Shown here: piece by piece, positions 1 through 64,000 of the stretch
How the letters are laid out: every line of letters starts with the position of its first letter
Numbering within the stretch: the stretch's first letter is position 1
Origin: a virus
Taxonomy: Duplodnaviria; Heunggongvirae; Uroviricota; Caudoviricetes
Direction: 5' to 3' (one strand)
IMG/VR virus record: IMGVR_UViG_3300045988_149282
Location: 32,001-96,000 of that record
DNA: 64,000 nucleotides
Translations under genes and position numbers: made by a program
Notes under the pieces: model-generated
What the model was told of the DNA's origin: nothing
What the model saw: only the letters and a program-made list of their open reading frames with translations
The model's database searches: none

Positions 1-3000
1 CTGGCCTGATCTATCAGGAGAAAAATGCTCGTATCACCGCCGATGCTGCGGAAGCGAGTGCGCGTGAATCCCTGCAGACTGAATTCAACAGAAACAAAGC
101 CTCTGTTGCAGAAGAGCTGCATACGCTGTCCACTGAACAAGCTTCCCAGGCAAGCAAGATTACCGGGTTGCAAACAAGCCTTGGCCAGAAGGCCGATGCC
201 AGTGCAGTACAGACAATTTCCCAGAAGGTTGAAGAGCAGGGCAACACCCTTAAATCACAAGGTGCGGCATTGTCTACGCTGGATAATCGCGTAGGAAGTG
301 TTGAGTCTGGTGTATCTGCGAATAGCAAGGCGATCACGGGTCTGCAGTCGACCGTAACCCAGCAGGATAAAACCCTTAGCAGCCAGAGTGAAAGCATCAC
401 CACCCTGAATAACTCGCTGAGCGATATCCAGAGCGATACCGATACTGCCAAAAGCAACCCGAGTAATTTGCTGGTTAACGCCTCCTTTGAGCGTGACCTG
501 GCAGGGTGGTCTGCAGGGAACAGCGTATCCAATGTTATCAAAGCGAGCGCGCCCCATTCTGGTAGCAAAATTCTTGTTTGCGCCGCTGGCACGGTGCAAA
601 TCACGCAATCTGTAAGCGTCGTCGAAGGGCGGACATACAAGCTGTCCTCTTTTGTGCGGTGCACCACTGATGCGGTGATCAGCAGCCCTGGCAACAACAA
701 ACTGCGTATTGGCGCGGCTACGTTGCTCAAAGAGATTCCGATCCGTCCGGAGAATCTGCCCAAAGATGAAACATGGAAGGAGGTCTCTGATACCTGGAAG
801 GCGACGCTGACCGGTAAAGTTGACGTATCGATCATGTCTTCTCTCAAAACCGGTTCTCAGTACTTCGATGATGTTGGTTTTGTTGACGTCACTGATGCTC
901 TGGCGATTGAGGCGAACGCCAGTGCCACCAATGCTTTGACCTCTCGGGTATCGTCTGTTGAGGGCACCATCACAAGTCAGGGGCAACAGATCACTTCGAT
1001 GCAGAACAGTATCAAGAACAAAGCTGACGCCTCAGCTGTGACTAATCTGGCAAACCGCGTAACTGCTGCCGAAAATCAGATCTCCAGCCAGTCCCAGAGC
1101 ATCACCAGCCTGTCAAATTCGCTGGATAACGCCAATGCTGATGCGGATGCCTCGAAAGCGATCATCGGCAACATGCTCAAAAACAACTCTTTTGAACGTG
1201 GTTTCGAAGGTTGGGAGTATGTTGGTTGGACTCTGCTGGAGGCCCAAAACCCCAAATCGGGGAAATACATCATCCAGGCGGGCAAACTGGCCTCTGGCGG
1301 TGACTCGGGCTGCAACCAAACGATCGAGCTGCAGGCTGGCAAGACTTATCGTATCGGCGCATGGGTTCGCAAATCCGCTGACTTCGCGATTAATAATGCC
1401 GGCAACAACAAAATTAGCCTTCGAAACGCAGATCTTACGCCAATAAAGGATATCCCGATCACTGGCGCCGGGCTGTCGACGAACTGGGCGCTTATTAGCG
1501 GCGAGTATACGCCAGCCAAAACCGCGAGCGTGGTTGTGTCTCTGCGCGCAAGTGTCGCTTCAGGCTATATGTATCTCGATGACGTCTTCTGCGTTGACGT
1601 GAGCAATGAGAAAGCGATTGATGCGACGTCCAATGCGTTATCAACCCTCAACAGCACCGTGACCCAGCAGGGAAAAGACATTACGTCTAACTCCAACAGC
1701 ATCACTTCGCTGTCAAACCAGATGGTTAACGGCCGCCAGAACATGTGGGTGCGTAGCGTATACAACGTACAACTGGCGAACAATACCACTGAGCCGACCT
1801 TTAGCGATATCAACGGTAAGGCGCCAATCTCGATCGATGAGGTTCCTGACGCGGCAAAACTGGACTTTGCGAGCGCCGGCAGTTACGTGATCGCGCATTA
1901 CAAAGCCTTCGTGAAAGTCAATGCTGATACCACCATCACTATGGCACCAGGGTCTCGTGTTTTTGATGATACGGGCGCCGTGTACGTGAACGGTGTTAGG
2001 GTTGCCTTTGGTAATGCGAGCTGGAATACGGTTAGCTTTGATCTGAAAGCTGGCTGGAGCACGGTTGAGTTCTTGGTGAACCAATGGACTGGTCAGGCTT
2101 ACATTAACCTCGGCTTTAAACTGTCCGAGAAGGTAGCCCAGCTGAATTCTGCTCTTGGGATGAACGCGCTTTCGAATGCCATTAGCGCCGTCACCTCAAA
2201 CGTCAGCACCGTAGGTGATCGCGTCACGAGCACCTCGCAGAGCGTTACTGATCTGCGAAACAGCCTCGAACAGACCAACGCTAATCTGGCGAATAAGGCA
2301 GATGCACAGGCGCTGTCTACGCTGCAAAATACGGTCTCCAAGCAGGGGGATACGATTTCCAGCCAGGGTAACAGCATCACGAACCTGAATAACACCCTGA
2401 CCGCTGCCAGAAACTCCGGTGACAACCTGATCCCGAACTACGATTTCCTGCAGGGTGCAACTGCGTGGGATATCCAGTATCCGGCGGGCGTCGCTTTCGG
2501 CAACTTCGGTGATGGTAAGGCTGGGGTTAAACTGAACCGGACGACCACTACCAGCCCAGGCATCTTCTCCAACAACAACAAGCCGCTGCCGCTTAATGGT
2601 CAGCGCAAATATCGTGTTGTGGTTAAAGCCAAGGGCGTGTCCGGGGCGATGAACATGTTGATCCGGCGCCAGAACAAAATCGGCCAGACCGACAGCAATT
2701 ATGAAGATAAAAACGTCACACTCACCAGTGAGTGGCAGACCATTACCTGGGAAACTGGGCTTACTGCCTCTAACGCTGATGGTCAGAACTTTAAGCTTTA
2801 TGCGCACCCGGCTAATGCCGAAATCTGGGTTGATACCTTTAAGGTCTTTGATATCACGGATGAGGTGAAGATCAAGGCTAATAGCGATGCGCTGTCTACG
2901 TTGTCGAGCACGGTGACACAGCAGGGTGACAAGATCACCAGCCAGGGCAACAGCATCACTAAGTTGACCAATGACCTCGAGGCCGCTGACGCAAACATCG

Positions 3001-6000
3001 CGAAAAAGGCCGATCAGTCGGCAGTCACTACGCTGACAGGTCGGGTAGAGAAGACGGAGTCCGGTCTGACGGCGGCGAACAGCAACATTACGTCGCTTAG
3101 CAGCTCTCTGAGCCAGCAATCCAAACGCGGCGCTAATCTGCTTCCTGATGGCACTTTTGAAAGCTACGCGGTTGGCCATAATCTATCAAATAATCGCGTT
3201 ATCGTTACCACTGATGACTCTCACGGTGGAAATAAGTGCATCCGTGTGACGCGTCCGAACGACTACAACGCCAACGCAACAGATAACAGCGATAACCATA
3301 TTTTTAGCGGATTTCAGGTTCGCGATAACGCAGTGTTCTACATGGAGTGCTGGGTTAAGCTGGATGCCAATAGCACAGCCATGGCCGAGAACACGCAGAT
3401 CTCTATCGGTTTGTCGCTCCAGTATCAGGATAACTCGTGGCAGTGGCCGGCAGTAACTAAAGCTGCGAAAGATCTGTCTACAGCTCAATGGACGAAGGTT
3501 TCTGGTTACCTGAAATCAACGAAGAGCGGTATTAAGCAGGCAATGGTGAGGATTTCTATTCCTAACGTTAGCAGCGTTAAGGCGGGAAACTCATTCCTTA
3601 TTGATGACCTGGTCATTACCGAAGTAACTGATGCCTACAATGCGCAAAGTACAGCAGATGCTAACGCCAATGCGATTTCGACACTGGACTCGACCGTTTC
3701 CCAACAGGGCGACCAGATCACCAGTCAGGGTAACAGCATCACCAAACTGACAAATGACCTGGCAACGACCAATAACAACGTCAGTAAAAAAGCGGATCAG
3801 AGCGCTTTAAGCGTGTTGTCCGGGCGCGTCGATCAAACAGAATCGGGCTTATCCTCTGCGAATAGCAGTATCACTGCGCTTAATTCATCTGTACGCGCAG
3901 GGAATGCGACAAGTGGCGATTTGATTAGCAACCCGACATTTGACCCAGAGTTTAGTCAGATGGGCTTCACTGTGGTTCCCAGCTCGTCTGAGGGCGTGCC
4001 AGCCAATTGCCCATACGCTTATGTTGCACGCATTGCGGCTCGCGACCATCACCCAAATTTTGCTGCTATTCCGGCGACATTGGGGGATGTCTATGAAATG
4101 TCTGCTCTCGTCGCGTGTGGCACTGGCTCCGCTGATTTCAACCTGTATCTCGGAACCGCAACACGGCCAAGCGGCAGCGTGGGCGCGCCTCTGTCATCTG
4201 GCGGCAACCGCAAGGCGTCGGCCACATGGCAGCGAGTAACCTGGCGTTTCAAAATTACTCAGGGGATTGTCGATCGCGGCTTCTTCCGTCCATTCCTGCA
4301 AATCAACCAGTCCAGCCCGTTCGGCACCGTCTGGTATGTGACCGACTGGCATCTGCGGAACGTAACCGACTCCTCCAAAGTTCAGGATTCTCTCGATGCT
4401 ACGGCGAAAGCGGTTGATTCGCTGACCTCTACGGTAAATCAGCAGGGGGAGAATATCTCCAGCATTGGTACACGTACTACCAATCTTGAGAATAATTTGA
4501 GAACAACAAATGCAAACGTTGCTCAAAAAGCGGACGCCAATGCTCTGACGGCACTGACCAACCGTGTTACCCAGACCGAAAAAGACATTAACTCAACGAG
4601 TTCTTCTGTCACGAATCTGAACAACAAGGTTGATGCAATTTCTGTCGGCGGTACAAACCTGATCAAGAACTCCGGCGATATGACCGGCTGGTCGAACGTT
4701 GTCAGCGATACGTATCGTGGTAACGCGGTAATTGGCGCAACTGTAAAAGCCGGCTCCGGTTACAGGGATTTGCGGGAAATCACGCTTGAGTCGCCGGTCG
4801 ATGCAGGTGAGTACGTTTACAGCTTCTATGCGAAAGGCGGTGTTGCTGGCCAGATTATGACGGCGTTCTTCTACAATCCGAACACTACAACGTCTATCGA
4901 GACCAGCCAGGGTGCGAAGGGTAACAACAGTGATGGCCGTGCGCAGTTCACGCTGACCACTTCATGGGCCCGCTATTGGGTTAAGTGGAAACAGACACCT
5001 ACCACGAGTACCAAGCGCCTGATTCTGTGTCGTATCGAGAGCAATACCTCCAAAGACCAGACGGTGTACATCAACAGTCCGAAGTTTGAGGTAGGTAACG
5101 TTGTTTCCGACTGGAACGAGTCTCCGTCTGATAGTGCCAGTGCGTCGGCTGTGGACTCGCTGACAACGAAAGTGAATCAGCAGGGCACTTCCATTAGCTC
5201 TATCGGAAATCGCACCACATCGTTGGAAAACGGGTTATCGACAGCTCAAAACAACATTGCCAAGAAGGCTGATGCTTCTGCATTGCAGGATCTCCGGAAC
5301 ACGGTGACATCTCAGGGTGATGATTTAACCGCGGCGAACAGCAGCATTACCAGCCTGCATGCCTCGATGAACCGTCGCACTGTGTTTACTGTCACTGCAC
5401 GGGGTAATGGCAACAGCGTTACCCATGGGGTGTTTGATGAAAGCGGCAAGAATCTGTTTACCCCTGGTCGCAGCTGGGCGCTGGTCACTTTTGCAAAACA
5501 CAGCGACGGATCAACGGTGATTGCGACCTCCAAAACATACGATGTCTTTGGCAGCGCGAATAATGGCGCCACGATGTCGGCTGATATCGAGGCACTGGCC
5601 AGTGGGACTTACGTTTGCGTCCTGACATTCGATGAGCCAACTGGCAACCGAGGTAAGGTGTTGTCTGCCCTGGAATCTCTTGGTGGCACTTCCGAAGTCG
5701 TTAACTCTCTGCCGTATCGTGGCGCCTACATTCTCCTTGGCCGCAAAGGTATGAAGCCGGGCGATGGTCTGGAACTGCGTGCGCCAACCGGTGGCGACGG
5801 CACCGCCCACATTTCGACCTCAGTCGAGTTTGTGAACGGGGTAATGATGGGGCTGGGCGCCGCTGGTGGTGTGATGATGAAGGCTGATGCGAACGCATCT
5901 GCAATTACCACGCTCCAGAATACAGTGAAGACCCAAGGGGATAATATTGACTCCCTGAGCTCCTCGACAACAGCGCTGGAAAACAGCCTTGCGTCCAGTA

Positions 6001-8456
6001 ACGCCAGCGTGGATGCAGCAAGCCAGATCCCCGGTAACCTGATCGTAAACCCGTCTTTTGAGCGTGGTACGGAGGGCTACACTGGTTGGAGCGGTATTGC
6101 CACGGTGGCAACGCTGCAGGTTCCACATCTTGGCACCAAAGCCGCCAAACTAGCGGCGGGTGGTTCTGCAGGCGTGGGCCAGAAGATCTCCTTCAAAAAG
6201 GATCGGTCGTACAAAATTGGTATTTGGGCAAAGCAGGACCCTAATACCACCATTCAGTCGACCGACAACACAAAATTCCGTGTGGCTGACGGTACTGGCC
6301 TGATTGCAAGTAAGGTTTATGGTCCGTTCACCTCGAACTGGCAGGAGGTGTCATGGACATGGAAGGCGACAAAGGATGTCCTTGCTGACGTTCAGTTCAC
6401 TGCTTTCTTGTCAGCCGGCGCGATGTACTTTGATGATTTTTACGTCGTCGATGTGACCGACTCAGTTGAAACTCAGGCGAACTCGAGTGCGATCACGAAG
6501 CTCGATAGTCGTGTGACCAAGACAGAGAATGACATCACCAGCCAGGGCAGCCAGGTTACGCAACTTAAGAATGACCTTGCTACCACAAACACAAATGTTT
6601 CGAAGAAAGCGGATGCAGCTGCGTTAACGGCATTAACGAACCGCGTCACGCAGAATGAGAAAGAAATTGGAACCCAGAGCAGCCAGACAACTTCGCTCAA
6701 AAACTCTTTGAGCACTGTTCAGGCAATGGGAAGCAACCCGTGGTTTGATGGTTCTCTGGAGACGTACTCCGAAAACCAGCAGATCAGCGGCTCGCGCGCG
6801 GTCGTCGTCAGCTCTCAGAAACGAAGCGGAACGAAGTCGTTGCGTGTTTCCCGCGGCGCCGGTGAGGGCGGAAACAGCGATAAAACCATCGGTAAGTGGA
6901 TTGCTCTGCGTGAAAATGCGGTATTCCGCATTGAACTCTGGGCGATGATGCCGGCAGATCAGTCGCCATCATCCGGGTGGTCAACGCTCGTTGGTTTGCA
7001 GACCCAAAACGCTGCCAACAACAATAACTGGCCGACGGCAATCACTATCAATGAAGCCGCATTGGGTGCAAGAGGCGCATGGAAGAAATTCACCGGTACG
7101 CTCCGTGTAGCCGCTGGCCACACTCGCGGCGCATTTTGGGTATCTACCCGCGGCACAACTGGCACTGGTACACCGGGGTATGATCTGTATATCGATGACG
7201 TTGTTGTCACCGATATCACCGACGCAAAAGAGGCTCAAGATTCGGCTAATTCGAACGCATCCGCGCTCACCAGCCTTACCTCACGTGTTACCAATGTAGA
7301 AGGGCAGGTGACATCCCAGGCGTCTCAGCTGTCCTCTTTGACGTCCCAGGTGAATGATGCGTCTTCGAAGGTTGATCAGATGGCGCAAACCATCACCAAC
7401 AACGAGAAAACGCAGTCGTCGCTGAATACCAGCTTGCAGTCGCAAATTGATGCGCAGGCATCGGCAAACATCAAGAACCAGACGGAGTTGAATAACGCCA
7501 CCACTTCGATGGCGGCAATTAAATCAACTCAGCAGACTCAGGCCACAACGATTAGTGCACTGTCTCAGCAGCAAACGAATTTAACGGCCCAGGTAGGAGG
7601 CCAGTCAGCCGAGCTGCAGGAGCTGAAGAAAACGGTTGTTGAAAACGGCAACGTTAACAGCACCTGGATGGTCAAAATGGAAACCAACAGCAACGGTAAA
7701 AAGTATGCTGCTGGTATAGCTTTAGGTATCGATGGCAAAAATTTGCAGAGCCAGTTTCTGGTTCAGACTGATCGCTTCGGCTTAATCAACACCTCTAACG
7801 GGAATACGACTACACCTTTCGTTATCGAAAATGGCGTTGCGTATATTAATGCCGCTGTCATTAAAGATGGCTCGATCACCAATGCGAAAATTGGAGGCGA
7901 AATCCGTTCTGACAATTTCGTTAATGGTTCAAATGGCTGGAGAATTGGAAAAGACGGTAGTTCACAGTTCAACAATGCGATATTCAGAGGTCATATTGAA
8001 GCGCGCAGTGGTACGTTCAAAGGAACCCTGGAAGCTCAAAACTTTATTGGTGATATCGCTGTAGCTCGGCGTTATGCGGGTTTATCGTTCCGTCGTAACA
8101 ACACCGTACAGCGTGATGGTCGTTACCAGAACCGCGGATACGGTATGACTATTGTGCTAAGTTGCACCCTGATATATCAGGTTACTGGGGGGAATGAGGA
8201 TCGTAACGGTTATATTGTTGAAATGACATTTAACGTTGGCGGTCAGGAGGCAACTCGCAGTTTCCCGATCAACCCGCGAATGAATATGGGCTCCTACTCG
8301 ATGGAGTTTCGTTTTGCAGCGGATATTCCAGGCAACTATGACAACGTCCCGTTCTTTGTAAGAGCACGTGGTCGGGATGCTACTTGGAACTACCAGTGTT
8401 ATGTAGAAAACATCACTGCCACTGCTTTCCGTACAAACAGCAACTCATTCAGCTAA
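1..8456 (+). CDS. Giant tail fiber protein, 5' end probably outside the window; coiled-coil segments alternating with carbohydrate-binding-module-like domains
   Basis: Single reading frame ending at TAA 8454-8456 and still open back to nt 3 with the same repeat pattern. About 8 recurrences of heptad-like A/S/T/Q-rich stretches followed by an N-x-S-F-E-R-G-x-E-G-W type signature. C-terminal fiber-tip-like region. Confidence 0.8.
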   Translation, partial: GLIYQEKNARITADAAEASARESLQTEFNRNKASVAEELHTLSTEQASQASKITGLQTSLGQKADASAVQTISQKVEEQGNTLKSQGAALSTLDNRVGSVESGVSANSKAITGLQSTVTQQDKTLSSQSESITTLNNSLSDIQSDTDTAKSNPSNLLVNASFERDLAGWSAGNSVSNVIKASAPHSGSKILVCAAGTVQITQSVSVVEGRTYKLSSFVRCTTDAVISSPGNNKLRIGAATLLKEIPIRPENLPKDETWKEVSDTWKATLTGKVDVSIMSSLKTGSQYFDDVGFVDVTDALAIEANASATNALTSRVSSVEGTITSQGQQITSMQNSIKNKADASAVTNLANRVTAAENQISSQSQSITSLSNSLDNANADADASKAIIGNMLKNNSFERGFEGWEYVGWTLLEAQNPKSGKYIIQAGKLASGGDSGCNQTIELQAGKTYRIGAWVRKSADFAINNAGNNKISLRNADLTPIKDIPITGAGLSTNWALISGEYTPAKTASVVVSLRASVASGYMYLDDVFCVDVSNEKAIDATSNALSTLNSTVTQQGKDITSNSNSITSLSNQMVNGRQNMWVRSVYNVQLANNTTEPTFSDINGKAPISIDEVPDAAKLDFASAGSYVIAHYKAFVKVNADTTITMAPGSRVFDDTGAVYVNGVRVAFGNASWNTVSFDLKAGWSTVEFLVNQWTGQAYINLGFKLSEKVAQLNSALGMNALSNAISAVTSNVSTVGDRVTSTSQSVTDLRNSLEQTNANLANKADAQALSTLQNTVSKQGDTISSQGNSITNLNNTLTAARNSGDNLIPNYDFLQGATAWDIQYPAGVAFGNFGDGKAGVKLNRTTTTSPGIFSNNNKPLPLNGQRKYRVVVKAKGVSGAMNMLIRRQNKIGQTDSNYEDKNVTLTSEWQTITWETGLTASNADGQNFKLYAHPANAEIWVDTFKVFDITDEVKIKANSDALSTLSSTVTQQGDKITSQGNSITKLTNDLEAADANIAKKADQSAVTTLTGRVEKTESGLTAANSNITSLSSSLSQQSKRGANLLPDGTFESYAVGHNLSNNRVIVTTDDSHGGNKCIRVTRPNDYNANATDNSDNHIFSGFQVRDNAVFYMECWVKLDANSTAMAENTQISIGLSLQYQDNSWQWPAVTKAAKDLSTAQWTKVSGYLKSTKSGIKQAMVRISIPNVSSVKAGNSFLIDDLVITEVTDAYNAQSTADANANAISTLDSTVSQQGDQITSQGNSITKLTNDLATTNNNVSKKADQSALSVLSGRVDQTESGLSSANSSITALNSSVRAGNATSGDLISNPTFDPEFSQMGFTVVPSSSEGVPANCPYAYVARIAARDHHPNFAAIPATLGDVYEMSALVACGTGSADFNLYLGTATRPSGSVGAPLSSGGNRKASATWQRVTWRFKITQGIVDRGFFRPFLQINQSSPFGTVWYVTDWHLRNVTDSSKVQDSLDATAKAVDSLTSTVNQQGENISSIGTRTTNLENNLRTTNANVAQKADANALTALTNRVTQTEKDINSTSSSVTNLNNKVDAISVGGTNLIKNSGDMTGWSNVVSDTYRGNAVIGATVKAGSGYRDLREITLESPVDAGEYVYSFYAKGGVAGQIMTAFFYNPNTTTSIETSQGAKGNNSDGRAQFTLTTSWARYWVKWKQTPTTSTKRLILCRIESNTSKDQTVYINSPKFEVGNVVSDWNESPSDSASASAVDSLTTKVNQQGTSISSIGNRTTSLENGLSTAQNNIAKKADASALQDLRNTVTSQGDDLTAANSSITSLHASMNRRTVFTVTARGNGNSVTHGVFDESGKNLFTPGRSWALVTFAKHSDGSTVIATSKTYDVFGSANNGATMSADIEALASGTYVCVLTFDEPTGNRGKVLSALESLGGTSEVVNSLPYRGAYILLGRKGMKPGDGLELRAPTGGDGTAHISTSVEFVNGVMMGLGAAGGVMMKADANASAITTLQNTVKTQGDNIDSLSSSTTALENSLASSNASVDAASQIPGNLIVNPSFERGTEGYTGWSGIATVATLQVPHLGTKAAKLAAGGSAGVGQKISFKKDRSYKIGIWAKQDPNTTIQSTDNTKFRVADGTGLIASKVYGPFTSNWQEVSWTWKATKDVLADVQFTAFLSAGAMYFDDFYVVDVTDSVETQANSSAITKLDSRVTKTENDITSQGSQVTQLKNDLATTNTNVSKKADAAALTALTNRVTQNEKEIGTQSSQTTSLKNSLSTVQAMGSNPWFDGSLETYSENQQISGSRAVVVSSQKRSGTKSLRVSRGAGEGGNSDKTIGKWIALRENAVFRIELWAMMPADQSPSSGWSTLVGLQTQNAANNNNWPTAITINEAALGARGAWKKFTGTLRVAAGHTRGAFWVSTRGTTGTGTPGYDLYIDDVVVTDITDAKEAQDSANSNASALTSLTSRVTNVEGQVTSQASQLSSLTSQVNDASSKVDQMAQTITNNEKTQSSLNTSLQSQIDAQASANIKNQTELNNATTSMAAIKSTQQTQATTISALSQQQTNLTAQVGGQSAELQELKKTVVENGNVNSTWMVKMETNSNGKKYAAGIALGIDGKNLQSQFLVQTDRFGLINTSNGNTTTPFVIENGVAYINAAVIKDGSITNAKIGGEIRSDNFVNGSNGWRIGKDGSSQFNNAIFRGHIEARSGTFKGTLEAQNFIGDIAVARRYAGLSFRRNNTVQRDGRYQNRGYGMTIVLSCTLIYQVTGGNEDRNGYIVEMTFNVGGQEATRSFPINPRMNMGSYSMEFRFAADIPGNYDNVPFFVRARGRDATWNYQCYVENITATAFRTNSNSFS

Positions 8457-8512
8457 CATGGCGCCCCTTTGGGGCGCCCACTAAACCGTATTAACTCAAG
8501 GAAGAGTAAATT

Positions 8513-9952
8513 ATGGCAATGTATGAAGTTGGCACCATAACGGGTGCTGCAAACCAGGCAAAGGTTACAGGTATTTCCACTAAGTGGTCGGAGACCGCCC
8601 TGGGTATTCAAGAGGGTTCGATTCTTGTCATTTATCGCAATGGAAGTGCCGATCTGTATGCCATCAAATCCGTTAATAACGACACTCAACTGACCCTGAC
8701 GAGAAACATTACAACAGCTTTTTCTGGTGCGAAATATGGAATTATCACATCAGAAACAGCCAGCACATCGTCTTTTGCTAATCAACTCGCCAGTGCATTC
8801 ACTCTGTGGCGTAATGTTGTCCAGGGGTGGTCTACAGCACTAACAGGTAGTGGCAATATTACAATAACAGACCCTTTAACGGGTGTATCTGTGACTGTTC
8901 CAGCAATTTCAGGAATGGCGAAAGCGTCCGATCTCACAGCACTTAGCAACTCGCTGAAAGATGTAGCGAAGACTACAACGGCAAACACATGGACGCAGGC
9001 GCAGACGTGGAACGCAGCATCTACGTTTAAAAATAACCTTACGGTGAACGGCACTTTTACAGTAAATGGGAATTTCTACGGCAAGCAGCTTGCTGGAGGC
9101 CACATAGAGTTAACAGGGGCGACCCCTTATATCGACTTTCACCACGGCAACACCACAACAGACTACACACATCGAATTATTACTGAGAATGGGGCATTGG
9201 CTGTTTATCCGGGCTTACGCGTCCGTGGTGGATTGGGGATTTATGGTGTAGCTACGCAATACGGAGATCAGTACGGGCAGGGATTTATCACCCGTCTTAA
9301 CACAGATCCAGGTAACGTAGCTAACGGCACAATCATTGCCTCTCCACGCGTCACAACTAGGTTCAACACTCGCGGCAGTGACACAAATGTTGACGGCGGA
9401 CAGGGGGCCATGTGGTTTGAGGAGCAGGTGGGGACGAACCATAGGCTGGTATTCATGCTTGGTGGTTTCAGTCAGCCTGTCCAATATTGGCACCACTTGC
9501 CTGATGGGCGGATCTATAGTAGTTCTCGCGGCGATGTTGCATTTAACGGGACGTCCGACGAACGGTTGAAACATAGTATAGAACCGACTGACGGCCATTT
9601 GTCAGTCGATCGCATTCGTCAGCTTGAGCTGGTGACGTTCGTCTATAACGATGACGAGCAGGAACGAGTACGCCGCGGGATTATTGCGCAGCAGGCTCAG
9701 CTGGTCGACAAACAGTATGTTAAGCAGATTAACACATCGTATATTCTCAACGGTGAGAAAGTGGACGATGACCGTCTGCAACTCGATAATAACGTTATTC
9801 TAATGGATACATTGGCGGCGGTTAAAGTACTGATTCAGCGAGTTGAAGAACTTGAGAATAAACTTAACTCATCAGAAGGGAGCGACGCCATAAATACAAA
9901 CCAGAATACCTTCGATACAGGCGTGGCCATGAGAAGTGAGCAATCAAATTAA
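8513..9952 (+). CDS. Tail fiber/tailspike protein with C-terminal intramolecular chaperone (peptidase S74-like) domain
   Basis: ATG 8513 with AGGAAG ribosome-binding site. C-terminal SDERLKHSIEP...coiled-coil signature typical of self-cleaving chaperone domains of phage fibers; HxH-containing fiber region. Confidence 0.75.
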   Translation: MAMYEVGTITGAANQAKVTGISTKWSETALGIQEGSILVIYRNGSADLYAIKSVNNDTQLTLTRNITTAFSGAKYGIITSETASTSSFANQLASAFTLWRNVVQGWSTALTGSGNITITDPLTGVSVTVPAISGMAKASDLTALSNSLKDVAKTTTANTWTQAQTWNAASTFKNNLTVNGTFTVNGNFYGKQLAGGHIELTGATPYIDFHHGNTTTDYTHRIITENGALAVYPGLRVRGGLGIYGVATQYGDQYGQGFITRLNTDPGNVANGTIIASPRVTTRFNTRGSDTNVDGGQGAMWFEEQVGTNHRLVFMLGGFSQPVQYWHHLPDGRIYSSSRGDVAFNGTSDERLKHSIEPTDGHLSVDRIRQLELVTFVYNDDEQERVRRGIIAQQAQLVDKQYVKQINTSYILNGEKVDDDRLQLDNNVILMDTLAAVKVLIQRVEELENKLNSSEGSDAINTNQNTFDTGVAMRSEQSN

Positions 9953-10042
9953 TTCAATTCGTATGTAAGTGCTTACCTACAATTAGTTTCTAATTTATGA
10001 TATAAATCTGCCATCCGATTTGACTTATTCATGGAGGAAGAC

Positions 10043-10366
10043 ATGTCAAACGAGATGGCAGGCGTGACGCCAGAGCAGGTGGAGCGCATTGCCGCAATTG
10101 TTGCGCGAGAAGTCGTAGGAAAATTAAGTAAGGAGCTTCGCGATGATATTGGCCAGGAGGTCAACGATCAGCTGCGAACCTACTTTGGCGATATGACTCC
10201 GGCGCAACATAGCATTCAGCATTCCAACCTGGACAAACTTCTTAATCGGCTCGACACGATTTCAAGCGGGTTCTTTGGAGGCATTATTTCCAAGATTACC
10301 TCGTTCCTGATCACCGTGCTGCTTTTGGGTTTGGCCGCTTATGGCGTGAAAAATGGACTGCAATAA
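10043..10366 (+). CDS. Holin-like small membrane protein
   Basis: GGAGGA ribosome-binding site before ATG 10043; about 107 aa with one C-terminal transmembrane helix; first gene of the lysis cassette. Function inferred from position. Confidence 0.4.
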   Translation: MSNEMAGVTPEQVERIAAIVAREVVGKLSKELRDDIGQEVNDQLRTYFGDMTPAQHSIQHSNLDKLLNRLDTISSGFFGGIISKITSFLITVLLLGLAAYGVKNGLQ

Positions 10367-10379
10367 CAGGAGAACAAGG

Positions 10380-11072
10380 ATGAGTACTCCAAGAGGCATT
10401 CGTAACAACAACCCTGGCAACCTGGATAAAGGGTCGCCGTGGCAAGGGTTAGTAAACAACCCGTCGGAACCGCGGTTCTGTACTTTTAAAGACCCCGTAT
10501 GGGGGATTCGAGCACTGACAGTAACGCTCATCACCTACCATGATAAGCGCCGTGCAAAAGATGGCTCCAGCATCGATACGATCCGCGAAGTCATCGAGCG
10601 TTGGGCGCCGCCACACGAAAACAACACCGCCGCCTATATCAATGAGGTTTCTAAAGCCGTTGGCGTGACGCCGGACATGATCATCGATCTGCATGACTAC
10701 AATACTATGCGGCCGCTGGTGGAGGCGATTATTCGTCATGAGAACGGTCGTGGCCCTTTGAAAACACTCAACAGCTGGTATTCGGCCGAAGTTATTGACG
10801 AAGGTATGCGTCGCGCCGGCGTCGTTAAACCGGTAACTGCAGTGAAAGCCGTACCTGTCACGAAAGAAACTGCAGGCGCAACGGTGACTGCAGGTATCGG
10901 TATTGCGCAGCTGGCGGACGTAATGCCGCAGATCTCCGTTGCGATGGATAAGGCCCAGGGACATATTACCAGCGGGGATACCGTTCGCATTATCTTCGGT
11001 ATTGCGACCATTGTTGTCGCCGGCTTTATTGCCTGGTCGCAAGTTCGTAAGCATCAGGCAGGAGTGGTGTAA
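10380..11072 (+). CDS. Putative endolysin/cell-wall hydrolase with C-terminal membrane anchor
   Basis: AGGAGA ribosome-binding site then ATG 10380; N-terminal RNNNPGN motif region; hydrophobic C-terminal tail; sits between the holin-like gene and the spanin pair. Catalytic family not recognised. Confidence 0.4.
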   Translation: MSTPRGIRNNNPGNLDKGSPWQGLVNNPSEPRFCTFKDPVWGIRALTVTLITYHDKRRAKDGSSIDTIREVIERWAPPHENNTAAYINEVSKAVGVTPDMIIDLHDYNTMRPLVEAIIRHENGRGPLKTLNSWYSAEVIDEGMRRAGVVKPVTAVKAVPVTKETAGATVTAGIGIAQLADVMPQISVAMDKAQGHITSGDTVRIIFGIATIVVAGFIAWSQVRKHQAGVV

Positions 11073-11074
11073 CC

Positions 11075-11326
11075 ATGAACGGCAGCCTGCTTTCAAAGGT
11101 CAAATCGACCATCATGACTTTGGCTGCCGTCTTCTCTGTGCTCGTTGGGGCGTACACCTGGGGTGGACGTGCTGCCCGGCGGGCCATGGAAGAAAAGGCG
11201 CAGAGAGAAACCAACAAACGGCTTCAAGGCACAGTGGATGTGAAAAATGAGACGATTAATGAAGTCAGGACTAAGGATGCTTCTGCCGTTCATCGCGAGC
11301 TTCGCGATAAGTGGATGCGTGATTAA
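11075..11326 (+). CDS. i-spanin-like (Rz-like) protein
   Basis: ATG 2 nt after upstream stop; N-terminal transmembrane helix followed by a charged coiled-coil-like segment. Confidence 0.5.
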   Translation: MNGSLLSKVKSTIMTLAAVFSVLVGAYTWGGRAARRAMEEKAQRETNKRLQGTVDVKNETINEVRTKDASAVHRELRDKWMRD

Positions 11327-11474
11327 ACCCCAGACCGTGGGCGTACAATTCTGCGATGGGGCTAACCCTATCTACATCAGCAAGGACGACGCCCTGACAG
11401 AAGAAACTGAGAGGGAAATCCTGATCCACAACACGCTGGGTGAGCGAATCTGTGATTGGGGGAAAGGTACATAA
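11247..11474 (+). CDS. o-spanin-like (Rz1-like) lipoprotein, overlapping the i-spanin gene in another frame
   Basis: Signal peptide with lipobox AISGC; starts inside and extends beyond the i-spanin frame (overlapped spanin architecture). Confidence 0.5.
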   Translation: MRRLMKSGLRMLLPFIASFAISGCVIKPQTVGVQFCDGANPIYISKDDALTEETEREILIHNTLGERICDWGKGT

Positions 11475-11486
11475 GGAACTGACGTA

Positions 11487-11525
11487 AGATGCGCTTGCGT
11501 TGATGTGAGGCGCATCTGTTTCTTC
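11487..11525 (+). terminator. Hairpin plus T-rich tract after lysis cassette
   Basis: AGATGCGC ... GCGCATCT stem followed by GTTTCTTCT. Confidence 0.45.
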
Positions 11526-11715
11526 TATCTGTAATCGAGTAAATGCCGTCATCCAAGTTCACCGAACTTGATTATTCTTCACCGAACTTCACTCAAGGTA
11601 ATCTTGAATCATCCTGCTTAATGATGTAGATTTAACCAACAGCTGACGATGTCGTCAGCCGTTAGACCTGAAAAGGTGCCGCAATGACACTTGTGTTAAC
11701 GGCTAAGGTGGATAT

Positions 11716-12135
11716 ATGCTAAATTATCATGACAATACGCGTTCTATGCAGACGATCCGCACCAATACTGCGGTTATCGACAGCTTTCCTATGCGTATTC
11801 ACAACAGTGAAGACGCAGTAGAAGTGCGACGTATGTTGTGCCGTGAATCAGCTAACCGCCAGCACTTCATCGTCACTTTTAAGAGCGATGTGGCGCGTGC
11901 CGAAAAGATCTCTAATTCTACGTCACTGGTTAAACCGTTGGCCGAGGTTGTCACTAACGGTAAACGAACCTCTTTTGTTTTAGATGTTGCTGAACAATAT
12001 CCTGACTTGAAGTGTTTAGATCGTGATATTTCTTCACGAATCAAACAAGTTGTAGAGTCTTTTATGAAGAAATTCTGTAAAATCGATGATATGGAACCAT
12101 CAACGGCACAGAATACTTCATGGCACCATCTCTAA
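11716..12135 (+). CDS. Hypothetical protein (139 aa)
   Basis: GGTGGA ribosome-binding site 6 nt before ATG; no recognisable motif. Confidence 0.6.
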   Translation: MLNYHDNTRSMQTIRTNTAVIDSFPMRIHNSEDAVEVRRMLCRESANRQHFIVTFKSDVARAEKISNSTSLVKPLAEVVTNGKRTSFVLDVAEQYPDLKCLDRDISSRIKQVVESFMKKFCKIDDMEPSTAQNTSWHHL

Positions 12136-12893
12136 TTGGTCAGGCGAACAGATTAATCCCTGAAATAGAAGACTACAGCAAGGTCTTGTCTGAAATGCCG
12201 AGAGCGACGAGAATTATCGCTCTCGGTGAGTTCTATTTTATCTCCCGAGGTTTCGATCTAATTCGATTTACCGAATACGAGCTTGTTGATTCGGCCTATG
12301 AACGCTGTATTGTTGGCGAGTGTCTTGAGTCATGTGATCCTGATTACCAAGAGCAGGAAGTTAAGCGACTCAAACGTGCTGGTTACACACCTCTTGAGAT
12401 AGGAGCAGAAATTGAATCCTACAAGTTGCATGTGGGGCAGCCAGTCCAAACAGTCTTCCGCGTGGCCTACTGCGAGTTTCCAATCAAGGATAAATCTGGA
12501 GTAAAAGTCAGCGCCAAGCAGATTAGAGGGGTTTTTACTCATGCTGATTATATGGGATTAGGCATCGCAAGTTTTGCTTACCTTTATCTCGTAGATAAGT
12601 ATCAGTACTTGGTTTGCGATACGTTACAGACGGTAAAAGGCGCAACTCTTTGGGCTGTGAGTATGCGCAAACATGGACTGGTCGAAATTTACGATACGAA
12701 GAACGAAAATTTTATAGAGGAATTGGGTGAGGATGCCTGTGGCGTAAGTGGTTTTATTCCGTGGGATATCGGTAAGTCTGACGGAGGCCAGATGCGAAGA
12801 CGTGAAGAGTGGGGGACTAATAAAATCAATCTCACCCCAGGTGCTTGTACTCATATAGTGAACATTCTGAGTAAACGATCTATGAATCAATAA
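12120..12893 (+). CDS. Hypothetical protein, possible GNAT-like acetyltransferase fold in C-terminal half
   Basis: Overlaps upstream gene by 16 nt (operon-like). Segment DYMGLGIASFAYLYLV...ATLWAVSMRKHG resembles GNAT motif A/B by eye only. Start uncertain (alternative ATG 12195). Confidence 0.5.
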   Translation: MAPSLIGQANRLIPEIEDYSKVLSEMPRATRIIALGEFYFISRGFDLIRFTEYELVDSAYERCIVGECLESCDPDYQEQEVKRLKRAGYTPLEIGAEIESYKLHVGQPVQTVFRVAYCEFPIKDKSGVKVSAKQIRGVFTHADYMGLGIASFAYLYLVDKYQYLVCDTLQTVKGATLWAVSMRKHGLVEIYDTKNENFIEELGEDACGVSGFIPWDIGKSDGGQMRRREEWGTNKINLTPGACTHIVNILSKRSMNQ

Positions 12894-12915
12894 ACCCGCT
12901 ACGGCGGGTTTTTTG
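12893..12915 (+). terminator. Rho-independent terminator
   Basis: CCCGC-tacg-GCGGG hairpin followed by TTTTTT. Confidence 0.7.
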
Positions 12916-12993
12916 TTATTAAGCCCACCTATGTACCTATCATTAAACCTTTACACCGCAGCCGTAGGCATTTAGGCTATATCACATATAAGA

Positions 12994-13006
12994 AAACAAG
13001 TTGTTT
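12994..13006. promoter_or_regulatory. AAACAA-N-TTGTTT palindromic site upstream of parA-like gene
   Basis: Perfect 6+1+6 palindrome; same motif recurs upstream of at least five other genes. Confidence 0.45.
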
Positions 13007-13041
13007 CAGACGATAATTATATACGCAAAGGGAACTCTCCA

Positions 13042-13710
13042 ATGACCAAGATCTTTGTGGTTGGCGGCACAAAGGGCGGGCCTGGCAAATCCACCGTTGC
13101 CCAGCAAATTGCCGTTTGCCTGAAAGTCAAAAAGAAGAAGAAGGTTTATATTACCGATATAGATATTCAGCGCACGACAACGAGCTGGTGTGAAGACCGT
13201 CGACAGAACGAAGACCTTGAGCTGATTCCTTTTGCATACGTTCAGGATGACATCATTAAGCACCTAAAATCGCTTCAGGGTAGAGCTGAGTTTGTAGTGG
13301 TAGATGCTGGTGGCTTCGACTCCGAAATTCAGCGACAAGCGATGCTGATGGCTGACGTTATCATTATCCCGCTGCGTCCTAAGCGTCGTGATTTGAAATC
13401 TTTACGTGACATCGATCCTATTATCGACAATGTTCGCAATGTAAACGATAAAGTGAAGGTCCGCGCGGTCATGAACCAGTGCCCGGCTTTGCCATCACAA
13501 GTGTCTCGCATTCTGGCGGCTAAAGAGATTGTTGAGACGTTTGGCATCGAGTCTGCGCCAGTCAATCTATATAACCGCAACGTCTATGATGATGCGGAAG
13601 AGTCTGGTCGCTCTATCTTTGAAATGACCGGTAGCGAGCGCGACAAAAAGGCGGAAGCCGAGTTTGAAGAATTTGTAGATTATCTGTTGAGTCTGGAGGA
13701 AGAAGAATAA
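13042..13710 (+). CDS. parA: ParA/ParF-type partition ATPase
   Basis: Deviant Walker A GGTKGGPGKST at N-terminus; 222 aa, small ParA class without N-terminal helix-turn-helix. Confidence 0.85.
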   Translation: MTKIFVVGGTKGGPGKSTVAQQIAVCLKVKKKKKVYITDIDIQRTTTSWCEDRRQNEDLELIPFAYVQDDIIKHLKSLQGRAEFVVVDAGGFDSEIQRQAMLMADVIIIPLRPKRRDLKSLRDIDPIIDNVRNVNDKVKVRAVMNQCPALPSQVSRILAAKEIVETFGIESAPVNLYNRNVYDDAEESGRSIFEMTGSERDKKAEAEFEEFVDYLLSLEEEE

Positions 13711-14069
13711 TGTCCATGAAAATGGGTGACCTAGCAAAGCGCAAAGAGCCTGATGCACCGGCTAAGAACACAACTCCTTTGCGCCAACCAGTCAGACCAC
13801 AGGGACGCCCGACTCGTGGCAAAGAGAAAATTAAAAGCCGCACAATGTCACTGGAGGACGAATACTTCGAACTGCTGGAGATGATGAAGTTCATCCCTCG
13901 CTTCGAGAAGTTCACTCGTTCTGACGTGATTCGAGCAGCCATTTTCCATCTGGCAGAGAAGTCACCGCAGGAAATCGAGGACATCGTGAAATTGAATGAG
14001 GCGATCACCGCTGCCGATGTCACGATGCGTACCGATGAAATCAAACGAGAGTTGATGAAGAAAGGTTAA
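13710..14069 (+). CDS. Partition centromere-binding protein, ribbon-helix-helix (ParG-like)
   Basis: Start overlaps parA stop (TAATG); basic disordered N-terminus followed by a ribbon-helix-helix-like segment. Confidence 0.55.
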   Translation: MSMKMGDLAKRKEPDAPAKNTTPLRQPVRPQGRPTRGKEKIKSRTMSLEDEYFELLEMMKFIPRFEKFTRSDVIRAAIFHLAEKSPQEIEDIVKLNEAITAADVTMRTDEIKRELMKKG

Positions 14070-14074
14070 AAATC

Positions 14075-14105
14075 ATGCATTGGCGCGTACATTGCGCCAA
14101 TGCAT
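14075..14105. repeat. Perfect 12-bp inverted repeat ATGCATTGGCGC-N7-GCGCCAATGCAT between convergent genes
   Basis: Read directly; either a bidirectional terminator or a protein-binding site such as a partition centromere. Confidence 0.5.
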
Positions 14106-14121
14106 AACTACAGTGTCAGCT

Positions 14122-14889
14122 TTATGCCGCGCTAACACTATGTTCAGTCCTAACCACCCCAACCTTCACAAAAGGGCTACCGTAGCTTGGTGGCTTCTTG
14201 ATTAATTTGCCTACATACAGTTTTCTAATATGCTCATCGGCTATTCTGCCAACAAATTCATAACGTTTTGTGTCGGGGCCAAGAGCTATATCCCTTGTAA
14301 AGTACTGCTGAGAACCGGCTTTGACCCAGCATTCAATCTGATAAACTTCCATTATCAGCCCACCATATGTAGCGTAGGCATATTTGAGATTCTCGTCTCT
14401 TGGAACCTTTGCCCATACGCCACGCGTAGCTTCATATAATGCCAGAGCGGACATTCCTGACTTGTAGGTGCTGTTTAGCAGGAAGGCAAGACCGGCGTGC
14501 TCAGGAGCAATTTCAGTTTCCTCTTGCAGCACTAAGTGATGGTAGGCGTCCAGTGATATTCTGCCCATCATGGAACCACTTCCTCGTACCTTATTCGTAA
14601 GCTCTCCGACCCCCATAAGGTCGATGCATGTCGCCTCAACAAGTTTGGCTGTGGTTTCATCCATACCATGACGAAGTATATCTATGCCTAATTTTTTATT
14701 AGCCAAAAGTTCTTTGATCCGCATGGATTTGGGAGAGTCATCGGGATACTTGATGTGATCGAGACAACGAGTCGATTTGCCTTTTCCTATGTAAAACGGT
14801 CTTTTCATCTTGTCTTCTGTATCATAGAGACAGTAAACATAGTATTTAGCCTTATCCAATGATCTCGCGTATACCGATAAATCGTCCAT
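14122..14889 (-). CDS. GIY-YIG-like nuclease domain protein (homing-endonuclease-like or defence-type nuclease)
   Basis: N-terminal YVYCLYD...PFYIGKGKSTR matches the GIY-(10)-YIG-R signature; about 160 aa C-terminal domain of unknown type; antisense to flanking operons. Confidence 0.55.
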   Translation of the reverse strand: MDDLSVYARSLDKAKYYVYCLYDTEDKMKRPFYIGKGKSTRCLDHIKYPDDSPKSMRIKELLANKKLGIDILRHGMDETTAKLVEATCIDLMGVGELTNKVRGSGSMMGRISLDAYHHLVLQEETEIAPEHAGLAFLLNSTYKSGMSALALYEATRGVWAKVPRDENLKYAYATYGGLIMEVYQIECWVKAGSQQYFTRDIALGPDTKRYEFVGRIADEHIRKLYVGKLIKKPPSYGSPFVKVGVVRTEHSVSAA

Positions 14890-15000
14890 TATTGCATCTC
14901 TTTGCTACTGACTAATGCGTTCTATTTTACACATAAGTTTTTAATCAATTTAACAGGCTCAAAGTGTAGAGCTTCTGGGCGTCTAAGACGACAAGTTATG

Positions 15001-15055
15001 CCTGCTTCTGTATATATAAATAATAAGTAACTTATTAAATATATACGGAAGCAGG
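15001..15055. repeat. 55-bp composite palindromic element, copy 1 (CCTGCTTCTGTATATAT ... ATATATACGGAAGCAGG)
   Basis: About 17-bp arms around an AT-rich centre containing ATAAGTAACTTAT; a near-identical copy lies at about 60132-60188. Confidence 0.6.
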
Positions 15056-15171
15056 TCTTTTAAAAGACACCACCAGAACAACTCCCTTCCGTTTCCACTT
15101 CCAAAAACTGCCACCAGTCGCTATCATCCGCTCATTGTGATAAGTAAGTAACTACCTACCAGGTGAGCCAC

Positions 15172-15912
15172 ATGAGCCAAATCTTTTTCGATACCATCGA
15201 CAACGACCAGTACGACTTCATGACAGAGTGGAATACCGCTGTTATGGACAAGTGGGTCGCTGAAAACATTGGTTTGTCGCGCTGTAAAGACGAGGCTGAA
15301 CTCTTCGAGACGAAGTGGTTTGATTACCGCGACATGCATCCTCTCATGGCCACCTGTCTTTTTACGGAGGCATACAAACGTCAGTACTCAAATATCATGC
15401 TGACGCACGGTCGCGAACACTTTGAAACAGCTCCGTTCACCACCGGGTTAAAACGCCTGCCTTATCAGGAGTTGTCGACTGCCAATAAAACGTCGCTATG
15501 GAAAGCACGCCAGTTTGCGGATCGCTATTGCTGCTCATACGACTACTTTATCTCCACCGTTCTTTCCGCAGCTGCACGACGGCTGTGGGACAAGCTGCCG
15601 CGCCCACAGCATTTATGGCAGCCAGAACTGATTGAGATATTTGAAGAGAAATTAGCCAGACGCGCAACAACCCGTCTGGATGACTCTCTGGTTAGCTTTA
15701 AGCATATGGGAGACATGCAGTTCAACCCGATTCAGGAAAGCTATTTTGAGTGGATTCTGGAGCGTTTGCGCACCATCCCTCGCAGCAAGCGCATACGCGC
15801 AATTTTCTCCGCTATCTGGCTAATGGAAATCGTTCCAGAGCGCCTTATTTCCGCCCACTTTCCAGAAGAACTGGAAGAAGCACGGCGGTTTATTGATCCC
15901 CTATCTAATTAA
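15172..15912 (+). CDS. Hypothetical protein
   Basis: AGGTGA ribosome-binding site then ATG 15172 (ORF track opens at GTG 15163); no motif recognised; upstream of helicase. Confidence 0.55.
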   Translation: MSQIFFDTIDNDQYDFMTEWNTAVMDKWVAENIGLSRCKDEAELFETKWFDYRDMHPLMATCLFTEAYKRQYSNIMLTHGREHFETAPFTTGLKRLPYQELSTANKTSLWKARQFADRYCCSYDYFISTVLSAAARRLWDKLPRPQHLWQPELIEIFEEKLARRATTRLDDSLVSFKHMGDMQFNPIQESYFEWILERLRTIPRSKRIRAIFSAIWLMEIVPERLISAHFPEELEEARRFIDPLSN

Positions 15913-15923
15913 CTAATACTAGA

Positions 15924-15936
15924 AAACAATTTGTTT
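15924..15936. promoter_or_regulatory. AAACAA-T-TTGTTT palindromic site upstream of helicase gene
   Basis: Perfect palindrome 20 nt upstream of the conserved AAAGGAAAGCAC-ATG leader. Confidence 0.45.
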
Positions 15937-15955
15937 AAAAAACAAAGGAAAGCAC

Positions 15956-17296
15956 ATGACCGAACTTTGCCATACAGGACGCGGGCTGTCCGAAGAGTTT
16001 GATGAAGATTTCCAGAACAGACTGACGGCATATTTTTGTCGTGATCACGAGTTTCTTACTCGTGCGGGAGATCTGGTTGTGCCTAGCCAGTTTGCCAATG
16101 CGGCCAATGCCATATTGGTTAATATGGTTTCGGGCTATTACCGTATGTACAAGAGCGCGCCCTCTTCATCTGCAATTCTGGATATGCTTAAGCGTGCGAA
16201 ACGCGATAAGACTATCCGTGAGGAACTATTCGCCGATGTTGTTGCTGCGTTTAAGCGCATTCTTGCAGAAAAATTGTCCGATACCTCGTACATGGTTGAC
16301 CAGGTATCAACCTTCGCAAAAAGTGTAGCGTTTGATGATGCTCTGATTAAGGCTGCTGAACTGAAAGAGAAAGGCGACTTTCAGGGGGCGATGGCAATCA
16401 TGGCCAAGGTTCAGCAGATTGGATCGAACGAAGCGACCGGAATCTATGACTACTACACCTCCGCAAGTGAGCGATTGAAAGCGCGTGAATATGAGGCTTC
16501 AGAGGAGTATGTACCAAACAGTATTACAACTGGACTCCCTCTTCTCGATAGGTTGCTGTACCAAAAAGGCTGGGCAAAGCGCGAAATGGTGCTCTTCATG
16601 GGGTTCGCTAAATCCGGTAAATCGACCGCAATGGGTGAGTTTTCCATAAACGCAACGCTTGCTGGCTACAATGTTCTGTATCTCTCGCTGGAGGTTCACA
16701 CCACCATTTTATCCGACCGTTTTGATGCAAGATTGTCGGAGACAGAAATGTCCAAGCTGGTGGAACGGCGCGATGAGGTTCATCGTAAGTTGGCAGAGTT
16801 GGGAGCCACGAAGGGGATTGGTAGTTTGTGGGTGGTTGAGCGTCCGTCAGGAAGTATGTCACCGGCAGATCTGGACCGTATGCTTAACAGCATGAAAGCC
16901 AACGGCATGGTGCCTGACATGGTTGTTGTCGACTACGCAGATTTGATGCGTGCCAGTTATGACCTTCGTGATGATCGCGCCAACATTCGTAGCATCTACA
17001 CCGATTTACGTGCTCTTTATGACAAGCATAACGTTGCTGGGATCACGGCATCGCAGACAAACCGTGAAGGTGGCGCGTCAGAAGTTGCCACAATGATGCA
17101 CGCTGCCGACAACATCGAAAAAGTACGTATTGCTGACCTGGTAATAACGATCAACAAAACCGAAGAAGAAGAAGCGAAAGGAGAGGCTCGTCTCTACTTT
17201 GCCGGTTCACGTAACCAGCAGGGAGGGATCAGCATTCGCGTTAAACAAAACCTCGAACAAATGCGCTTCATTGAGCGAATCTTAGACGTTACCTAA
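15956..17296 (+). CDS. DnaB-like replicative DNA helicase
   Basis: Walker A GFAKSGKST and Walker B-like VVVDYADL in a RecA-fold C-terminal domain. Confidence 0.8.
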   Translation: MTELCHTGRGLSEEFDEDFQNRLTAYFCRDHEFLTRAGDLVVPSQFANAANAILVNMVSGYYRMYKSAPSSSAILDMLKRAKRDKTIREELFADVVAAFKRILAEKLSDTSYMVDQVSTFAKSVAFDDALIKAAELKEKGDFQGAMAIMAKVQQIGSNEATGIYDYYTSASERLKAREYEASEEYVPNSITTGLPLLDRLLYQKGWAKREMVLFMGFAKSGKSTAMGEFSINATLAGYNVLYLSLEVHTTILSDRFDARLSETEMSKLVERRDEVHRKLAELGATKGIGSLWVVERPSGSMSPADLDRMLNSMKANGMVPDMVVVDYADLMRASYDLRDDRANIRSIYTDLRALYDKHNVAGITASQTNREGGASEVATMMHAADNIEKVRIADLVITINKTEEEEAKGEARLYFAGSRNQQGGISIRVKQNLEQMRFIERILDVT

Positions 17297-17302
17297 AAAA
17301 TA

Positions 17303-17325
17303 AGCGTGGAGAACACCTCCACGCT
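17303..17325 (+). terminator. Hairpin after helicase gene
   Basis: AGCGTGGAG-aacac-CTCCACGCT; weak U-tract. Confidence 0.4.
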
Positions 17326-17443
17326 TGATTCATTGGTGAAACAACTTTTCTTTTGCCAAACCACAAAAGAAAAACACATGAACCTTTATATTATATCAAC
17401 ATTTAGGTTGGTCACAATATTGCCTGTTAAAAGTGGAATTATC

Positions 17444-18559
17444 GTGAGCGAGCTGAAAGAGCTAATTACCGAATTAGATTTTGAACAATGGTTGGATACT
17501 GAAGGTATCGTTTATCGACGTGGAGGCGTGAGTACTCGCGGTCGTGAAGTGAATATCAAGGAGTGTCCGGTATGCGGCAGCTCCAACTGGAAGGTATATT
17601 TCAATCTGACCAGTGGCGTCGGTAAATGCTTCGCTGGTGATCATCCCGAAGAGATTCAGTTCAATAAGCTGGTCTTCCTCAAGCACTACAGCGGCAAATC
17701 ACGACGACAGTTCGAGGAATATGTGCAGAACGCCCTTCTTTCCCAGGGGTGGGCACCAAAGAAAGAAGAGCTAGTGCTTGCAAGCACAGTCGAGTTAGAG
17801 GAGCCAGTTGCACTCCCTCGTCATTACGAGCTTCCTATAGATGGCCGTCTTCCAGACTATCTGGTTGAACGAAACATATCGCCTGAAATGGCAAAGTATT
17901 TTGACCTACGATACTGCGTCGAAGGCAAGCACGCCTATGTAGATCCGTATACAGATCAGGTTAAAGGACAGATATTCGATATGCGAATACTGATACCGGT
18001 TTACGATCTGGATGGGGTAATGAAGACATTTCAGGGACGAGACATTACCGGTACAGCAGAACGCCGCTACCTCTTTCCTATGCAACTTCCAGCTTCAGGT
18101 AAGTTTCTCTACAACGGCCATAATGCAGTCGGCAAACAGACTGTAGTTGTCTGTGAGGGGGCGTTCGATGTTATGGGGGTTAAACGAGCTATTTTTGACG
18201 AAGAAACATTACGTGATTACGTGGAACCAATAGGAACGTTCGGGATGCATCTATCTGGTAACACCACTCAGGATGCAGAAGATCAGTTAGGCGCGTTCCT
18301 GACGCTCAAGGCGCGTGGGTTACGTAATGTGATCATGATGTGGGATAGTGAAAAGCAAGCTATACGCAACACGATGGCCGCAGCCAGGCGACTGACCAGT
18401 ATTGGTCTTAATGTCAAAGTGGCGTGTTTGGGCGAGGAAGGACTCGACCCGGGCGATGCAACGCCAGAGCAAATCATCAAAGCCTATTATCGGGCAAAAC
18501 CGTATACCAAACAGTTGGAGTTGCAAAGCAAGGTTTTGGGCATTAAGGCTCTATCATAA
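17444..18559 (+). CDS. DNA primase (zinc-ribbon plus TOPRIM-like)
   Basis: CPVCGSS...KCFAGDH zinc-binding motif and VVVCEGAFDVMG acidic core. Start uncertain: GTG 17444 with GTGGA ribosome-binding site is preferred; ATG 17378 possible; ORF-track start 17306 lies inside the upstream hairpin. Confidence 0.7.
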   Translation: MSELKELITELDFEQWLDTEGIVYRRGGVSTRGREVNIKECPVCGSSNWKVYFNLTSGVGKCFAGDHPEEIQFNKLVFLKHYSGKSRRQFEEYVQNALLSQGWAPKKEELVLASTVELEEPVALPRHYELPIDGRLPDYLVERNISPEMAKYFDLRYCVEGKHAYVDPYTDQVKGQIFDMRILIPVYDLDGVMKTFQGRDITGTAERRYLFPMQLPASGKFLYNGHNAVGKQTVVVCEGAFDVMGVKRAIFDEETLRDYVEPIGTFGMHLSGNTTQDAEDQLGAFLTLKARGLRNVIMMWDSEKQAIRNTMAAARRLTSIGLNVKVACLGEEGLDPGDATPEQIIKAYYRAKPYTKQLELQSKVLGIKALS

Positions 18560-18634
18560 CAATCACCTTTAAAATAAGTAGATGATTACTTATCTTTCTG
18601 TGAGAATACTTTCATCTGTTAGCTAGGAGTTGGT

Positions 18635-19417
18635 ATGAAAGACGAAATTCAGAAATTAGCCTGCGACATCATTGATAAAACTGGTTTAGAAATCAGCGAG
18701 AGCAATCGGCTAGACATCATTGAAAAAGCCGTAAAAACAGCAATGGATCATATCGCCACTCGTTTGGTCGAGATCCCGCTACCGGGGCTACCTTATCTGA
18801 AGGTTAAGTTACACGTATGGGGTGAACCTTCTTGTGCACGGCGTTCTGCATTAGTTGTTTTTATTAGCAAAGAAAACCCGATCAGTCTTAAAGTGCAGGT
18901 TGGGGCATGGATGGATGGCAAAGTGATCTACACAAATACCGTTTTTTGTGCGTCAAATGACAGTATTATTGAAGAGGCTATTCAAGAATCACTTCTAACT
19001 ATGCATAGCTTATTTTTGCTGGAAGACAAGCAAAACTACGAAGAGTACTTACGGTCGATAAAAGGTGAGAGAACATTGTCACTTAAAGCCGATTTCGTTA
19101 CCCCGACAAACCTGTTGGAAGTCTTGCTTAATAAAGGGGCTAATGATGCCGTAAATGTAATCAGAGAGAGTGAGTATGCGTCTCTTTGCGACATGTGCAA
19201 AAGCCAGTTGGATCTGGTGCATATCGTTATTGATGCTGGGAAGGCATGTGATGGCGTAATGGCGGAGTTTGCTGGGAAGATGGTCAGGATTGCTAACGAA
19301 TTACCGATGATAGAGCAAGAGGCTAAATCATACGCCACCAATCATGTCACAGAGCTTCTTGTCCCCTATCGCTTAGAAAGCGATCAGCGCAAGATGATTA
19401 GCTGGGGAAGTTGGTAA
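18635..19417 (+). CDS. Hypothetical protein (260 aa)
   Basis: AGGAG ribosome-binding site; no motif recognised. Confidence 0.6.
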   Translation: MKDEIQKLACDIIDKTGLEISESNRLDIIEKAVKTAMDHIATRLVEIPLPGLPYLKVKLHVWGEPSCARRSALVVFISKENPISLKVQVGAWMDGKVIYTNTVFCASNDSIIEEAIQESLLTMHSLFLLEDKQNYEEYLRSIKGERTLSLKADFVTPTNLLEVLLNKGANDAVNVIRESEYASLCDMCKSQLDLVHIVIDAGKACDGVMAEFAGKMVRIANELPMIEQEAKSYATNHVTELLVPYRLESDQRKMISWGSW

Positions 19418-19472
19418 TCTCTCCGCGCGTCGTTTTTTACGCAAATAACGATAGGTAAGTACAAGATTATTT

Positions 19473-19955
19473 ATGGCGGTAGTTGTGAAAGCTGATTTGT
19501 CAAAAATCCCCTCTATTTCAGGAAATAATGGTTATTCACTTCGTTGTGAGGAAGTAAAGATAAACGGTGAGTCGGCATATTGCAGCTACTCCGTTTGCCA
19601 GCACACCATTCTTGCCTTCAAAGAAAACCGTCTTCCTCGAACTTCATTCCAGTCGTGCGCAACCGCTATCAAAGCAGGCAAATGCAAGGCGTTAAAAATG
19701 ATGGTTGAAGAGATTCGTAAAGGAGAATCTCTGTATTTCGAAGATATGACCGCGCTCATTAAGGAGGTTGAAGAACGGAATAAACAAGCCAGAACTTTAA
19801 AACGAAAACGTGACAGTGTAACGATTAATAGCATGGTTAAGAAGAGCGCCACATCACAAACAGCGATCACTGACGTGTATGCGGCGTTGCTTGAAGAAAC
19901 AACAAAAGAAACACATGAGCAAATCGATCAACATATGGAGGCAAAACAACAATGA
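19473..19955 (+). CDS. Hypothetical Cys-rich protein (160 aa)
   Basis: ORF with weak ribosome-binding site; several Cys residues; basic C-terminal half. Confidence 0.45.
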   Translation: MAVVVKADLSKIPSISGNNGYSLRCEEVKINGESAYCSYSVCQHTILAFKENRLPRTSFQSCATAIKAGKCKALKMMVEEIRKGESLYFEDMTALIKEVEERNKQARTLKRKRDSVTINSMVKKSATSQTAITDVYAALLEETTKETHEQIDQHMEAKQQ

Positions 19956-21274
19956 AAAAGTTGATCGCACTTAAGCATAAGCTGGACGAAATGAAAGCTA
20001 TGGGAACCAATGCAAAAAAAGAGGCATTGGCCAACATGGATGACTTTGAACAAAGCATGGTTTCATTGATGCTCAACCCTTTCATCCGTTTTGGGGTAAA
20101 GAAATACAAAGTGGCAAAGCCGCTTAGTGAGTCCGTCCCAAGTGACGAAAAAGCCATTGATGTACTGAATAAGCTGGCCTCTCGCGAGCTGACGGGGAAC
20201 GCAGCAATAGCAGCTGTTGAGTCTATCGTGGCGTCAATGTGCGCCGATGGGCAGGACGTGTTCCGTCGTTTCCTCTTAAAAGACCCGAAAGCAGGTGTTG
20301 GGATTAGCCTATGCAACAAGGTTTTTGAAAATCCCATTCCGAAATTCGAGGTGCAGCTGGCGTCACCGTATAAAGAAAAAGGCGACAAATACCCCTTCAA
20401 GCCAAATCCTAAAGCAAAATGGCCGATGATTGGCAGTCTTAAGCTCGATGGTTTGCTAGTAATTTGCGAGGTTATTGTTGACGAGGAAGAGGTTAACTTC
20501 CTTTCTCGTACTGGTAATCCAATCACGTCTCTCGATCACCTAAAGCCAGCAATGCTCGAATTAGGCAAACTTTCAGGCCACAAACACATCTTCTTCGATG
20601 GTGAAGGAACAGCCGGTTCATTTAACCAGTCCGTATCTGCATTGCGCAAAAAGAACGTGCAGGCAATTGGCGCTATTTATCATGTTTTCGACTTCTTCCT
20701 ACCGGAATGGCGAGCACAGGCTAAATCCAAAGAGTATGCAAAGACAGGTATGAAGCTGAAAGAGCGCCTGGCTATTCTCGTGGCGTTGTTCAAAAACGAT
20801 CGCAGTGAAGGCTACACACAAGACATTCACCTGCATCCGTTCTATATCATCCATAGCCACGAAGACCTCATCGAACGCTTCATGAAACGCCTGGACGATA
20901 ACGAAGAAGGGGAGATGGGTAAAGATCCGAACTCTGTTTACGAGTTTAAACGCACCCGCAGCTGGTGGAAGTTAAAAGACGAAGATTCAGAAGATGGTGA
21001 AATTATCGATTTTGAGCCGGGCGATCCGGACTCTGGTTTTGCCAACACGCTTGGAAAAATTGTTATTCGTCTTGAAAACGGCGTCATCGTGCGTGCGAGC
21101 GGCATTAAGCATAAATATCTGGACGAGATCTGGAACAACAAAGAGAAGTACCGTGGTCGTATTGTTGAGGTTCATTGTCACGAGAAAACACCGGATGGCA
21201 GCTTACGCCACCCACGACTGAAATGGCCGCGTTGCTTACGCGATACAGAAGATCGAATCGGAGATAAAGAATGA
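19952..21274 (+). CDS. ATP-dependent DNA ligase
   Basis: Adenylation motif I KLDGL (K-x-D-G); start overlaps upstream stop. Confidence 0.75.
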   Translation: MKKLIALKHKLDEMKAMGTNAKKEALANMDDFEQSMVSLMLNPFIRFGVKKYKVAKPLSESVPSDEKAIDVLNKLASRELTGNAAIAAVESIVASMCADGQDVFRRFLLKDPKAGVGISLCNKVFENPIPKFEVQLASPYKEKGDKYPFKPNPKAKWPMIGSLKLDGLLVICEVIVDEEEVNFLSRTGNPITSLDHLKPAMLELGKLSGHKHIFFDGEGTAGSFNQSVSALRKKNVQAIGAIYHVFDFFLPEWRAQAKSKEYAKTGMKLKERLAILVALFKNDRSEGYTQDIHLHPFYIIHSHEDLIERFMKRLDDNEEGEMGKDPNSVYEFKRTRSWWKLKDEDSEDGEIIDFEPGDPDSGFANTLGKIVIRLENGVIVRASGIKHKYLDEIWNNKEKYRGRIVEVHCHEKTPDGSLRHPRLKWPRCLRDTEDRIGDKE

Positions 21275-21450
21275 TGCTCGGCTGGATGATTGCATTTTTA
21301 GCAGTTGGTTTTTTCATCGGTATTGTGGTGATGTCCAGTTGCATTAATGACTACATTAAAAACGGTGTTATAGAAAGACGCGGTCGTATTTATCGCATTG
21401 TAGAAATAACCAACACCCTGAAGGAGATTAAGGATGATCGTATTAAGTAA
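21271..21450 (+). CDS. Small membrane protein (59 aa)
   Basis: ATGATG overlapping ligase stop; one hydrophobic helix; below the ORF-track length cutoff, so manually read. Confidence 0.35.
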   Translation: MMLGWMIAFLAVGFFIGIVVMSSCINDYIKNGVIERRGRIYRIVEITNTLKEIKDDRIK

Positions 21451-21649
21451 ACGGGAGAAGGAAACGCTTCATGAAATCAGTAAGTGGCCGGAGTTCCCTG
21501 AGTACTGGAAGCCTAAAACGCGAGCTAAGTTAGAGCGTTTAGGGTTGGTTGCAAACGTTTCTGAAACGAAGTGTTCGGCCAACTACCAGTTAACTGATAA
21601 AGGGAAAGTATTGCTACAGCAATTAGTAGAATCAGGAGTGTTAAAATGA
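21434..21649 (+). CDS. Hypothetical small protein (71 aa)
   Basis: Strong AAGGAG ribosome-binding site 7 nt upstream of ATG. Confidence 0.55.
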   Translation: MIVLSKREKETLHEISKWPEFPEYWKPKTRAKLERLGLVANVSETKCSANYQLTDKGKVLLQQLVESGVLK

Positions 21650-21798
21650 TTCCATACATCTCATTAGCTTTTATGGGTGGCTTCCTTATCGGCTTCGGCA
21701 TCTGTCGTGATTTAATTAAGCAGGAACTTAAAACCAAAACACTGTGCATCGGAAAGCGTGTGTATCGGGTAGTTCATGAAACAAAGGTTAAAAAATGA
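21646..21798 (+). CDS. Small membrane protein (50 aa)
   Basis: CAGGAG ribosome-binding site; start and stop overlap neighbours; hydrophobic helix; manually read. Confidence 0.35.
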   Translation: MIPYISLAFMGGFLIGFGICRDLIKQELKTKTLCIGKRVYRVVHETKVKK

Positions 21799-22085
21799 GC
21801 AATTTAACTTCTTGGGACTGGTGGTTGGCCACCTATTTCTTAGCGGCCGGAGTCGCATTCGCCTTTTACGTAGGTCAGTTAGTCGTAAAACTGTTGCTGA
21901 TTAAATTTGCTAGTCATAAACGTATCGATGATGGTCTGTGGCGTCTTGGCACCCTGGTGGAAACTCGCTACGGGCAACTTAAGGAGAACGAAACCATTAC
22001 TATCCAGGCGAAACGATTCACTGCCACCATCACAAGAACACCTAGTCGTAGAGTGGCCTTGATCAAAAAAGTCACAACCGAATAA
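21795..22085 (+). CDS. Small membrane protein (96 aa)
   Basis: N-terminal transmembrane segment WWLATYFLAAGVAFAFYVGQLVV. Confidence 0.5.
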   Translation: MSNLTSWDWWLATYFLAAGVAFAFYVGQLVVKLLLIKFASHKRIDDGLWRLGTLVETRYGQLKENETITIQAKRFTATITRTPSRRVALIKKVTTE

Positions 22086-22863
22086 AAACATCATGATAAG
22101 TATTTACTTACTTATCTTTTATGTATAAGATGACTTTGTTTTCGTTGAGACGCGACTGTTTGAACTTAAATACAAGTGCAAACGAAGAAGTCTATCTGGC
22201 AGTAGCCTAATAAGCCAAACACCAGCGAGGTCAGTTTCCAGCCTCGTTACCGAAATGGGACACACTGAGCGAGTGTGATTGCAGAACGCAGGAGGGAACA
22301 TTCATGTTCCCTCCGATGAAGTAACAGAATGGGCGGTTGGTATATTTTCAACTCCATATGACTCCCGGATTCTTAGCCTCTGACCGCCCATCCTGTTACG
22401 TCATTTTGTTCAATTATGTCGTTTATACTGGGTTAAAAAGCGGCGACGTAGCCCGGCTGGTATGGTTAGCCAGCACACAACGTTGAGGCCATTACATTTT
22501 TATCAATTCTAAGGTTCTATTCACAGAGATACCGGCGAGCGTTGATATGTAACATGTTGGGCAAACATTCAATCGGAGTAGTGGCCTCAACGTTGTGAAG
22601 ACAGGATTGTTGTGTAGGTTTAACCACTGTTGCCATTGGTGCCTGTTTTCACAACAAATGATTCCATACATCACATTGTATAAATTACAAAGTAGGTGCT
22701 GTCCTCAGAAACATCATCTACTTAAAGATTTTGCCTTCTACTATTGAGCGAAGTCGAAAGCGTCTGGCACTAACGAAAAGTGCAAGTAGCGGTGCGTTTC
22801 CTGGCAGAAACTAAACCGTCGCGATTGGCACTGTTGAGTAATAAATACTGGCAGTGCTGAATT

Positions 22864-22938
22864 GATGGTGTAGCTCAGCGGTAGAGCAGTTGGCTGTTAA
22901 CCAACTGGTCGGTGGTTCGAATCCACCCACCATCGCCA
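22864..22938 (+). tRNA. tRNA-Asn (anticodon GTT)
   Basis: Manual cloverleaf: acceptor GATGGTG/CACCATC, D-arm GCTC-AGCGGTA-GAGC, anticodon loop CTGTTAA, T-arm GGTGG-TTCGAAT-CCACC, encoded CCA. Confidence 0.85.
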
Positions 22939-22943
22939 ATTTA

Positions 22944-23030
22944 GGGGAGTTAGTCCGTAGAGGTAGCGGTGTAGACTGTAAATCTACTGTCATGGCGACT
23001 CGGGTGGTTCGACTCCATCACTCCCCACCA
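22944..23030 (+). tRNA. tRNA-Tyr (anticodon GTA), long variable arm
   Basis: Acceptor GGGGAGT/ACTCCCC, anticodon stem-loop GTAGA-CTGTAAA-TCTAC, long variable arm, T-loop TTCGACT, encoded CCA. Confidence 0.8.
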
Positions 23031-23034
23031 AATT

Positions 23035-23110
23035 GCCGGTTTAGCTCAGTTGGTAGAGCGCCTGCCTTGTAAGCAGGATGTCAGCGGTTCGAGTCCGTTA
23101 ACCGGCACCA
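23035..23110 (+). tRNA. tRNA-Thr (anticodon TGT)
   Basis: Acceptor GCCGGTT/AACCGGC, D-arm GCTC-AGTTGGTA-GAGC, anticodon loop CTTGTAA, T-loop TTCGAGT, encoded CCA. Confidence 0.8.
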
Positions 23111-23404
23111 ACATAATATTGAGAACATTGGCGTAACGGGTTCATATCCCAATTTATGAATATAATGTTGCGTTGCAGCGTGACAACCAGTGTTCTCAAC
23201 ATTGTGGTGAATGCACAGGCTGATGTGCGACGTAGAAGCAAGCGGATGAACTGCCTGAAGGCCGCTAACGTAGGCAATGCCGGAGATCAGCACCGGCCAT
23301 CACAATTTGGCTCTCTTGCAACAGCATAACGCTGAAATACGTCCAACCTGGTGCGGTCTGATCACCCGCCGTTAGCTCCACGAAACGGAGCACACAACAC
23401 AATT

Positions 23405-23491
23405 GGAGAGTAGGGAGCATGGTGCTCAAGCGGTCTTGAAAACCGTCCCATTGTGCAAACGATGATGGTTCGATTCCATTACTCTCCGCCA
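23405..23491 (+). tRNA. tRNA-Ser (anticodon TGA), long variable arm
   Basis: Acceptor GGAGAGT/ACTCTCC, anticodon stem-loop GCGGT-CTTGAAA-ACCGT, long variable arm, T-arm GATGG-TTCGATT-CCATT, encoded CCA. Confidence 0.7.
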
Positions 23492-23494
23492 GAC

Positions 23495-23570
23495 ACAGCG
23501 TTGAGCGGTTTGGCCTTTTAATCAACCAGATTAAGACTCCGCTAACATAAACCAGACCGCTCAACGCTGT
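23495..23570 (+). other. Long hairpin (19-bp stem, about 38-nt loop) immediately after tRNA-Ser
   Basis: ACAGCGTTGAGCGGTTTGG pairs with CCAGACCGCTCAACGCTGT with one wobble position. Confidence 0.5.
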
Positions 23571-23645
23571 GATAGACAATTACGGCAGACGTTCTTAACC
23601 ATAGCTTGCTAACATCCTAGCAACACTTTTTTCAGCGCAAAATTC

Positions 23646-23668
23646 AAAGGGGCTTCGGCCCCTTTTTT
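23646..23668 (+). terminator. Rho-independent terminator
   Basis: AAAGGGGC-ttcg-GCCCCTTT followed by a T-run; its 5' half is duplicated at about 24553-24581. Confidence 0.8.
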
Positions 23669-23784
23669 GATTTGTTGACACTTAGTTATATTCACGTATC
23701 GTTTTATCGCTTTGATCCGAGGCAGCGTTAGACTGCCTTCATGTTCCTGATTAGATCGCAGCAGTTAAACATGGAGACAAATTA

Positions 23785-24339
23785 ATGAAGAAGTGCCATC
23801 TCAATATTTTCGCATCTCTAATAATTGCGTTAACACTAACAGGGTGTAACGAATCTGAAATAGATGAATTAACGTTAATAGGCAAAGATAAAAGTGAACT
23901 TGAACAAAATTATAAAGCCCAATTCAAGAAGCTAACACAAAATGTTGAAGTGTTTATTCTTCAAGATAAAAATAGTCCGACTGAAAAAGAACCGCATACG
24001 AATGGCAACCTGATCGACGGAAAAGTCGAAATGTCATTAACCAGTAATGTTGGTAAGTATACATTCATCCAGATAAGTGAAATGCTGACAAAGGAGTACG
24101 GAAAACCCGTTGCTACAAAAGATCGTGTTTTTAACAGAGAAGCAGTATCTGGCATGGACTGTATTGAAACTAAAACTTGTGGAGCTGGTAAATATTATGA
24201 AATCTTTCGAGGGAAGGATAGATTGATTATGGTGTCAAACGGTGCCGGTCTTTTACACGAAAAGGAAGGTGTAACACTACTCACCATCACCGATAAACAA
24301 TTTAAATTTTCTCGTTTAGAAGAAGATAAAATAAAATAA
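23785..24339 (+). CDS. Lipoprotein (184 aa) in AT-rich islet; candidate superinfection-exclusion/lysogenic-conversion factor
   Basis: Signal peptide with lipobox LTGC; GGAG ribosome-binding site; coding DNA looks AT-rich by eye; flanked by about 29-bp direct repeats. Confidence 0.6.
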   Translation: MKKCHLNIFASLIIALTLTGCNESEIDELTLIGKDKSELEQNYKAQFKKLTQNVEVFILQDKNSPTEKEPHTNGNLIDGKVEMSLTSNVGKYTFIQISEMLTKEYGKPVATKDRVFNREAVSGMDCIETKTCGAGKYYEIFRGKDRLIMVSNGAGLLHEKEGVTLLTITDKQFKFSRLEEDKIK

Positions 24340-24344
24340 TGACA

Positions 24345-24372
24345 GGGGCGTATACGCCCCTATCTAAAATTT
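24345..24372 (+). terminator. Hairpin after lipoprotein gene
   Basis: GGGGCG-tata-CGCCCC followed by an A/T-rich tract. Confidence 0.45.
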
Positions 24373-24590
24373 GACATTAAACATATATTGCATCTGGTAT
24401 CAGCAATTTTTGTGCGCTATGTAAGTCCTTACCTGCAATCAGTCTCATAAATATCGGATTTTACGTAGCGTACCATCGTTACAGCAAGCATCAAATTATT
24501 CACTGACATTTATGCGCTGAAAACAGCGTTACTTACCGTAAAATAACAATTTTCAGCGCAAAATTTAAAGAGGCTTCGAATCTGCACAAC

Positions 24591-25886
24591 CTATTGTGCG
24601 TACTCGCCCAATTTTAATGTTTCACGCTTATATTCATCAACTATCTCACATGATTTAATATAGATATGGCACAATAGGTTATCACTATCATCATTATCGT
24701 TTATTGCCATAAGTGCCAACTTTTTCTCATATTCATCGATCGCATCACTCAACTGATCACCTGTAATTACATCTGACTCACTCGAGAAATATAACTGCCC
24801 AAGATTTACCGCATTTTTTCCAGTTTTTCTTTGCTCTATGTAATTTTTAATCATATCCTTCACATCCTTTTCACTACTCAGTATTTCACTTTCGAAATGG
24901 ACATGCTCTGAAATCGACGCGACTCTGCAACCGATCAAACGATGAATATAGTCATCAATAGACGTAACACTATCATTAGCTTTTTTTAGTGCTTCATCAA
25001 AAATGCTCTTTACCTCATTTGGCAAATTTTTAAAATAATCATCAATTAAACCAGATAATGGTGTTTGGTAGTTCATTAATACCGATGAAGCAACTTGCGG
25101 ACGACGAGCCACCCAGATTTCTTTGACTTCAACTTGAGAATAATATTCCTTAATCACGTTCCAAAAGTATTTTAACATCTTGGTTTTAAATATTTTATCA
25201 AATCTATCCTTTATAAATAGCTCTACTTCAGGCATGCTTGAATAAGCATCATCAAAGAATATTTCATCTTTGAAAAAATCATATTTATTTAATAAAGCAT
25301 ACAGTTTTTTTGAATCCAGCGGTTCACGAGAATCGATGTCCAATCCAAAAACTGCAATAACCAACTTCATTTGCGGTGGTATTTTTCCACTCAATTGAAT
25401 AATATATTCCATTTTTTCATCAAAACAATTTCCATCTATGTAAAATCGGTTATCTACATAGACTAATATATTGGTAATATGTTTTATGTACTGAATAACC
25501 TCATGCTTTCTTACCAATGGATAAAAAAACGAATGCATTTCATTTTTATTAAATTGTTTTTTTGTCTGTTCAATGATTGGTATGACATTATTGTACAACT
25601 CATCATGCTGATTTAATAAAGTGTCAAACCATTCTTTGAAAGAATTTTTTCTCATCTCAATCAATGAATCGGTAGTTATCCTAACGGCCTCCAGTGCTGC
25701 CTTTGCACTTTTTCTTGCTTCATAGGCGTTCCACGCTGTTGCACAAAAAGCCGCTGTCGTTATAAAACTACTCAATACAGCAATTTGGTCTGTAACCTTC
25801 CAATCTTGAAATGGCTCAAGTAGTAAACCTAAAAACAAAATTATTATGGAAAACATTAGAATTGCAACAGAAATAAAAACAGGCAT
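24591..25886 (-). CDS. Membrane-anchored protein (about 431 aa, two N-terminal transmembrane helices plus large cytoplasmic domain) of unknown function; candidate abortive-infection/exclusion protein
   Basis: Antisense ORF in AT-rich DNA; GAGAG ribosome-binding site supports start at M12 of the ORF-track product (25886); two hydrophobic helices within the first 60 aa; no catalytic motif recognised. Confidence 0.55.
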   Translation of the reverse strand: MPVFISVAILMFSIIILFLGLLLEPFQDWKVTDQIAVLSSFITTAAFCATAWNAYEARKSAKAALEAVRITTDSLIEMRKNSFKEWFDTLLNQHDELYNNVIPIIEQTKKQFNKNEMHSFFYPLVRKHEVIQYIKHITNILVYVDNRFYIDGNCFDEKMEYIIQLSGKIPPQMKLVIAVFGLDIDSREPLDSKKLYALLNKYDFFKDEIFFDDAYSSMPEVELFIKDRFDKIFKTKMLKYFWNVIKEYYSQVEVKEIWVARRPQVASSVLMNYQTPLSGLIDDYFKNLPNEVKSIFDEALKKANDSVTSIDDYIHRLIGCRVASISEHVHFESEILSSEKDVKDMIKNYIEQRKTGKNAVNLGQLYFSSESDVITGDQLSDAIDEYEKKLALMAINDNDDSDNLLCHIYIKSCEIVDEYKRETLKLGEYAQ

Positions 25887-25981
25887 GTATGCTCTCGTAC
25901 TTACCATTGTTAGTTGCATTAAATATTAACTAAATTAAGTTGTGATTAACAGGCAAGTTTACGATGTATTGCAGACATTAA

Positions 25982-26002
25982 ATAGGTTTTTACTTACCTA
26001 TC
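25982..26002. promoter_or_regulatory. ATAGGT-N-TACTTACCTAT palindromic motif (class-2 dispersed family)
   Basis: Upstream region shared by the divergent 431-aa gene and the glutaredoxin gene. Confidence 0.4.
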
Positions 26003-26058
26003 TTTTATAGTAATATTTATTTTCTGGTTAAGTAACACATAATTATTATGAGGTAAAC

Positions 26059-26304
26059 ATGACTATCGTTATCTACGGACGAGATAACTGCTCATATTGC
26101 AAACGTGCGGTCGAGCTGGCGAAACAACTAAAGGGACACGGCTATGGTGATTATGAGTACATCGACATCACCACTGCCGGTATCGATAAGGAAAAACTTA
26201 GCGAAATTGTTGGCAAACCGGTAGAGACTATCCCCCAGGTACTGATCGATGGCCAACCGATTGGCGGATACACAGAACTGGCTGCATACGTCACCACTCT
26301 CTAA
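26059..26304 (+). CDS. Glutaredoxin/NrdH-like redoxin
   Basis: CSYC active-site motif near N-terminus; 81 aa thioredoxin-fold length. Confidence 0.75.
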   Translation: MTIVIYGRDNCSYCKRAVELAKQLKGHGYGDYEYIDITTAGIDKEKLSEIVGKPVETIPQVLIDGQPIGGYTELAAYVTTL

Positions 26305-26309
26305 TTTTA

Positions 26310-26332
26310 ACGGCTCACAGGAGCCGTTTTTG
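26310..26332 (+). terminator. Rho-independent terminator
   Basis: ACGGCTC-acag-GAGCCGT followed by TTTTT. Confidence 0.8.
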
Positions 26333-26514
26333 TTCCCACCAAACTCACGCTTGGTTCCCTTAAAATTCAAAAAACAACGGCTAAATGATTCCATACCTAC
26401 TATGTATGGAATCATTACTGAAAATGAGTTACTTTTACTCTTGATCCTATAAGAATCTATGCCTAATATACTGTTTACTTATACAGTGAATCGGCGTAAC
26501 TCGGTGATTGTCAT

Positions 26515-27618
26515 ATGAAAAATAGCTTTGACAGAGCACGCGCTGCGGAGAACACCTCAAAAGAGGCGATTGAGTATCTCGAAAGAGCATCTCAAATGCA
26601 GGCCGTTATGATCTCGCAGGTCAGCAATGACATGAGATTCTCGGACGCATTCATGTTATTCACTCGCTTATCTCTGCTGATAACAAGACGTCGGCCAGAG
26701 ATCGCTGTTCATTGTATTTTGATACATGTTTTGCCGCACATTGCCGATGTAAAAGTAAGTGACATTAATAGGTTCATGGTGAACCAACTGGTCAACCCAC
26801 TAATACTGGATGGCAAAATTGTTATGGGCCGCCGCGTTTTCTCTCTGATGAAGCAGTTCCTTAGCTGGTGCGCCTTCCAGGGGATGATAGACGTGTCACC
26901 GTTAAACGATATGTCACTAAACAAAGTTGCCGGTGGCGCAAAGCCTACACCTCGCGAGCGGAAGCTGACCGACGCAGAGGTATGGGTGTTCTGGAATATA
27001 TGGGACTACTTCAATGTGTGCGCTGGTACAAAATGGGCGGCCAGGCTGTGTCTTGTATCCGCAAGACGACCTGACGAAGTACTGCGGGCTAAAAAAAGTG
27101 AGTTCAATCTTAAGCGTGGGGTTTGGAATCAAGGCAAGAGGAACAAATCTGCCCGTGAGCATTCTCTGCCTTTAAGCTCATTAATGCGCACTTGTATTGA
27201 AGAGTTGTTCGAATATGGTAAAGACAGCCAGTGGCTCGTGCCTTCGAATAAAAAAATCGGGAAAGACCTTCCTATGTCTAAAGTGGCAATAGCCCAGGCA
27301 TTACGTCGTATTCTGGAACGACCAGAACTGATGGAGCTTGAGCCATTTACACCCCGAGATTTGCGCCGTACTGCGCGTAGTTACTTCCCAGCATTAGGCA
27401 TAAGCCAGGAGGTATCACGTAAAATCATGAACCACAGTCTTGAGGGGATAGATCGGGTCTACGACCGGCACGATTATATGGACGAGATGCGAGACGCCTT
27501 AGAAAGTTTCTCGACGTACATCGCATCAATCGTAGAGCAACCGGATTTAGACGAAATTGACCACAAATTTAAGGGAGATCGTCTATCAACAGAGCTTATT
27601 CGTGTAAATTTTTCATAG
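26515..27618 (+). CDS. Tyrosine site-specific recombinase (integrase/resolvase family)
   Basis: C-terminal catalytic signatures in order: ARRPDEVL (Arg), HSLP, RDLRRT, HSLEGIDRVYDRHDY (His and Tyr nucleophile). Start uncertain; weak ribosome-binding site at 26515. Confidence 0.75.
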   Translation: MKNSFDRARAAENTSKEAIEYLERASQMQAVMISQVSNDMRFSDAFMLFTRLSLLITRRRPEIAVHCILIHVLPHIADVKVSDINRFMVNQLVNPLILDGKIVMGRRVFSLMKQFLSWCAFQGMIDVSPLNDMSLNKVAGGAKPTPRERKLTDAEVWVFWNIWDYFNVCAGTKWAARLCLVSARRPDEVLRAKKSEFNLKRGVWNQGKRNKSAREHSLPLSSLMRTCIEELFEYGKDSQWLVPSNKKIGKDLPMSKVAIAQALRRILERPELMELEPFTPRDLRRTARSYFPALGISQEVSRKIMNHSLEGIDRVYDRHDYMDEMRDALESFSTYIASIVEQPDLDEIDHKFKGDRLSTELIRVNFS

Positions 27619-27999
27619 AGACTTTATGGCCTCAACAACCTTTTGTGATGCGCCTTTCTCTTTACCGAATCGCTCGTTATATGCAGCAAGAACCTGTTTT
27701 TCGTCCTCGTTAAGAGGAGCAGTGCCTTCTTTGTATAAAAATGCTGCGAGTTCGGGTTGGCGTTCTTCCAGCACCATCATCATAAGACGACTTGGCTCAA
27801 TGCCCAGTGCCAGCGCCAGCGGACGAACCTTATCGATAGGCAAAGGAATTTTGCCGCTTTTAATTAAAGAAAGGTTGTTGGCGTTTTTATACCCAATTGT
27901 TTTGGCTATCTGGGCCTGGCTCATAGGTGAGGATTCAATCAACCCTGCGATAAAAGCAGCATAGCGACTTTCTATAAATTCAATCTTGTTGTCAGACAT
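27613..27999 (-). CDS. XRE-family helix-turn-helix transcriptional regulator (repressor-like)
   Basis: Helix-turn-helix segment SQAQIAKTIGY...NLSLIKSG; 128 aa; convergent with recombinase, overlapping by 6 nt. Confidence 0.7.
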   Translation of the reverse strand: MSDNKIEFIESRYAAFIAGLIESSPMSQAQIAKTIGYKNANNLSLIKSGKIPLPIDKVRPLALALGIEPSRLMMMVLEERQPELAAFLYKEGTAPLNEDEKQVLAAYNERFGKEKGASQKVVEAIKSL

Positions 28000-28030
28000 T
28001 GTTACAACCTTTGCGCGTTCAATTCTCTCT

Positions 28031-28044
28031 GGTAAGTGCTTACC
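28031..28044. promoter_or_regulatory. GGTAAGTGCTTACC palindrome upstream of the XRE regulator gene (candidate operator)
   Basis: Perfect 14-bp palindrome about 35 bp upstream of the regulator start; near-identical cores at 9965-9976 and 49932-49952. Confidence 0.45.
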
Positions 28045-28249
28045 GATATTACATCAAAGGTTAGGGTTGTAAAGCTATTATCATTTTTTCGATAGGCACT
28101 TAAAAGACCGGTTAAAGGCCATTGCACGGAGAAAAATTGGCCCAAAACAGGTAAGAAAATTAACTTGCATATGATATGAATGTATTCAGTATTGATATAA
28201 ATTTTAGTAGTATTCCTTACCATAGTATAAGTTAGAATGGATTGATTGA

Positions 28250-28462
28250 ATGAACACCACTATTTCCAGCCTAATCGCTCTTGAGATCGGACACGTACAG
28301 AAATTAGCTGATGAGTGTGTAGCTGACATCCTCACCGATCTACCGAATGAGCAGATTCAGGTTGGTGTGAATGACACAACTGGCTTTATATTCGAACTTA
28401 ACAACAAACGCTTCACGCTTCTCAATATCGGCTCCGGGTCTTTAGCCGTCAGAATCTGTTAA
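28250..28462 (+). CDS. Hypothetical small protein (70 aa), divergent from the XRE regulator
   Basis: ORF only; position resembles a cro-like partner but no helix-turn-helix recognised. Confidence 0.3.
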   Translation: MNTTISSLIALEIGHVQKLADECVADILTDLPNEQIQVGVNDTTGFIFELNNKRFTLLNIGSGSLAVRIC

Positions 28463-28560
28463 CCCCTCTTCTCCCTGCGCGAATGGCTTAGTTCCCTGTT
28501 CGCGCAGTGCTACATTAAACACACTAGTAAATAATTTGTTTTCATAACAAAGGATTAGCC

Positions 28561-30669
28561 ATGTCTAAAAAACGTTCCATCAAAGAGGTTCAGGACTTCC
28601 GTGACAGTGTAAAACGAGTAGTCGCTCTCCTTTCAGGTAAAAACATCCCTGTTGCAGAACGAGGGGACGACGCTTATGTACGCTATAACGATGATGGAGA
28701 GCCAATTCTCGTAAACATCCCATCAATCCCGGATAACGCAACACCGGCATTGATGAATGCTGTGCGCGGATTTCTCGATCATGAGGTTGCTCACATTTTG
28801 TTTACCGATATTCGTGTGTCCAACAAAATGAGAGAAAAAGGACGCGTTCCTTCCTGGTCGCTATGGAATGCCTTAGAAGACGTGTTCATCGAGCGAAAAA
28901 TGGGTCAGGTCTTTAACGGAACAAGACGTAATCTGATGGCAACTCAGCGCCTTATAATCGAAAAAGTCTTTAAACCAAAGGCTTCAGAGGCTATTGCTTA
29001 TTGTGGCAAAGATCAGCGCGCGCTTTTTCTAAACTTCTTTCTCTGTCCGGTTGTAAGAGCCTGGGATGGCCAAGCACCGTTCGTAGATTTCATGGATGAA
29101 TACTGGCCTGTCATTGAGAAACCAATTTCATTATTAAAAGAACATGGTATCGATGTGGCCGTGCGTAACATGTCTTGCACCGAGGATTGTGTAAAGGTGG
29201 CTGCGACCATAGCTAAGATCCTCAAAGACACTGAAAGTGAAAGCAAAGGTAAGGAGTCAGCTCCGGGAAAAACTTCCGATCCTTCAGACGCTGACCAGAC
29301 GGATGCCTCTGGAGAAAACAATGAAGACAACGAAGATCATGAGACACCCTCATCGTTAGATAATCACAAATCTATCGAATCAGAATCACATAGTAAGCAC
29401 AAACATGATAATAACGACAGCGATGATTCAGATAATTCTGAATCATCAGAAACAATATTCGATGATACAGAAAATGATAAAGAGGTATCAGATTCTGATG
29501 CTTCTGATAACGCGGCGTCAGAATCATTAACCGCTGACCACGAAAAAAGAAAAACGACAGAAGACGGCTCTTCAGATATCCCAACTCCGTCAAAAATGAG
29601 TCTGGAAGAGGCTTTAGAGGAGCTGGATAGCATAGAAGATGAAGTCGGAGGCATGACAGAAGATGCTCTATCCGAAACGATTAAAAGCGAGTTAACAGAA
29701 AGCTCGAAAAGCGAATACAGGCCATACAATCGCTCATACGACTTCATCGGCTCGATTGATCAGGCAGAAGCCCATATCAAACGGCTTATTAAAACATTCT
29801 CCGATATTGATTTGGGAGGATATCCAATCAGCCGCTATCGCATCGTTCCTGAAGGCAACCAGCTCTTCGACAAATATATTGAAAAGCATCTTTCGTCAGG
29901 TGTTTCGTCGACGCTGGCAAAAGACCTGGAGCGAGCAATAGCAAGCAGAAACAGAGTTCAGTTTATACCGGGCCAGCGTCGGGGGCGCATTCATGGTTCT
30001 AGTATCTACAGATTAGCAATGAATGATGCTCGCGTGTTTCGTAAAAAAGAAGAATCTAAAGCCGTTAACGCCTGTGTTCAACAAGTGATTGATTTATCAG
30101 GTTCAATGAGTGGTATAACGATTAAACTGGCTCTTGCAAGTGCATATACCATCGCCGATGCCCTTGATCGAATAAATGTTCCCAACATTATCACCGGCTT
30201 CACTACATTTGGTAGTCATATGGCGGCAGGAGAACTTAAGGCTGTCAAGTATGAGTTCTCTCGCTTTGAATCTTTAATGCTACCTATCATCAAAAATTGG
30301 AATGAAAAGGTAAATTCTCGCGAAGTTCGCTCACGTATGGGGTGCGTAGGCTACACATTCCCACTTCTTAATAACGTGGATGGTGAAAGCATAGCCAGCC
30401 TTGCATCGTTATTTTCCGGTCGCTTGGAGGACAGGAAGATCATGCTTGTTCTGAGTGATGGCGCGCCGTGGGCTGTTGGGAGAGGTTTTGACGCTCATTT
30501 GCGTTCAGTTGCGAAGCAAATTGAAACGCAGACTGATATTGATTTGATGGCAATTGGCATCATGACTGACGCACCGGAGAGATTTTACTCAAATCATGCC
30601 CTGGTAACGAGCGTTGATAGTCTTGGTTCATCTGTAGTTACTGAACTATCTCGTATCATTTTAAAGTGA
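28561..30669 (+). CDS. CobT-like protein with C-terminal von Willebrand factor A domain and a long acidic low-complexity insert
   Basis: MIDAS-like DLSGSMSG motif near C-terminus; about 120 aa D/E/S-rich tract; AAA+ ATPase gene immediately downstream. Confidence 0.65.
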   Translation: MSKKRSIKEVQDFRDSVKRVVALLSGKNIPVAERGDDAYVRYNDDGEPILVNIPSIPDNATPALMNAVRGFLDHEVAHILFTDIRVSNKMREKGRVPSWSLWNALEDVFIERKMGQVFNGTRRNLMATQRLIIEKVFKPKASEAIAYCGKDQRALFLNFFLCPVVRAWDGQAPFVDFMDEYWPVIEKPISLLKEHGIDVAVRNMSCTEDCVKVAATIAKILKDTESESKGKESAPGKTSDPSDADQTDASGENNEDNEDHETPSSLDNHKSIESESHSKHKHDNNDSDDSDNSESSETIFDDTENDKEVSDSDASDNAASESLTADHEKRKTTEDGSSDIPTPSKMSLEEALEELDSIEDEVGGMTEDALSETIKSELTESSKSEYRPYNRSYDFIGSIDQAEAHIKRLIKTFSDIDLGGYPISRYRIVPEGNQLFDKYIEKHLSSGVSSTLAKDLERAIASRNRVQFIPGQRRGRIHGSSIYRLAMNDARVFRKKEESKAVNACVQQVIDLSGSMSGITIKLALASAYTIADALDRINVPNIITGFTTFGSHMAAGELKAVKYEFSRFESLMLPIIKNWNEKVNSREVRSRMGCVGYTFPLLNNVDGESIASLASLFSGRLEDRKIMLVLSDGAPWAVGRGFDAHLRSVAKQIETQTDIDLMAIGIMTDAPERFYSNHALVTSVDSLGSSVVTELSRIILK

Positions 30670-30764
30670 ACAAAACAGCCTTAATGATAAGTTACTACTT
30701 ACGATAGATGATGATATATTTATATAAGAAGTTGAACGCTCATTAGAGAACAAAGGAAAAACGC

Positions 30765-32000
30765 ATGACGACTACTGCACTGCAAAATGAAAAAAATCCT
30801 TCTGATTACCTTGTTTGCAAGTGGTGCGGCAAATCATTTCACTATTTTAAGTCCCATGTAGCCAATGGTAATTGCGAGGGCATTCCTGAGTCAGTAAAAG
30901 ATGCCGATCCTGACACCGTACTGAAAATGTACACAACGCAGTTTCCAGATGAACCAACGCTATCGAAAAAGGCACTTGATGCAATTCAAGCTAAACGTGC
31001 CGAGCAAAAAAGCGAAATGGCCAAATCTTCTGGCTTGACCAGTAGCCCTGGCTACACAGGCACAGTTGAGTACAAGATGGATCTGGTCGCAGCTCACGAA
31101 CTGCTAAACGTAACGGTGGAAGAACTCGGAACAAAACGTGGGACGCCGCTCATGGTTAGCGTCAACGTCAATACGCCGTATCCAGAGTTCGTTCCCGAAG
31201 TGAAGAAAGGCTACGTATATGGCGACTTCGAACTGATCAAAGATATTTTCATGATGCTTGAACTTGGCATACCTGGCTATTTGTGGGGTCATGCAGGAAC
31301 AGGCAAATCGTCATTGCCTACACAGCTATGTGCTTTGCTCAATCGTCCGTTGATCCGTGCCCAACATACAGCATCAATGGAAGAGGCACATGTTACGGGG
31401 CAAATTCTGGCGCGTGATGGCTCTACGTATTTCGAACCTGGCTTGCTTGCGCTCGCAATGAAGCATGGCTGGGTTTACCTCGCGGATGAATACGACTTTG
31501 CGTTTCCACAAATTCTTGGCGTGTATCAGCCAGTGCTGGAAGGTGAAGCGTTGGTCATCAAAGAGGCAACTCCAGAATGGCGTCGCATTACTCCGCATGA
31601 ACGGTTTGCTTTCATTGGCACTGGCAACACGAACGGATCTGGTGATGAAACCGGCTTGTACCAGGGTACAAACATCCAGAACGCCGCGAACTTTTCGCGT
31701 TTTGGCATCGTTTCGAATGTGAAATACATGAGCAAAGACGCAGAGATCAACATGTTGACAAATGCAGGCATCGTGGATGAATACGCTGAAAAGATGGTTA
31801 AGTTTGCCGGTATCGTTCGCGATGGATACGAAGAACACCTTATTAGTCAGCCAATTGGCCCTCGTGAACTTTTGTTGTCGGCCAAGATTGGAATGATGCG
31901 AGGCGACTTTGTGACAGGTATTGAGCGTTCTTTCATTAACAAACTCCCTTCAGCTTCTGCACAAGCGGCTCGTGAAGTTGTTCAAAAAATATTTGGTTAA
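30765..32000 (+). CDS. AAA+ ATPase, MoxR/CobS-like, with N-terminal Cys-rich region
   Basis: Walker A GHAGTGKSS, Walker B YLADEYDFA; N-terminal C-x2-C ... H ... C cluster. Confidence 0.75.
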   Translation: MTTTALQNEKNPSDYLVCKWCGKSFHYFKSHVANGNCEGIPESVKDADPDTVLKMYTTQFPDEPTLSKKALDAIQAKRAEQKSEMAKSSGLTSSPGYTGTVEYKMDLVAAHELLNVTVEELGTKRGTPLMVSVNVNTPYPEFVPEVKKGYVYGDFELIKDIFMMLELGIPGYLWGHAGTGKSSLPTQLCALLNRPLIRAQHTASMEEAHVTGQILARDGSTYFEPGLLALAMKHGWVYLADEYDFAFPQILGVYQPVLEGEALVIKEATPEWRRITPHERFAFIGTGNTNGSGDETGLYQGTNIQNAANFSRFGIVSNVKYMSKDAEINMLTNAGIVDEYAEKMVKFAGIVRDGYEEHLISQPIGPRELLLSAKIGMMRGDFVTGIERSFINKLPSASAQAAREVVQKIFG

Positions 32001-32002
32001 TC

Positions 32003-32206
32003 GTGCGTAAAGGATGTTTCGGCTCTCTTATCGCTGCTTCTGAAACTGGTAAGGCTTGTCTGGTGTGTCCAGACAAGCCCGATTGTCACCAATCAGCAAA
32101 AGAAGTTGCGATTTCGATGCATGGGAAGTTCGTAGGCTTCCCCAATGACAAAATCAAAAAAACCAGAAAGGTAAAAACACATGAAGGCACTGATGGTTCG
32201 AACTGA
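32003..32206 (+). CDS. Hypothetical small Cys-rich protein (67 aa)
   Basis: GTG start right after upstream stop; CLVCPDKPDCH cluster; overlaps the polymerase start; low support. Confidence 0.3.
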   Translation: MRKGCFGSLIAASETGKACLVCPDKPDCHQSAKEVAISMHGKFVGFPNDKIKKTRKVKTHEGTDGSN

Positions 32207-35200
32207 CTTCTCACTTGGGGAGTCGGCTTTAAAAGCAGAAAACGCGGTGAAGATTGCCAGAGAAGCTGGCTACACCGCTGTAATTTCAGCAGATAGCATG
32301 AATATTGCGAGCGTTATTCCACTACAACGTGCCGCTGGTGACGACATGGCGGTTATTTGTGGTGTGAAACTAAACATTGTTGATGATCCCACATACGAGC
32401 ACCGGGTTAAACTTGCTAAAGAATCTATGAGATGTATGGAATCATTAGAGCGGGGACGTAACTACTCGTTTACCGCTCTAATTAAAAATGAGCAAGGATA
32501 TCGCGACATCTGCGAACTAATGACGGTGGCCAACACACGAGAACAGTTCTACTTTGTACCGCGTCTCTCGCTCGAACAGTTGGTTTCTACATATGCCAAA
32601 GGCAACATCATCCTGCTCACTTCCGACATCGATAGCGTGTTCCAACGCAACGATTTTGCAAAAATCACAAGCTCACTGATTACAGCGGGCGGGAAAGACA
32701 ACTTCTATAGCGTGGTTTATCCGCACCCTACCCCATTCTACGACCAGATTAACGTCCGGGCGATGAAAGTCGCCAGCGCATTGAAAATAGAGCCAGTGGC
32801 GTTCTATCCCGCTTATTACGAATCGATCGACGATGCAGACATTAAAGACATTGCGCACATGGTTACGAACAACATAAAAATCGACCAGCCGCATCGTCTG
32901 CGTATCCCCCACCAGCGAGATAACGCCATCAATGGTCGTCGCCATCTCCTTGAGGCGCTTAAAGCCTTCTCCATTCGCATGGATGTGCCGGTAACAGCTG
33001 CAATGGCCTCAACAACGCAGGATACCATTATCGATGCCTGCACATGGCGCTGGCATGAATTGCCACCAGCACTGCCCAAGATGGCAGACGACGAACCTGC
33101 AACGCTGATGAAACTGGCTGTTGCAGGGCTGCGTAAACGTCTTACCACAAAAGAGTTTGGATACACACCACCTGCTTCTGAGAACAGGGTTTATGTTGAG
33201 CGGCTAAAGTACGAAATGGACACGCTGACTCGCCTGGGATTCTGTGGTTACTTCCTGATGGTGCGCGATCTGATGAATCATAGTCGTGAAACTGGCATTC
33301 CCGTTGGGCCTGGTCGTGGTTCCTCTGCCGGTTCTCTGGTGGCGTGGTGCATAGGCATAACCAACGTCGACCCAATCCGTCACGGTCTTCTGTTTGAGCG
33401 TTTCATCAACCCTGAGCGTCTCGACTTGCCGGATGCGGACTTGGACTTCAGCCAGGCACGTCGCCATGAGGTGATCGAGTATCTGAATGAACGCTACGGC
33501 GAAGATTACGTTGCAGGCATTCCGAACTTCACCTACCTGGGCGCAGCCTCTGCACTACGTGACACCGCTCGTATTTATGGTGTGGAGTCCGCAGATATGG
33601 CGGTATCAAAAGAACTGAAGAACGTCGAGGATGATAGCCTTCCATTGGAAGAGCTGCGCGAACAACTGGCAAGTCTCGACAAATACGCAACAAAATATCC
33701 TGATGCATTCAATGCAGCCTGCAAGTTACAAAGCCTTATGCGTGGCTTTGGTAGACATGCGGCAGGGATGATCGTAGCAGGTGTTCCTCTGACAGAACGT
33801 ACACCGGTTGAGCGCCGTGGTGACGCGCGTTGTATCGCATTTGACAAGCGTTACTGCGAGGCTATGGGCCTAATTAAGCTGGACGTACTTGGTCTGGCAA
33901 CTCTCGATTTGCTCGATAGTGCAAAACGCTACATAAAAGAGAACACAGGTGAAGATATCAATCTTGATGCCATTTCTCTTGAAGATCGCAAGGTGCTGGA
34001 TGGTTTTGCTGCTGGGTACACTCAAGGTGTTTTCCAGCTTGAATCAGGCCCAATGCGCAAGCTGCTTAAAGATTTAGGTGGTGGAATTGAGCCAATGAGC
34101 TTTAAAACGGTTGTTGCTACGACTGCGCTCTTCCGGCCGGGGCCAATTCAGTCAGGCATGTTGGATGACTATGTTTCTGTAGCCAAAGGCTTTATGACGC
34201 CGGAATCATTACACCCCGTTCTTGATGAACTTACCGCAGAAACAAATGGCGTGATTCTCTATCAGGAACAGACGATGAACGCGACTCGATTGCTTGCTGG
34301 CTTCACAATGGCTGAAGCTGACGGCGTTCGTAAAGCGATCGGCAAAAAAGACATGGAAAAAATGAAGAGCATGGGCGAGAAGTTCATCGTTCAGGCTCAA
34401 GCTGGCTGGATAGACGTTGAGCTGGAAGATGGCACTACACAGCGCATTCACCGTGCGGAACATTTTAAATGCGAAGACGGAACTCTGAAAACTGTCGAAG
34501 AGGCACTTGAGTACGGCGCAAAACTACCTATAAACGCAGTACGCGTTACAGCGTCACATCCAGGGCTATCAGAGATGAAAGCGAAGGAGATCTGGACCGC
34601 ATTCGAAAAGAATGGTGCCTACCAGTTCAACAAATCACACTCTGTTGCTTACTCCTTAATCAGTTATCAATCTATGTGGTTGAAAATTCATTATCCCGCG
34701 GAGTTCTTCGCTGCTGCTCTCACTATTCTTGGCGAAGATAAACACCAGGGGCTGGTTAAAGATGCGCTGACCTATGGTATTCGCGTATTGCCACCAGACG
34801 TTAACGTGTCATCTAACCGAATCGAGATCCGCACGCTTGAAGATGGCAGCCAGGTGCTGTATGCGCCCTTCTCTGCTGTGAAAGGGTGTTCTGAGAATGG
34901 CTGCCAAGCCATCATGAGAGCGCGAGAAAAAGTTGGCGGCAAATTCGAGTCACTGGCGCAATTCGAAGAAGCTGTCGAGAAACGTGCCTGTAATAGTCGA
35001 GTGCGCGAATCGCTGCAAAAAGTAGGGGCGTTTGCATCCATCGAGCCAGGCAGTCTGCCAGCAACTGATCCAGAGCGCCTACGCGACCAGGCTGAATTGA
35101 TGGGAAACCTTGTCATAGACGCAGTTAAAGCCTCACGTCCGTTTGAGATGAACCCCAAACGTTCGGCTGAAATTAACGTACTCATGACGCGGATGGCGGC

Positions 35201-35699
35201 TGAAATGGGCTTAGGTGATGAACTAATCCGCCCCAGCATTGGTATTAAGCCGAAAATCATGATCATTCTGGACAATGCGAACGGCAATGATGCTCGAACC
35301 GGTTACTTTATGGAGAACGGATACGACGACTTTAAGGCCAAGCTATTGACGGCTGGAGATTTACGCATGGGCGATCTCTATGTCACAGGTGTTTGCAAGA
35401 AGGTTAAAGACAAAGAAAAAGACTACACCAAAGACGAGATCGGCCAGTTCACCGACTTTATGCGTGAAGAGATCAATCTGGTGCGTCCGACCTATGTGCT
35501 GACGTGTGGCAGCCGGGCAACTTCATTGTTTAACAACAAAAACAAGCCATCCGATTTGGTCGGCAGGAAGGAGTATCTTCCAGACCTTGACGTTACTGTC
35601 TTTTACGGGTTTAACCCCAACATTCTTTACTTCAGACCTGAAGAGGGAGAACGACTAGAAGCGATATTAACCGACGTAGCAGAAACTATTAAGTCGTGA
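32181..35699 (+). CDS. dnaE: DNA polymerase III alpha subunit (DnaE family, PHP domain plus polymerase core)
   Basis: 1172 aa; core motif GPGRGSSAGSLVAWCIGITNVDP...FERFINPER..LPDADLDF; leader AAAGGTAAAAACAC-ATG. Confidence 0.85.
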   Translation: MKALMVRTDFSLGESALKAENAVKIAREAGYTAVISADSMNIASVIPLQRAAGDDMAVICGVKLNIVDDPTYEHRVKLAKESMRCMESLERGRNYSFTALIKNEQGYRDICELMTVANTREQFYFVPRLSLEQLVSTYAKGNIILLTSDIDSVFQRNDFAKITSSLITAGGKDNFYSVVYPHPTPFYDQINVRAMKVASALKIEPVAFYPAYYESIDDADIKDIAHMVTNNIKIDQPHRLRIPHQRDNAINGRRHLLEALKAFSIRMDVPVTAAMASTTQDTIIDACTWRWHELPPALPKMADDEPATLMKLAVAGLRKRLTTKEFGYTPPASENRVYVERLKYEMDTLTRLGFCGYFLMVRDLMNHSRETGIPVGPGRGSSAGSLVAWCIGITNVDPIRHGLLFERFINPERLDLPDADLDFSQARRHEVIEYLNERYGEDYVAGIPNFTYLGAASALRDTARIYGVESADMAVSKELKNVEDDSLPLEELREQLASLDKYATKYPDAFNAACKLQSLMRGFGRHAAGMIVAGVPLTERTPVERRGDARCIAFDKRYCEAMGLIKLDVLGLATLDLLDSAKRYIKENTGEDINLDAISLEDRKVLDGFAAGYTQGVFQLESGPMRKLLKDLGGGIEPMSFKTVVATTALFRPGPIQSGMLDDYVSVAKGFMTPESLHPVLDELTAETNGVILYQEQTMNATRLLAGFTMAEADGVRKAIGKKDMEKMKSMGEKFIVQAQAGWIDVELEDGTTQRIHRAEHFKCEDGTLKTVEEALEYGAKLPINAVRVTASHPGLSEMKAKEIWTAFEKNGAYQFNKSHSVAYSLISYQSMWLKIHYPAEFFAAALTILGEDKHQGLVKDALTYGIRVLPPDVNVSSNRIEIRTLEDGSQVLYAPFSAVKGCSENGCQAIMRAREKVGGKFESLAQFEEAVEKRACNSRVRESLQKVGAFASIEPGSLPATDPERLRDQAELMGNLVIDAVKASRPFEMNPKRSAEINVLMTRMAAEMGLGDELIRPSIGIKPKIMIILDNANGNDARTGYFMENGYDDFKAKLLTAGDLRMGDLYVTGVCKKVKDKEKDYTKDEIGQFTDFMREEINLVRPTYVLTCGSRATSLFNNKNKPSDLVGRKEYLPDLDVTVFYGFNPNILYFRPEEGERLEAILTDVAETIKS

Positions 35700-35705
35700 T
35701 CCAAT

Positions 35706-35735
35706 AAACATGGCCTCTATGGCCATGTTTTCTCT
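35706..35735 (+). terminator. Rho-independent terminator
   Basis: AACATGGCC-tctat-GGCCATGTT followed by a T-rich tract. Confidence 0.75.
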
Positions 35736-35824
35736 TATCCCCTCATATCCCCTATCCTCGAACTCCTTGCCTTATCATCACAATGATATAATCAATATAA
35801 GATGATAAGTCAAAAGGAAAGCAC

Positions 35825-36256
35825 ATGATCACCGATATTTACGAGAAAATAATGTCTGATCTCGAGTTTGACCGAGACAATCTGGAGGAAGTCTGGCGTA
35901 GACAACCCCGCCTTTTAATGGAGTATGGCTCAAAACTCGCTCATGCAGAAAGAAGTGTCGCAGAGGCAAAACTTAACCTTGAAGCTGTTGAAGCAAAGCT
36001 ATACGACACAGAGCGTAAGAACTTGAGTATGAACGGTATTAAGTTCAACGAGTCTGTACTGGACGCTAAGGTTAAAACAAACCCACAGTATCTGTCTAAA
36101 CGGCAGAAGTTGGATGAAGCACGGCACATCGCAGACATATACAAACATGCTGTCGCCGCCTTTTCGCATCGCCGAGACATGATCGTTCAGGCGTCAAAGA
36201 TGGCCATCGTTGAATTAGAGCGATTAGGCTCTGAACGCTTTATTACTCCCCGTTGA
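35825..36256 (+). CDS. Hypothetical coiled-coil protein (143 aa); possibly a recombination/replication mediator
   Basis: Conserved leader AAAGGAAAGCAC-ATG; sits between the polymerase and SSB genes; role is a guess from position. Confidence 0.55.
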   Translation: MITDIYEKIMSDLEFDRDNLEEVWRRQPRLLMEYGSKLAHAERSVAEAKLNLEAVEAKLYDTERKNLSMNGIKFNESVLDAKVKTNPQYLSKRQKLDEARHIADIYKHAVAAFSHRRDMIVQASKMAIVELERLGSERFITPR

Positions 36257-36261
36257 TTTTT

Positions 36262-36290
36262 GATAGATAATAAGTAAGTACTGATCTATC
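36262..36290. promoter_or_regulatory. GATAGATAATAAGTAAGTACTGATCTATC palindromic motif (class-2 family)
   Basis: Outer GATAGAT/ATCTATC arms around a TAAGTAAGTAC core. Confidence 0.4.
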
Positions 36291-36373
36291 ATTTAACAGC
36301 TCGAAAGAGCCACGAATGAACGAAAGCCCAACGCGCATAGCGCCATCGGCCAAATCACAACAAGGAGAAACAC

Positions 36374-37402
36374 ATGTCTAAGACATTACTTGATTTGCTT
36401 AACAAAACTCGTGAAGACATTGCCGCCAAACGTGGTAACAACGTTGATCTGACTCGCTTAAAAGACGGCGTCAACTATATCCGCATCTTCCCGAATAAAG
36501 ACGACCCAAACGGTAAGTTCTTCCAGACTTTCGGTATGCACTACGTTAAGTATCAGAACGAGGAAGGTAAAGAAGCAACCAACGCTTATATTTGTGAGCA
36601 ACATACTCACGGTCGCGCTTGTCAGCTATGCGAAATGGTGATGGAAGGTCGCGCTCGTCACAAGGGTAACAAAGCAATGGAAGAACGCATCGGTCAAATG
36701 CGTGCCACTCCTCGCTACCTGGTCAACGGCATTCTTTCTGCTCGTGAGGATTTCGCAGATGCTGAGAAATGCCAGTTAATCGAGCTGCCGTCTACTGTAT
36801 TCGATGATATCTGCAAAGCAATCACCGAAGACATCGCTGATGATATCGGCAATCCACTGAGCAAAGAGGAAGGCTACGCATTCCTGATTAAACGTACTGG
36901 CTCTGGTCGCGATACCAAATATGACGTCTCGCCTAAGCGTAAAGTCTACAAAGGCGATATCGAAGATAAATTCTGGAATACCCAGCATGATCTGATCGCA
37001 TACGCAAATCAGGCTGATGAAACTCGTCTTCTGTCGACAGTTCGCACTATGGGTCGTCTGATTGGCATCGCTGCACCAACTGCCGCAGCATCTGCACCAG
37101 CAATTTCCTCAACCGCGAAAACATCGGCTGCGGCACTACCTGGATTTGGCTCTGTCACTGGTCATACGGAGGGTGCGACTGCTGTAGCTACCGCTCATAC
37201 CCCAGCTTCTGAACCAACCAGTCTGGTTGATGAAGAAATCCTCCGTGCCGTTGAAACTGAATTTAAACCAGAAGCAAGTCCCGCTGCCGTTGCAGTATCA
37301 GTCAAAGAGTCTGAAGCAGTCGCAGCGACATCTGTAGCAGCCGCATCTGCGACGGAAGATGAAGGTCTGGATGACCTACTGAGAGAGCTGGACTCTCTGT
37401 AA
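36374..37402 (+). CDS. Single-stranded DNA-binding protein, gp32-like (zinc-binding, acidic C-terminal tail)
   Basis: C-x-H ... C-x2-C cluster (YICEQHTHGRACQLCE) and acidic C-terminus EDEGLDDLLRELDSL. Confidence 0.6.
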   Translation: MSKTLLDLLNKTREDIAAKRGNNVDLTRLKDGVNYIRIFPNKDDPNGKFFQTFGMHYVKYQNEEGKEATNAYICEQHTHGRACQLCEMVMEGRARHKGNKAMEERIGQMRATPRYLVNGILSAREDFADAEKCQLIELPSTVFDDICKAITEDIADDIGNPLSKEEGYAFLIKRTGSGRDTKYDVSPKRKVYKGDIEDKFWNTQHDLIAYANQADETRLLSTVRTMGRLIGIAAPTAAASAPAISSTAKTSAAALPGFGSVTGHTEGATAVATAHTPASEPTSLVDEEILRAVETEFKPEASPAAVAVSVKESEAVAATSVAAASATEDEGLDDLLRELDSL

Positions 37403-37420
37403 TCCCATTACGTGACCAGT

Positions 37421-37447
37421 AAGGCGTCTACGGACGCCTTACTTTTT
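37421..37447 (+). terminator. Rho-independent terminator
   Basis: AAGGCGTC-tacg-GACGCCTT followed by ACTTTTT; the stem sequence recurs at about 39754 and 40892. Confidence 0.8.
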
Positions 37448-37462
37448 GGAAGGAATGTACCG

Positions 37463-38407
37463 GTGAATTATCTCTTCGTAGATGGCAATAGCCTGGGTTA
37501 TTACCACCAACAATCTGACAAATTGCACAACGGCGAAATGGAAGTACAGGCTGCTTTCGGCTTTGTTAAGAACGTCCGTCGTTATGCCTCCATCCTCCAT
37601 GCCCGACCTATGATTCTTTGGGATGGATTTAGTGACAAGCGTCGCGACTTTTACCCGGACTACAAAGCAAATCGCGACGACGATCCTGATATGAAAAAGA
37701 TGAAGGAAGGCTTTGCTATCCAGAAGCCATACATCCTCAAAATGATGACCGCGCTTGGAGTTACCCAACTCATTGCAAAAGATGCAGAAGCGGATGATCT
37801 GGCCGGGCTGCTGGTAGCCAGCATTGCACCGCAGCCAATCGTTGAACACATCTATCTGTTAACAGGCGATAGCGACTGGCTTCAGTTAGTTCGCGAAAAC
37901 GTAAGCTGGGTAAGCCTGCGCGAAGACGCCAAAAACAAGCAGGTTAATTTTGAGCAATTTGCGGAGCTGACAGGATTCGCTACTCCTCGCGCATTTTTGG
38001 AAGCAAAAGCATTACAAGGCGATAAATCGGACAACATTAGCGGTGTTGGTGGCATTGGTGCTGGCGGTGCGAAAGAGCTGCTGCATGAATGGGGAAGTGT
38101 CGCAACGATGGTACGCGGCATCAACGACGGCTCAATCGTGGTTGACAAAGGACGCCATAAGACCGCCTTCAACAAACTAGCGAAGAATGCCTTCAACGAG
38201 AAAACAGGCTGTCGAATGCTCGAAGCGTTCAAGAGAAACATCACGCTAATGAACCTGATTGAGACGAAGTTTCCGCCTACCGAAATCGAAACAATCAAAG
38301 GCAATCGTGACGTGAAAGCATTCGAGCAACTGTGCTACGAGCTGAATTTCCGTTCGTTCCTTGAAGACCTTGAAGTGTTTGTTCTTCCATTCGAAAGGTA
38401 TTGCTAA
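37463..38407 (+). CDS. 5'-3' exonuclease/flap endonuclease (FEN family)
   Basis: GGAAGGA ribosome-binding site then GTG 37463; N-terminal YLFVDGNSLGYY and acidic metal-binding motifs (DGFSDKRRDFYPDYKANRD, LTGDSDWLQL). Confidence 0.75.
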   Translation: MNYLFVDGNSLGYYHQQSDKLHNGEMEVQAAFGFVKNVRRYASILHARPMILWDGFSDKRRDFYPDYKANRDDDPDMKKMKEGFAIQKPYILKMMTALGVTQLIAKDAEADDLAGLLVASIAPQPIVEHIYLLTGDSDWLQLVRENVSWVSLREDAKNKQVNFEQFAELTGFATPRAFLEAKALQGDKSDNISGVGGIGAGGAKELLHEWGSVATMVRGINDGSIVVDKGRHKTAFNKLAKNAFNEKTGCRMLEAFKRNITLMNLIETKFPPTEIETIKGNRDVKAFEQLCYELNFRSFLEDLEVFVLPFERYC

Positions 38408-38673
38408 TGCTTAAATCGATTATCAATGGCGCTACAACCACCCCTGCCCAACTGGCAAAAGAGATTGTCTTTTATCACGGTGAGTACGCTGTCATCGCAC
38501 TGCCGTCAATTCTAGGCGCTGCCGGAATGAAAGCGACAGATCGCGAGTTTGGATTAGTCAGCGAGCAGGTCGTAAAAATCCTCGCTCGTGTATCCAGACT
38601 CCTTAACCACGATGCGATTATATTCGACGAATCCGCCGCTTTAAAACGAATCAACGAAACAAAAGGAGCCTGA
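38407..38673 (+). CDS. Hypothetical small protein (88 aa)
   Basis: ATG 38407 overlapping the nuclease stop. Confidence 0.45.
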   Translation: MLKSIINGATTTPAQLAKEIVFYHGEYAVIALPSILGAAGMKATDREFGLVSEQVVKILARVSRLLNHDAIIFDESAALKRINETKGA

Positions 38674-38675
38674 TC

Positions 38676-39749
38676 ATGGCAAAAGGAAAATCCGCACTGG
38701 CACTTGCTCTGAAAAAGAAAATCGGTAGCAACGACGAAATTCAGAAAGTAACTCATTGGATTGATACAGGCTTTCCACCGTTAAACAAAGCTATTTCTGG
38801 TCGTTACGATGGCGGCTTCCCATGTGGTCGTATCGTCGAAGTATTCGGTCCTCCAAGTGCAGGGAAAACGTTCCTTGCAACAGCAGCGATGATCTCCGCT
38901 CAAAAACAAGATGGTCTGGCGGTATTCCTCGATCATGAAAACAGTTTTGACGTTGGCCTGGCTGTAGCCAATGGCCTGAACGCAGATGAGGATGACGGTC
39001 AGTGGGTATACAAGCAGCCTGATACCTTCGAAGACTCTGTAGAGTTGATCGGCACAATTCTTAAATTGGTACGTGATGAAGAGCTTATTCCTGAATCAGC
39101 ACCTATCTGTATCGTGGCTGACTCACTTGCGTCTATGGTTCCGAACTCCAAAGCCGAGAAGTTCGAAAAGATGGCTGAAGGCACTGCCAAAGACAAAGAT
39201 CAGCTAAACATGAACGACAATACGGCACTGGCTCGTGCGACAAGTGCGAACTTCCCTACTCTGGCTTTGTGGGCACGCAAATACAACGCCTGCATCATCT
39301 TCTTGAATCAGGTTCGCACAAAAATCGGTGTAATGTTTGGCGACCCTACTACGTCTCCAGGTGGAGATTCACCGAAGTTCTACGCTTCTGTACGTATCCG
39401 TCTTGGTGCATCGGTGATGAAGGATGGTAAAGAGAAGATCGGCCAGGACGTAGGCGCAGAATGCATCAAAAACAAAGTTGCACCACCGTATGGCAAATGC
39501 ACCTGGAAATTCTACTTCGATCCTACTCGTGGCCTCGACGTTATCGAATCGCTCGTCGAGTACATGCTGGAAGAAGGATACCTGCCAAAGAACGCCAGCG
39601 GGCGAGTTGAAATTGGTGACAAGAAATACACCAAATCGCAGATCGTCGAGATGTATCGGGAGAAGCCACTGGCTGAAATCATTGCGGCTTTGCAGGCAAT
39701 CGACGACCGAAGAGCAAAAGACAACCCAACCGAGTCAGTAGAAGAGTAA
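38676..39749 (+). CDS. RecA/UvsX-like recombinase
   Basis: Walker A GPPSAGKTFLA, Walker B-like ICIVADSLAS; AAAGGAG ribosome-binding site. Confidence 0.7.
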   Translation: MAKGKSALALALKKKIGSNDEIQKVTHWIDTGFPPLNKAISGRYDGGFPCGRIVEVFGPPSAGKTFLATAAMISAQKQDGLAVFLDHENSFDVGLAVANGLNADEDDGQWVYKQPDTFEDSVELIGTILKLVRDEELIPESAPICIVADSLASMVPNSKAEKFEKMAEGTAKDKDQLNMNDNTALARATSANFPTLALWARKYNACIIFLNQVRTKIGVMFGDPTTSPGGDSPKFYASVRIRLGASVMKDGKEKIGQDVGAECIKNKVAPPYGKCTWKFYFDPTRGLDVIESLVEYMLEEGYLPKNASGRVEIGDKKYTKSQIVEMYREKPLAEIIAALQAIDDRRAKDNPTESVEE

Positions 39750-39753
39750 ACAC

Positions 39754-39779
39754 AAGGCGTCCACAGGACGCCTTTTTTA
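39754..39779 (+). terminator. Rho-independent terminator
   Basis: AAGGCGTCC-aca-GGACGCCTT followed by TTTTTAT. Confidence 0.85.
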
Positions 39780-39792
39780 TCTCTTGAAAATA

Positions 39793-39809
39793 TATAAGTA
39801 CTTACTTAT
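39793..39809. promoter_or_regulatory. TATAAGTACTTACTTAT palindromic motif (class-2 family)
   Basis: About 35 bp upstream of the small membrane protein gene. Confidence 0.4.
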
Positions 39810-39841
39810 TATTTTCGCATAACAACCACATAGGAAAACAC

Positions 39842-40042
39842 ATGATCAAAATCTATCTATTGGCAGTAGCCACAGGCGTTTCAGTGGCTCTCATCTACGG
39901 TTTACTGGTTCCGTCGCTGATTTCTACCAAGAGTGATTTAGCCGTCATGTTTGGAGTTATCGTTGGTTTTGGTGCTCCTGTAATCGGTCTTATTGCTGGT
40001 CGTAAGTTTATCAACTCATTAATCAAAGCAAAGGGGAAATAA
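39842..40042 (+). CDS. Small membrane protein (66 aa, two transmembrane helices)
   Basis: Conserved leader AGGAAAACAC-ATG; two hydrophobic helices; 3 nt upstream of the SPFH gene. Confidence 0.5.
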   Translation: MIKIYLLAVATGVSVALIYGLLVPSLISTKSDLAVMFGVIVGFGAPVIGLIAGRKFINSLIKAKGK

Positions 40043-40045
40043 GTA

Positions 40046-40876
40046 ATGAAGAAAGGTTTACTTGCAGTTGCTCTGGCGGCTATTTGCACAATGGGTCTTA
40101 CTGGCTGTGATCGCGTGGAGCCTGGATACGTTGGCATCAAAGTAAACAAATTAGGTGAAGACAAAGGGATCGGTGAAGTGGTTGGCGTTGGTCGCCAATG
40201 GACAGGTCTTAACACCGAACTTTACGTATTCCCGACCTTCAAACAAATGAAGACCTACGACGAACCGTTCACATTCCAGATGAGTGACGGTACTGCTATT
40301 GGTCACAAAATTGGCGTTGCGTATCTGGTTAATCGTGACAAGGTAACGACGGTGTTCCAGACCTATCGCAAAGGCGTAGACGATATCACCGAATCAGATC
40401 TGCGTCAGAAAATTGCCGACTCTCTAAACCGTTTGGCCAGCCGTATGACCACTGACTCATTTATCGACGGTGGTAAGGCGCAATTGCTGGACAACGCACT
40501 GAAAGACATTCAGAAAGAGATGTCTCCGGTTGGTATTGAGGTACTGAGCCTGTCATGGGTTGGAAAGCCTGATTACCCAAAAACCGTCATTGAATCTATC
40601 AACGCCAAAGTAACGGCTAACCAGCGTACTCTGCAACGTCAGCAGGAAGTTGAACAACGTAAAGCTGAGGCGAATATGCTACGTGAACAGGCTAATGGTG
40701 AAGCTGATGCTATCCGTGCTCGTGCTCAAGCAGAAGCAGACGCCATTCGTCTGCGCGGTGAAGCTCTGCGTCAAAACCCGAACGTTATGGAACTGGAAGC
40801 CATCAATAAATGGAATGGCCAGTTACCGCAGTACATGACTCAAGGGGCTAACACTCCTTTCATTACAGTGAAATAA
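40046..40876 (+). CDS. SPFH/band-7 (stomatin/prohibitin/HflKC-like) lipoprotein
   Basis: Lipobox LTGC at residue 21; SPFH-like core followed by an Ala/Glu/Arg-rich coiled-coil (EVEQRKAEANMLREQANGEADAIRARAQAEADAIR). Confidence 0.6.
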   Translation: MKKGLLAVALAAICTMGLTGCDRVEPGYVGIKVNKLGEDKGIGEVVGVGRQWTGLNTELYVFPTFKQMKTYDEPFTFQMSDGTAIGHKIGVAYLVNRDKVTTVFQTYRKGVDDITESDLRQKIADSLNRLASRMTTDSFIDGGKAQLLDNALKDIQKEMSPVGIEVLSLSWVGKPDYPKTVIESINAKVTANQRTLQRQQEVEQRKAEANMLREQANGEADAIRARAQAEADAIRLRGEALRQNPNVMELEAINKWNGQLPQYMTQGANTPFITVK

Positions 40877-40891
40877 CTCCCCTAAAAAGTT

Positions 40892-40918
40892 CAGGCGTCC
40901 AGTTGGACGCCTTTTTTA
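40892..40918 (+). terminator. Rho-independent terminator
   Basis: AGGCGTCCA-gtt-GGACGCCT followed by TTTTTTATC. Confidence 0.85.
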
Positions 40919-40938
40919 TCGCAATTATCTTATTAAGA

Positions 40939-40951
40939 AAACAATTTGTTT
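40939..40951. promoter_or_regulatory. AAACAA-T-TTGTTT palindromic site
   Basis: Perfect palindrome 17 nt upstream of ATG 40968. Confidence 0.45.
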
Positions 40952-40967
40952 AAAAGGATAAGAAAAC

Positions 40968-41393
40968 ATGACAGTTATTAAGAAACTCTACGATGCCGCA
41001 AACGTGGCTCTGGATGTTATTGATGATGAAGTAGCAAAAGGCTTTCCTGAACCTGATTGGGCGCATCAGCTACGAAACGCTATCGCAGAAATGACCCCAC
41101 CAGATCCAACCCCCGACGAGACAGACTGGCAGCGATTCATCCGTATGTACGCTCAGGAAATAGGTCCAACGCCAACGGCAGAGCAGGCAATGCTGCTGAA
41201 ATACTTCAAAGAGGCGGGAGAGGATTTACCAATTGATGACTCAGCATATTGGTTCCACTGCGCATGGCGTAAGTATGACGTGATATACACACAAGGCATG
41301 GGAAGCAAAGATATGGTTGTGTGGCATCTACTCCATATAGACACAGCCGTTGACAGAGTTATTGAACAGTTTTTCCCTAACCAAGAAGATTGA
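40968..41393 (+). CDS. Hypothetical protein (141 aa)
   Basis: ORF with palindromic site upstream; no motif recognised. Confidence 0.55.
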   Translation: MTVIKKLYDAANVALDVIDDEVAKGFPEPDWAHQLRNAIAEMTPPDPTPDETDWQRFIRMYAQEIGPTPTAEQAMLLKYFKEAGEDLPIDDSAYWFHCAWRKYDVIYTQGMGSKDMVVWHLLHIDTAVDRVIEQFFPNQED

Positions 41394-41448
41394 TCGCCTA
41401 TTCATAACTAACAAAATAAGTAAACACTAACCACAAAAGGAAAAACAC

Positions 41449-41724
41449 ATGAGAGTTTTAGTTCGAATCGTTACCAGCACTGTCTATGACGTGTTTCCGC
41501 TTTTTATGGTCAAAGTCGATGGCCTTAACGATGAAGAAACTGACGCGCTGATCCAGCGTACTCTTGTTGAATATACAGGTCATGACGCTGATTCAGTGAT
41601 GGTTGATGATGATGGTGTTTGTTGGCATAACGGCAACTGTTGGTACGTAGAAGAGACTCAACAAATCAGTAATGAAGATGCTGAACATCTTGAGCGTATT
41701 TTAAGCATCAGCACTTTTGAGTGA
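41449..41724 (+). CDS. Hypothetical small acidic protein (91 aa)
   Basis: Conserved leader AAAGGAAAAACAC-ATG. Confidence 0.5.
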   Translation: MRVLVRIVTSTVYDVFPLFMVKVDGLNDEETDALIQRTLVEYTGHDADSVMVDDDGVCWHNGNCWYVEETQQISNEDAEHLERILSISTFE

Positions 41725-41763
41725 GTTTACAGTAAAGTTTATATAAGTTAGTATCTACCTATC

Positions 41764-41943
41764 ATGAAGATTTTTATTGAATACTTGTTACTCATCGTTT
41801 CAATAGCTTTTGTCATCGACTGCATTTTCACTGGTGTCATTCGTAAAGTCTTTTCCCCGGTGCACGACGTAGTCATAAACGCTTTGGCTATCGTGCTCGT
41901 ATTTAATTCAGCATTTGATGTAATCAAAGAGGTGGCAGCATGA
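41764..41943 (+). CDS. Small membrane protein (59 aa)
   Basis: Manually read; two hydrophobic helices; stop overlaps the start of the next gene. Confidence 0.35.
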   Translation: MKIFIEYLLLIVSIAFVIDCIFTGVIRKVFSPVHDVVINALAIVLVFNSAFDVIKEVAA

Positions 41944-42275
41944 AGACCATCCCATTCGCGCTGTTGTTTCTTTCTTCGATCGTTGTGGCCGACACCACTG
42001 TTTATCAGTGTGAAATGTCTGTAGCCGACGTTAAGAATGGCGCTCTTACCGACGTCATAAAAGCACCATATGGAGCGATGGTCGTAGACAGCGGCGACCA
42101 GTTCTATGTTGTGCGTGACGATCGAGTGTTGTCATCCCCATATCTCACAAATCGTAATGGCAAATTAACCGGCGTCGGAGAAGACCACTTCGTATACAAC
42201 AAATACAAGGGCTTCTATGGCGTTCACGCTTCTCAGCAAAGCTACCTTTTCGATGACTGCAAGGAGGTTGGGTAA
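41940..42275 (+). CDS. Secreted/periplasmic protein with signal peptide (111 aa)
   Basis: N-terminal MKTIPFALLFLSSIVVA signal-like segment; GAGGTGG ribosome-binding site. Confidence 0.5.
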   Translation: MKTIPFALLFLSSIVVADTTVYQCEMSVADVKNGALTDVIKAPYGAMVVDSGDQFYVVRDDRVLSSPYLTNRNGKLTGVGEDHFVYNKYKGFYGVHASQQSYLFDDCKEVG

Positions 42276-42487
42276 TGGCATTAACACTGGCAGGTCTGGA
42301 AATCGAGAAAACAAGCGGCTACTGGCGTGCTAAGGGTTTCAAGCAGCATGGCATTCTTGAGCGTCTGGAACGTGAAGATGGGTATATCGTCCACCAGCGG
42401 CGTGAATGGCGTATGTACGATCCAGAAACAGGAAAACTGACTACAAAAGCCGGAACACTTTGGGGTCTGTTAAAGAAAATACACTAA
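42275..42487 (+). CDS. Hypothetical small protein (70 aa)
   Basis: Start overlaps upstream stop (TAATG). Confidence 0.45.
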   Translation: MALTLAGLEIEKTSGYWRAKGFKQHGILERLEREDGYIVHQRREWRMYDPETGKLTTKAGTLWGLLKKIH

Positions 42488-42534
42488 ATGCAAACTGACT
42501 GCGGCACGTTCCGCAGTCATATTTCATAGTCGTC

Positions 42535-43067
42535 ACCGCTGACAGCATACACAATCAACTACCGCTGATAGCATATCGAGAGTCTATCTCACCGCTCACA
42601 GCATACTTTACTCGATTTTTTACCGCTGACAGCATACTTAAGAAATTGCATGAATAATGTGTCCCGGTATGGGTATAACCAGAACAAAATTACCGCTGGC
42701 AGCATACGAATGTCTGACATATACCATTAATTACCGCTGATAGCATATCCAAACAAAAATTCCTCAATAAAACACCGCTGACAGCATACGTTCTATCAGG
42801 GAGTAGCAGGCAATAAATGCCTTTCACTACAAGCAATCAGCGCAATAGCAATAGAATGTTAGTGAGCGCAAACCTATATGGAATGCACTCTTCGAGGTTA
42901 GTAACCACTGGGGAGGTATGACAGAGCATTGAGTGGTGATAGATGATTTACCGCTCACAGCATACGTTCATCTCACTATACCGCTGGTAGCATATCTTTA
43001 ACCGTTCACAGCATACTTTTCAGAAAAATAGCCGCTGATAGCATACATTTCACCGCTGACAGCATAT
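42535..43067. repeat. Iteron array, about 12 copies of ACCGCTGACAGCATAC (control locus downstream of repA)
   Basis: Copies start at about 42535, 42561, 42591, 42622, 42692, 42733, 42774, 42950, 42980, 43001, 43030, 43052, with point variants (GATAGCATAT, CTCACAGC, CTGGCAGC). Confidence 0.8.
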
Positions 43068-44161
43068 CAAAGCAGTTTGAGACTATTGGAAAGGATCTCA
43101 ATCATCTTGATATTTTCAGGCGTCAAATTCTGCGAAAGTTCGGTTATCTTGTTGATAATGTTCTGTTTGGCATCAATTTCCCCAGCTTTCTCATCTGGTT
43201 TTTTGGGTTCGATGTCTTCAGGTTTTGGCGGTGCGACTTTGAGTTTTGGATTGCGGCTGTGAATCTGGATATAGATCGACCGCCCACGCTTAATCTCGCT
43301 GTATTCGAGATAGCCCAAATCTTGGAGAGCTTTTAAGCCGTTACGTATAGTCTGATTCTGCGAGCTGACATTCCTGCTACTCAAATTGAGTCGCGCACGC
43401 AATCGAGCAAGCGATACCGGCGCAGGCTTGGTAGGAAGACTTTCGATGAAGGTGTACAGAGCCTGTGCTGTTTCTTTGCGTGGTAGCTTATTGATAACCT
43501 TTAACTGCAAAAGAACCTTATGGTCAAAGCGATATAGTTCGGCCAGCTTCGGTTCTGCATAGAACACCACCGTATCTTTCTGCTCGTTGTAGTCCACGCT
43601 ATTGATGAGGTGCACCATCAGAAGCGAGATCTTGTTAGAGCCGTCGACGTTCTTTTCTTCATACGTTCTCTGGAAAGACAGAGTTGTACGCATGATCTTC
43701 AAAAGACTGTTTGTAAGCCGGTCGCGGAGTGTTTTGCGGATCTGTGACGATGGATAGCCACAAAACTTAGCAAATTTCGTGATGCTTAACTCGACACGAC
43801 CGTTAGGTTCGCCGTATTCTGCCAGCGAACGCACAACGCCCACCCACGTTTTGAAATCATGATCCATGTCGAGACGAGGACCGGTTATCTTGATATCGGA
43901 ATAGCCTTCAGAACGGGCTACTTCGAGCTGGACAAGCTCCTTTGAAGCATCAATCTCATTTGGCTTGTTACGTTTACTGTATTTTGTTCCCTTAAGCGTG
44001 GGGACGAACAACCCCAGTCGCATCAACGCAATTGGTTGGACTGTATTGTTGCTATTAGGGACAAGTTCCCCTGTGTACAATTCAAGGGAACCTTCTTCAA
44101 AGTTGTCGATGTTATCTTCTACTTCTTTGTTATTTTTACCTTTTTTATTTTTTGTGGACAT
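43067..44161 (-). CDS. repA: Plasmid-type replication initiator RepA (iteron-binding)
   Basis: Antisense ORF flanked on both sides by the same iteron; start set at M41 of the ORF-track product (AAAGGTG ribosome-binding site); basic N-terminus and winged-helix-like segments. Family assignment rests on context. Confidence 0.65.
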   Translation of the reverse strand: MSTKNKKGKNNKEVEDNIDNFEEGSLELYTGELVPNSNNTVQPIALMRLGLFVPTLKGTKYSKRNKPNEIDASKELVQLEVARSEGYSDIKITGPRLDMDHDFKTWVGVVRSLAEYGEPNGRVELSITKFAKFCGYPSSQIRKTLRDRLTNSLLKIMRTTLSFQRTYEEKNVDGSNKISLLMVHLINSVDYNEQKDTVVFYAEPKLAELYRFDHKVLLQLKVINKLPRKETAQALYTFIESLPTKPAPVSLARLRARLNLSSRNVSSQNQTIRNGLKALQDLGYLEYSEIKRGRSIYIQIHSRNPKLKVAPPKPEDIEPKKPDEKAGEIDAKQNIINKITELSQNLTPENIKMIEILSNSLKLL

Positions 44162-44181
44162 GTGGACACCTTTGTCATTCA

Positions 44182-44283
44182 ACCGCTGACAGCATACTTG
44201 ATTTGCCGCTGACAGAATACCAAAAACAGTTGGCAGCATACGGTGAACCGCTGACAGACTATCAATTACCGCTGACAGCATAC
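44182..44283. repeat. Origin iterons (5 copies at about 21-bp phasing) upstream of repA
   Basis: Copies start at about 44182, 44205, 44231 (partial), 44247, 44268; spacing near two helical turns. Confidence 0.75.
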
Positions 44284-44330
44284 ATGAACATGGCTTCAGA
44301 CCAGTCGTGGCGCGGCTTACAGCGATCGGG

Positions 44331-44396
44331 GATCTTATTTGATCTATACAAGGATCTATCTATGGATCTCTTTATTAGGATCTATCCTGTGGATAT
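44331..44396. promoter_or_regulatory. GATC-rich AT-rich block with DnaA-box-like TGTGGATAT, putative origin unwinding region
   Basis: Five GATC within about 55 bp (44331, 44341, 44353, 44365, 44381); TGTGGATA at 44388-44395 matches the DnaA-box complement 8/9. Confidence 0.55.
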
Positions 44397-44482
44397 GTGA
44401 ATAATTAAAACAGGCATTTACTACCTTCGGCGCACCTGGTGGGTTATCGTTGCCTCGGCTAACAATCACAGAAAAATGACAT

Positions 44483-45127
44483 ATGGATCTAAAACGCACG
44501 CGCTGGGTTCGTCGTCTTGAAGACGGCTCCTACACTATCGAATCAAATTCCAACCTGAATAAGCAGAAGTTGCTTTGTGACATCTGCGGTATAGCGGCGA
44601 AGTGCCCGATCTACGAAACCAGAATTAAACTTGATAAGGCTGGTGTGAATTTTCATTTAAACAGTTGCATCAGGTACGTTCCATTACTCGCATTTCGTAA
44701 ACCGATCATCGGATTGGATGCTCCCTACTTCAACACACTCCGTTCAGGTGTGACGTGGCGAGATCGTTTATCACCAGACAAGCTGATTTGCCTCGTATCC
44801 GCAGACACAGGGAAAATCATCCGTTTTGGGAAAGTAGACAAGGTTTACTCAGGCCCAGTAGACGAAATGTTGCGGAAACACAGCCGGTTTAATCATCTCT
44901 GTATGGGTGGTGAGAAAATCGAGAAGGTAGAAGAAGTGATCCGCAAATCCTACGGACACTTTCTGACCAAAGATAGCCTGCTCACCGCAATCTACATCAG
45001 ACATGTAAAACGTGAGTTCGACCTCGAATACCACAGCGAAGAAGAGCTTAACCTTGTTGACCCACGTCCAAAAGCTGGCGTCATAAGCATAAACGCAGCG
45101 CGTAAAAAGCCCACTGACGCGCTGTAA
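44483..45127 (+). CDS. Hypothetical protein (214 aa)
   Basis: ORF next to the origin; no motif recognised. Confidence 0.5.
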   Translation: MDLKRTRWVRRLEDGSYTIESNSNLNKQKLLCDICGIAAKCPIYETRIKLDKAGVNFHLNSCIRYVPLLAFRKPIIGLDAPYFNTLRSGVTWRDRLSPDKLICLVSADTGKIIRFGKVDKVYSGPVDEMLRKHSRFNHLCMGGEKIEKVEEVIRKSYGHFLTKDSLLTAIYIRHVKREFDLEYHSEEELNLVDPRPKAGVISINAARKKPTDAL

Positions 45128-45249
45128 CCCTCCAGATCGTATATTGGCGTAGATAGAATCTACGCCTCCTCAAAATAGCTCTCATAGCGTTCTACAGTGA
45201 TCCTGTCTTATTTTTAGTCATACAGACAAGCAAAGTTGCTCCACAATAA

Positions 45250-45269
45250 ATAGGTATATACTTACTTAT
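45250..45269. promoter_or_regulatory. ATAGGTATATACTTACTTAT palindromic motif (class-2 family)
   Basis: Upstream of the SbcD-like gene. Confidence 0.4.
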
Positions 45270-45381
45270 AAATTTTGTATATTAAGACGCTCGTTTCATT
45301 CCTAACATACCGTTATGCATAGTTGTTTACCTTCTCATTGCTCTTAAAATTTGTATCAAAATAACCACAAAGGAAAAACAC

Positions 45382-46467
45382 ATGACTTTGCCATACGGCG
45401 TCATTTCTGACTGCCACTACCACAAATGGGATGCGTTCTCCACGACGAACGCAGAGGGGCTTAACTCCAGACTTGAAATACAGTTGGAAGCAACGAAAGA
45501 AGCAGCCATCGCCATGAAGAAGGCCGGTTGTAAGTACATGTTGGTTGCCGGTGATACATTTCACGTCCGAGGAACTGTGTCCCCTTCTGTTTTGCATTAC
45601 GTAACTGAAACGTACAAGTGGATTATCAACGAGCTTGATCTGACAGTAGTAATGCTGGCCGGTAATCACGATCTTGAAACCAACGATTCAGTATATAGCG
45701 CCAACGCAGCAGCATCGCTGAGTTCTATCGGCGTGGTAATCGTATGTGGCAAACGCCCACACTCAATAAAAATTGGTGATGTGACTGTCCACCTGATTAG
45801 CTGGCGTAACAATCATGCGGAGCTTATCAGCGATCTGAAAGCATTACGTAAGAGCGTAGAAGGTGATAATCATGACGTTGTTATCCATACATCCATTAAC
45901 AAAGCCATTCCAACAATGCCTGACGTCGGTATCGATGCGCAGGAGTTAAAGGATATCGGCTTTCGTCTCGTGCTTAGTGGGCATTACCACAACCACAAAG
46001 AGGTCATTCCTGGAGTTATCAGTGTCGGTGCGCTGACCCATCAAAATTGGGGAGATGTTGGATCTCTGGCTGGTTACATGATCGTAAACCCGGACGGCAG
46101 TTTCAGTCACTACGAAACCAGTGCGCCTAAATTCATTAACCTGGAAGATTATGTTGCCGATGACCAAATTCGCGGCAACTACGTGCGTTTCCGCGCCGTA
46201 ATTGAGAACGATGAAGAAGGCATTAAGTACCAGAACATCCTCAAAACAATGGGTGCAAAAGGTGTCGTGTGCAACTTCATCCGTAAGTCATCAATGATGG
46301 AAGGGACAGCAAGCACAACGGAAACCAGCAAAATCGATAGCCTGGGAGAGTCGGTATCTGCTTATTGCAAGATTGTCCACGATACTGACGGCGGATTTGA
46401 TCTGAGCAAGTTGGATATTTTGTGTCAGGAAATCCTCACCGAAGCGGAGAGTTCGGAGGCTGTGTGA
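45382..46467 (+). CDS. SbcD/Mre11-like nuclease (calcineurin-like phosphoesterase)
   Basis: Phosphoesterase motifs VISDCHYH, GDTFHVRG, LAGNHD, SGHYHN; conserved leader. Confidence 0.75.
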   Translation: MTLPYGVISDCHYHKWDAFSTTNAEGLNSRLEIQLEATKEAAIAMKKAGCKYMLVAGDTFHVRGTVSPSVLHYVTETYKWIINELDLTVVMLAGNHDLETNDSVYSANAAASLSSIGVVIVCGKRPHSIKIGDVTVHLISWRNNHAELISDLKALRKSVEGDNHDVVIHTSINKAIPTMPDVGIDAQELKDIGFRLVLSGHYHNHKEVIPGVISVGALTHQNWGDVGSLAGYMIVNPDGSFSHYETSAPKFINLEDYVADDQIRGNYVRFRAVIENDEEGIKYQNILKTMGAKGVVCNFIRKSSMMEGTASTTETSKIDSLGESVSAYCKIVHDTDGGFDLSKLDILCQEILTEAESSEAV

Positions 46468-46508
46468 GGCAAAGTCGTTATGGGAGCTTTCGAGACTTTG
46501 CCATCACG

Positions 46509-46700
46509 ATGAAAAGACTTGAACGAGGCCAGACGGTGATGTTTCACAAGCCCTACCCGCCACAAGGAAATCCCGTAGCGTTTTATCTTGGAAGGTTAAC
46601 CAGAAAAGGCGTATTGAGGCGCAGATCCTTCCCGGCGCATACGGAGTTCAGATTGAAAGAAGGTCAAAAGCTAACACACGGTATCAAAGGTGTTATATGA
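46509..46700 (+). CDS. Hypothetical small basic protein (63 aa)
   Basis: Sits between the SbcD-like and SbcC-like genes; weak ribosome-binding site; low support. Confidence 0.3.
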   Translation: MKRLERGQTVMFHKPYPPQGNPVAFYLGRLTRKGVLRRRSFPAHTEFRLKEGQKLTHGIKGVI

Positions 46701-48613
46701 AGTTTTTAAAGCTCCAGGTTGAGAATTTTATGGCTATCGCCAGCGCGGAGGTCGAGTTAGATCAGCGTGGTTTAGTGCTCATTCAGGGTGTTAATAGTGA
46801 TGATAGTTCCGCATCAAGTAATGGCTCTGGAAAGTCAACGCTAATGAATAGCCTGATGTGGTGTCTTTATGGCGAAACAGCTCATGGTGTGAAGGGTGAC
46901 GATGTGTTGTCTACCGACCATGAAAAGAACTGTCGTGTTGCAGTAACCATCGAGGATGAAGGCAAGAGATATGCGATCATTCGTCACCGTAAACACAAAG
47001 AGTTCAAAAATCGGCTTATCGTTCGTGGTGAAGACGGCGATATGACGAAAGGCAAAGATGCGCTGACGCAAGAGTTCGTCGAGCGTCTGATCGGTGCATC
47101 TAAAGAGGTTTTCATGGCTTCCATCTATGCGAGCCAAGAAGCTATGCCAGATTTACCTGGAATGTCCGACAAAAACCTCAAAACCATCGTAGAAGAAGCC
47201 GCTGGCGTTGACAGACTGACACGCGCCTACGCTATTGCTCGTGAGCGAGCTAATGCAGCTGCCGCACGTATGGATGTGGTTAAAACCAAATTGGAGTCGA
47301 CAATCTCGACCATTGAGGCAACACAGTCAGAAATTGAGTCAGCGAAAGCCTCCTCTGAATCATGGGAGCAAGAGCGTTCTAAACGTTATGACGATGCCCT
47401 GGCTGGGCTGGCCAGTGCCGAAGTTGAGTTAACGGAAGTTGAACTTGAGATCCGCACTCTTCCCGAACAGATCCGTGATACCGAGAAGGCAATCGAAAGT
47501 GAGCGCAAAAAGTTAGCCTCAAAAGAAGAACATGACGCCAAGTTGCTCAAAGTTCGTGGTGCGATAACTGATATTCGGGCAAGCATCAAAGCTACAGAAA
47601 ATAGTCAGGCTGATGCAATGAACCGCGCGCGTAATTTTAAGACTAAAGCAGAAGAGGTTGGTACTAAAGTGGGATCACCATGCCCTACTTGTGGCAAAGC
47701 CTACTGCGAAGAAGATCTATCAACGGTGAAGGAGAATTTCATTGAACAAGCACGTCAGGAAATTGGTCAGGCGAAGACACTTGCAGAGGCAATGGCTAAA
47801 CACAAAACGAATCTTGAGAAAGCGTTAAGCATTGAGTCTGCCCTTGTTAAAACGACACCTGATGTAACGGCTATCATTGCCCGGATTGAAGAGCTTACGA
47901 AACAACTCTCATCTTTGCGTCATCGTGAGAAGGAGGTTGTTGCTATTGAGTCTCTTGTGACTCGTGCTCGTACTGAGGTCGATCGTATATCAAAAGAGAT
48001 TAATCCGTTTATTGCTCTTATCGCCAGACACGAAGATAACCTGGTATCCAGTAAGTCTACCTTCAAGTCCTTAAAAGATGAGTTGAAGGCTATTCAGGAA
48101 CAAACGTTGCTATTGGAAAAAGCTCGTCAGGTCTACTCTCCTGCCGGGGTGCGTTCTCATATTTTGACGTCTGTTACGCCTTTCCTGAATACACGCACTG
48201 CCGAGTATCTCAATACGTTGTCTGACGGGAATATTACTGCTGAGTGGTCGACGATGGATGTCACTAAAAAAGGTGAGTATCGCGACAAATTCAACATTAG
48301 TGTGCAGAAGAAAGGTTCAAGTAAGTCGTTCCAGACCCTCTCTGGTGGTGAGAAGCGGAAGGTTCGCATTGCGTGTTCTTTGGCATTGCAGGATCTGGTT
48401 AGTAACCGGGCGAGTAAAAACATCGATTTGTTTATCGGCGACGAAATTGACGATGCACTCGATACAGCCGGTCTTGAACGCCTCATGGGTATTCTGGAGT
48501 CCAAAGCTCGCGAGCGAGGTACTGTGCTGATTATCTCCCATAAAGAGATGAAGTCATGGTTCCGGGAAACTATTACGCTGGAAGTTAAAGAGGGGCGCAG
48601 CTATGTCGTTTAA
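46697..48613 (+). CDS. SbcC/Rad50-like ATPase
   Basis: N-terminal Walker A GVNSDDSSASSNGSGKST, long coiled-coil with central C-P-T-C-G zinc-hook-like motif, C-terminal signature LSGGEKRKV and Walker B LFIGDEIDD. Confidence 0.75.
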   Translation: MKFLKLQVENFMAIASAEVELDQRGLVLIQGVNSDDSSASSNGSGKSTLMNSLMWCLYGETAHGVKGDDVLSTDHEKNCRVAVTIEDEGKRYAIIRHRKHKEFKNRLIVRGEDGDMTKGKDALTQEFVERLIGASKEVFMASIYASQEAMPDLPGMSDKNLKTIVEEAAGVDRLTRAYAIARERANAAAARMDVVKTKLESTISTIEATQSEIESAKASSESWEQERSKRYDDALAGLASAEVELTEVELEIRTLPEQIRDTEKAIESERKKLASKEEHDAKLLKVRGAITDIRASIKATENSQADAMNRARNFKTKAEEVGTKVGSPCPTCGKAYCEEDLSTVKENFIEQARQEIGQAKTLAEAMAKHKTNLEKALSIESALVKTTPDVTAIIARIEELTKQLSSLRHREKEVVAIESLVTRARTEVDRISKEINPFIALIARHEDNLVSSKSTFKSLKDELKAIQEQTLLLEKARQVYSPAGVRSHILTSVTPFLNTRTAEYLNTLSDGNITAEWSTMDVTKKGEYRDKFNISVQKKGSSKSFQTLSGGEKRKVRIACSLALQDLVSNRASKNIDLFIGDEIDDALDTAGLERLMGILESKARERGTVLIISHKEMKSWFRETITLEVKEGRSYVV

Positions 48614-49346
48614 ATTAAGCCGCTCGCAGTTTTTGCAGGTATTTGCAGTGATGCAGTCGATAAAACTGATCAATGGGCATACTTCCAATGGTGCGGCTCC
48701 ACGTATTCTGTGGAGCAGCAACAATATTGACGGAGTACAATTCGCCGCGTTGCTTGGTCTAATATCCGAGACACCATTGATGCAAAGTTTGAAATCACTA
48801 CCACCTGGATGTATTGCGCCGATCCTGATTAATCCTTTTGTTGAGGGGGGATATCTTCCCAACGTCGGGCCTGGGTTTATTGCATCCCATGAAACTGAAG
48901 ATCTTAACATTAATAGCGAAGGGTTCTTTGGGGGAATGGGTGCGCATCACTGTATGGCTTTCACGAACCTTATTCGACTTGCCAATAAGCGGGTGGATAG
49001 TTTGGCATCGCCAGGTGATGCTTTTACTGGTTTCCTTATCCAAAGGAGGGATAAAAAGTACAGTACGGACAAACTACAGTTTGTTGGTAAGTATGGAGAA
49101 ATGGTAGAAATCGAACTTCAGCTCCCTCATGTTTTAGCAAACGATAGTGCAGACAGTCGGAGGCTGTTGGGCATCATGCGTCATTTCATAGCAAGTGGTG
49201 TTAAACATGCCGCAGATAAACGTGTCACGCAGGAAAATGAGTATTCAGACTTTGCAAACTATCCCCAACCAACGTTGCAAACGGCAATAGTAGCCAATTC
49301 GTTGGAGGCGAGATTATTGGAAAACCCTATATGGGGAACATGGTAA
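48603..49346 (+). CDS. Hypothetical protein (247 aa)
   Basis: Start overlaps the SbcC-like stop. Confidence 0.55.
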   Translation: MSFKLSRSQFLQVFAVMQSIKLINGHTSNGAAPRILWSSNNIDGVQFAALLGLISETPLMQSLKSLPPGCIAPILINPFVEGGYLPNVGPGFIASHETEDLNINSEGFFGGMGAHHCMAFTNLIRLANKRVDSLASPGDAFTGFLIQRRDKKYSTDKLQFVGKYGEMVEIELQLPHVLANDSADSRRLLGIMRHFIASGVKHAADKRVTQENEYSDFANYPQPTLQTAIVANSLEARLLENPIWGTW

Positions 49347-49355
49347 GGAGACTAT

Positions 49356-49925
49356 ATGAGTAAAAAAATCAGCGTAGTTGGTGTTGATCCCTCAATGAGC
49401 AACTTTGGGCTTGCTGTGGGCACTTTAGACCTTGAGACGGACGAACTTGAGATTCACGGCCTTACTCTTGTTGAGACTAAAGCGGGGAGTAACAAAAAGA
49501 CCGTTCGTGTGAACAGTGACGATCTGCGCCGAGCCAGTGAAATATGGCGTGTTGCGAAGCCAATCATTGATAAGGCAAATATGGTTTTTTGTGAGCTACC
49601 GGTTGGGAGCCAAAACTCTCGTTCGCAGACGTCTTACGGTATTTGTATCGGTGTACTTGCGTGTGTGGATAAGCCATTGATCCAGGTTACTCCAAACGAA
49701 ATCAAGCATTTTGTCGGCAATAAACTTACTACATCGAAAGAAGAGATTATCCAGTGGGCTACGAAAAAACACCCTAAAGCACCGTGGCTGCGTCGTAAGC
49801 AATCTGGACAGGATGTTCTCGTGAACAAAAACGAACATTTGGCTGATGCGGTGGCTGCCATCCATACCGGTATGCAAACAGATCAGTTCCGCCAGGTGCG
49901 CGATGTTCTTAAGTCTCTCATTTGA
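49356..49925 (+). CDS. Putative RuvC-like Holliday-junction resolvase
   Basis: N-terminal VVGVDPSMSNFGLAV and later EHLADA acidic motifs resembling the RuvC/YqgF fold; AAGGAG ribosome-binding site. Assignment tentative. Confidence 0.5.
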   Translation: MSKKISVVGVDPSMSNFGLAVGTLDLETDELEIHGLTLVETKAGSNKKTVRVNSDDLRRASEIWRVAKPIIDKANMVFCELPVGSQNSRSQTSYGICIGVLACVDKPLIQVTPNEIKHFVGNKLTTSKEEIIQWATKKHPKAPWLRRKQSGQDVLVNKNEHLADAVAAIHTGMQTDQFRQVRDVLKSLI

Positions 49926-49931
49926 TTTCAT

Positions 49932-49952
49932 TGATAGGTAAGTGCTTATCTA
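49932..49952. promoter_or_regulatory. GATAGGTAAGTGCTTATCTAT palindromic motif upstream of nrdA (candidate operator)
   Basis: Shares the GGTAAGTGCTTA core with the sites at 28031 and 9965. Confidence 0.45.
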
Positions 49953-49998
49953 TTAACATGGGCCACTATATTTAGTGGCCCTCTTTATTTGGTGATAC

Positions 49999-52314
49999 AT
50001 GATAAGCATCGTAAAACGTAACGGCCAAACAGAGCCGTTATCCGAAGAAAAATACAACCGCGTCGTAATGTATGGCGTAGAAGGCATTCGTGGTGTAAGC
50101 GCATCCGCTGTAGCAATGGGAGCTGCGGCCAGCATTTTTGATGGGATGACCACCAGCCAGTTGCATGAGGCTTTGGTTAAATCTGCCGCTGATTTGATCT
50201 CACCAGAAGCACCAAATTACTCACAGGTGGCTGCCCGCCTGAACATTTTTAAAATCCGCAAAGATGCCTTCGGTCGTTACGACTATCCGAACTTCTACCA
50301 ACACATTGTCAAGAACGTTAACAAGGGCGTTTATGACAAGGATTTGCTGACACATTATTCGTTTGAAGAGATCGAAGAACTCGGCAATTACATTAAGCCG
50401 AAACGTGACGATCTTTTTGGCTATGCAGCTACGGTGCAGTTGCAAAGCAAATACCTCGTTCAAAACCGTGTTACTGGTGAGATTCATGAGGGGCCCCAAC
50501 ATATCTATATGCTGGTAGGCATGTGTCTGTTCCAGAATTGGGAAGACGACTGCGCTGGCAAAACACGTATGGAGATGGTCAAAGGTTTCTATGACGTTAC
50601 AAGTACGTTCAAACTGTCTCTGCCCACACCAATCATGGCCGGCGTCCGTACTCCAACCCGTCAGTTCTCCAGTTGTGTGCTGATTGAGTCTGGCGATAGT
50701 CTGAAAGGGATTAGTGCAGCTTCAGCCGCAATTATCGACTACGTTTCACGTCGTGCTGGAATTGGTATTGGTTTTGGCCGTATCCGTGCGTTGGGCAGCG
50801 AGATCCGCAATGGTGAAGCCACCCATACCGGAGTTATTCCATTCCTGAAGCATTTCCAGACGGCTGTTAAATCTTGTTCGCAAGGTGGTGTTCGTGGTGG
50901 CGCAGCAACAGCGTTTTACCCGATCTGGCATCTTGAAGTTGAAAGTCTGCTGGTGGTGAAAAATAACCGTGGTATTGATGAAAACCGCGTTCGCCATCTT
51001 GATTACGGCGTCATGAGTAACCGTCTAATGTACCGTCGACTCGTCAGAAGCGAGAACATCACTCTGTTCAGCCCGCATGATGTGCCTGATATGTACGAAG
51101 CCTTCTTCACAGACCAGGAGCTGTTTGAAAAGCTGTACCATAAATACGAAGCCGATGATTCAATTCGCAAGAAGTCAGTACCTGCCATTGAGCTGTTCTC
51201 ATCTCTGATGCAGGAACGAGCGTCCACGGGCCGAATTTATATTGCGAACGTCGATCATATTAATGAGCATGGCGCTTTCATTCCTGCTCTTGCACCTGTC
51301 CGCCAGTCAAACCTGTGTATGGAGATCACCCTACCCACCCGTCCACTGGCATTTACCGACGACCCGAACGGTGAGATCGCGCTATGCACTTTATCCGCTT
51401 TTAACCTCGGAGCCATCCGTTCACTGGAGTCTCTTAAAGAGGTGGCGTTCTATGCCGTTGCTGCACTGGATTCGTTACTGGATTATCAAGACTATCCGAT
51501 GGAGGCAGCCGAAGTGCCTGCCAAAGCTCGTCGTAGCTTGGGAATTGGTGTAACCAACTTTGCTTATTACCTGGCAAAGAATGGCGTTCGTTATTCTGAT
51601 ACCGCTGGCAATAAACTGGTGCATGAAACATTCGAAGCTATCCAGTATTACCTTCTTGATGCCAGCTGCCGACTTGCTGAAGCAAAAGGTGAGTGTGACT
51701 GGTTTGAGCAGACCAAGTACGCAATTGGTCAGTTGCCGATCGACCATTACCGTTCTTCATTAGACGAAAGTGGCGAAACCAACTTTGAGTTAAAGATGCC
51801 GTGGGAAGAACTGCGTGAACGTATTGCAAAATACGGCCTTCGCAACTCCACACTGACGGCACAAATGCCATGCGAGACTTCCAGCCAGATCACTAATTCC
51901 ACCAACGGCATCGAACCGCCTCGTGGCCCGGTGTCGGTGAAATCTTCTAAGGACGGCATCGTTAAGATGGTCGTGCCTGAGTTTGAAAAACTGAAGGAAC
52001 AGTATGAATACCTGTGGGATATGCCGGACAACCGCGGCTATCTGACAAAGGTGGCGATCATCCAGAAGTTCTTTGACCAGGCTATTTCAGCCAATACCAA
52101 CTATGACCCTTCTCGCTTTGAAGGCGATAAAGTCCCAATGATGACGCTACTGTCAGATTTGCTTCTCGCCTACAAGATGGGAGTTAAAACGCTTTACTAC
52201 CACAACACCAGAGATGGGGCAGGAAAGCGTGATGACGACGAACCGCAAAATCCACTGACGCAAGCTGTAGCCGTCGAGCCAGAAGATGAGTGCGACGGAG
52301 CCTGCAAAATCTGA
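49999..52314 (+). CDS. nrdA: Ribonucleoside-diphosphate reductase, large subunit (class Ia)
   Basis: 771 aa; N-terminal ATP-cone-like region, active-site Cys context (SNLCMEI) and C-terminal redox Cys pair (EDECDGACKI). Confidence 0.9.
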   Translation: MISIVKRNGQTEPLSEEKYNRVVMYGVEGIRGVSASAVAMGAAASIFDGMTTSQLHEALVKSAADLISPEAPNYSQVAARLNIFKIRKDAFGRYDYPNFYQHIVKNVNKGVYDKDLLTHYSFEEIEELGNYIKPKRDDLFGYAATVQLQSKYLVQNRVTGEIHEGPQHIYMLVGMCLFQNWEDDCAGKTRMEMVKGFYDVTSTFKLSLPTPIMAGVRTPTRQFSSCVLIESGDSLKGISAASAAIIDYVSRRAGIGIGFGRIRALGSEIRNGEATHTGVIPFLKHFQTAVKSCSQGGVRGGAATAFYPIWHLEVESLLVVKNNRGIDENRVRHLDYGVMSNRLMYRRLVRSENITLFSPHDVPDMYEAFFTDQELFEKLYHKYEADDSIRKKSVPAIELFSSLMQERASTGRIYIANVDHINEHGAFIPALAPVRQSNLCMEITLPTRPLAFTDDPNGEIALCTLSAFNLGAIRSLESLKEVAFYAVAALDSLLDYQDYPMEAAEVPAKARRSLGIGVTNFAYYLAKNGVRYSDTAGNKLVHETFEAIQYYLLDASCRLAEAKGECDWFEQTKYAIGQLPIDHYRSSLDESGETNFELKMPWEELRERIAKYGLRNSTLTAQMPCETSSQITNSTNGIEPPRGPVSVKSSKDGIVKMVVPEFEKLKEQYEYLWDMPDNRGYLTKVAIIQKFFDQAISANTNYDPSRFEGDKVPMMTLLSDLLLAYKMGVKTLYYHNTRDGAGKRDDDEPQNPLTQAVAVEPEDECDGACKI

Positions 52315-52320
52315 CATATG

Positions 52321-52348
52321 GTGGGGTGTATCCCCACCTTCTCTTTGA
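52321..52348 (+). terminator. Hairpin plus T-rich tract after nrdA
   Basis: GTGGGG-tgtat-CCCCAC followed by CTTCTCTTT. Confidence 0.6.
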
Positions 52349-52358
52349 TTTGTAAGCC

Positions 52359-52394
52359 TTGTTTAAACAAATAAGATAACAACTTGTTTAAACA
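52359..52394. promoter_or_regulatory. Tandem palindromic sites TTGTTTAAACAA and AACAACTTGTTTAAACA upstream of nrdB
   Basis: Two overlapping copies of the AAACAA/TTGTTT palindrome family. Confidence 0.5.
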
Positions 52395-52419
52395 CATCAA
52401 AAAGCAAAAGGAAAAACAC

Positions 52420-53562
52420 ATGTCATATTCAACGTTCCGTTTGGGTGCTAATGATGCAACCAAAGAGCCTATGTTCCTCGGACAATCTGTCAACGTGGCA
52501 CGTTACGATCAGCAAAAATACCGTGATTTTGAAAAGTTGATTGAACGTCAATTGTCTTTCTTCTGGCGGCCGGAAGAAGTTGATATTTCGAGCGATCGTA
52601 TCGACTTCAACACGAAGCTGCGGGACCACGAACGTCACATTTTTCTGAGCAATCTCCGTTATCAAACGTTACTCGATTCAGTTCAGGGACGTAGCCCAAA
52701 TGCAACGCTGCTGCCGCTTATCTCTATTCCTGAACTGGAAACGTGGGTTGAAACATGGTCTTTCTCTGAGACTATCCATAGCCGCAGCTACACCCACATT
52801 ATTCGTGGCATGGTGGACGATCCGAGCATTGTTTTTGACGGTATTGTTACGGATGAAGAAATCATCAACCGAGCGATCAGTATCTCTGCTGAATATGACA
52901 GGCTTTATGGGATGACCTGCGAGCGCCAGTCGTTAGGTGAGAAAGAGTTTGAACGTCTGTACGTAAATGAATATGGCTGGGAGCCATACCCTTTGCATCG
53001 TCAGCTTTTCCGCACGTTGGTGTCCATTAATGCGCTTGAGGCGATCCGTTTCTACGTAAGTTTTGCATGTACGTTTGCCTTTGGTGAACGGAAGTTGCTT
53101 GAGGGTAACACCAAAATTATGCGCTTTATTGCCCGTGATGAAGCTCTGCATTGCGAAGGAACTGAACGCATGATCCGCTTCATGCGTACCGGTCGCGAAG
53201 GTTTATTGTGGAAAGAGATTGCTGCTGATGAAGAAAACGTCATTTACGACACCATGAAATCAGTCGCCGAACAAGAAATGAACTGGGCAGACTATCTCTT
53301 CAAAGACGGTTCGATGATTGGTTTAAACGCGGATATTCTCAAAACCTATGTAAAATACCGCACCAATCTGGCTATGAATCGTCTTGGCCTGAAGGCTTTA
53401 TTTCCAGAAGTTACCACTGATCCGCTGGTCTGGATGAACAAGTGGTTGTTAACCGACACACTGCAAATTGCACCACAAGAGGCAGAGCAAAGCACATATC
53501 TGGTAGGTCAGATAGATTCTACCGTGGATAAGGCTTCTCTAAGCCAGTTTGCAGACCTGTAA
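52420..53562 (+). CDS. nrdB: Ribonucleoside-diphosphate reductase, small subunit
   Basis: Conserved leader AAAGGAAAAACAC-ATG; di-iron ligand context (E..H motifs) and tyrosyl-radical region; ORF-track start 52384 is an upstream in-frame TTG. Confidence 0.85.
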
Positions 53563-53639
53563 ACCGATACAAAGCATTATGTGGCCTGGCAACGCTGGGC
53601 CACAATGGATCACAAGAATTAAGAAGGAACAAAACTAGC

Positions 53640-54509
53640 ATGAACTTTACCAAACTGACTGACCACCTGAAACTTGCCACCGATCGACTCATTGGATTTA
53701 AGCCAGAACCATATGAGTTGCATGAAGGCCATGGTGTAGCCACTGAAAGTATTTACAAGATGGTCGATCAGTTTCATGAACTCTTCCAGCATCCGAGACG
53801 CGTTATGCCGACACCAGCGCTGCTTCGTCTCCGTGCAAGCCTGATTCATGAAGAAGCTGTAGTGGAAGGTATTCCAGCCGCAATGAATGGGGATATTGAG
53901 CAACTGCTGGATGCAATGGCCGACTTTTTATACGTTGGTGTTGGTACGATGGTCGCCATCAAAGGTGGTATTTCTACCGGCATGACCTATTACACGCAGG
54001 AACAGAGCATTGATCGCTTTATGCAGACAATTTTTGTGCCTGGTAACACTGTTTTCGATGATATGGCAATGCCATTTCAGGAAGCTCGTGAGGCGTCATG
54101 TATGCTCGAAGAGCTGGCAGATAAACTTGAGAACAAGACTGTTAAGGATTCTGAGCTGATTCAGGAACTGCGCCGTGTAATGAACAAAATCTATGTGGCG
54201 TGCATGATGACCTATCGACTGGCTGATTTCCTCGGTATCAATGTTGTCGAGCTGGTTGGCGAAATTCATCGGTCCAACATGACAAAATTATGGCCTGCAG
54301 ATGCCGAAGAGCGTCGCCATGCTGTGGCCAACTGCAAATACGACTCTTCTGACCTGGGATTTCGCCATGCTGATGGCACCGATAAGATGATCGGTTTTCG
54401 AATTTCCGATGGAAAGATTCTGAAGTCTCCAACCTATAGTGATGTCGATTTATCCTCCTTTGTTGAGCAAGCTAAAGCCTCAGCAATGTACGGAATGATC
54501 AAAAAATAA
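53640..54509 (+). CDS. Putative nucleotide pyrophosphohydrolase (MazG/HisE-like all-alpha domain) protein
   Basis: EE-x-E ... D ... E-x(2)-D-x(3)-DFLYV pattern (LIHEEAVVEGIP...DIEQLLDAMADFLYV) by eye; 289 aa with extra domains. Confidence 0.4.
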   Translation: MNFTKLTDHLKLATDRLIGFKPEPYELHEGHGVATESIYKMVDQFHELFQHPRRVMPTPALLRLRASLIHEEAVVEGIPAAMNGDIEQLLDAMADFLYVGVGTMVAIKGGISTGMTYYTQEQSIDRFMQTIFVPGNTVFDDMAMPFQEAREASCMLEELADKLENKTVKDSELIQELRRVMNKIYVACMMTYRLADFLGINVVELVGEIHRSNMTKLWPADAEERRHAVANCKYDSSDLGFRHADGTDKMIGFRISDGKILKSPTYSDVDLSSFVEQAKASAMYGMIKK

Positions 54510-54578
54510 TTGTAGGTAGTTATCTATCTGTGTATATTGCATTTGCGCGTTAAATTTCTGAAACAACTATTCGTTTTT

Positions 54579-54604
54579 GGTGGCCTATGGCCACCATTTT
54601 TTTA
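54579..54604 (+). terminator. Rho-independent terminator
   Basis: GGTGGCC-tat-GGCCACC followed by ATTTTTTTTAT. Confidence 0.85.
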
Positions 54605-54649
54605 TCTATCTGGTCTTGTTCTCTCAATAAATGTAAACTCACACAATGA

Positions 54650-54666
54650 ATAAGTGGTTACTTATC
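54650..54666. promoter_or_regulatory. ATAAGT-GGTT-ACTTAT palindromic motif just upstream of thyA
   Basis: Class-2 family site overlapping the ORF-track 5' extension of thyA. Confidence 0.4.
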
Positions 54667-54680
54667 TTTGTGAGGTTTTT

Positions 54681-55784
54681 GTGTCACTCCTTTTGAATCG
54701 TGAGCATACGAACGGTCAGGTAACAAACGCATCGTATGCAAAAGTTATTGAGACGGTGCTTAAAAGCGGCGTGCAGGCTGATGATCGCACAGGCACTGGT
54801 ACTTTAAGCACCTGCTACGTTCCCTCTTACTACATGCTTACTGGTGGGACTGTGCCGCTTATTTCTGGAAAGGCGGTAAATCTTAAGCCACTACTTGTCG
54901 AACTTGAGTGGTATCTGAAAGGCACGGGCAACATCCAATTTCTCAAGGATAACGGCGTTAAGATTTGGGATGCATGGGCCGATGAGAATGGCGATTTGGG
55001 GCCGGTTTACGGTAAGCAGTGGCGTCGATGGGAAGATACCCGCATCGTGAGCCATAGTGAATATCTGAGCAAGATCGATACTTTCCGTGAACGCGGGTAC
55101 AAAGTCGAGGGATACCTGGGTATCAGTGAAGATCGCGTAGTGCTGTCCCGTGAAATCGATCAGCTACAGCGTATTGTCGATACACTGCGCACGAATCCTA
55201 CCGATCGTCGCATCATGCTTAACGCATGGAACGTAGGCGAGCTTGAGGATATGAAACTGCCACCTTGCCACTTTGTCTTCTCTTTGTGGAGTCGTGAGCT
55301 TGATTTTGAAACCCGTTTAACGATGGCAACTGACATTGGTCTTCAACACAGTCGCCTCGGTTATGAGTCTATCTACACCAAGATGCTATACGATCTGGAG
55401 ATGGACGGCAGTGTTACTGAAACTGAACTGGATGAACTTGGAATCCCCAAACGCATCCTCAACTCCTGCCTCGTACAGCGTAGCGTAGACACTTTTGTTG
55501 GTATGCCATTCAATATTGCTGGCTATGGCATTCTCACTCATTTTCTCGCGAAGATTACGGGTCACATGGCCGGTGCATTTGTACATTTTGGCTTTGACGT
55601 GCATTTGTACAACAACCACATGGAAGGTGTGTGTGAGCTAATGAAACGACAGGCTCCAGAGCATTCAGATCCGGTCGTTATTTTCCCTCATGAATGGTCT
55701 GAGCTGGATGATTTCAAATGGGACGATATTCTGATTCTTGGCTATGACCCTCTACCGTGGATCAAGGTTCCAGTGGCGGTGTGA
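54681..55784 (+). CDS. thyA: Thymidylate synthase (ThyA type)
   Basis: DRTGTGTLS and active-site PPCH motifs; GAGG ribosome-binding site 5 nt before GTG 54681 (ORF track opens at GTG 54654). Confidence 0.85.
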   Translation: MSLLLNREHTNGQVTNASYAKVIETVLKSGVQADDRTGTGTLSTCYVPSYYMLTGGTVPLISGKAVNLKPLLVELEWYLKGTGNIQFLKDNGVKIWDAWADENGDLGPVYGKQWRRWEDTRIVSHSEYLSKIDTFRERGYKVEGYLGISEDRVVLSREIDQLQRIVDTLRTNPTDRRIMLNAWNVGELEDMKLPPCHFVFSLWSRELDFETRLTMATDIGLQHSRLGYESIYTKMLYDLEMDGSVTETELDELGIPKRILNSCLVQRSVDTFVGMPFNIAGYGILTHFLAKITGHMAGAFVHFGFDVHLYNNHMEGVCELMKRQAPEHSDPVVIFPHEWSELDDFKWDDILILGYDPLPWIKVPVAV

Positions 55785-55785
55785 T

Positions 55786-56199
55786 ATGGCAAGAGGTATG
55801 TATGTCTTATGCGAAATTGAAGGTGTGCTGGCAAATACCAGCCATCGTAAATCTGTATCTGACGCGGATGCAGGCCAGCTCATTGCCGGTGATGAACTCA
55901 TTTTCCCCACCAGCCGTATGTTGCGTGGTTTTGCTCGCTCAGGGGCTGAAGTGGTGCTTATCAGTAGCCGCTCTGAAACTCTTGAAGCGCCCACTAAACG
56001 ATGGCTGAAAGATTTTGGCGTTGATTACGACTGGCTTCATCTCGTACCGAATGGCACCAGTTATGAGAAGCATATTAAGCGCACATTAGCGGAGCATAAA
56101 GGCGATCTGCTTATCGCTGCGCTGGTGCACGATCCTCGACTCCGTGCCGCTTTAGCTGACTCTCATCATAGACCGGTCATCTATGAGGTGAGCAAATGA
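55786..56199 (+). CDS. Hypothetical protein, possibly a degenerate HAD-like nucleotidase fold
   Basis: ATG 1 nt after thyA stop; N-terminal VLCEIEGVLAN resembles a HAD motif I position but lacks the catalytic Asp pair. Confidence 0.35.
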   Translation: MARGMYVLCEIEGVLANTSHRKSVSDADAGQLIAGDELIFPTSRMLRGFARSGAEVVLISSRSETLEAPTKRWLKDFGVDYDWLHLVPNGTSYEKHIKRTLAEHKGDLLIAALVHDPRLRAALADSHHRPVIYEVSK

Positions 56200-56672
56200 A
56201 GATGATAGCTGCTGTTGGCCGTAACTATGAGATCGGCATAGCGAACGAACTGCCCTGGCGTTGTTCTACCGATCTGAAGCTATTTAAGAGACTCACCAAA
56301 AACGCTACTGTCGTTATGGGGCGTAAAACGATGGAAAGTCTCAAACGCCCTCTTCCAGAGCGTCATAACCTCGTTTTGACGCGCTCTCATGGCTTTGTAC
56401 CAAATGGATTCTACCCTGCTGGTGTGGATGATGTGTTGCGATTACCAGAGCCTGTGTGGGTGATTGGCGGGGAACAAATTTACTCGCTATTCATGCCGCA
56501 TGTTGAAGAGATTTGGCTCTCCCACATCGGCGTTGATGTACCAAACGCCGATGCATTCTTCCCGGCAAGCATGATGCGTAACTTAGGCTTTGTGCCTGTT
56601 GAAACAGCTTATACCCAACGAGCCAGCGAGGAAGAGCCTGGCTTTTCGCAGATCGTATACAGAAGGTCGTAA
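56196..56672 (+). CDS. Dihydrofolate reductase
   Basis: MIAAVGRNYEIG...LPW...VVMGRKT motifs; start overlaps upstream stop. Confidence 0.85.
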   Translation: MKMIAAVGRNYEIGIANELPWRCSTDLKLFKRLTKNATVVMGRKTMESLKRPLPERHNLVLTRSHGFVPNGFYPAGVDDVLRLPEPVWVIGGEQIYSLFMPHVEEIWLSHIGVDVPNADAFFPASMMRNLGFVPVETAYTQRASEEEPGFSQIVYRRS

Positions 56673-57316
56673 TGGATTACCGGATTGGGATCACTGGTGC
56701 TCAGGGCAGTGGGAAAACAACCCTGGCTAAATATATCGACAAACATTACGGAATCCCTTACGTGGATGCTGGTGTCGGAAGTTTGATGAGCCGCCTCGGT
56801 GTTCGAGTAGGTGAGTCTATGCCTCTATATGAGCGGCTTCAGATTCAAATGGAAATAGCAAAGCATATAGAGCTACTTACACGTGGTGTTGAAGGCTTTG
56901 TTATCGATCGCACACCTGCTGATGTTATGGCCTACACGTTGGATTTGGTCGGCCATACCAATGAAGATCGGTGTATTGAGTTAGCCCTCGATATCGAAAA
57001 GTTTTGCCACAAAACTGCTATTTCAAACTTTAACGCCATTGCTGGCTTACGCCCGGGAGTCGCTCTCTCAGAGCGAGATTACTTGCGATCACAACGAGCA
57101 TCATTAGACCGTCTGTATGTCGCTCGTATTGATGCGTTGATGTGCGGGGAACTGACAAAAATTCACCTGCATCCGCAAAGGGGAGATCTGCAAACCTTCG
57201 TCGTTTCCAACCGGTATCGCACAGTTGAAGCAAGAGCCAGATCAGTGATGAGAATGCTAGATAACGCTGTAGAAAAGATAGAAAACCGGTTCTGTGGCCG
57301 AGTGACCGTTCATTAG
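56672..57316 (+). CDS. P-loop nucleotide/nucleoside kinase-like protein
   Basis: Walker A GAQGSGKTTLA at N-terminus; 214 aa; sits in the nucleotide-metabolism cluster. Confidence 0.5.
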   Translation: MDYRIGITGAQGSGKTTLAKYIDKHYGIPYVDAGVGSLMSRLGVRVGESMPLYERLQIQMEIAKHIELLTRGVEGFVIDRTPADVMAYTLDLVGHTNEDRCIELALDIEKFCHKTAISNFNAIAGLRPGVALSERDYLRSQRASLDRLYVARIDALMCGELTKIHLHPQRGDLQTFVVSNRYRTVEARARSVMRMLDNAVEKIENRFCGRVTVH

Positions 57317-57377
57317 AAATTGTTCGCCTCTTCGACATTGCGACAATAAAACTCTCAAAATGGGTTAAGGATAAAAA

Positions 57378-57797
57378 ATGTTTAGTGAAATGTTGCTTGA
57401 AGATGAACTGGATCGGAAAACAACAGAGGCTTTGATTCGTGTAGCGGACGAACATTCCCGGTCGCTTATGAGCGATCGAGAGGCTCGTCTGGCTATTCGT
57501 GCCATATTCGAAACTGCGCAGGGGCTTGTTGGTACACAAGTGGGTGAAGCCATTAACATCGCCATGTCTCAGTTCAGTGAAGGCAGTAAAAAGCCTCTGT
57601 TTCCTATGCATTTGATGCTGGCTGGTGGCACAGTGCTTTATATCTCTGTTTGTCTGGATAGCAACCAAATCAATATTCTCAACACTGTGTCAGGTAAGTG
57701 GAAAGATCCGATTGTCTGTGAAACCAGTGAAGAAACTTTGAAAAAAGCGGCTCAATTTGTACGTAGCGCACTACTTAAGGGCGCTAAGAAGTTGTAA
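57378..57797 (+). CDS. Hypothetical protein (139 aa)
   Basis: ORF; no motif recognised. Confidence 0.5.
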   Translation: MFSEMLLEDELDRKTTEALIRVADEHSRSLMSDREARLAIRAIFETAQGLVGTQVGEAINIAMSQFSEGSKKPLFPMHLMLAGGTVLYISVCLDSNQINILNTVSGKWKDPIVCETSEETLKKAAQFVRSALLKGAKKL

Positions 57798-57806
57798 GGA
57801 GTTCTG

Positions 57807-58364
57807 ATGACAACGATTGTTGCAGGCATCGATATCGAGTCTACGGGACTGGATTTCCTTGCTGGTCATAAAATTATTGAAATCGCAATTACCCGCTATG
57901 AACTGGAGACACAGAGACATATTGATAGTCTGGAGATGCGTTTTAACCCTCGCAGAAACATAGATCCGAAAGCTCAAGCCGTTCATGGCATTTCATTGGA
58001 ACAGCTCGCAGCTGAACCTTTGTTGTCAAATCATGCCAGCGAAATTGGCGCTTATATGGGGGCATGTAGTGTGTGGGTTGCTCATAACGGCGAAGCATTT
58101 GATATACCATTTATTCGACACGAGTTTTCAGGGTATGGAGTAAGACTGCCAGAAGTTCCTGTTATAGATACTATGTTATCGGGATTTTGGGCCACAGAAG
58201 ACGGAAAACGTCCCCGCCTTGAAGAGTTGGCCTTCTCTCTTGGCTTTATATACGATCATGCCAAAGCACATAGTGCCTTATATGACACAAACTTAATGAT
58301 GCAATGCTTCTTTAAGGCACGTAATAAGTACGGATTTTTTAAATTACCCTCTGAAATTGTGTAA
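57807..58364 (+). CDS. DnaQ-like 3'-5' exonuclease (DEDDh), probable proofreading partner of DnaE
   Basis: Exo motifs GIDIESTG (I), AHNGEAFDIPF (II), HSALYDT (III). Confidence 0.75.
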   Translation: MTTIVAGIDIESTGLDFLAGHKIIEIAITRYELETQRHIDSLEMRFNPRRNIDPKAQAVHGISLEQLAAEPLLSNHASEIGAYMGACSVWVAHNGEAFDIPFIRHEFSGYGVRLPEVPVIDTMLSGFWATEDGKRPRLEELAFSLGFIYDHAKAHSALYDTNLMMQCFFKARNKYGFFKLPSEIV

Positions 58365-58377
58365 AACAAAAGCCTAC

Positions 58378-58412
58378 TTTAAAAAGTTTAAAGTAGGCTT
58401 TCTTTTAAAGAA
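58378..58412 (+). terminator. Rho-independent terminator (15-bp stem)
   Basis: AAAGCCTACTTTAAA-aag-TTTAAAGTAGGCTTT followed by CTTTT. Confidence 0.8.
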
Positions 58413-58522
58413 CAGTCGCCTTTCAATCATTTCCTGCCTGTATTTAATACTTTTCCGCCTGATAGGTTTAGTCAAAATGCAGCTATCGAAATGCAAATGT
58501 AACCAAACAGAAGGAGACTTAC

Positions 58523-59332
58523 ATGAGTTCGGTTGAAAATGTAATGACAAATGATGATCTGGACGAGCTGACAGCCATGTTGCAATCACTTGATGAACCA
58601 GTAAAAAAAGCTGCACAGGTTGAAAATACTGATGATATTGACGATCTGTTGCTCGGCCTAGATGCTGGCGTAGCCATGAGTTCTGATGATGTTGCCGAAG
58701 AACTGTTCAATGAAGAAAAAGCAGGTGATTTCAGCTCTGCTTTAAATGAGTTGGAGTTAGCGCATGAGCCTATAAACGTAATTAACGCTGAAAGTGTTGA
58801 AGCTGCCGAAAACGAGCCAGAACAATTGGGATTTATTGAAGTTGAAGAGTGTGTTGAGGTTAATGATGAATTAAAAGTTCAACAGTCAAATGATAGCAAT
58901 ACAAATAAAAAAGCTCGTACTGCAAGAGGTCCTCGTTTTACTTTAAGTGATAAAGATGATTCGTTTTTCAATAAAGCGGGCTTAGAAAAAGATATTTTCT
59001 TAGACGCTTACGATAACGCGCCTGTCAAAGCAAAGGATAAGATATTAAACCTTCTTAATTGGTTTAGCGGAGGTCCAGATATTAGTGTTTACACGGTAAT
59101 TTCCATGAGACACCTTCTCACAGAAAAGAAGGCAACAAGTAATAGTATTAAGATTGCTTTAATGAGCAATCCAGAAAAACCGTATCCGCTTAATACTGCG
59201 TCAACTCAGGCTGGGCAAATGATGGCTGTATTTCCAGCGACAGGAATTGCCGTTAGAGACGGTGGAAATCTAACATTGAACGAAGAATCACCGATCGTTA
59301 AGAAGTTTGTCGCGGAGTACACTATTGGATGA
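58523..59332 (+). CDS. Hypothetical protein with strongly acidic N-terminal half and basic C-terminal half; candidate DNA-mimic/anti-restriction protein
   Basis: AAGGAG ribosome-binding site; first ~120 aa rich in D/E; directly upstream of the Dam-like methyltransferase. Confidence 0.55.
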   Translation: MSSVENVMTNDDLDELTAMLQSLDEPVKKAAQVENTDDIDDLLLGLDAGVAMSSDDVAEELFNEEKAGDFSSALNELELAHEPINVINAESVEAAENEPEQLGFIEVEECVEVNDELKVQQSNDSNTNKKARTARGPRFTLSDKDDSFFNKAGLEKDIFLDAYDNAPVKAKDKILNLLNWFSGGPDISVYTVISMRHLLTEKKATSNSIKIALMSNPEKPYPLNTASTQAGQMMAVFPATGIAVRDGGNLTLNEESPIVKKFVAEYTIG

Positions 59333-59484
59333 CGTTCCCCTACTTAAAATAAAGCCCATAGAGAGCTTTATAGTACTGGGTAAGCCAATCACATACCCAG
59401 CACCACAAAAACGCGCCAGAGAGCTTCTCGTTTGCATTTCTGGCGTGTTTTATTTGATTGCCAGACATAAAATCAAATGCAAAA

Positions 59485-59504
59485 ATAGGTATATACTTAC
59501 CTAT
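59485..59504. promoter_or_regulatory. ATAGGTATATACTTACCTAT palindromic motif upstream of the methyltransferase gene
   Basis: Perfect 7-bp arms ATAGGTA/TACCTAT; class-2 family. Confidence 0.45.
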
Positions 59505-59515
59505 CGAGAAAGAAG

Positions 59516-60109
59516 ATGATTGCAGCCGAAAAAATCAAACAGCGAAAGCGCGACAACTCTCTTCGTGACCTCTGGAGAACACCTGACTGGCTGTTTTCTG
59601 CCATTCAACGTTATCTTGGAGTGACATTTGATGTTGACGTTGCCTGCAACAAGGACAATGCAAAGCTGCCTAATTTCATAGGCGTTGAGCGTGATGCTTT
59701 GAAATCTGAATGGGGACAGCCAGGTACAATTGCCTTCCTCAATCCACCCTACTCCAAAATCTACCCCTGGATTGATGCGGCTATACGTGAGCAGGCTCGC
59801 GGAGTTACAACAGTGATGCTAATTCCTCAATCCCTCGATACAAAGTGGTATGAGCGTGCAACAGAGTGTGCGAATGAGACGATTATTCTGTCTGGTGGCC
59901 GCGTAGCGTTTGTCGAGCCTGACGTAAATCTGGGTCAGGTAGAAGTAAACATCAACCCAGGTGGCAGTATGCTCGTTGTTTTTCGAGGATTCTGTCAGGA
60001 CGCTGGGCACTCTATAAGCAAGATCCCTTTGGACGTCATGAAAAGTCTGGGAGGGTATGATCCTGCGAATGTGATCAGGAAAAAAAGACCATCAAAGAAG
60101 GCTGCTTAG
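59516..60109 (+). CDS. DNA N6-adenine methyltransferase (phage Dam-like)
   Basis: Catalytic NPPY motif (AFLNPPYS); N-terminal RTPDWLFSAI segment; 197 aa. Confidence 0.75.
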   Translation: MIAAEKIKQRKRDNSLRDLWRTPDWLFSAIQRYLGVTFDVDVACNKDNAKLPNFIGVERDALKSEWGQPGTIAFLNPPYSKIYPWIDAAIREQARGVTTVMLIPQSLDTKWYERATECANETIILSGGRVAFVEPDVNLGQVEVNINPGGSMLVVFRGFCQDAGHSISKIPLDVMKSLGGYDPANVIRKKRPSKKAA

Positions 60110-60131
60110 TTTGTTCTGGTGTCTGTAATTA

Positions 60132-60188
60132 GCCTGCTTCTGTATATATAAATAACTACATATTAATTATTAATATACGGAAGAAGGC
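60132..60188. repeat. 55-bp composite palindromic element, copy 2 (GCCTGCTTCTGTATATAT ... ATATACGGAAGAAGGC)
   Basis: Near-identical to the copy at 15001-15055; downstream of the methyltransferase gene. Confidence 0.6.
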
Positions 60189-60294
60189 TGTTTTGTATCA
60201 GAGACTCCAGACCTGAACATCACTACAGAATCCACTAGAACCCCTTCCCAGACGCTTTAAAATCGATTTTATGAACCACTTTAAGGAAACCAAC

Positions 60295-60525
60295 ATGTCA
60301 TACCCGACTAATGTCGTTGCGCTCGTAGAGAGCGATTTTCTGGCCCAGGCTCGTGAAATGATGAAAGATCGTGAGCAGGCTTTCAACTTGTACGAATGGG
60401 CAATTAAGTGCTTGCATCTTGGCGAGCATCGCGAACTTGTTGAACAGCTTTTAGGTGAGTTGATCAATGAGGTGTTTGCCTTGAATGTTCAACTACATGG
60501 TAGAGAAAATAATCAATCACAATGA
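60295..60525 (+). CDS. Hypothetical small protein (76 aa)
   Basis: AAGGAAACC ribosome-binding site then ATG 60295 (ORF-track start 60271 lies upstream in frame). Confidence 0.45.
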   Translation: MSYPTNVVALVESDFLAQAREMMKDREQAFNLYEWAIKCLHLGEHRELVEQLLGELINEVFALNVQLHGRENNQSQ

Positions 60526-60539
60526 TAGATAAGTACAAA

Positions 60540-61045
60540 CTATTCATAAAGTGAATTGTAAGTGCTAAGATCTGATAGTTTCCAGTCGTAGACTGGAGAC
60601 TCGACCTGATGGGTGGGGGTAAGCGTCACTGGCGTCAGGTTTAAAAAAGCTCACTACCAGCGTAGAACTGGTGCCGTTTAGGTGTCGGGGAAGGGGGAAC
60701 CAAAGTGAGCAGAGACAAGGGTCACTTTATGATTGTCGAGTCTGGGGTGTTTCGAGAGGTTGAATCCAGTACTCCCCTTCATAAAGTGTGGGAAGATCTC
60801 GGTTCTGGGGTGCTGTCATCCATAACTTCCCAAGTCTAAGCTGGCAGTAGACTTAGACCATAACTTTTCAGGTTATGAAACGACCAGGTTGGTGAGAGAT
60901 TTTTATACTCACCTCCCTGGGAGAGTATTACCTGAAAAGACAACCTCTCACTTCGTTCGAGGTGAACTTCACTCACTTCGTTCGTTCAGTTCAGGTTTAT
61001 AAAAACCTGTTCTGGGAAGTAATTTGTTTATTTTAATAATTATTA
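60540..61045. other. About 500-bp non-coding region with multiple hairpins and direct repeats; candidate structured RNA, packaging site or lytic origin
   Basis: No credible ORF; hairpins CCAGTC-gtaga-GACTGG and CAGGTTT-ataaa-AACCTG; direct repeat CTCACTTCGTTCG twice; inverted GTCTAAG/CTTAGAC. Confidence 0.4.
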
Positions 61046-61070
61046 ACACGCACGCGTGTGCGCACGCGCG
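61046..61070. repeat. 25-nt perfect alternating purine-pyrimidine tract (ACACGCACGCGTGTGCGCACGCGCG)
   Basis: Read directly; contains the CACGCGTG palindrome; GC-rich in an otherwise AT-rich promoter region before the RNase H gene. Confidence 0.7.
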
Positions 61071-61108
61071 AGGAAAAAATCGGCGCGGCGCTTGATTCAG
61101 GAGTTTAT

Positions 61109-61699
61109 ATGACGACGAAGACACCAGCCCGATCGCAAGCAAAAACTCGCAAAAAAGCCAAAAACAAAAATTCTCCCCGCACCAATCCCACAACGCCTGT
61201 CGTAGAGTTCAATCCCCAGCTCAAAACCGTGAAAATCTTTAGTGATGGCTCTTGCCTTAAAAATCCGGGTGGCCCGGGCGGTTACGGTATCGTTCTCCAG
61301 TATCGTGGTGAGGAACGCGAATTCTCAGATGGTTTTCATAGCACCACCAATAACCGCATGGAGATGATGGGGGCACTTATCGGGCTGGAGCGTTTGAAAT
61401 ATCCATGCAACGTTATTTTGCACTCTGATAGCCAGTATCTGAAAAACGGCATGACACAGTGGATGAAATGGTGGAAACGCAATGGATGGATGACTTCTGA
61501 CAAAAAACCGGTAAAGAATGTTGATCTGTGGAAGCGTCTGGATGAGGCCGCAAGTCGACATAATGTTCGCTGGAAGTGGGTTAAAGGTCACGCCGGGCAT
61601 CGTGAAAATGAAATATGTGATCGACTCGCGAAGATCGCAGCTTTTTCAGCAGCAGATATGCCTCACAAGAAAGATATTGGTTTTGTTTATAACAAATAG
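61109..61699 (+). CDS. rnhA: Ribonuclease HI with basic N-terminal extension
   Basis: CAGGAG ribosome-binding site then ATG 61109; motifs [39 protein letters not shown]. Confidence 0.8.
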
Positions 61700-61718
61700 T
61701 AAGTAAGTGTTTACCTAT
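61696..61718. promoter_or_regulatory. ATAGTAAGTAAGTGTTTACCTAT palindromic motif (class-2 family)
   Basis: Immediately after the RNase H stop. Confidence 0.4.
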
Positions 61719-61847
61719 CATTTCAAATCATGTATCTTATCGGCGTCAGGATGACAATGTGTTGGTAAGACACAGTTCCAGGATGGAACGAGAAAGGCGG
61801 CTGGCAATCGCCAGCCGCAACTCTTTCTGACACTGGATGGAGTCCAC

Positions 61848-62342
61848 ATGGCACGTCAAACCTATTTCACTTCTGTAACTAAACGTCCTCGTTCTTTACG
61901 TCAAATTTTGGCCGAATTATTTAGCGGTCGTGTTATGTCACGTCTTGATGAACTAGAGACTACCGTTCGGTTGCTGAATGAACGTTTAGATAATCAAGCG
62001 TCAGTTGTTGCGAACGTGGGGGCGATTGTTGCCTCTGGTTCTTCACGCGAAGCGAAAAATGCACGGCCTTTAGTGAAGGAGAAAAACAACAAGGACAGTT
62101 CGAATGGAAAATTTTCAAAGAAAGAGGCTGAAACCAATGGCCTACGTTCTCATTATAGTTTCACTGGCGACGGTAGCCGTTCCAGCCGGTCAGAGCCTTT
62201 TGATGCCGGATTCATCCATCACCACACCTTCGTCGACGACAATTACCACCACTCCAGTGGAGCGTCCTGTCACTCTGGATGGGATGGCGGTGGATGCGAT
62301 ACCTCAACTTCATCCAGTTACTCAGGATCATGCTGTGACTAA
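61848..62342 (+). CDS. Hypothetical protein; 3' part may be a non-genic frame extension
   Basis: TGGAG ribosome-binding site then ATG 61848; C-terminal third is low-complexity and overlaps a membrane-protein frame. Confidence 0.4.
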   Translation: MARQTYFTSVTKRPRSLRQILAELFSGRVMSRLDELETTVRLLNERLDNQASVVANVGAIVASGSSREAKNARPLVKEKNNKDSSNGKFSKKEAETNGLRSHYSFTGDGSRSSRSEPFDAGFIHHHTFVDDNYHHSSGASCHSGWDGGGCDTSTSSSYSGSCCD

Positions 62343-62355
62343 GGCGGTTGTATGA
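62137..62355 (+). CDS. Small membrane protein (about 72 aa)
   Basis: AGAGG ribosome-binding site then ATG 62137; N-terminal transmembrane helix; alternative frame to the 3' part of the previous ORF. Confidence 0.4.
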   Translation: MAYVLIIVSLATVAVPAGQSLLMPDSSITTPSSTTITTTPVERPVTLDGMAVDAIPQLHPVTQDHAVTKAVV

Positions 62356-62540
62356 ACTGGTTTTCAAATCACTTTGGAAAAATTTGGCTGGCAATTCTTG
62401 CCCTCATGGCCGCCGGTTGGGTATCGAACATTATAAAACTTGTTTGCTCTGGCGATCTCCAGTTTCAGGCTGGCATGACCTTGGCTCGTGTAGTTGGGAT
62501 TTTTATTTTTCCAGTCGGTTCGGTACTTGGTTATTTCTGA
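62352..62540 (+). CDS. Small membrane protein (62 aa, two transmembrane helices)
   Basis: ATG overlaps upstream stop; two hydrophobic helices. Confidence 0.5.
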   Translation: MNWFSNHFGKIWLAILALMAAGWVSNIIKLVCSGDLQFQAGMTLARVVGIFIFPVGSVLGYF

Positions 62541-62596
62541 CGGTTGTTAGTGCATATGCATTGACCGTCTTTGCGTAAGCAATTTATTTAACTAGA

Positions 62597-62609
62597 AAAC
62601 AACTTGTTT
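62597..62609. promoter_or_regulatory. AAACAA-C-TTGTTT palindromic site
   Basis: 25 nt upstream of the TerB-like gene start. Confidence 0.45.
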
Positions 62610-62633
62610 TGACAAATAACAAAAGGAAAACAC

Positions 62634-63059
62634 ATGTTAGGTTTCTTCAAAAAGAAAACTCGTAAAGCAGTTATCGAAGTCAAAAAAATGGAGAACCGTG
62701 ATGCGGTTGAGGCCACCGTGTGGGGCGCGTACATGATCTCCTATGCCGACGGCACATGTGACGCAAAAGAAATTGCCATTCTTGAGAAGACAATTGCAGC
62801 TCTGCCTGCGTTTTCTCCGTTTGCTGGTGAAATTGCCCAAATGAGCGCCAATATCCGTGCTCGTTACGAAGCGTCCCCTCGTTCTGCTAATGCACAGGCT
62901 ATTCGTGAGCTGTCTGATATTGCGGGTACTCCAGAGGCGGTCGATGTTCTGTGTCTGTGCCTTGATATTGCCGATCAGGATGGCATTGGTGAACAAGAAG
63001 AGCAGGCACTGAAAAAGATCGCCCAGGCGCTTCAGTTGTCACTGGATGCTTATCTCTAA
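62634..63059 (+). CDS. TerB-like protein (tellurite-resistance TerB fold family)
   Basis: Two A-x-A-D-G/Q-D-G ... E ... L repeats (MISYADGTCDAKEIAILE and LDIADQDGIGEQEEQALKKI); 141 aa; conserved leader. Confidence 0.5.
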   Translation: MLGFFKKKTRKAVIEVKKMENRDAVEATVWGAYMISYADGTCDAKEIAILEKTIAALPAFSPFAGEIAQMSANIRARYEASPRSANAQAIRELSDIAGTPEAVDVLCLCLDIADQDGIGEQEEQALKKIAQALQLSLDAYL

Positions 63060-63217
63060 TGCTTGAGAGATTCCGGCTTGTGACCGTCATTGCTCTTCTG
63101 GTGATGGCGGTGTTGGTGGATTTTACGGGAAAGATGATGTCTGTCATTTCTGATGGCCTCCTCATTGGTTTGGCGATCTACTTCGCTTATCCGCTAGTCC
63201 GTAAAGCAACGTGTTAA
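63059..63217 (+). CDS. Small membrane protein (52 aa)
   Basis: Manually read; ATG overlaps the TerB-like stop; two hydrophobic helices; terminator follows. Confidence 0.35.
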   Translation: MLERFRLVTVIALLVMAVLVDFTGKMMSVISDGLLIGLAIYFAYPLVRKATC

Positions 63218-63220
63218 TGA

Positions 63221-63245
63221 CAAGGGCCAAATGGCCCTTGTGTTT
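63221..63245 (+). terminator. Rho-independent terminator
   Basis: CAAGGGCC-aaat-GGCCCTTG followed by TGTTTCGTT. Confidence 0.7.
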
Positions 63246-63325
63246 CGTTGACCGAAATAGAGAGTTTGCACCTTTACGTTTAGCTTGCTCCCCTTTTATG
63301 CCACATCACAATAAAGCCAATAAGA

Positions 63326-63338
63326 AAACAACTTGTTT
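63326..63338. promoter_or_regulatory. AAACAA-C-TTGTTT palindromic site
   Basis: 19 nt upstream of ATG 63357. Confidence 0.45.
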
Positions 63339-63356
63339 AAGCATTAGGAAAAACAC

Positions 63357-63926
63357 ATGTGCAAGAAATGCAAAGCGATAGCTGATGAACAAAACGCCTT
63401 ATTCGAAGAAATGGATGCTAATGAACTGGTCAAAATGTTAGCCATTCTTCGAGGAATAGAAGACGTTTCCATATTTGAGAGAGTGGTTACAGCACTTAAT
63501 TTTGAGTCCACCTTTGAAGAGCCAACTCAGGTTGTAGCTTTAGCACATCATTTCGGTGTTCATTATCTTGCTGAAAAAGAGCGCGCTGATAAGTTGCAGG
63601 CGACTTTGGATATGGTGAGCGAGACTCAACGAACTGATGACACTAACAAGAGTGAGGCGATTATTGCCAGCAAAGATCGTGAAATTGCTGGGCTTAAATC
63701 CTCTCTAACGATGTTGATGTCTGCGTTCAATCTTATGTCTTCTCAGGCGGGTTATAAAATGCCATCACTAAACAGCGATGATCCGATGGCCGTTCGTCAG
63801 CTTTTGGGAGCAATGGCCGACCAACTCGACGACACAAAGAGTCGCCTTGAAGACATGATGCGTGAGTTAAGCCATCGACATAACCTCGCAACACAACCAC
63901 ACAAAGTCTTTCAAAGCTCTAATTGA
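63357..63926 (+). CDS. Hypothetical coiled-coil protein (189 aa)
   Basis: Conserved leader AGGAAAAACAC-ATG; no motif recognised. Confidence 0.55.
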   Translation: MCKKCKAIADEQNALFEEMDANELVKMLAILRGIEDVSIFERVVTALNFESTFEEPTQVVALAHHFGVHYLAEKERADKLQATLDMVSETQRTDDTNKSEAIIASKDREIAGLKSSLTMLMSAFNLMSSQAGYKMPSLNSDDPMAVRQLLGAMADQLDDTKSRLEDMMRELSHRHNLATQPHKVFQSSN

Positions 63927-64000
63927 TCTGATATGGCCGCATGATCGGCCATATTGTGTTGATAAAAACAAGGGTGAAAAATGGCATACGGTACAGGGAT

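Follow-up and report, generated by a model that had tools for sequence, protein, structure and literature searches.

The question raised by this locus is what function lies in the gap between the stop codon of a small open reading frame (ORF) at 60525 and the ATG of an RNase HI gene at 61109, on the + strand of the window, the whole 64-kb stretch of DNA that was analysed. The window belongs to an SSU5/pHCM2-type phage-plasmid of Escherichia coli, and the locus is 99.6% identical to Escherichia phage CMS-2020a. An earlier note on this DNA had seen no credible ORF here and had proposed a structured noncoding RNA (ncRNA), a packaging site or a lytic origin. In the ORF list, all ORFs within the gap are 46 aa or shorter, and across the Klebsiella, Newport and Cronobacter lineages the four longest are broken by a lost frame, a lost start or new stops. 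No frame stayed open across the relatives among the candidate ORFs (30 to 46 aa), to which a 44-aa ORF annotated in phage Cyrano belongs, and the region is thus without a conserved ORF.

The ORF upstream of the gap (60295 to 60525, +) encodes a 76-aa protein of PHROG 5343 with three helices and is syntenic with the noncoding element in every clade. Its homologues form 29 clusters, all in SSU5-type replicons; the protein has no Pfam match, and its AlphaFold model (pLDDT 79) gave no PDB fold match with E < 2. The RNase HI gene downstream (61109 to 61699, +; Pfam RNase_H, 9.8e-45) carries a basic N-terminal extension of about 40 aa and is the neighbour of the element in most family members; its product is a candidate processing enzyme for the RNA of the element. 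Besides RNase HI, the neighbourhood encodes ribonucleotide reductase, thymidylate synthase (ThyA), DHFR, a Pol III epsilon-like exonuclease and Dam. The window also encodes a DnaB-like helicase, primase, ligase, a polymerase of 1172 aa, an SSB-like protein, an exonuclease and a UvsX-like recombinase. Among the window proteins none was recognised as an O-like or DnaD-like initiator, and the plasmid RepB-type initiator gene is located about 17.5 kb from the element.

BLAST and multiple alignment delimited a conserved block at 60577 to 61023 (+). The block was detected by BLAST in 12 phage records and 687 PLSDB plasmids of the SSU5/pHCM2 family, the plasmid hosts being Klebsiella (310), Escherichia (195), Enterobacter (88), Salmonella (49), Citrobacter (24) and Cronobacter (10); 677 of the 687 plasmids were typed as non-mobilizable. 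In a multiple alignment that took in Salmonella, Klebsiella, Enterobacter and Cronobacter relatives, identity was 87 to 96% over 60620 to 61020, compared with 65 to 80% in the flanking genes. This difference, the presence of the block in 687 plasmids and 12 phages and the lack of a conserved ORF indicate, at the level of the alignment, that the block is under purifying selection although it is noncoding. Neither a conserved frame nor an absence of conservation, the two outcomes which the earlier note had set against its proposal, was observed, and a functional noncoding element is therefore favoured. Outside the E. coli clade, homology begins sharply at 60600. The unit has a promoter (60543 to 60571) at its 5' edge, and its most conserved part ends at 61022; the adjoining AT-rich spacer and alternating tract (61023 to 61083) are more variable in length and sequence, their features being kept in the three clades examined.

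The promoter is of the sigma-70 type and reads on the + strand, with a -35 element TTCATA (60543 to 60548), a spacer of 17 nt and an extended -10 element TGcTAAGAT (60563 to 60571), and transcription is predicted to start near 60577 to 60579. It was not listed by the consensus promoter scan because its -35 element is weak. Five lineages retain a -35 element (TTTACn, TTTAAA or TTCATA) and a -10 element TAnnAT, mostly preceded by TGn, and in all five the spacer is 17 nt long though its sequence differs; a sixth lineage (L237) retains TGtTAACAT. About 7 nt past the -10 element lies a 5' terminal hairpin (helix 1; 60579 to 60599, +; TTCCAGTCGTAGACTGGAG in the window), whose sequence differs in every clade while its pairing is kept, five of the six pairs changing on both sides across lineages (CG/UA/AU, GC/AU etc.). 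It looks like the usual 5' end of a stable transcript. By the consensus scan, which is a weak test, there was no antisense promoter inside the element, and the only promoter-like site on the - strand, running from 60584 to 60555, points away from it. The first intrinsic terminator was found at 61797 to 61818 and none before it, so the 3' end of the RNA is not definable.

The + strand of 60590 to 61110 folds to -185 kcal/mol (z = -6.4 relative to shuffles) and the - strand to -155 kcal/mol (z = -4.5); the several hairpins reported earlier are real, and the description understated them. RNAalifold, applied to 58 distinct family members, gave 104 pairs, 34 of them with compensatory double changes. 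In a version with 101 pairs, 99.6% of the 5852 pair cells were canonical. Controls with slid partners were 31 to 49% paired and had 3 to 6 compensated pairs versus the 34 observed, and none of 500 shuffles reached the observed pairing, compensated-pair count or covariation score. G-U combinations occupied 672 of the 5852 cells, and 10 pairs were G-U in most sequences, which assigns the fold to the + strand; read on the complementary (-) strand, the fold was only 88.1% canonical. Most double changes stem from the Cronobacter clade (L004, L014, L027 and L085), which is about 68% identical. A third clade (L237), reached via the upstream 76-aa protein, adds independent pairing events, including the paired indels GCUCAC/GUGAGC to GCUAC/GUAGC and CCAGG/CCUGG to CCAAGG/CCUUGG.

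The conserved structured 5' and central domains extend over 60600 to 60943 (+). Their covariation-supported helices are 60604-60618/60624-60640, 60650-60654/60705-60709, 60723-60732/60779-60788, 60789-60795/60826-60832, 60808-60812/60817-60821, 60834-60843/60848-60858, 60859-60865/60871-60877 and 60884-60896/60908-60920. The 5' part of the RNA is G-rich, containing GATGGGTGGGGG and GGGGAAGGGGG, with a GC skew of +0.32 to +0.36 over 60550 to 60750. The covariation and the conserved promoter together support a predicted, promoter-driven structured RNA of about 440 nt from the + strand, which strengthens the ncRNA option of the earlier note. Separately, candidate pseudoknot or long-range helices were observed, CUCGAC/GUCGAG with 91.7% and CUUUUCAGG/CCUGAAAAG with 93.9% paired, both values depending on the alignment.

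The covariance-model scan that had been suggested as a check returned no known family: cmscan of 59500 to 62500 against Rfam 15 (E <= 1) gave three matches, all far below the gathering score (21 bits versus 56, 18 versus 80 and 16 versus 71) and none inside 60577 to 61023. In an nhmmer search, the 5' RNA domain had no homologue in the other fetched loci or in the rest of the window, and by these comparisons it is confined to the SSU5 family. A search of genome contigs with the G-rich 5' pattern GATGGGTGGNGG...CTGGC gave only chance matches in GC-rich genomes (L091 to L168); L238, a C-to-T converted (bisulfite-type) assembly, was left out. The literature searched contained no paper on an RNA or an origin at this locus, nor on the sequence of the hairpin motif described below, and both the RNA and the motif are new in the sense that they are in neither Rfam nor that literature.

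The 3' part of the block carries three hairpins on the + strand. The repeated 13-mer CTCACTTCGTTCG starts exactly at 60947 and 60972 and occurs nowhere else in the window, as the earlier note had reported; its placement in hairpin loops, like the promoter and the very high conservation, had been overlooked. Hairpin 1 (60944 to 60962; CCTC-TCACTTCGTTC-GAGG) holds the first copy in an 11-nt loop and is invariant in the 58 family members. Hairpin 2 (60963 to 60993; stem TGAACT/AGTTCA) holds the second copy in its loop, and three of its six stem pairs are compensated in the Cronobacter clade; L237 has TTCGCTTCGCTCA in place of this loop, and phages RB43 and CC2 have that motif beside hairpin 1. 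When the hairpin segment was folded in isolation, its minimum free energy structure was an alternative central hairpin, CGAGGTGA/TCACTTCG, and as + strand DNA the segment folded significantly (z -3.3). Hairpin 3 (60994 to 61022) consists of GGTTT-ATAA-AAACC, which is variable in sequence, followed by the invariant TTCTGGGAAGTAA (61010 to 61022). Its stem differs yet stays complementary in the Csak, Newport and Cronobacter lineages, and the TTCTGGG after it is invariant in all clades. Both copies of the loop motif lie inside the element, and the rest of the genome (~100 kb) has no further copy. Neither the loop motif nor an alternating tract of at least 16 nt occurs in the other 43.8 kb of the closest complete genome, which makes the site of the element unique in about 108 kb. 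No iterons (at least three direct repeats) were found around the hairpin in the window, only two-copy repeats.

Downstream of the hairpins, the AT-rich spacer TTTGTTTATTTTAATAATTATTA (61023 to 61045) is AT-rich in every relative, varies from about 20 to 45 nt, being longest in L237, and is a candidate DNA-unwinding element. It is followed at 61046 to 61083 by an alternating purine/pyrimidine tract that leads into the conserved CGCGCGAGGAAAAAATCGG. The perfect 25-nt tract (ACACGCACGCGTGTGCGCACGCGCG, 61046 to 61070) that the earlier note had placed at the centre of its description, as a feature prone to Z-DNA or cruciform formation, was confirmed as the longest in the window: it is the only alternating run of at least 14 nt in the 64 kb, and in 200 block shuffles the longest run averaged 16.4 nt and never exceeded 22. 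The tract is real, but in sequence it is the least conserved part of the element and does not merit its place as the headline feature. In relatives it measures 17 to 27 nt; all three clades retain its 3' end (CGCGCGAGG/A-run), and it is still present in L008 and L011, where other genes have taken the place of the RNase H gene. A GC-rich bulged hairpin, GCGCACGCGCG...CGGCGCGGCGC (61058 to 61092, +), overlaps the tract just before the RNase H ribosome-binding site. It is predicted in both RNA and DNA folds, not better than in shuffles (z -1.3 to -1.9). A canonical terminator at this hairpin was considered and rejected, as no T-run follows it.

The hairpin motif occurs in unrelated phages as well. 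A first scan of IMG/VR with the hairpin recovered the SSU5 family and one unrelated phage, L029, in which the hairpin is located in the linker of a gene annotated by PHROG as 'replication initiation protein', with CAGTGAG repeats and an AT-rich run ahead of it; on the opposite strand L029 has another copy, with the compensated stem CAACTC/GAGTTG. In a second scan, from which the SSU5-type closing pair was left out, the hairpin CTC-TCACTNCGTTC-GAG was detected in 62 unrelated viral stretches. Across these sites the loop and CTC/GAG are constant, and the outer stems differ and stay complementary (TAACA/TGTTA, AAATCT/AGATTT, TATTAACT/AGTTAATA, CCACG/CGTG, GCCCT/AGGG, TAGCA/TGCT). All nine of the long ORFs tested that span the hairpin encode an initiator or an O-like or DnaD-like loader, from several PHROG families, and a DnaB-like helicase gene comes next after one of these ORFs. 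Within the proteins the motif has a central position and is read in two frames (LT[ST]FE or SHSVR), indicating that the nucleotides and not the amino acids are conserved. Direct repeats of at least 8 nt were found upstream of the hairpin at 28 of 46 distinct sites, compared with a background of 29%, and many of them are 13 to 14 nt long and iteron-like. GCGCGC plus an A-run lies 3' of the hairpin at 4 of the 46 unrelated sites (background, 2.5%), mirroring the ...GCGCACGCGCGAGGAAAAAATCGG of the window.

RB43/RB16-type phages have the hairpin once per genome and Aeromonas CC2-type T4-like phages in one to four copies; at these T4-type sites it occupies intergenic DNA rich in AT, some 40 nt past a TATAAT box, and is flanked by the related motif TTCGCTTCGCTCA or its complement. 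Further sites also lie outside initiator genes: L187 has four copies in repeated intergenic cassettes, L188 has the hairpin between integrase-like and terminase-like ORFs, and in L191 and L221 it is next to tail genes. The general function of the hairpin could therefore be other than that of an origin signal. The metagenomic hairpin loci L172 and L176 had no BLAST match to cultured phages. A partial match of the motif in coding sequence of Salmonella phage Melville was taken as chance, and the PeSL cassettes of T4-type phages proved to be generic terminator/promoter units and not the hairpin motif.

These observations suggest a preferred answer to the question of function, one to which somewhat less than an even chance is given: the element may be a lytic origin activated by transcription and an R-loop, in which a structured RNA stands in place of a protein initiator. 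The ncRNA and lytic-origin options of the earlier note then appear to be one thing, and the second gains support from the presence of the hairpin at origin-like sites of many other phages. The module would act as a single cis-acting unit made up of promoter, ~440-nt RNA, hairpins, AT-rich spacer and GC-alternating tract. Host RNA polymerase with sigma-70 would transcribe from 60543-60571 a + strand RNA of about 440 nt with about 100 base pairs, at whose 3' end two hairpins would display (C)TCACTTCGTTC(G), followed by the AT-rich stretch and the GC tract ending in CGCGCGAGGAAAAAA. As at T4 oriF/oriG or in ColE1, transcription through the module would leave the AT-rich element in a lasting RNA-DNA hybrid. 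RNase HI, usually encoded next door and otherwise supplied by the host, would trim the RNA to a primer for the phage polymerase, and the displaced + strand would fold into the conserved hairpins, which would show the phage DnaB-like helicase and primase where to enter or to prime. In the other phages the hairpin is placed where an iteron-bound protein initiator would open the DNA; here the RNA would hold that position.

Several features of the element point to such an origin: the noncoding block is under purifying selection; the hairpin lies within initiator genes and after repeats in other phages, and past a TATAAT box in RB43- and CC2-type phages; both copies of the motif are in the element and none elsewhere in the genome; the + strand fold is backed by covariation and the geometry of the promoter is conserved despite a variable spacer. 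The setting agrees with it, as the element lies among replication genes in a genome with its own replisome, no recognised initiator and RepB 17.5 kb away, and the G-rich 5' RNA domain (GC skew, +0.3) is combined with a T4-like replisome. There is also a precedent for RNA-based origins in extrachromosomal prophages, since extrachromosomal mycobacteriophage prophages have a non-RepA replication region without an initiator protein that was proposed to be RNA based (Wetzel et al. 2020, PMC7157519). Those origins serve plasmid-mode maintenance of prophages in Actinobacteria, whereas the element described here would serve the lytic mode, and the SSU5-type window, unlike these prophages, has a RepB-type plasmid replicon elsewhere. 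RNA-dependent origins as such are already known from ColE1, T4 and these mycobacteriophage non-RepA prophages (PMC7157519).

The likeness to known systems is partial in each case, and the similarity to ColE1 is in overall design. A host RNA polymerase promoter lies several hundred nucleotides upstream of the proposed start, the predicted transcript is a long, extensively folded RNA that includes G-rich segments, an RNase HI is at hand and here mostly comes from the adjacent gene, and the site has no initiator protein or iterons. In ColE1/pMB1, the pre-primer RNA II is processed by RNase H, and the antisense RNA I overlaps the 5' part of RNA II. A promoter-driven, structured pre-primer of this kind is matched here by the predicted promoter and about 100 pairs over ~440 nt. 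Unlike in ColE1, there is no sequence or Rfam similarity, no antisense promoter of the RNA I type was detected, the replisome is phage encoded instead of Pol I, and the element contains a phage-origin hairpin motif.

The R-loop origins of T4, oriF(uvsY) and oriG(34), share with the element a promoter with a downstream unwinding element and the proposed use of the transcript as leading-strand primer, and the genome resembles T4 in having its own helicase, primase, SSB, RNase H and UvsX-like recombinase. The T4-type phages RB43 and CC2 have the hairpin about 40 nt past a TATAAT box, at sites that are not experimentally mapped origins. T4 origins are about 100 bp long, their unwinding element directly adjoins the promoter and they lack a large folded RNA, whereas here ~440 nt of conserved structure separate the promoter from the AT-rich element; no unwinding element was found within ~50 bp of the promoter, and no promoter closer to the AT-rich element was found. 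In ori-lambda, iterons, an AT-rich region and a palindrome lie inside the O-like initiator gene, and the palindrome of lambda itself differs in sequence from the hairpin. In the unrelated phages, the hairpin similarly occupies the inter-domain linker of the initiator after direct repeats and AT-rich DNA, and the GC-alternating tract plus A-run after the hairpin is found in some lambdoid-type phages and the window alike. A hairpin flanking an AT-rich region is likewise present in the window, with loop and closing pairs identical to those in nine initiator genes; unlike lambdoid origins, the window has no initiator ORF or iterons around it.

Some features argue against an origin. Some 450 nt separate the promoter from the AT-rich element, a far greater distance than in T4 origins, and the consensus scan revealed no antisense regulator like the RNA I of ColE1. 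The element persists without RNase H downstream, and the cumulative GC skew over the window does not change course at the site. The 5' domain is more strictly conserved in sequence than a pre-primer alone would presumably require, the hairpin motif is found outside initiator genes as well, and neither a terminator nor an RNA 3' end can be defined.

The chief alternative, unlikely but serious, is an RNA that acts in trans. The element would then encode a structured ncRNA with no part in replication initiation; it might regulate the plasmid/lytic switch, act as a protein sponge or scaffold, or counter defence systems, and the hairpin would be a protein- or RNA-binding module reused across phage contexts. 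The conserved promoter, the stabilising 5' hairpin and the roughly 100 covariation-supported pairs are as would be expected of such an RNA, and its conservation goes far beyond the needs of pairing, as it does where an RNA has a tertiary fold or binds several partners. The hairpin outside origin-like contexts also fits, as does the position of the element, which borders a variable region of cargo and anti-defence genes (relatives have a Tad2-like gene, TerB and betT there, downstream of the element) and is kept when the downstream gene changes. The lack of an Rfam match, of a homologue of the 5' domain outside the SSU5 family and of a defined 3' end or terminator weighs against a trans-acting RNA, which moreover would leave unexplained the hairpin beside iterons inside initiator genes (nine of nine tested) and the conserved arrangement of AT-rich DNA and GC tract downstream.

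It is improbable that the signal resides in DNA only. In that case the + strand would fold as single-stranded DNA (ssDNA) and form an initiation or priming site like sso/ssi signals or the complementary-strand origins of G4 and phiX, acting in rolling-circle or lagging-strand synthesis without a functional RNA. The ssi and sso signals (RSF1010 ssiA/ssiB, G4-type phages, rolling-circle plasmids) are strand-specific hairpins with conserved loops that serve as priming or loading signals; the strand-specific hairpin with its conserved loop, present on opposite strands in L029, is like them in these respects. Covariation is the same for RNA and ssDNA, G-T wobbles are tolerated in DNA, and the strand-specific fold includes a hairpin segment whose isolated + strand folds as DNA. 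Moreover, the hairpin is antisense to the flanking genes in L175, L191, L221 and L206, which argues for a role at the DNA level. On the other hand, the 5' edge coincides with a promoter of conserved geometry, and the hairpin after it is of the kind with which stable transcripts begin; the ten pairs that are G-U in most sequences would be weak in DNA; and an ssDNA fold of 440 nt would be far larger than known ssi signals.

Very improbable, too, is a long structured 5' leader or attenuator controlling the RNase HI gene (rnh), despite the shared orientation, the absence of a terminator between promoter and rnh (the first being at 61797 to 61818) and the GC hairpin abutting the rnh ribosome-binding site. 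The element is fully conserved where rnh is absent or replaced 3' of it: by an opposite-strand gene in L008, by betT cargo in L011, and in the Cronobacter clade (L004, L235) by other ORFs followed by a Tad2-like gene. Since it keeps its position there, it is neither an rnh leader nor a degenerate gene, and RNase HI is not obligatory in cis; the leader-proximal part is also the least conserved. It is likewise very improbable that the element is a pac/cos packaging site or that the alternating tract forms the centre of a Z-DNA/cruciform recombination hotspot. The unique genome site, the start of phage record PQ492289 ~300 nt upstream, the cargo replacement breakpoints just after ...AAAAATCGCC within the GC hairpin and the hairpin near a terminase-like ORF in L188 would fit such a role; the position of the element in the replication module and not next to terminase genes, other virion-derived records that place it mid-genome, and a tract that varies in sequence and length (17 to 27 nt) and folds no better than shuffles speak against it.

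Phage-plasmids of the SSU5/pHCM2 type are often found in clinical Klebsiella, E. coli, Enterobacter and Salmonella, and some carry resistance genes. No description of their lytic-mode replication, or of their exit from plasmid copy control, was found in the literature searched, and a candidate origin with a promoter, an RNA and a hairpin makes the question of lytic replication directly testable. The predicted ~440-nt RNA with about 100 covariation-backed pairs, absent from Rfam, stands independently of the lytic-origin reading. The 17-nt hairpin motif links origin-like sites of lambdoid-type, T4-type and SSU5-type phages and is a lead for the annotation of phage origins and for finding the factor that reads it. 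A further-reaching suggestion, which is rather doubtful, is that the TCACTNCGTTC hairpin is an undescribed loading or priming signal, which many phages of Proteobacteria share and which one and the same replication factor, probably of the host, reads as a single strand, and that in the SSU5 family an RNA replaces the protein initiator at an origin of lambdoid or T4-like design. If this were true, SSU5-type phage-plasmids would switch from RepB plasmid replication to a lytic origin organised by RNA.

The segment at 60944-60993, which comprises hairpins 1 and 2 of the element, has two alternative folds. It can form the two hairpins, a fold backed by covariation, or a single central hairpin, CGAGGTGA/TCACTTCG, in which the 3' arm of hairpin 1 is paired with the second repeat copy. 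The central hairpin is the MFE structure of the isolated segment. The two folds may constitute a conformational switch. In T4-like phages of the RB43 and CC2 types, the TCACTNCGTTC hairpin occurs together with a second motif, which is TTCGCTTCGCTCA or the complement of that sequence. In one SSU5-like clade, this second motif occupies the loop of hairpin 2 instead of the second 13-mer copy. The sites of this motif are L237:2650-2680 (locus of a third SSU5-like clade), L232:2350-2400 and 2521-2535, and L234:1771-1785.

The hairpin core CTCTCACTTCGTTCGAG is repeated in intergenic cassettes of one metagenomic phage type, at positions 989, 2027, 2557 and 3125 of locus L187 (reverse strand) and at 2570 and 5270 of locus L171. 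Each cassette consists of a GC-rich UUCG hairpin, the motif, (TAAC)n stop-codon runs and an RBS, and this setting is unlike an origin. The public assembly contig L238 (Logan SRR8137545) carries a copy of the locus in which almost every C is replaced by T, presumably a conversion derived from bisulfite-treated reads; the same contig gives the spurious "protein" cluster P0026. The deposited record of Klebsiella phage vB_KpnS_p4727 (PQ492289.1; positions 1-846) begins about 300 nt 5' of the element, a start that may be either a physical end of the genome or an arbitrary cut.

Directly 3' of the element, the relatives have a cargo hotspot, whose breakpoints lie immediately after ...AAAAATCGCC. The cargo is a Tad2-like (anti-Thoeris) gene in the Cronobacter clade (L004:3529-3840; L235:3605-3916), a betT choline transporter gene in an Enterobacter plasmid (L011:2265 onward) and a 414-aa ORF on the opposite strand in a Salmonella Senftenberg plasmid.

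At 61744-61789 of the window, two adjacent plus-strand hairpins with CAGGATG loops (UCAGGAUGA, CCAGGAUGG) look like CsrA-binding sites, and Rfam gave a weak, partial CsrB match to this site (E 0.16). They are followed by a strong bidirectional terminator (61797-61818) immediately 5' of the ORF at 61848-62342. A long, AT-rich, imperfect palindrome at 60121-60187, in the gap that separates the small ORF from the Dam gene, gave a reverse-orientation self-match in all relatives compared; it could act as a bidirectional terminator or have some other cis function. Elsewhere, the window carries four clustered tRNA genes, for Asn, Tyr, Thr and Ser (22864-23491).

Immediately 5' of the -35 of the element promoter, relatives have a perfect palindrome, GGTAAGTACTTACC (L001:3108-3125 and equivalents; columns 12-35 of A1, the alignment of relatives' loci), which is a candidate operator. 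The palindrome is degenerate in the E. coli clade of the window (60529-60541). The promoter-proximal 75 nt of this clade are nonhomologous to those of other relatives. The -35 region of the window, TTCATAAAGTG (60543-60553), is nearly duplicated within the RNA at 60778-60788 (TTCATAAAGTG), and the -10 region, GTGCTAAGATCT (60562-60573), is nearly duplicated as GTGGGAAGATCT (60788-60799); the two internal near-duplicates adjoin each other inside the RNA. These near-duplicates may be a trace of the route by which the E. coli clade came to its promoter region.
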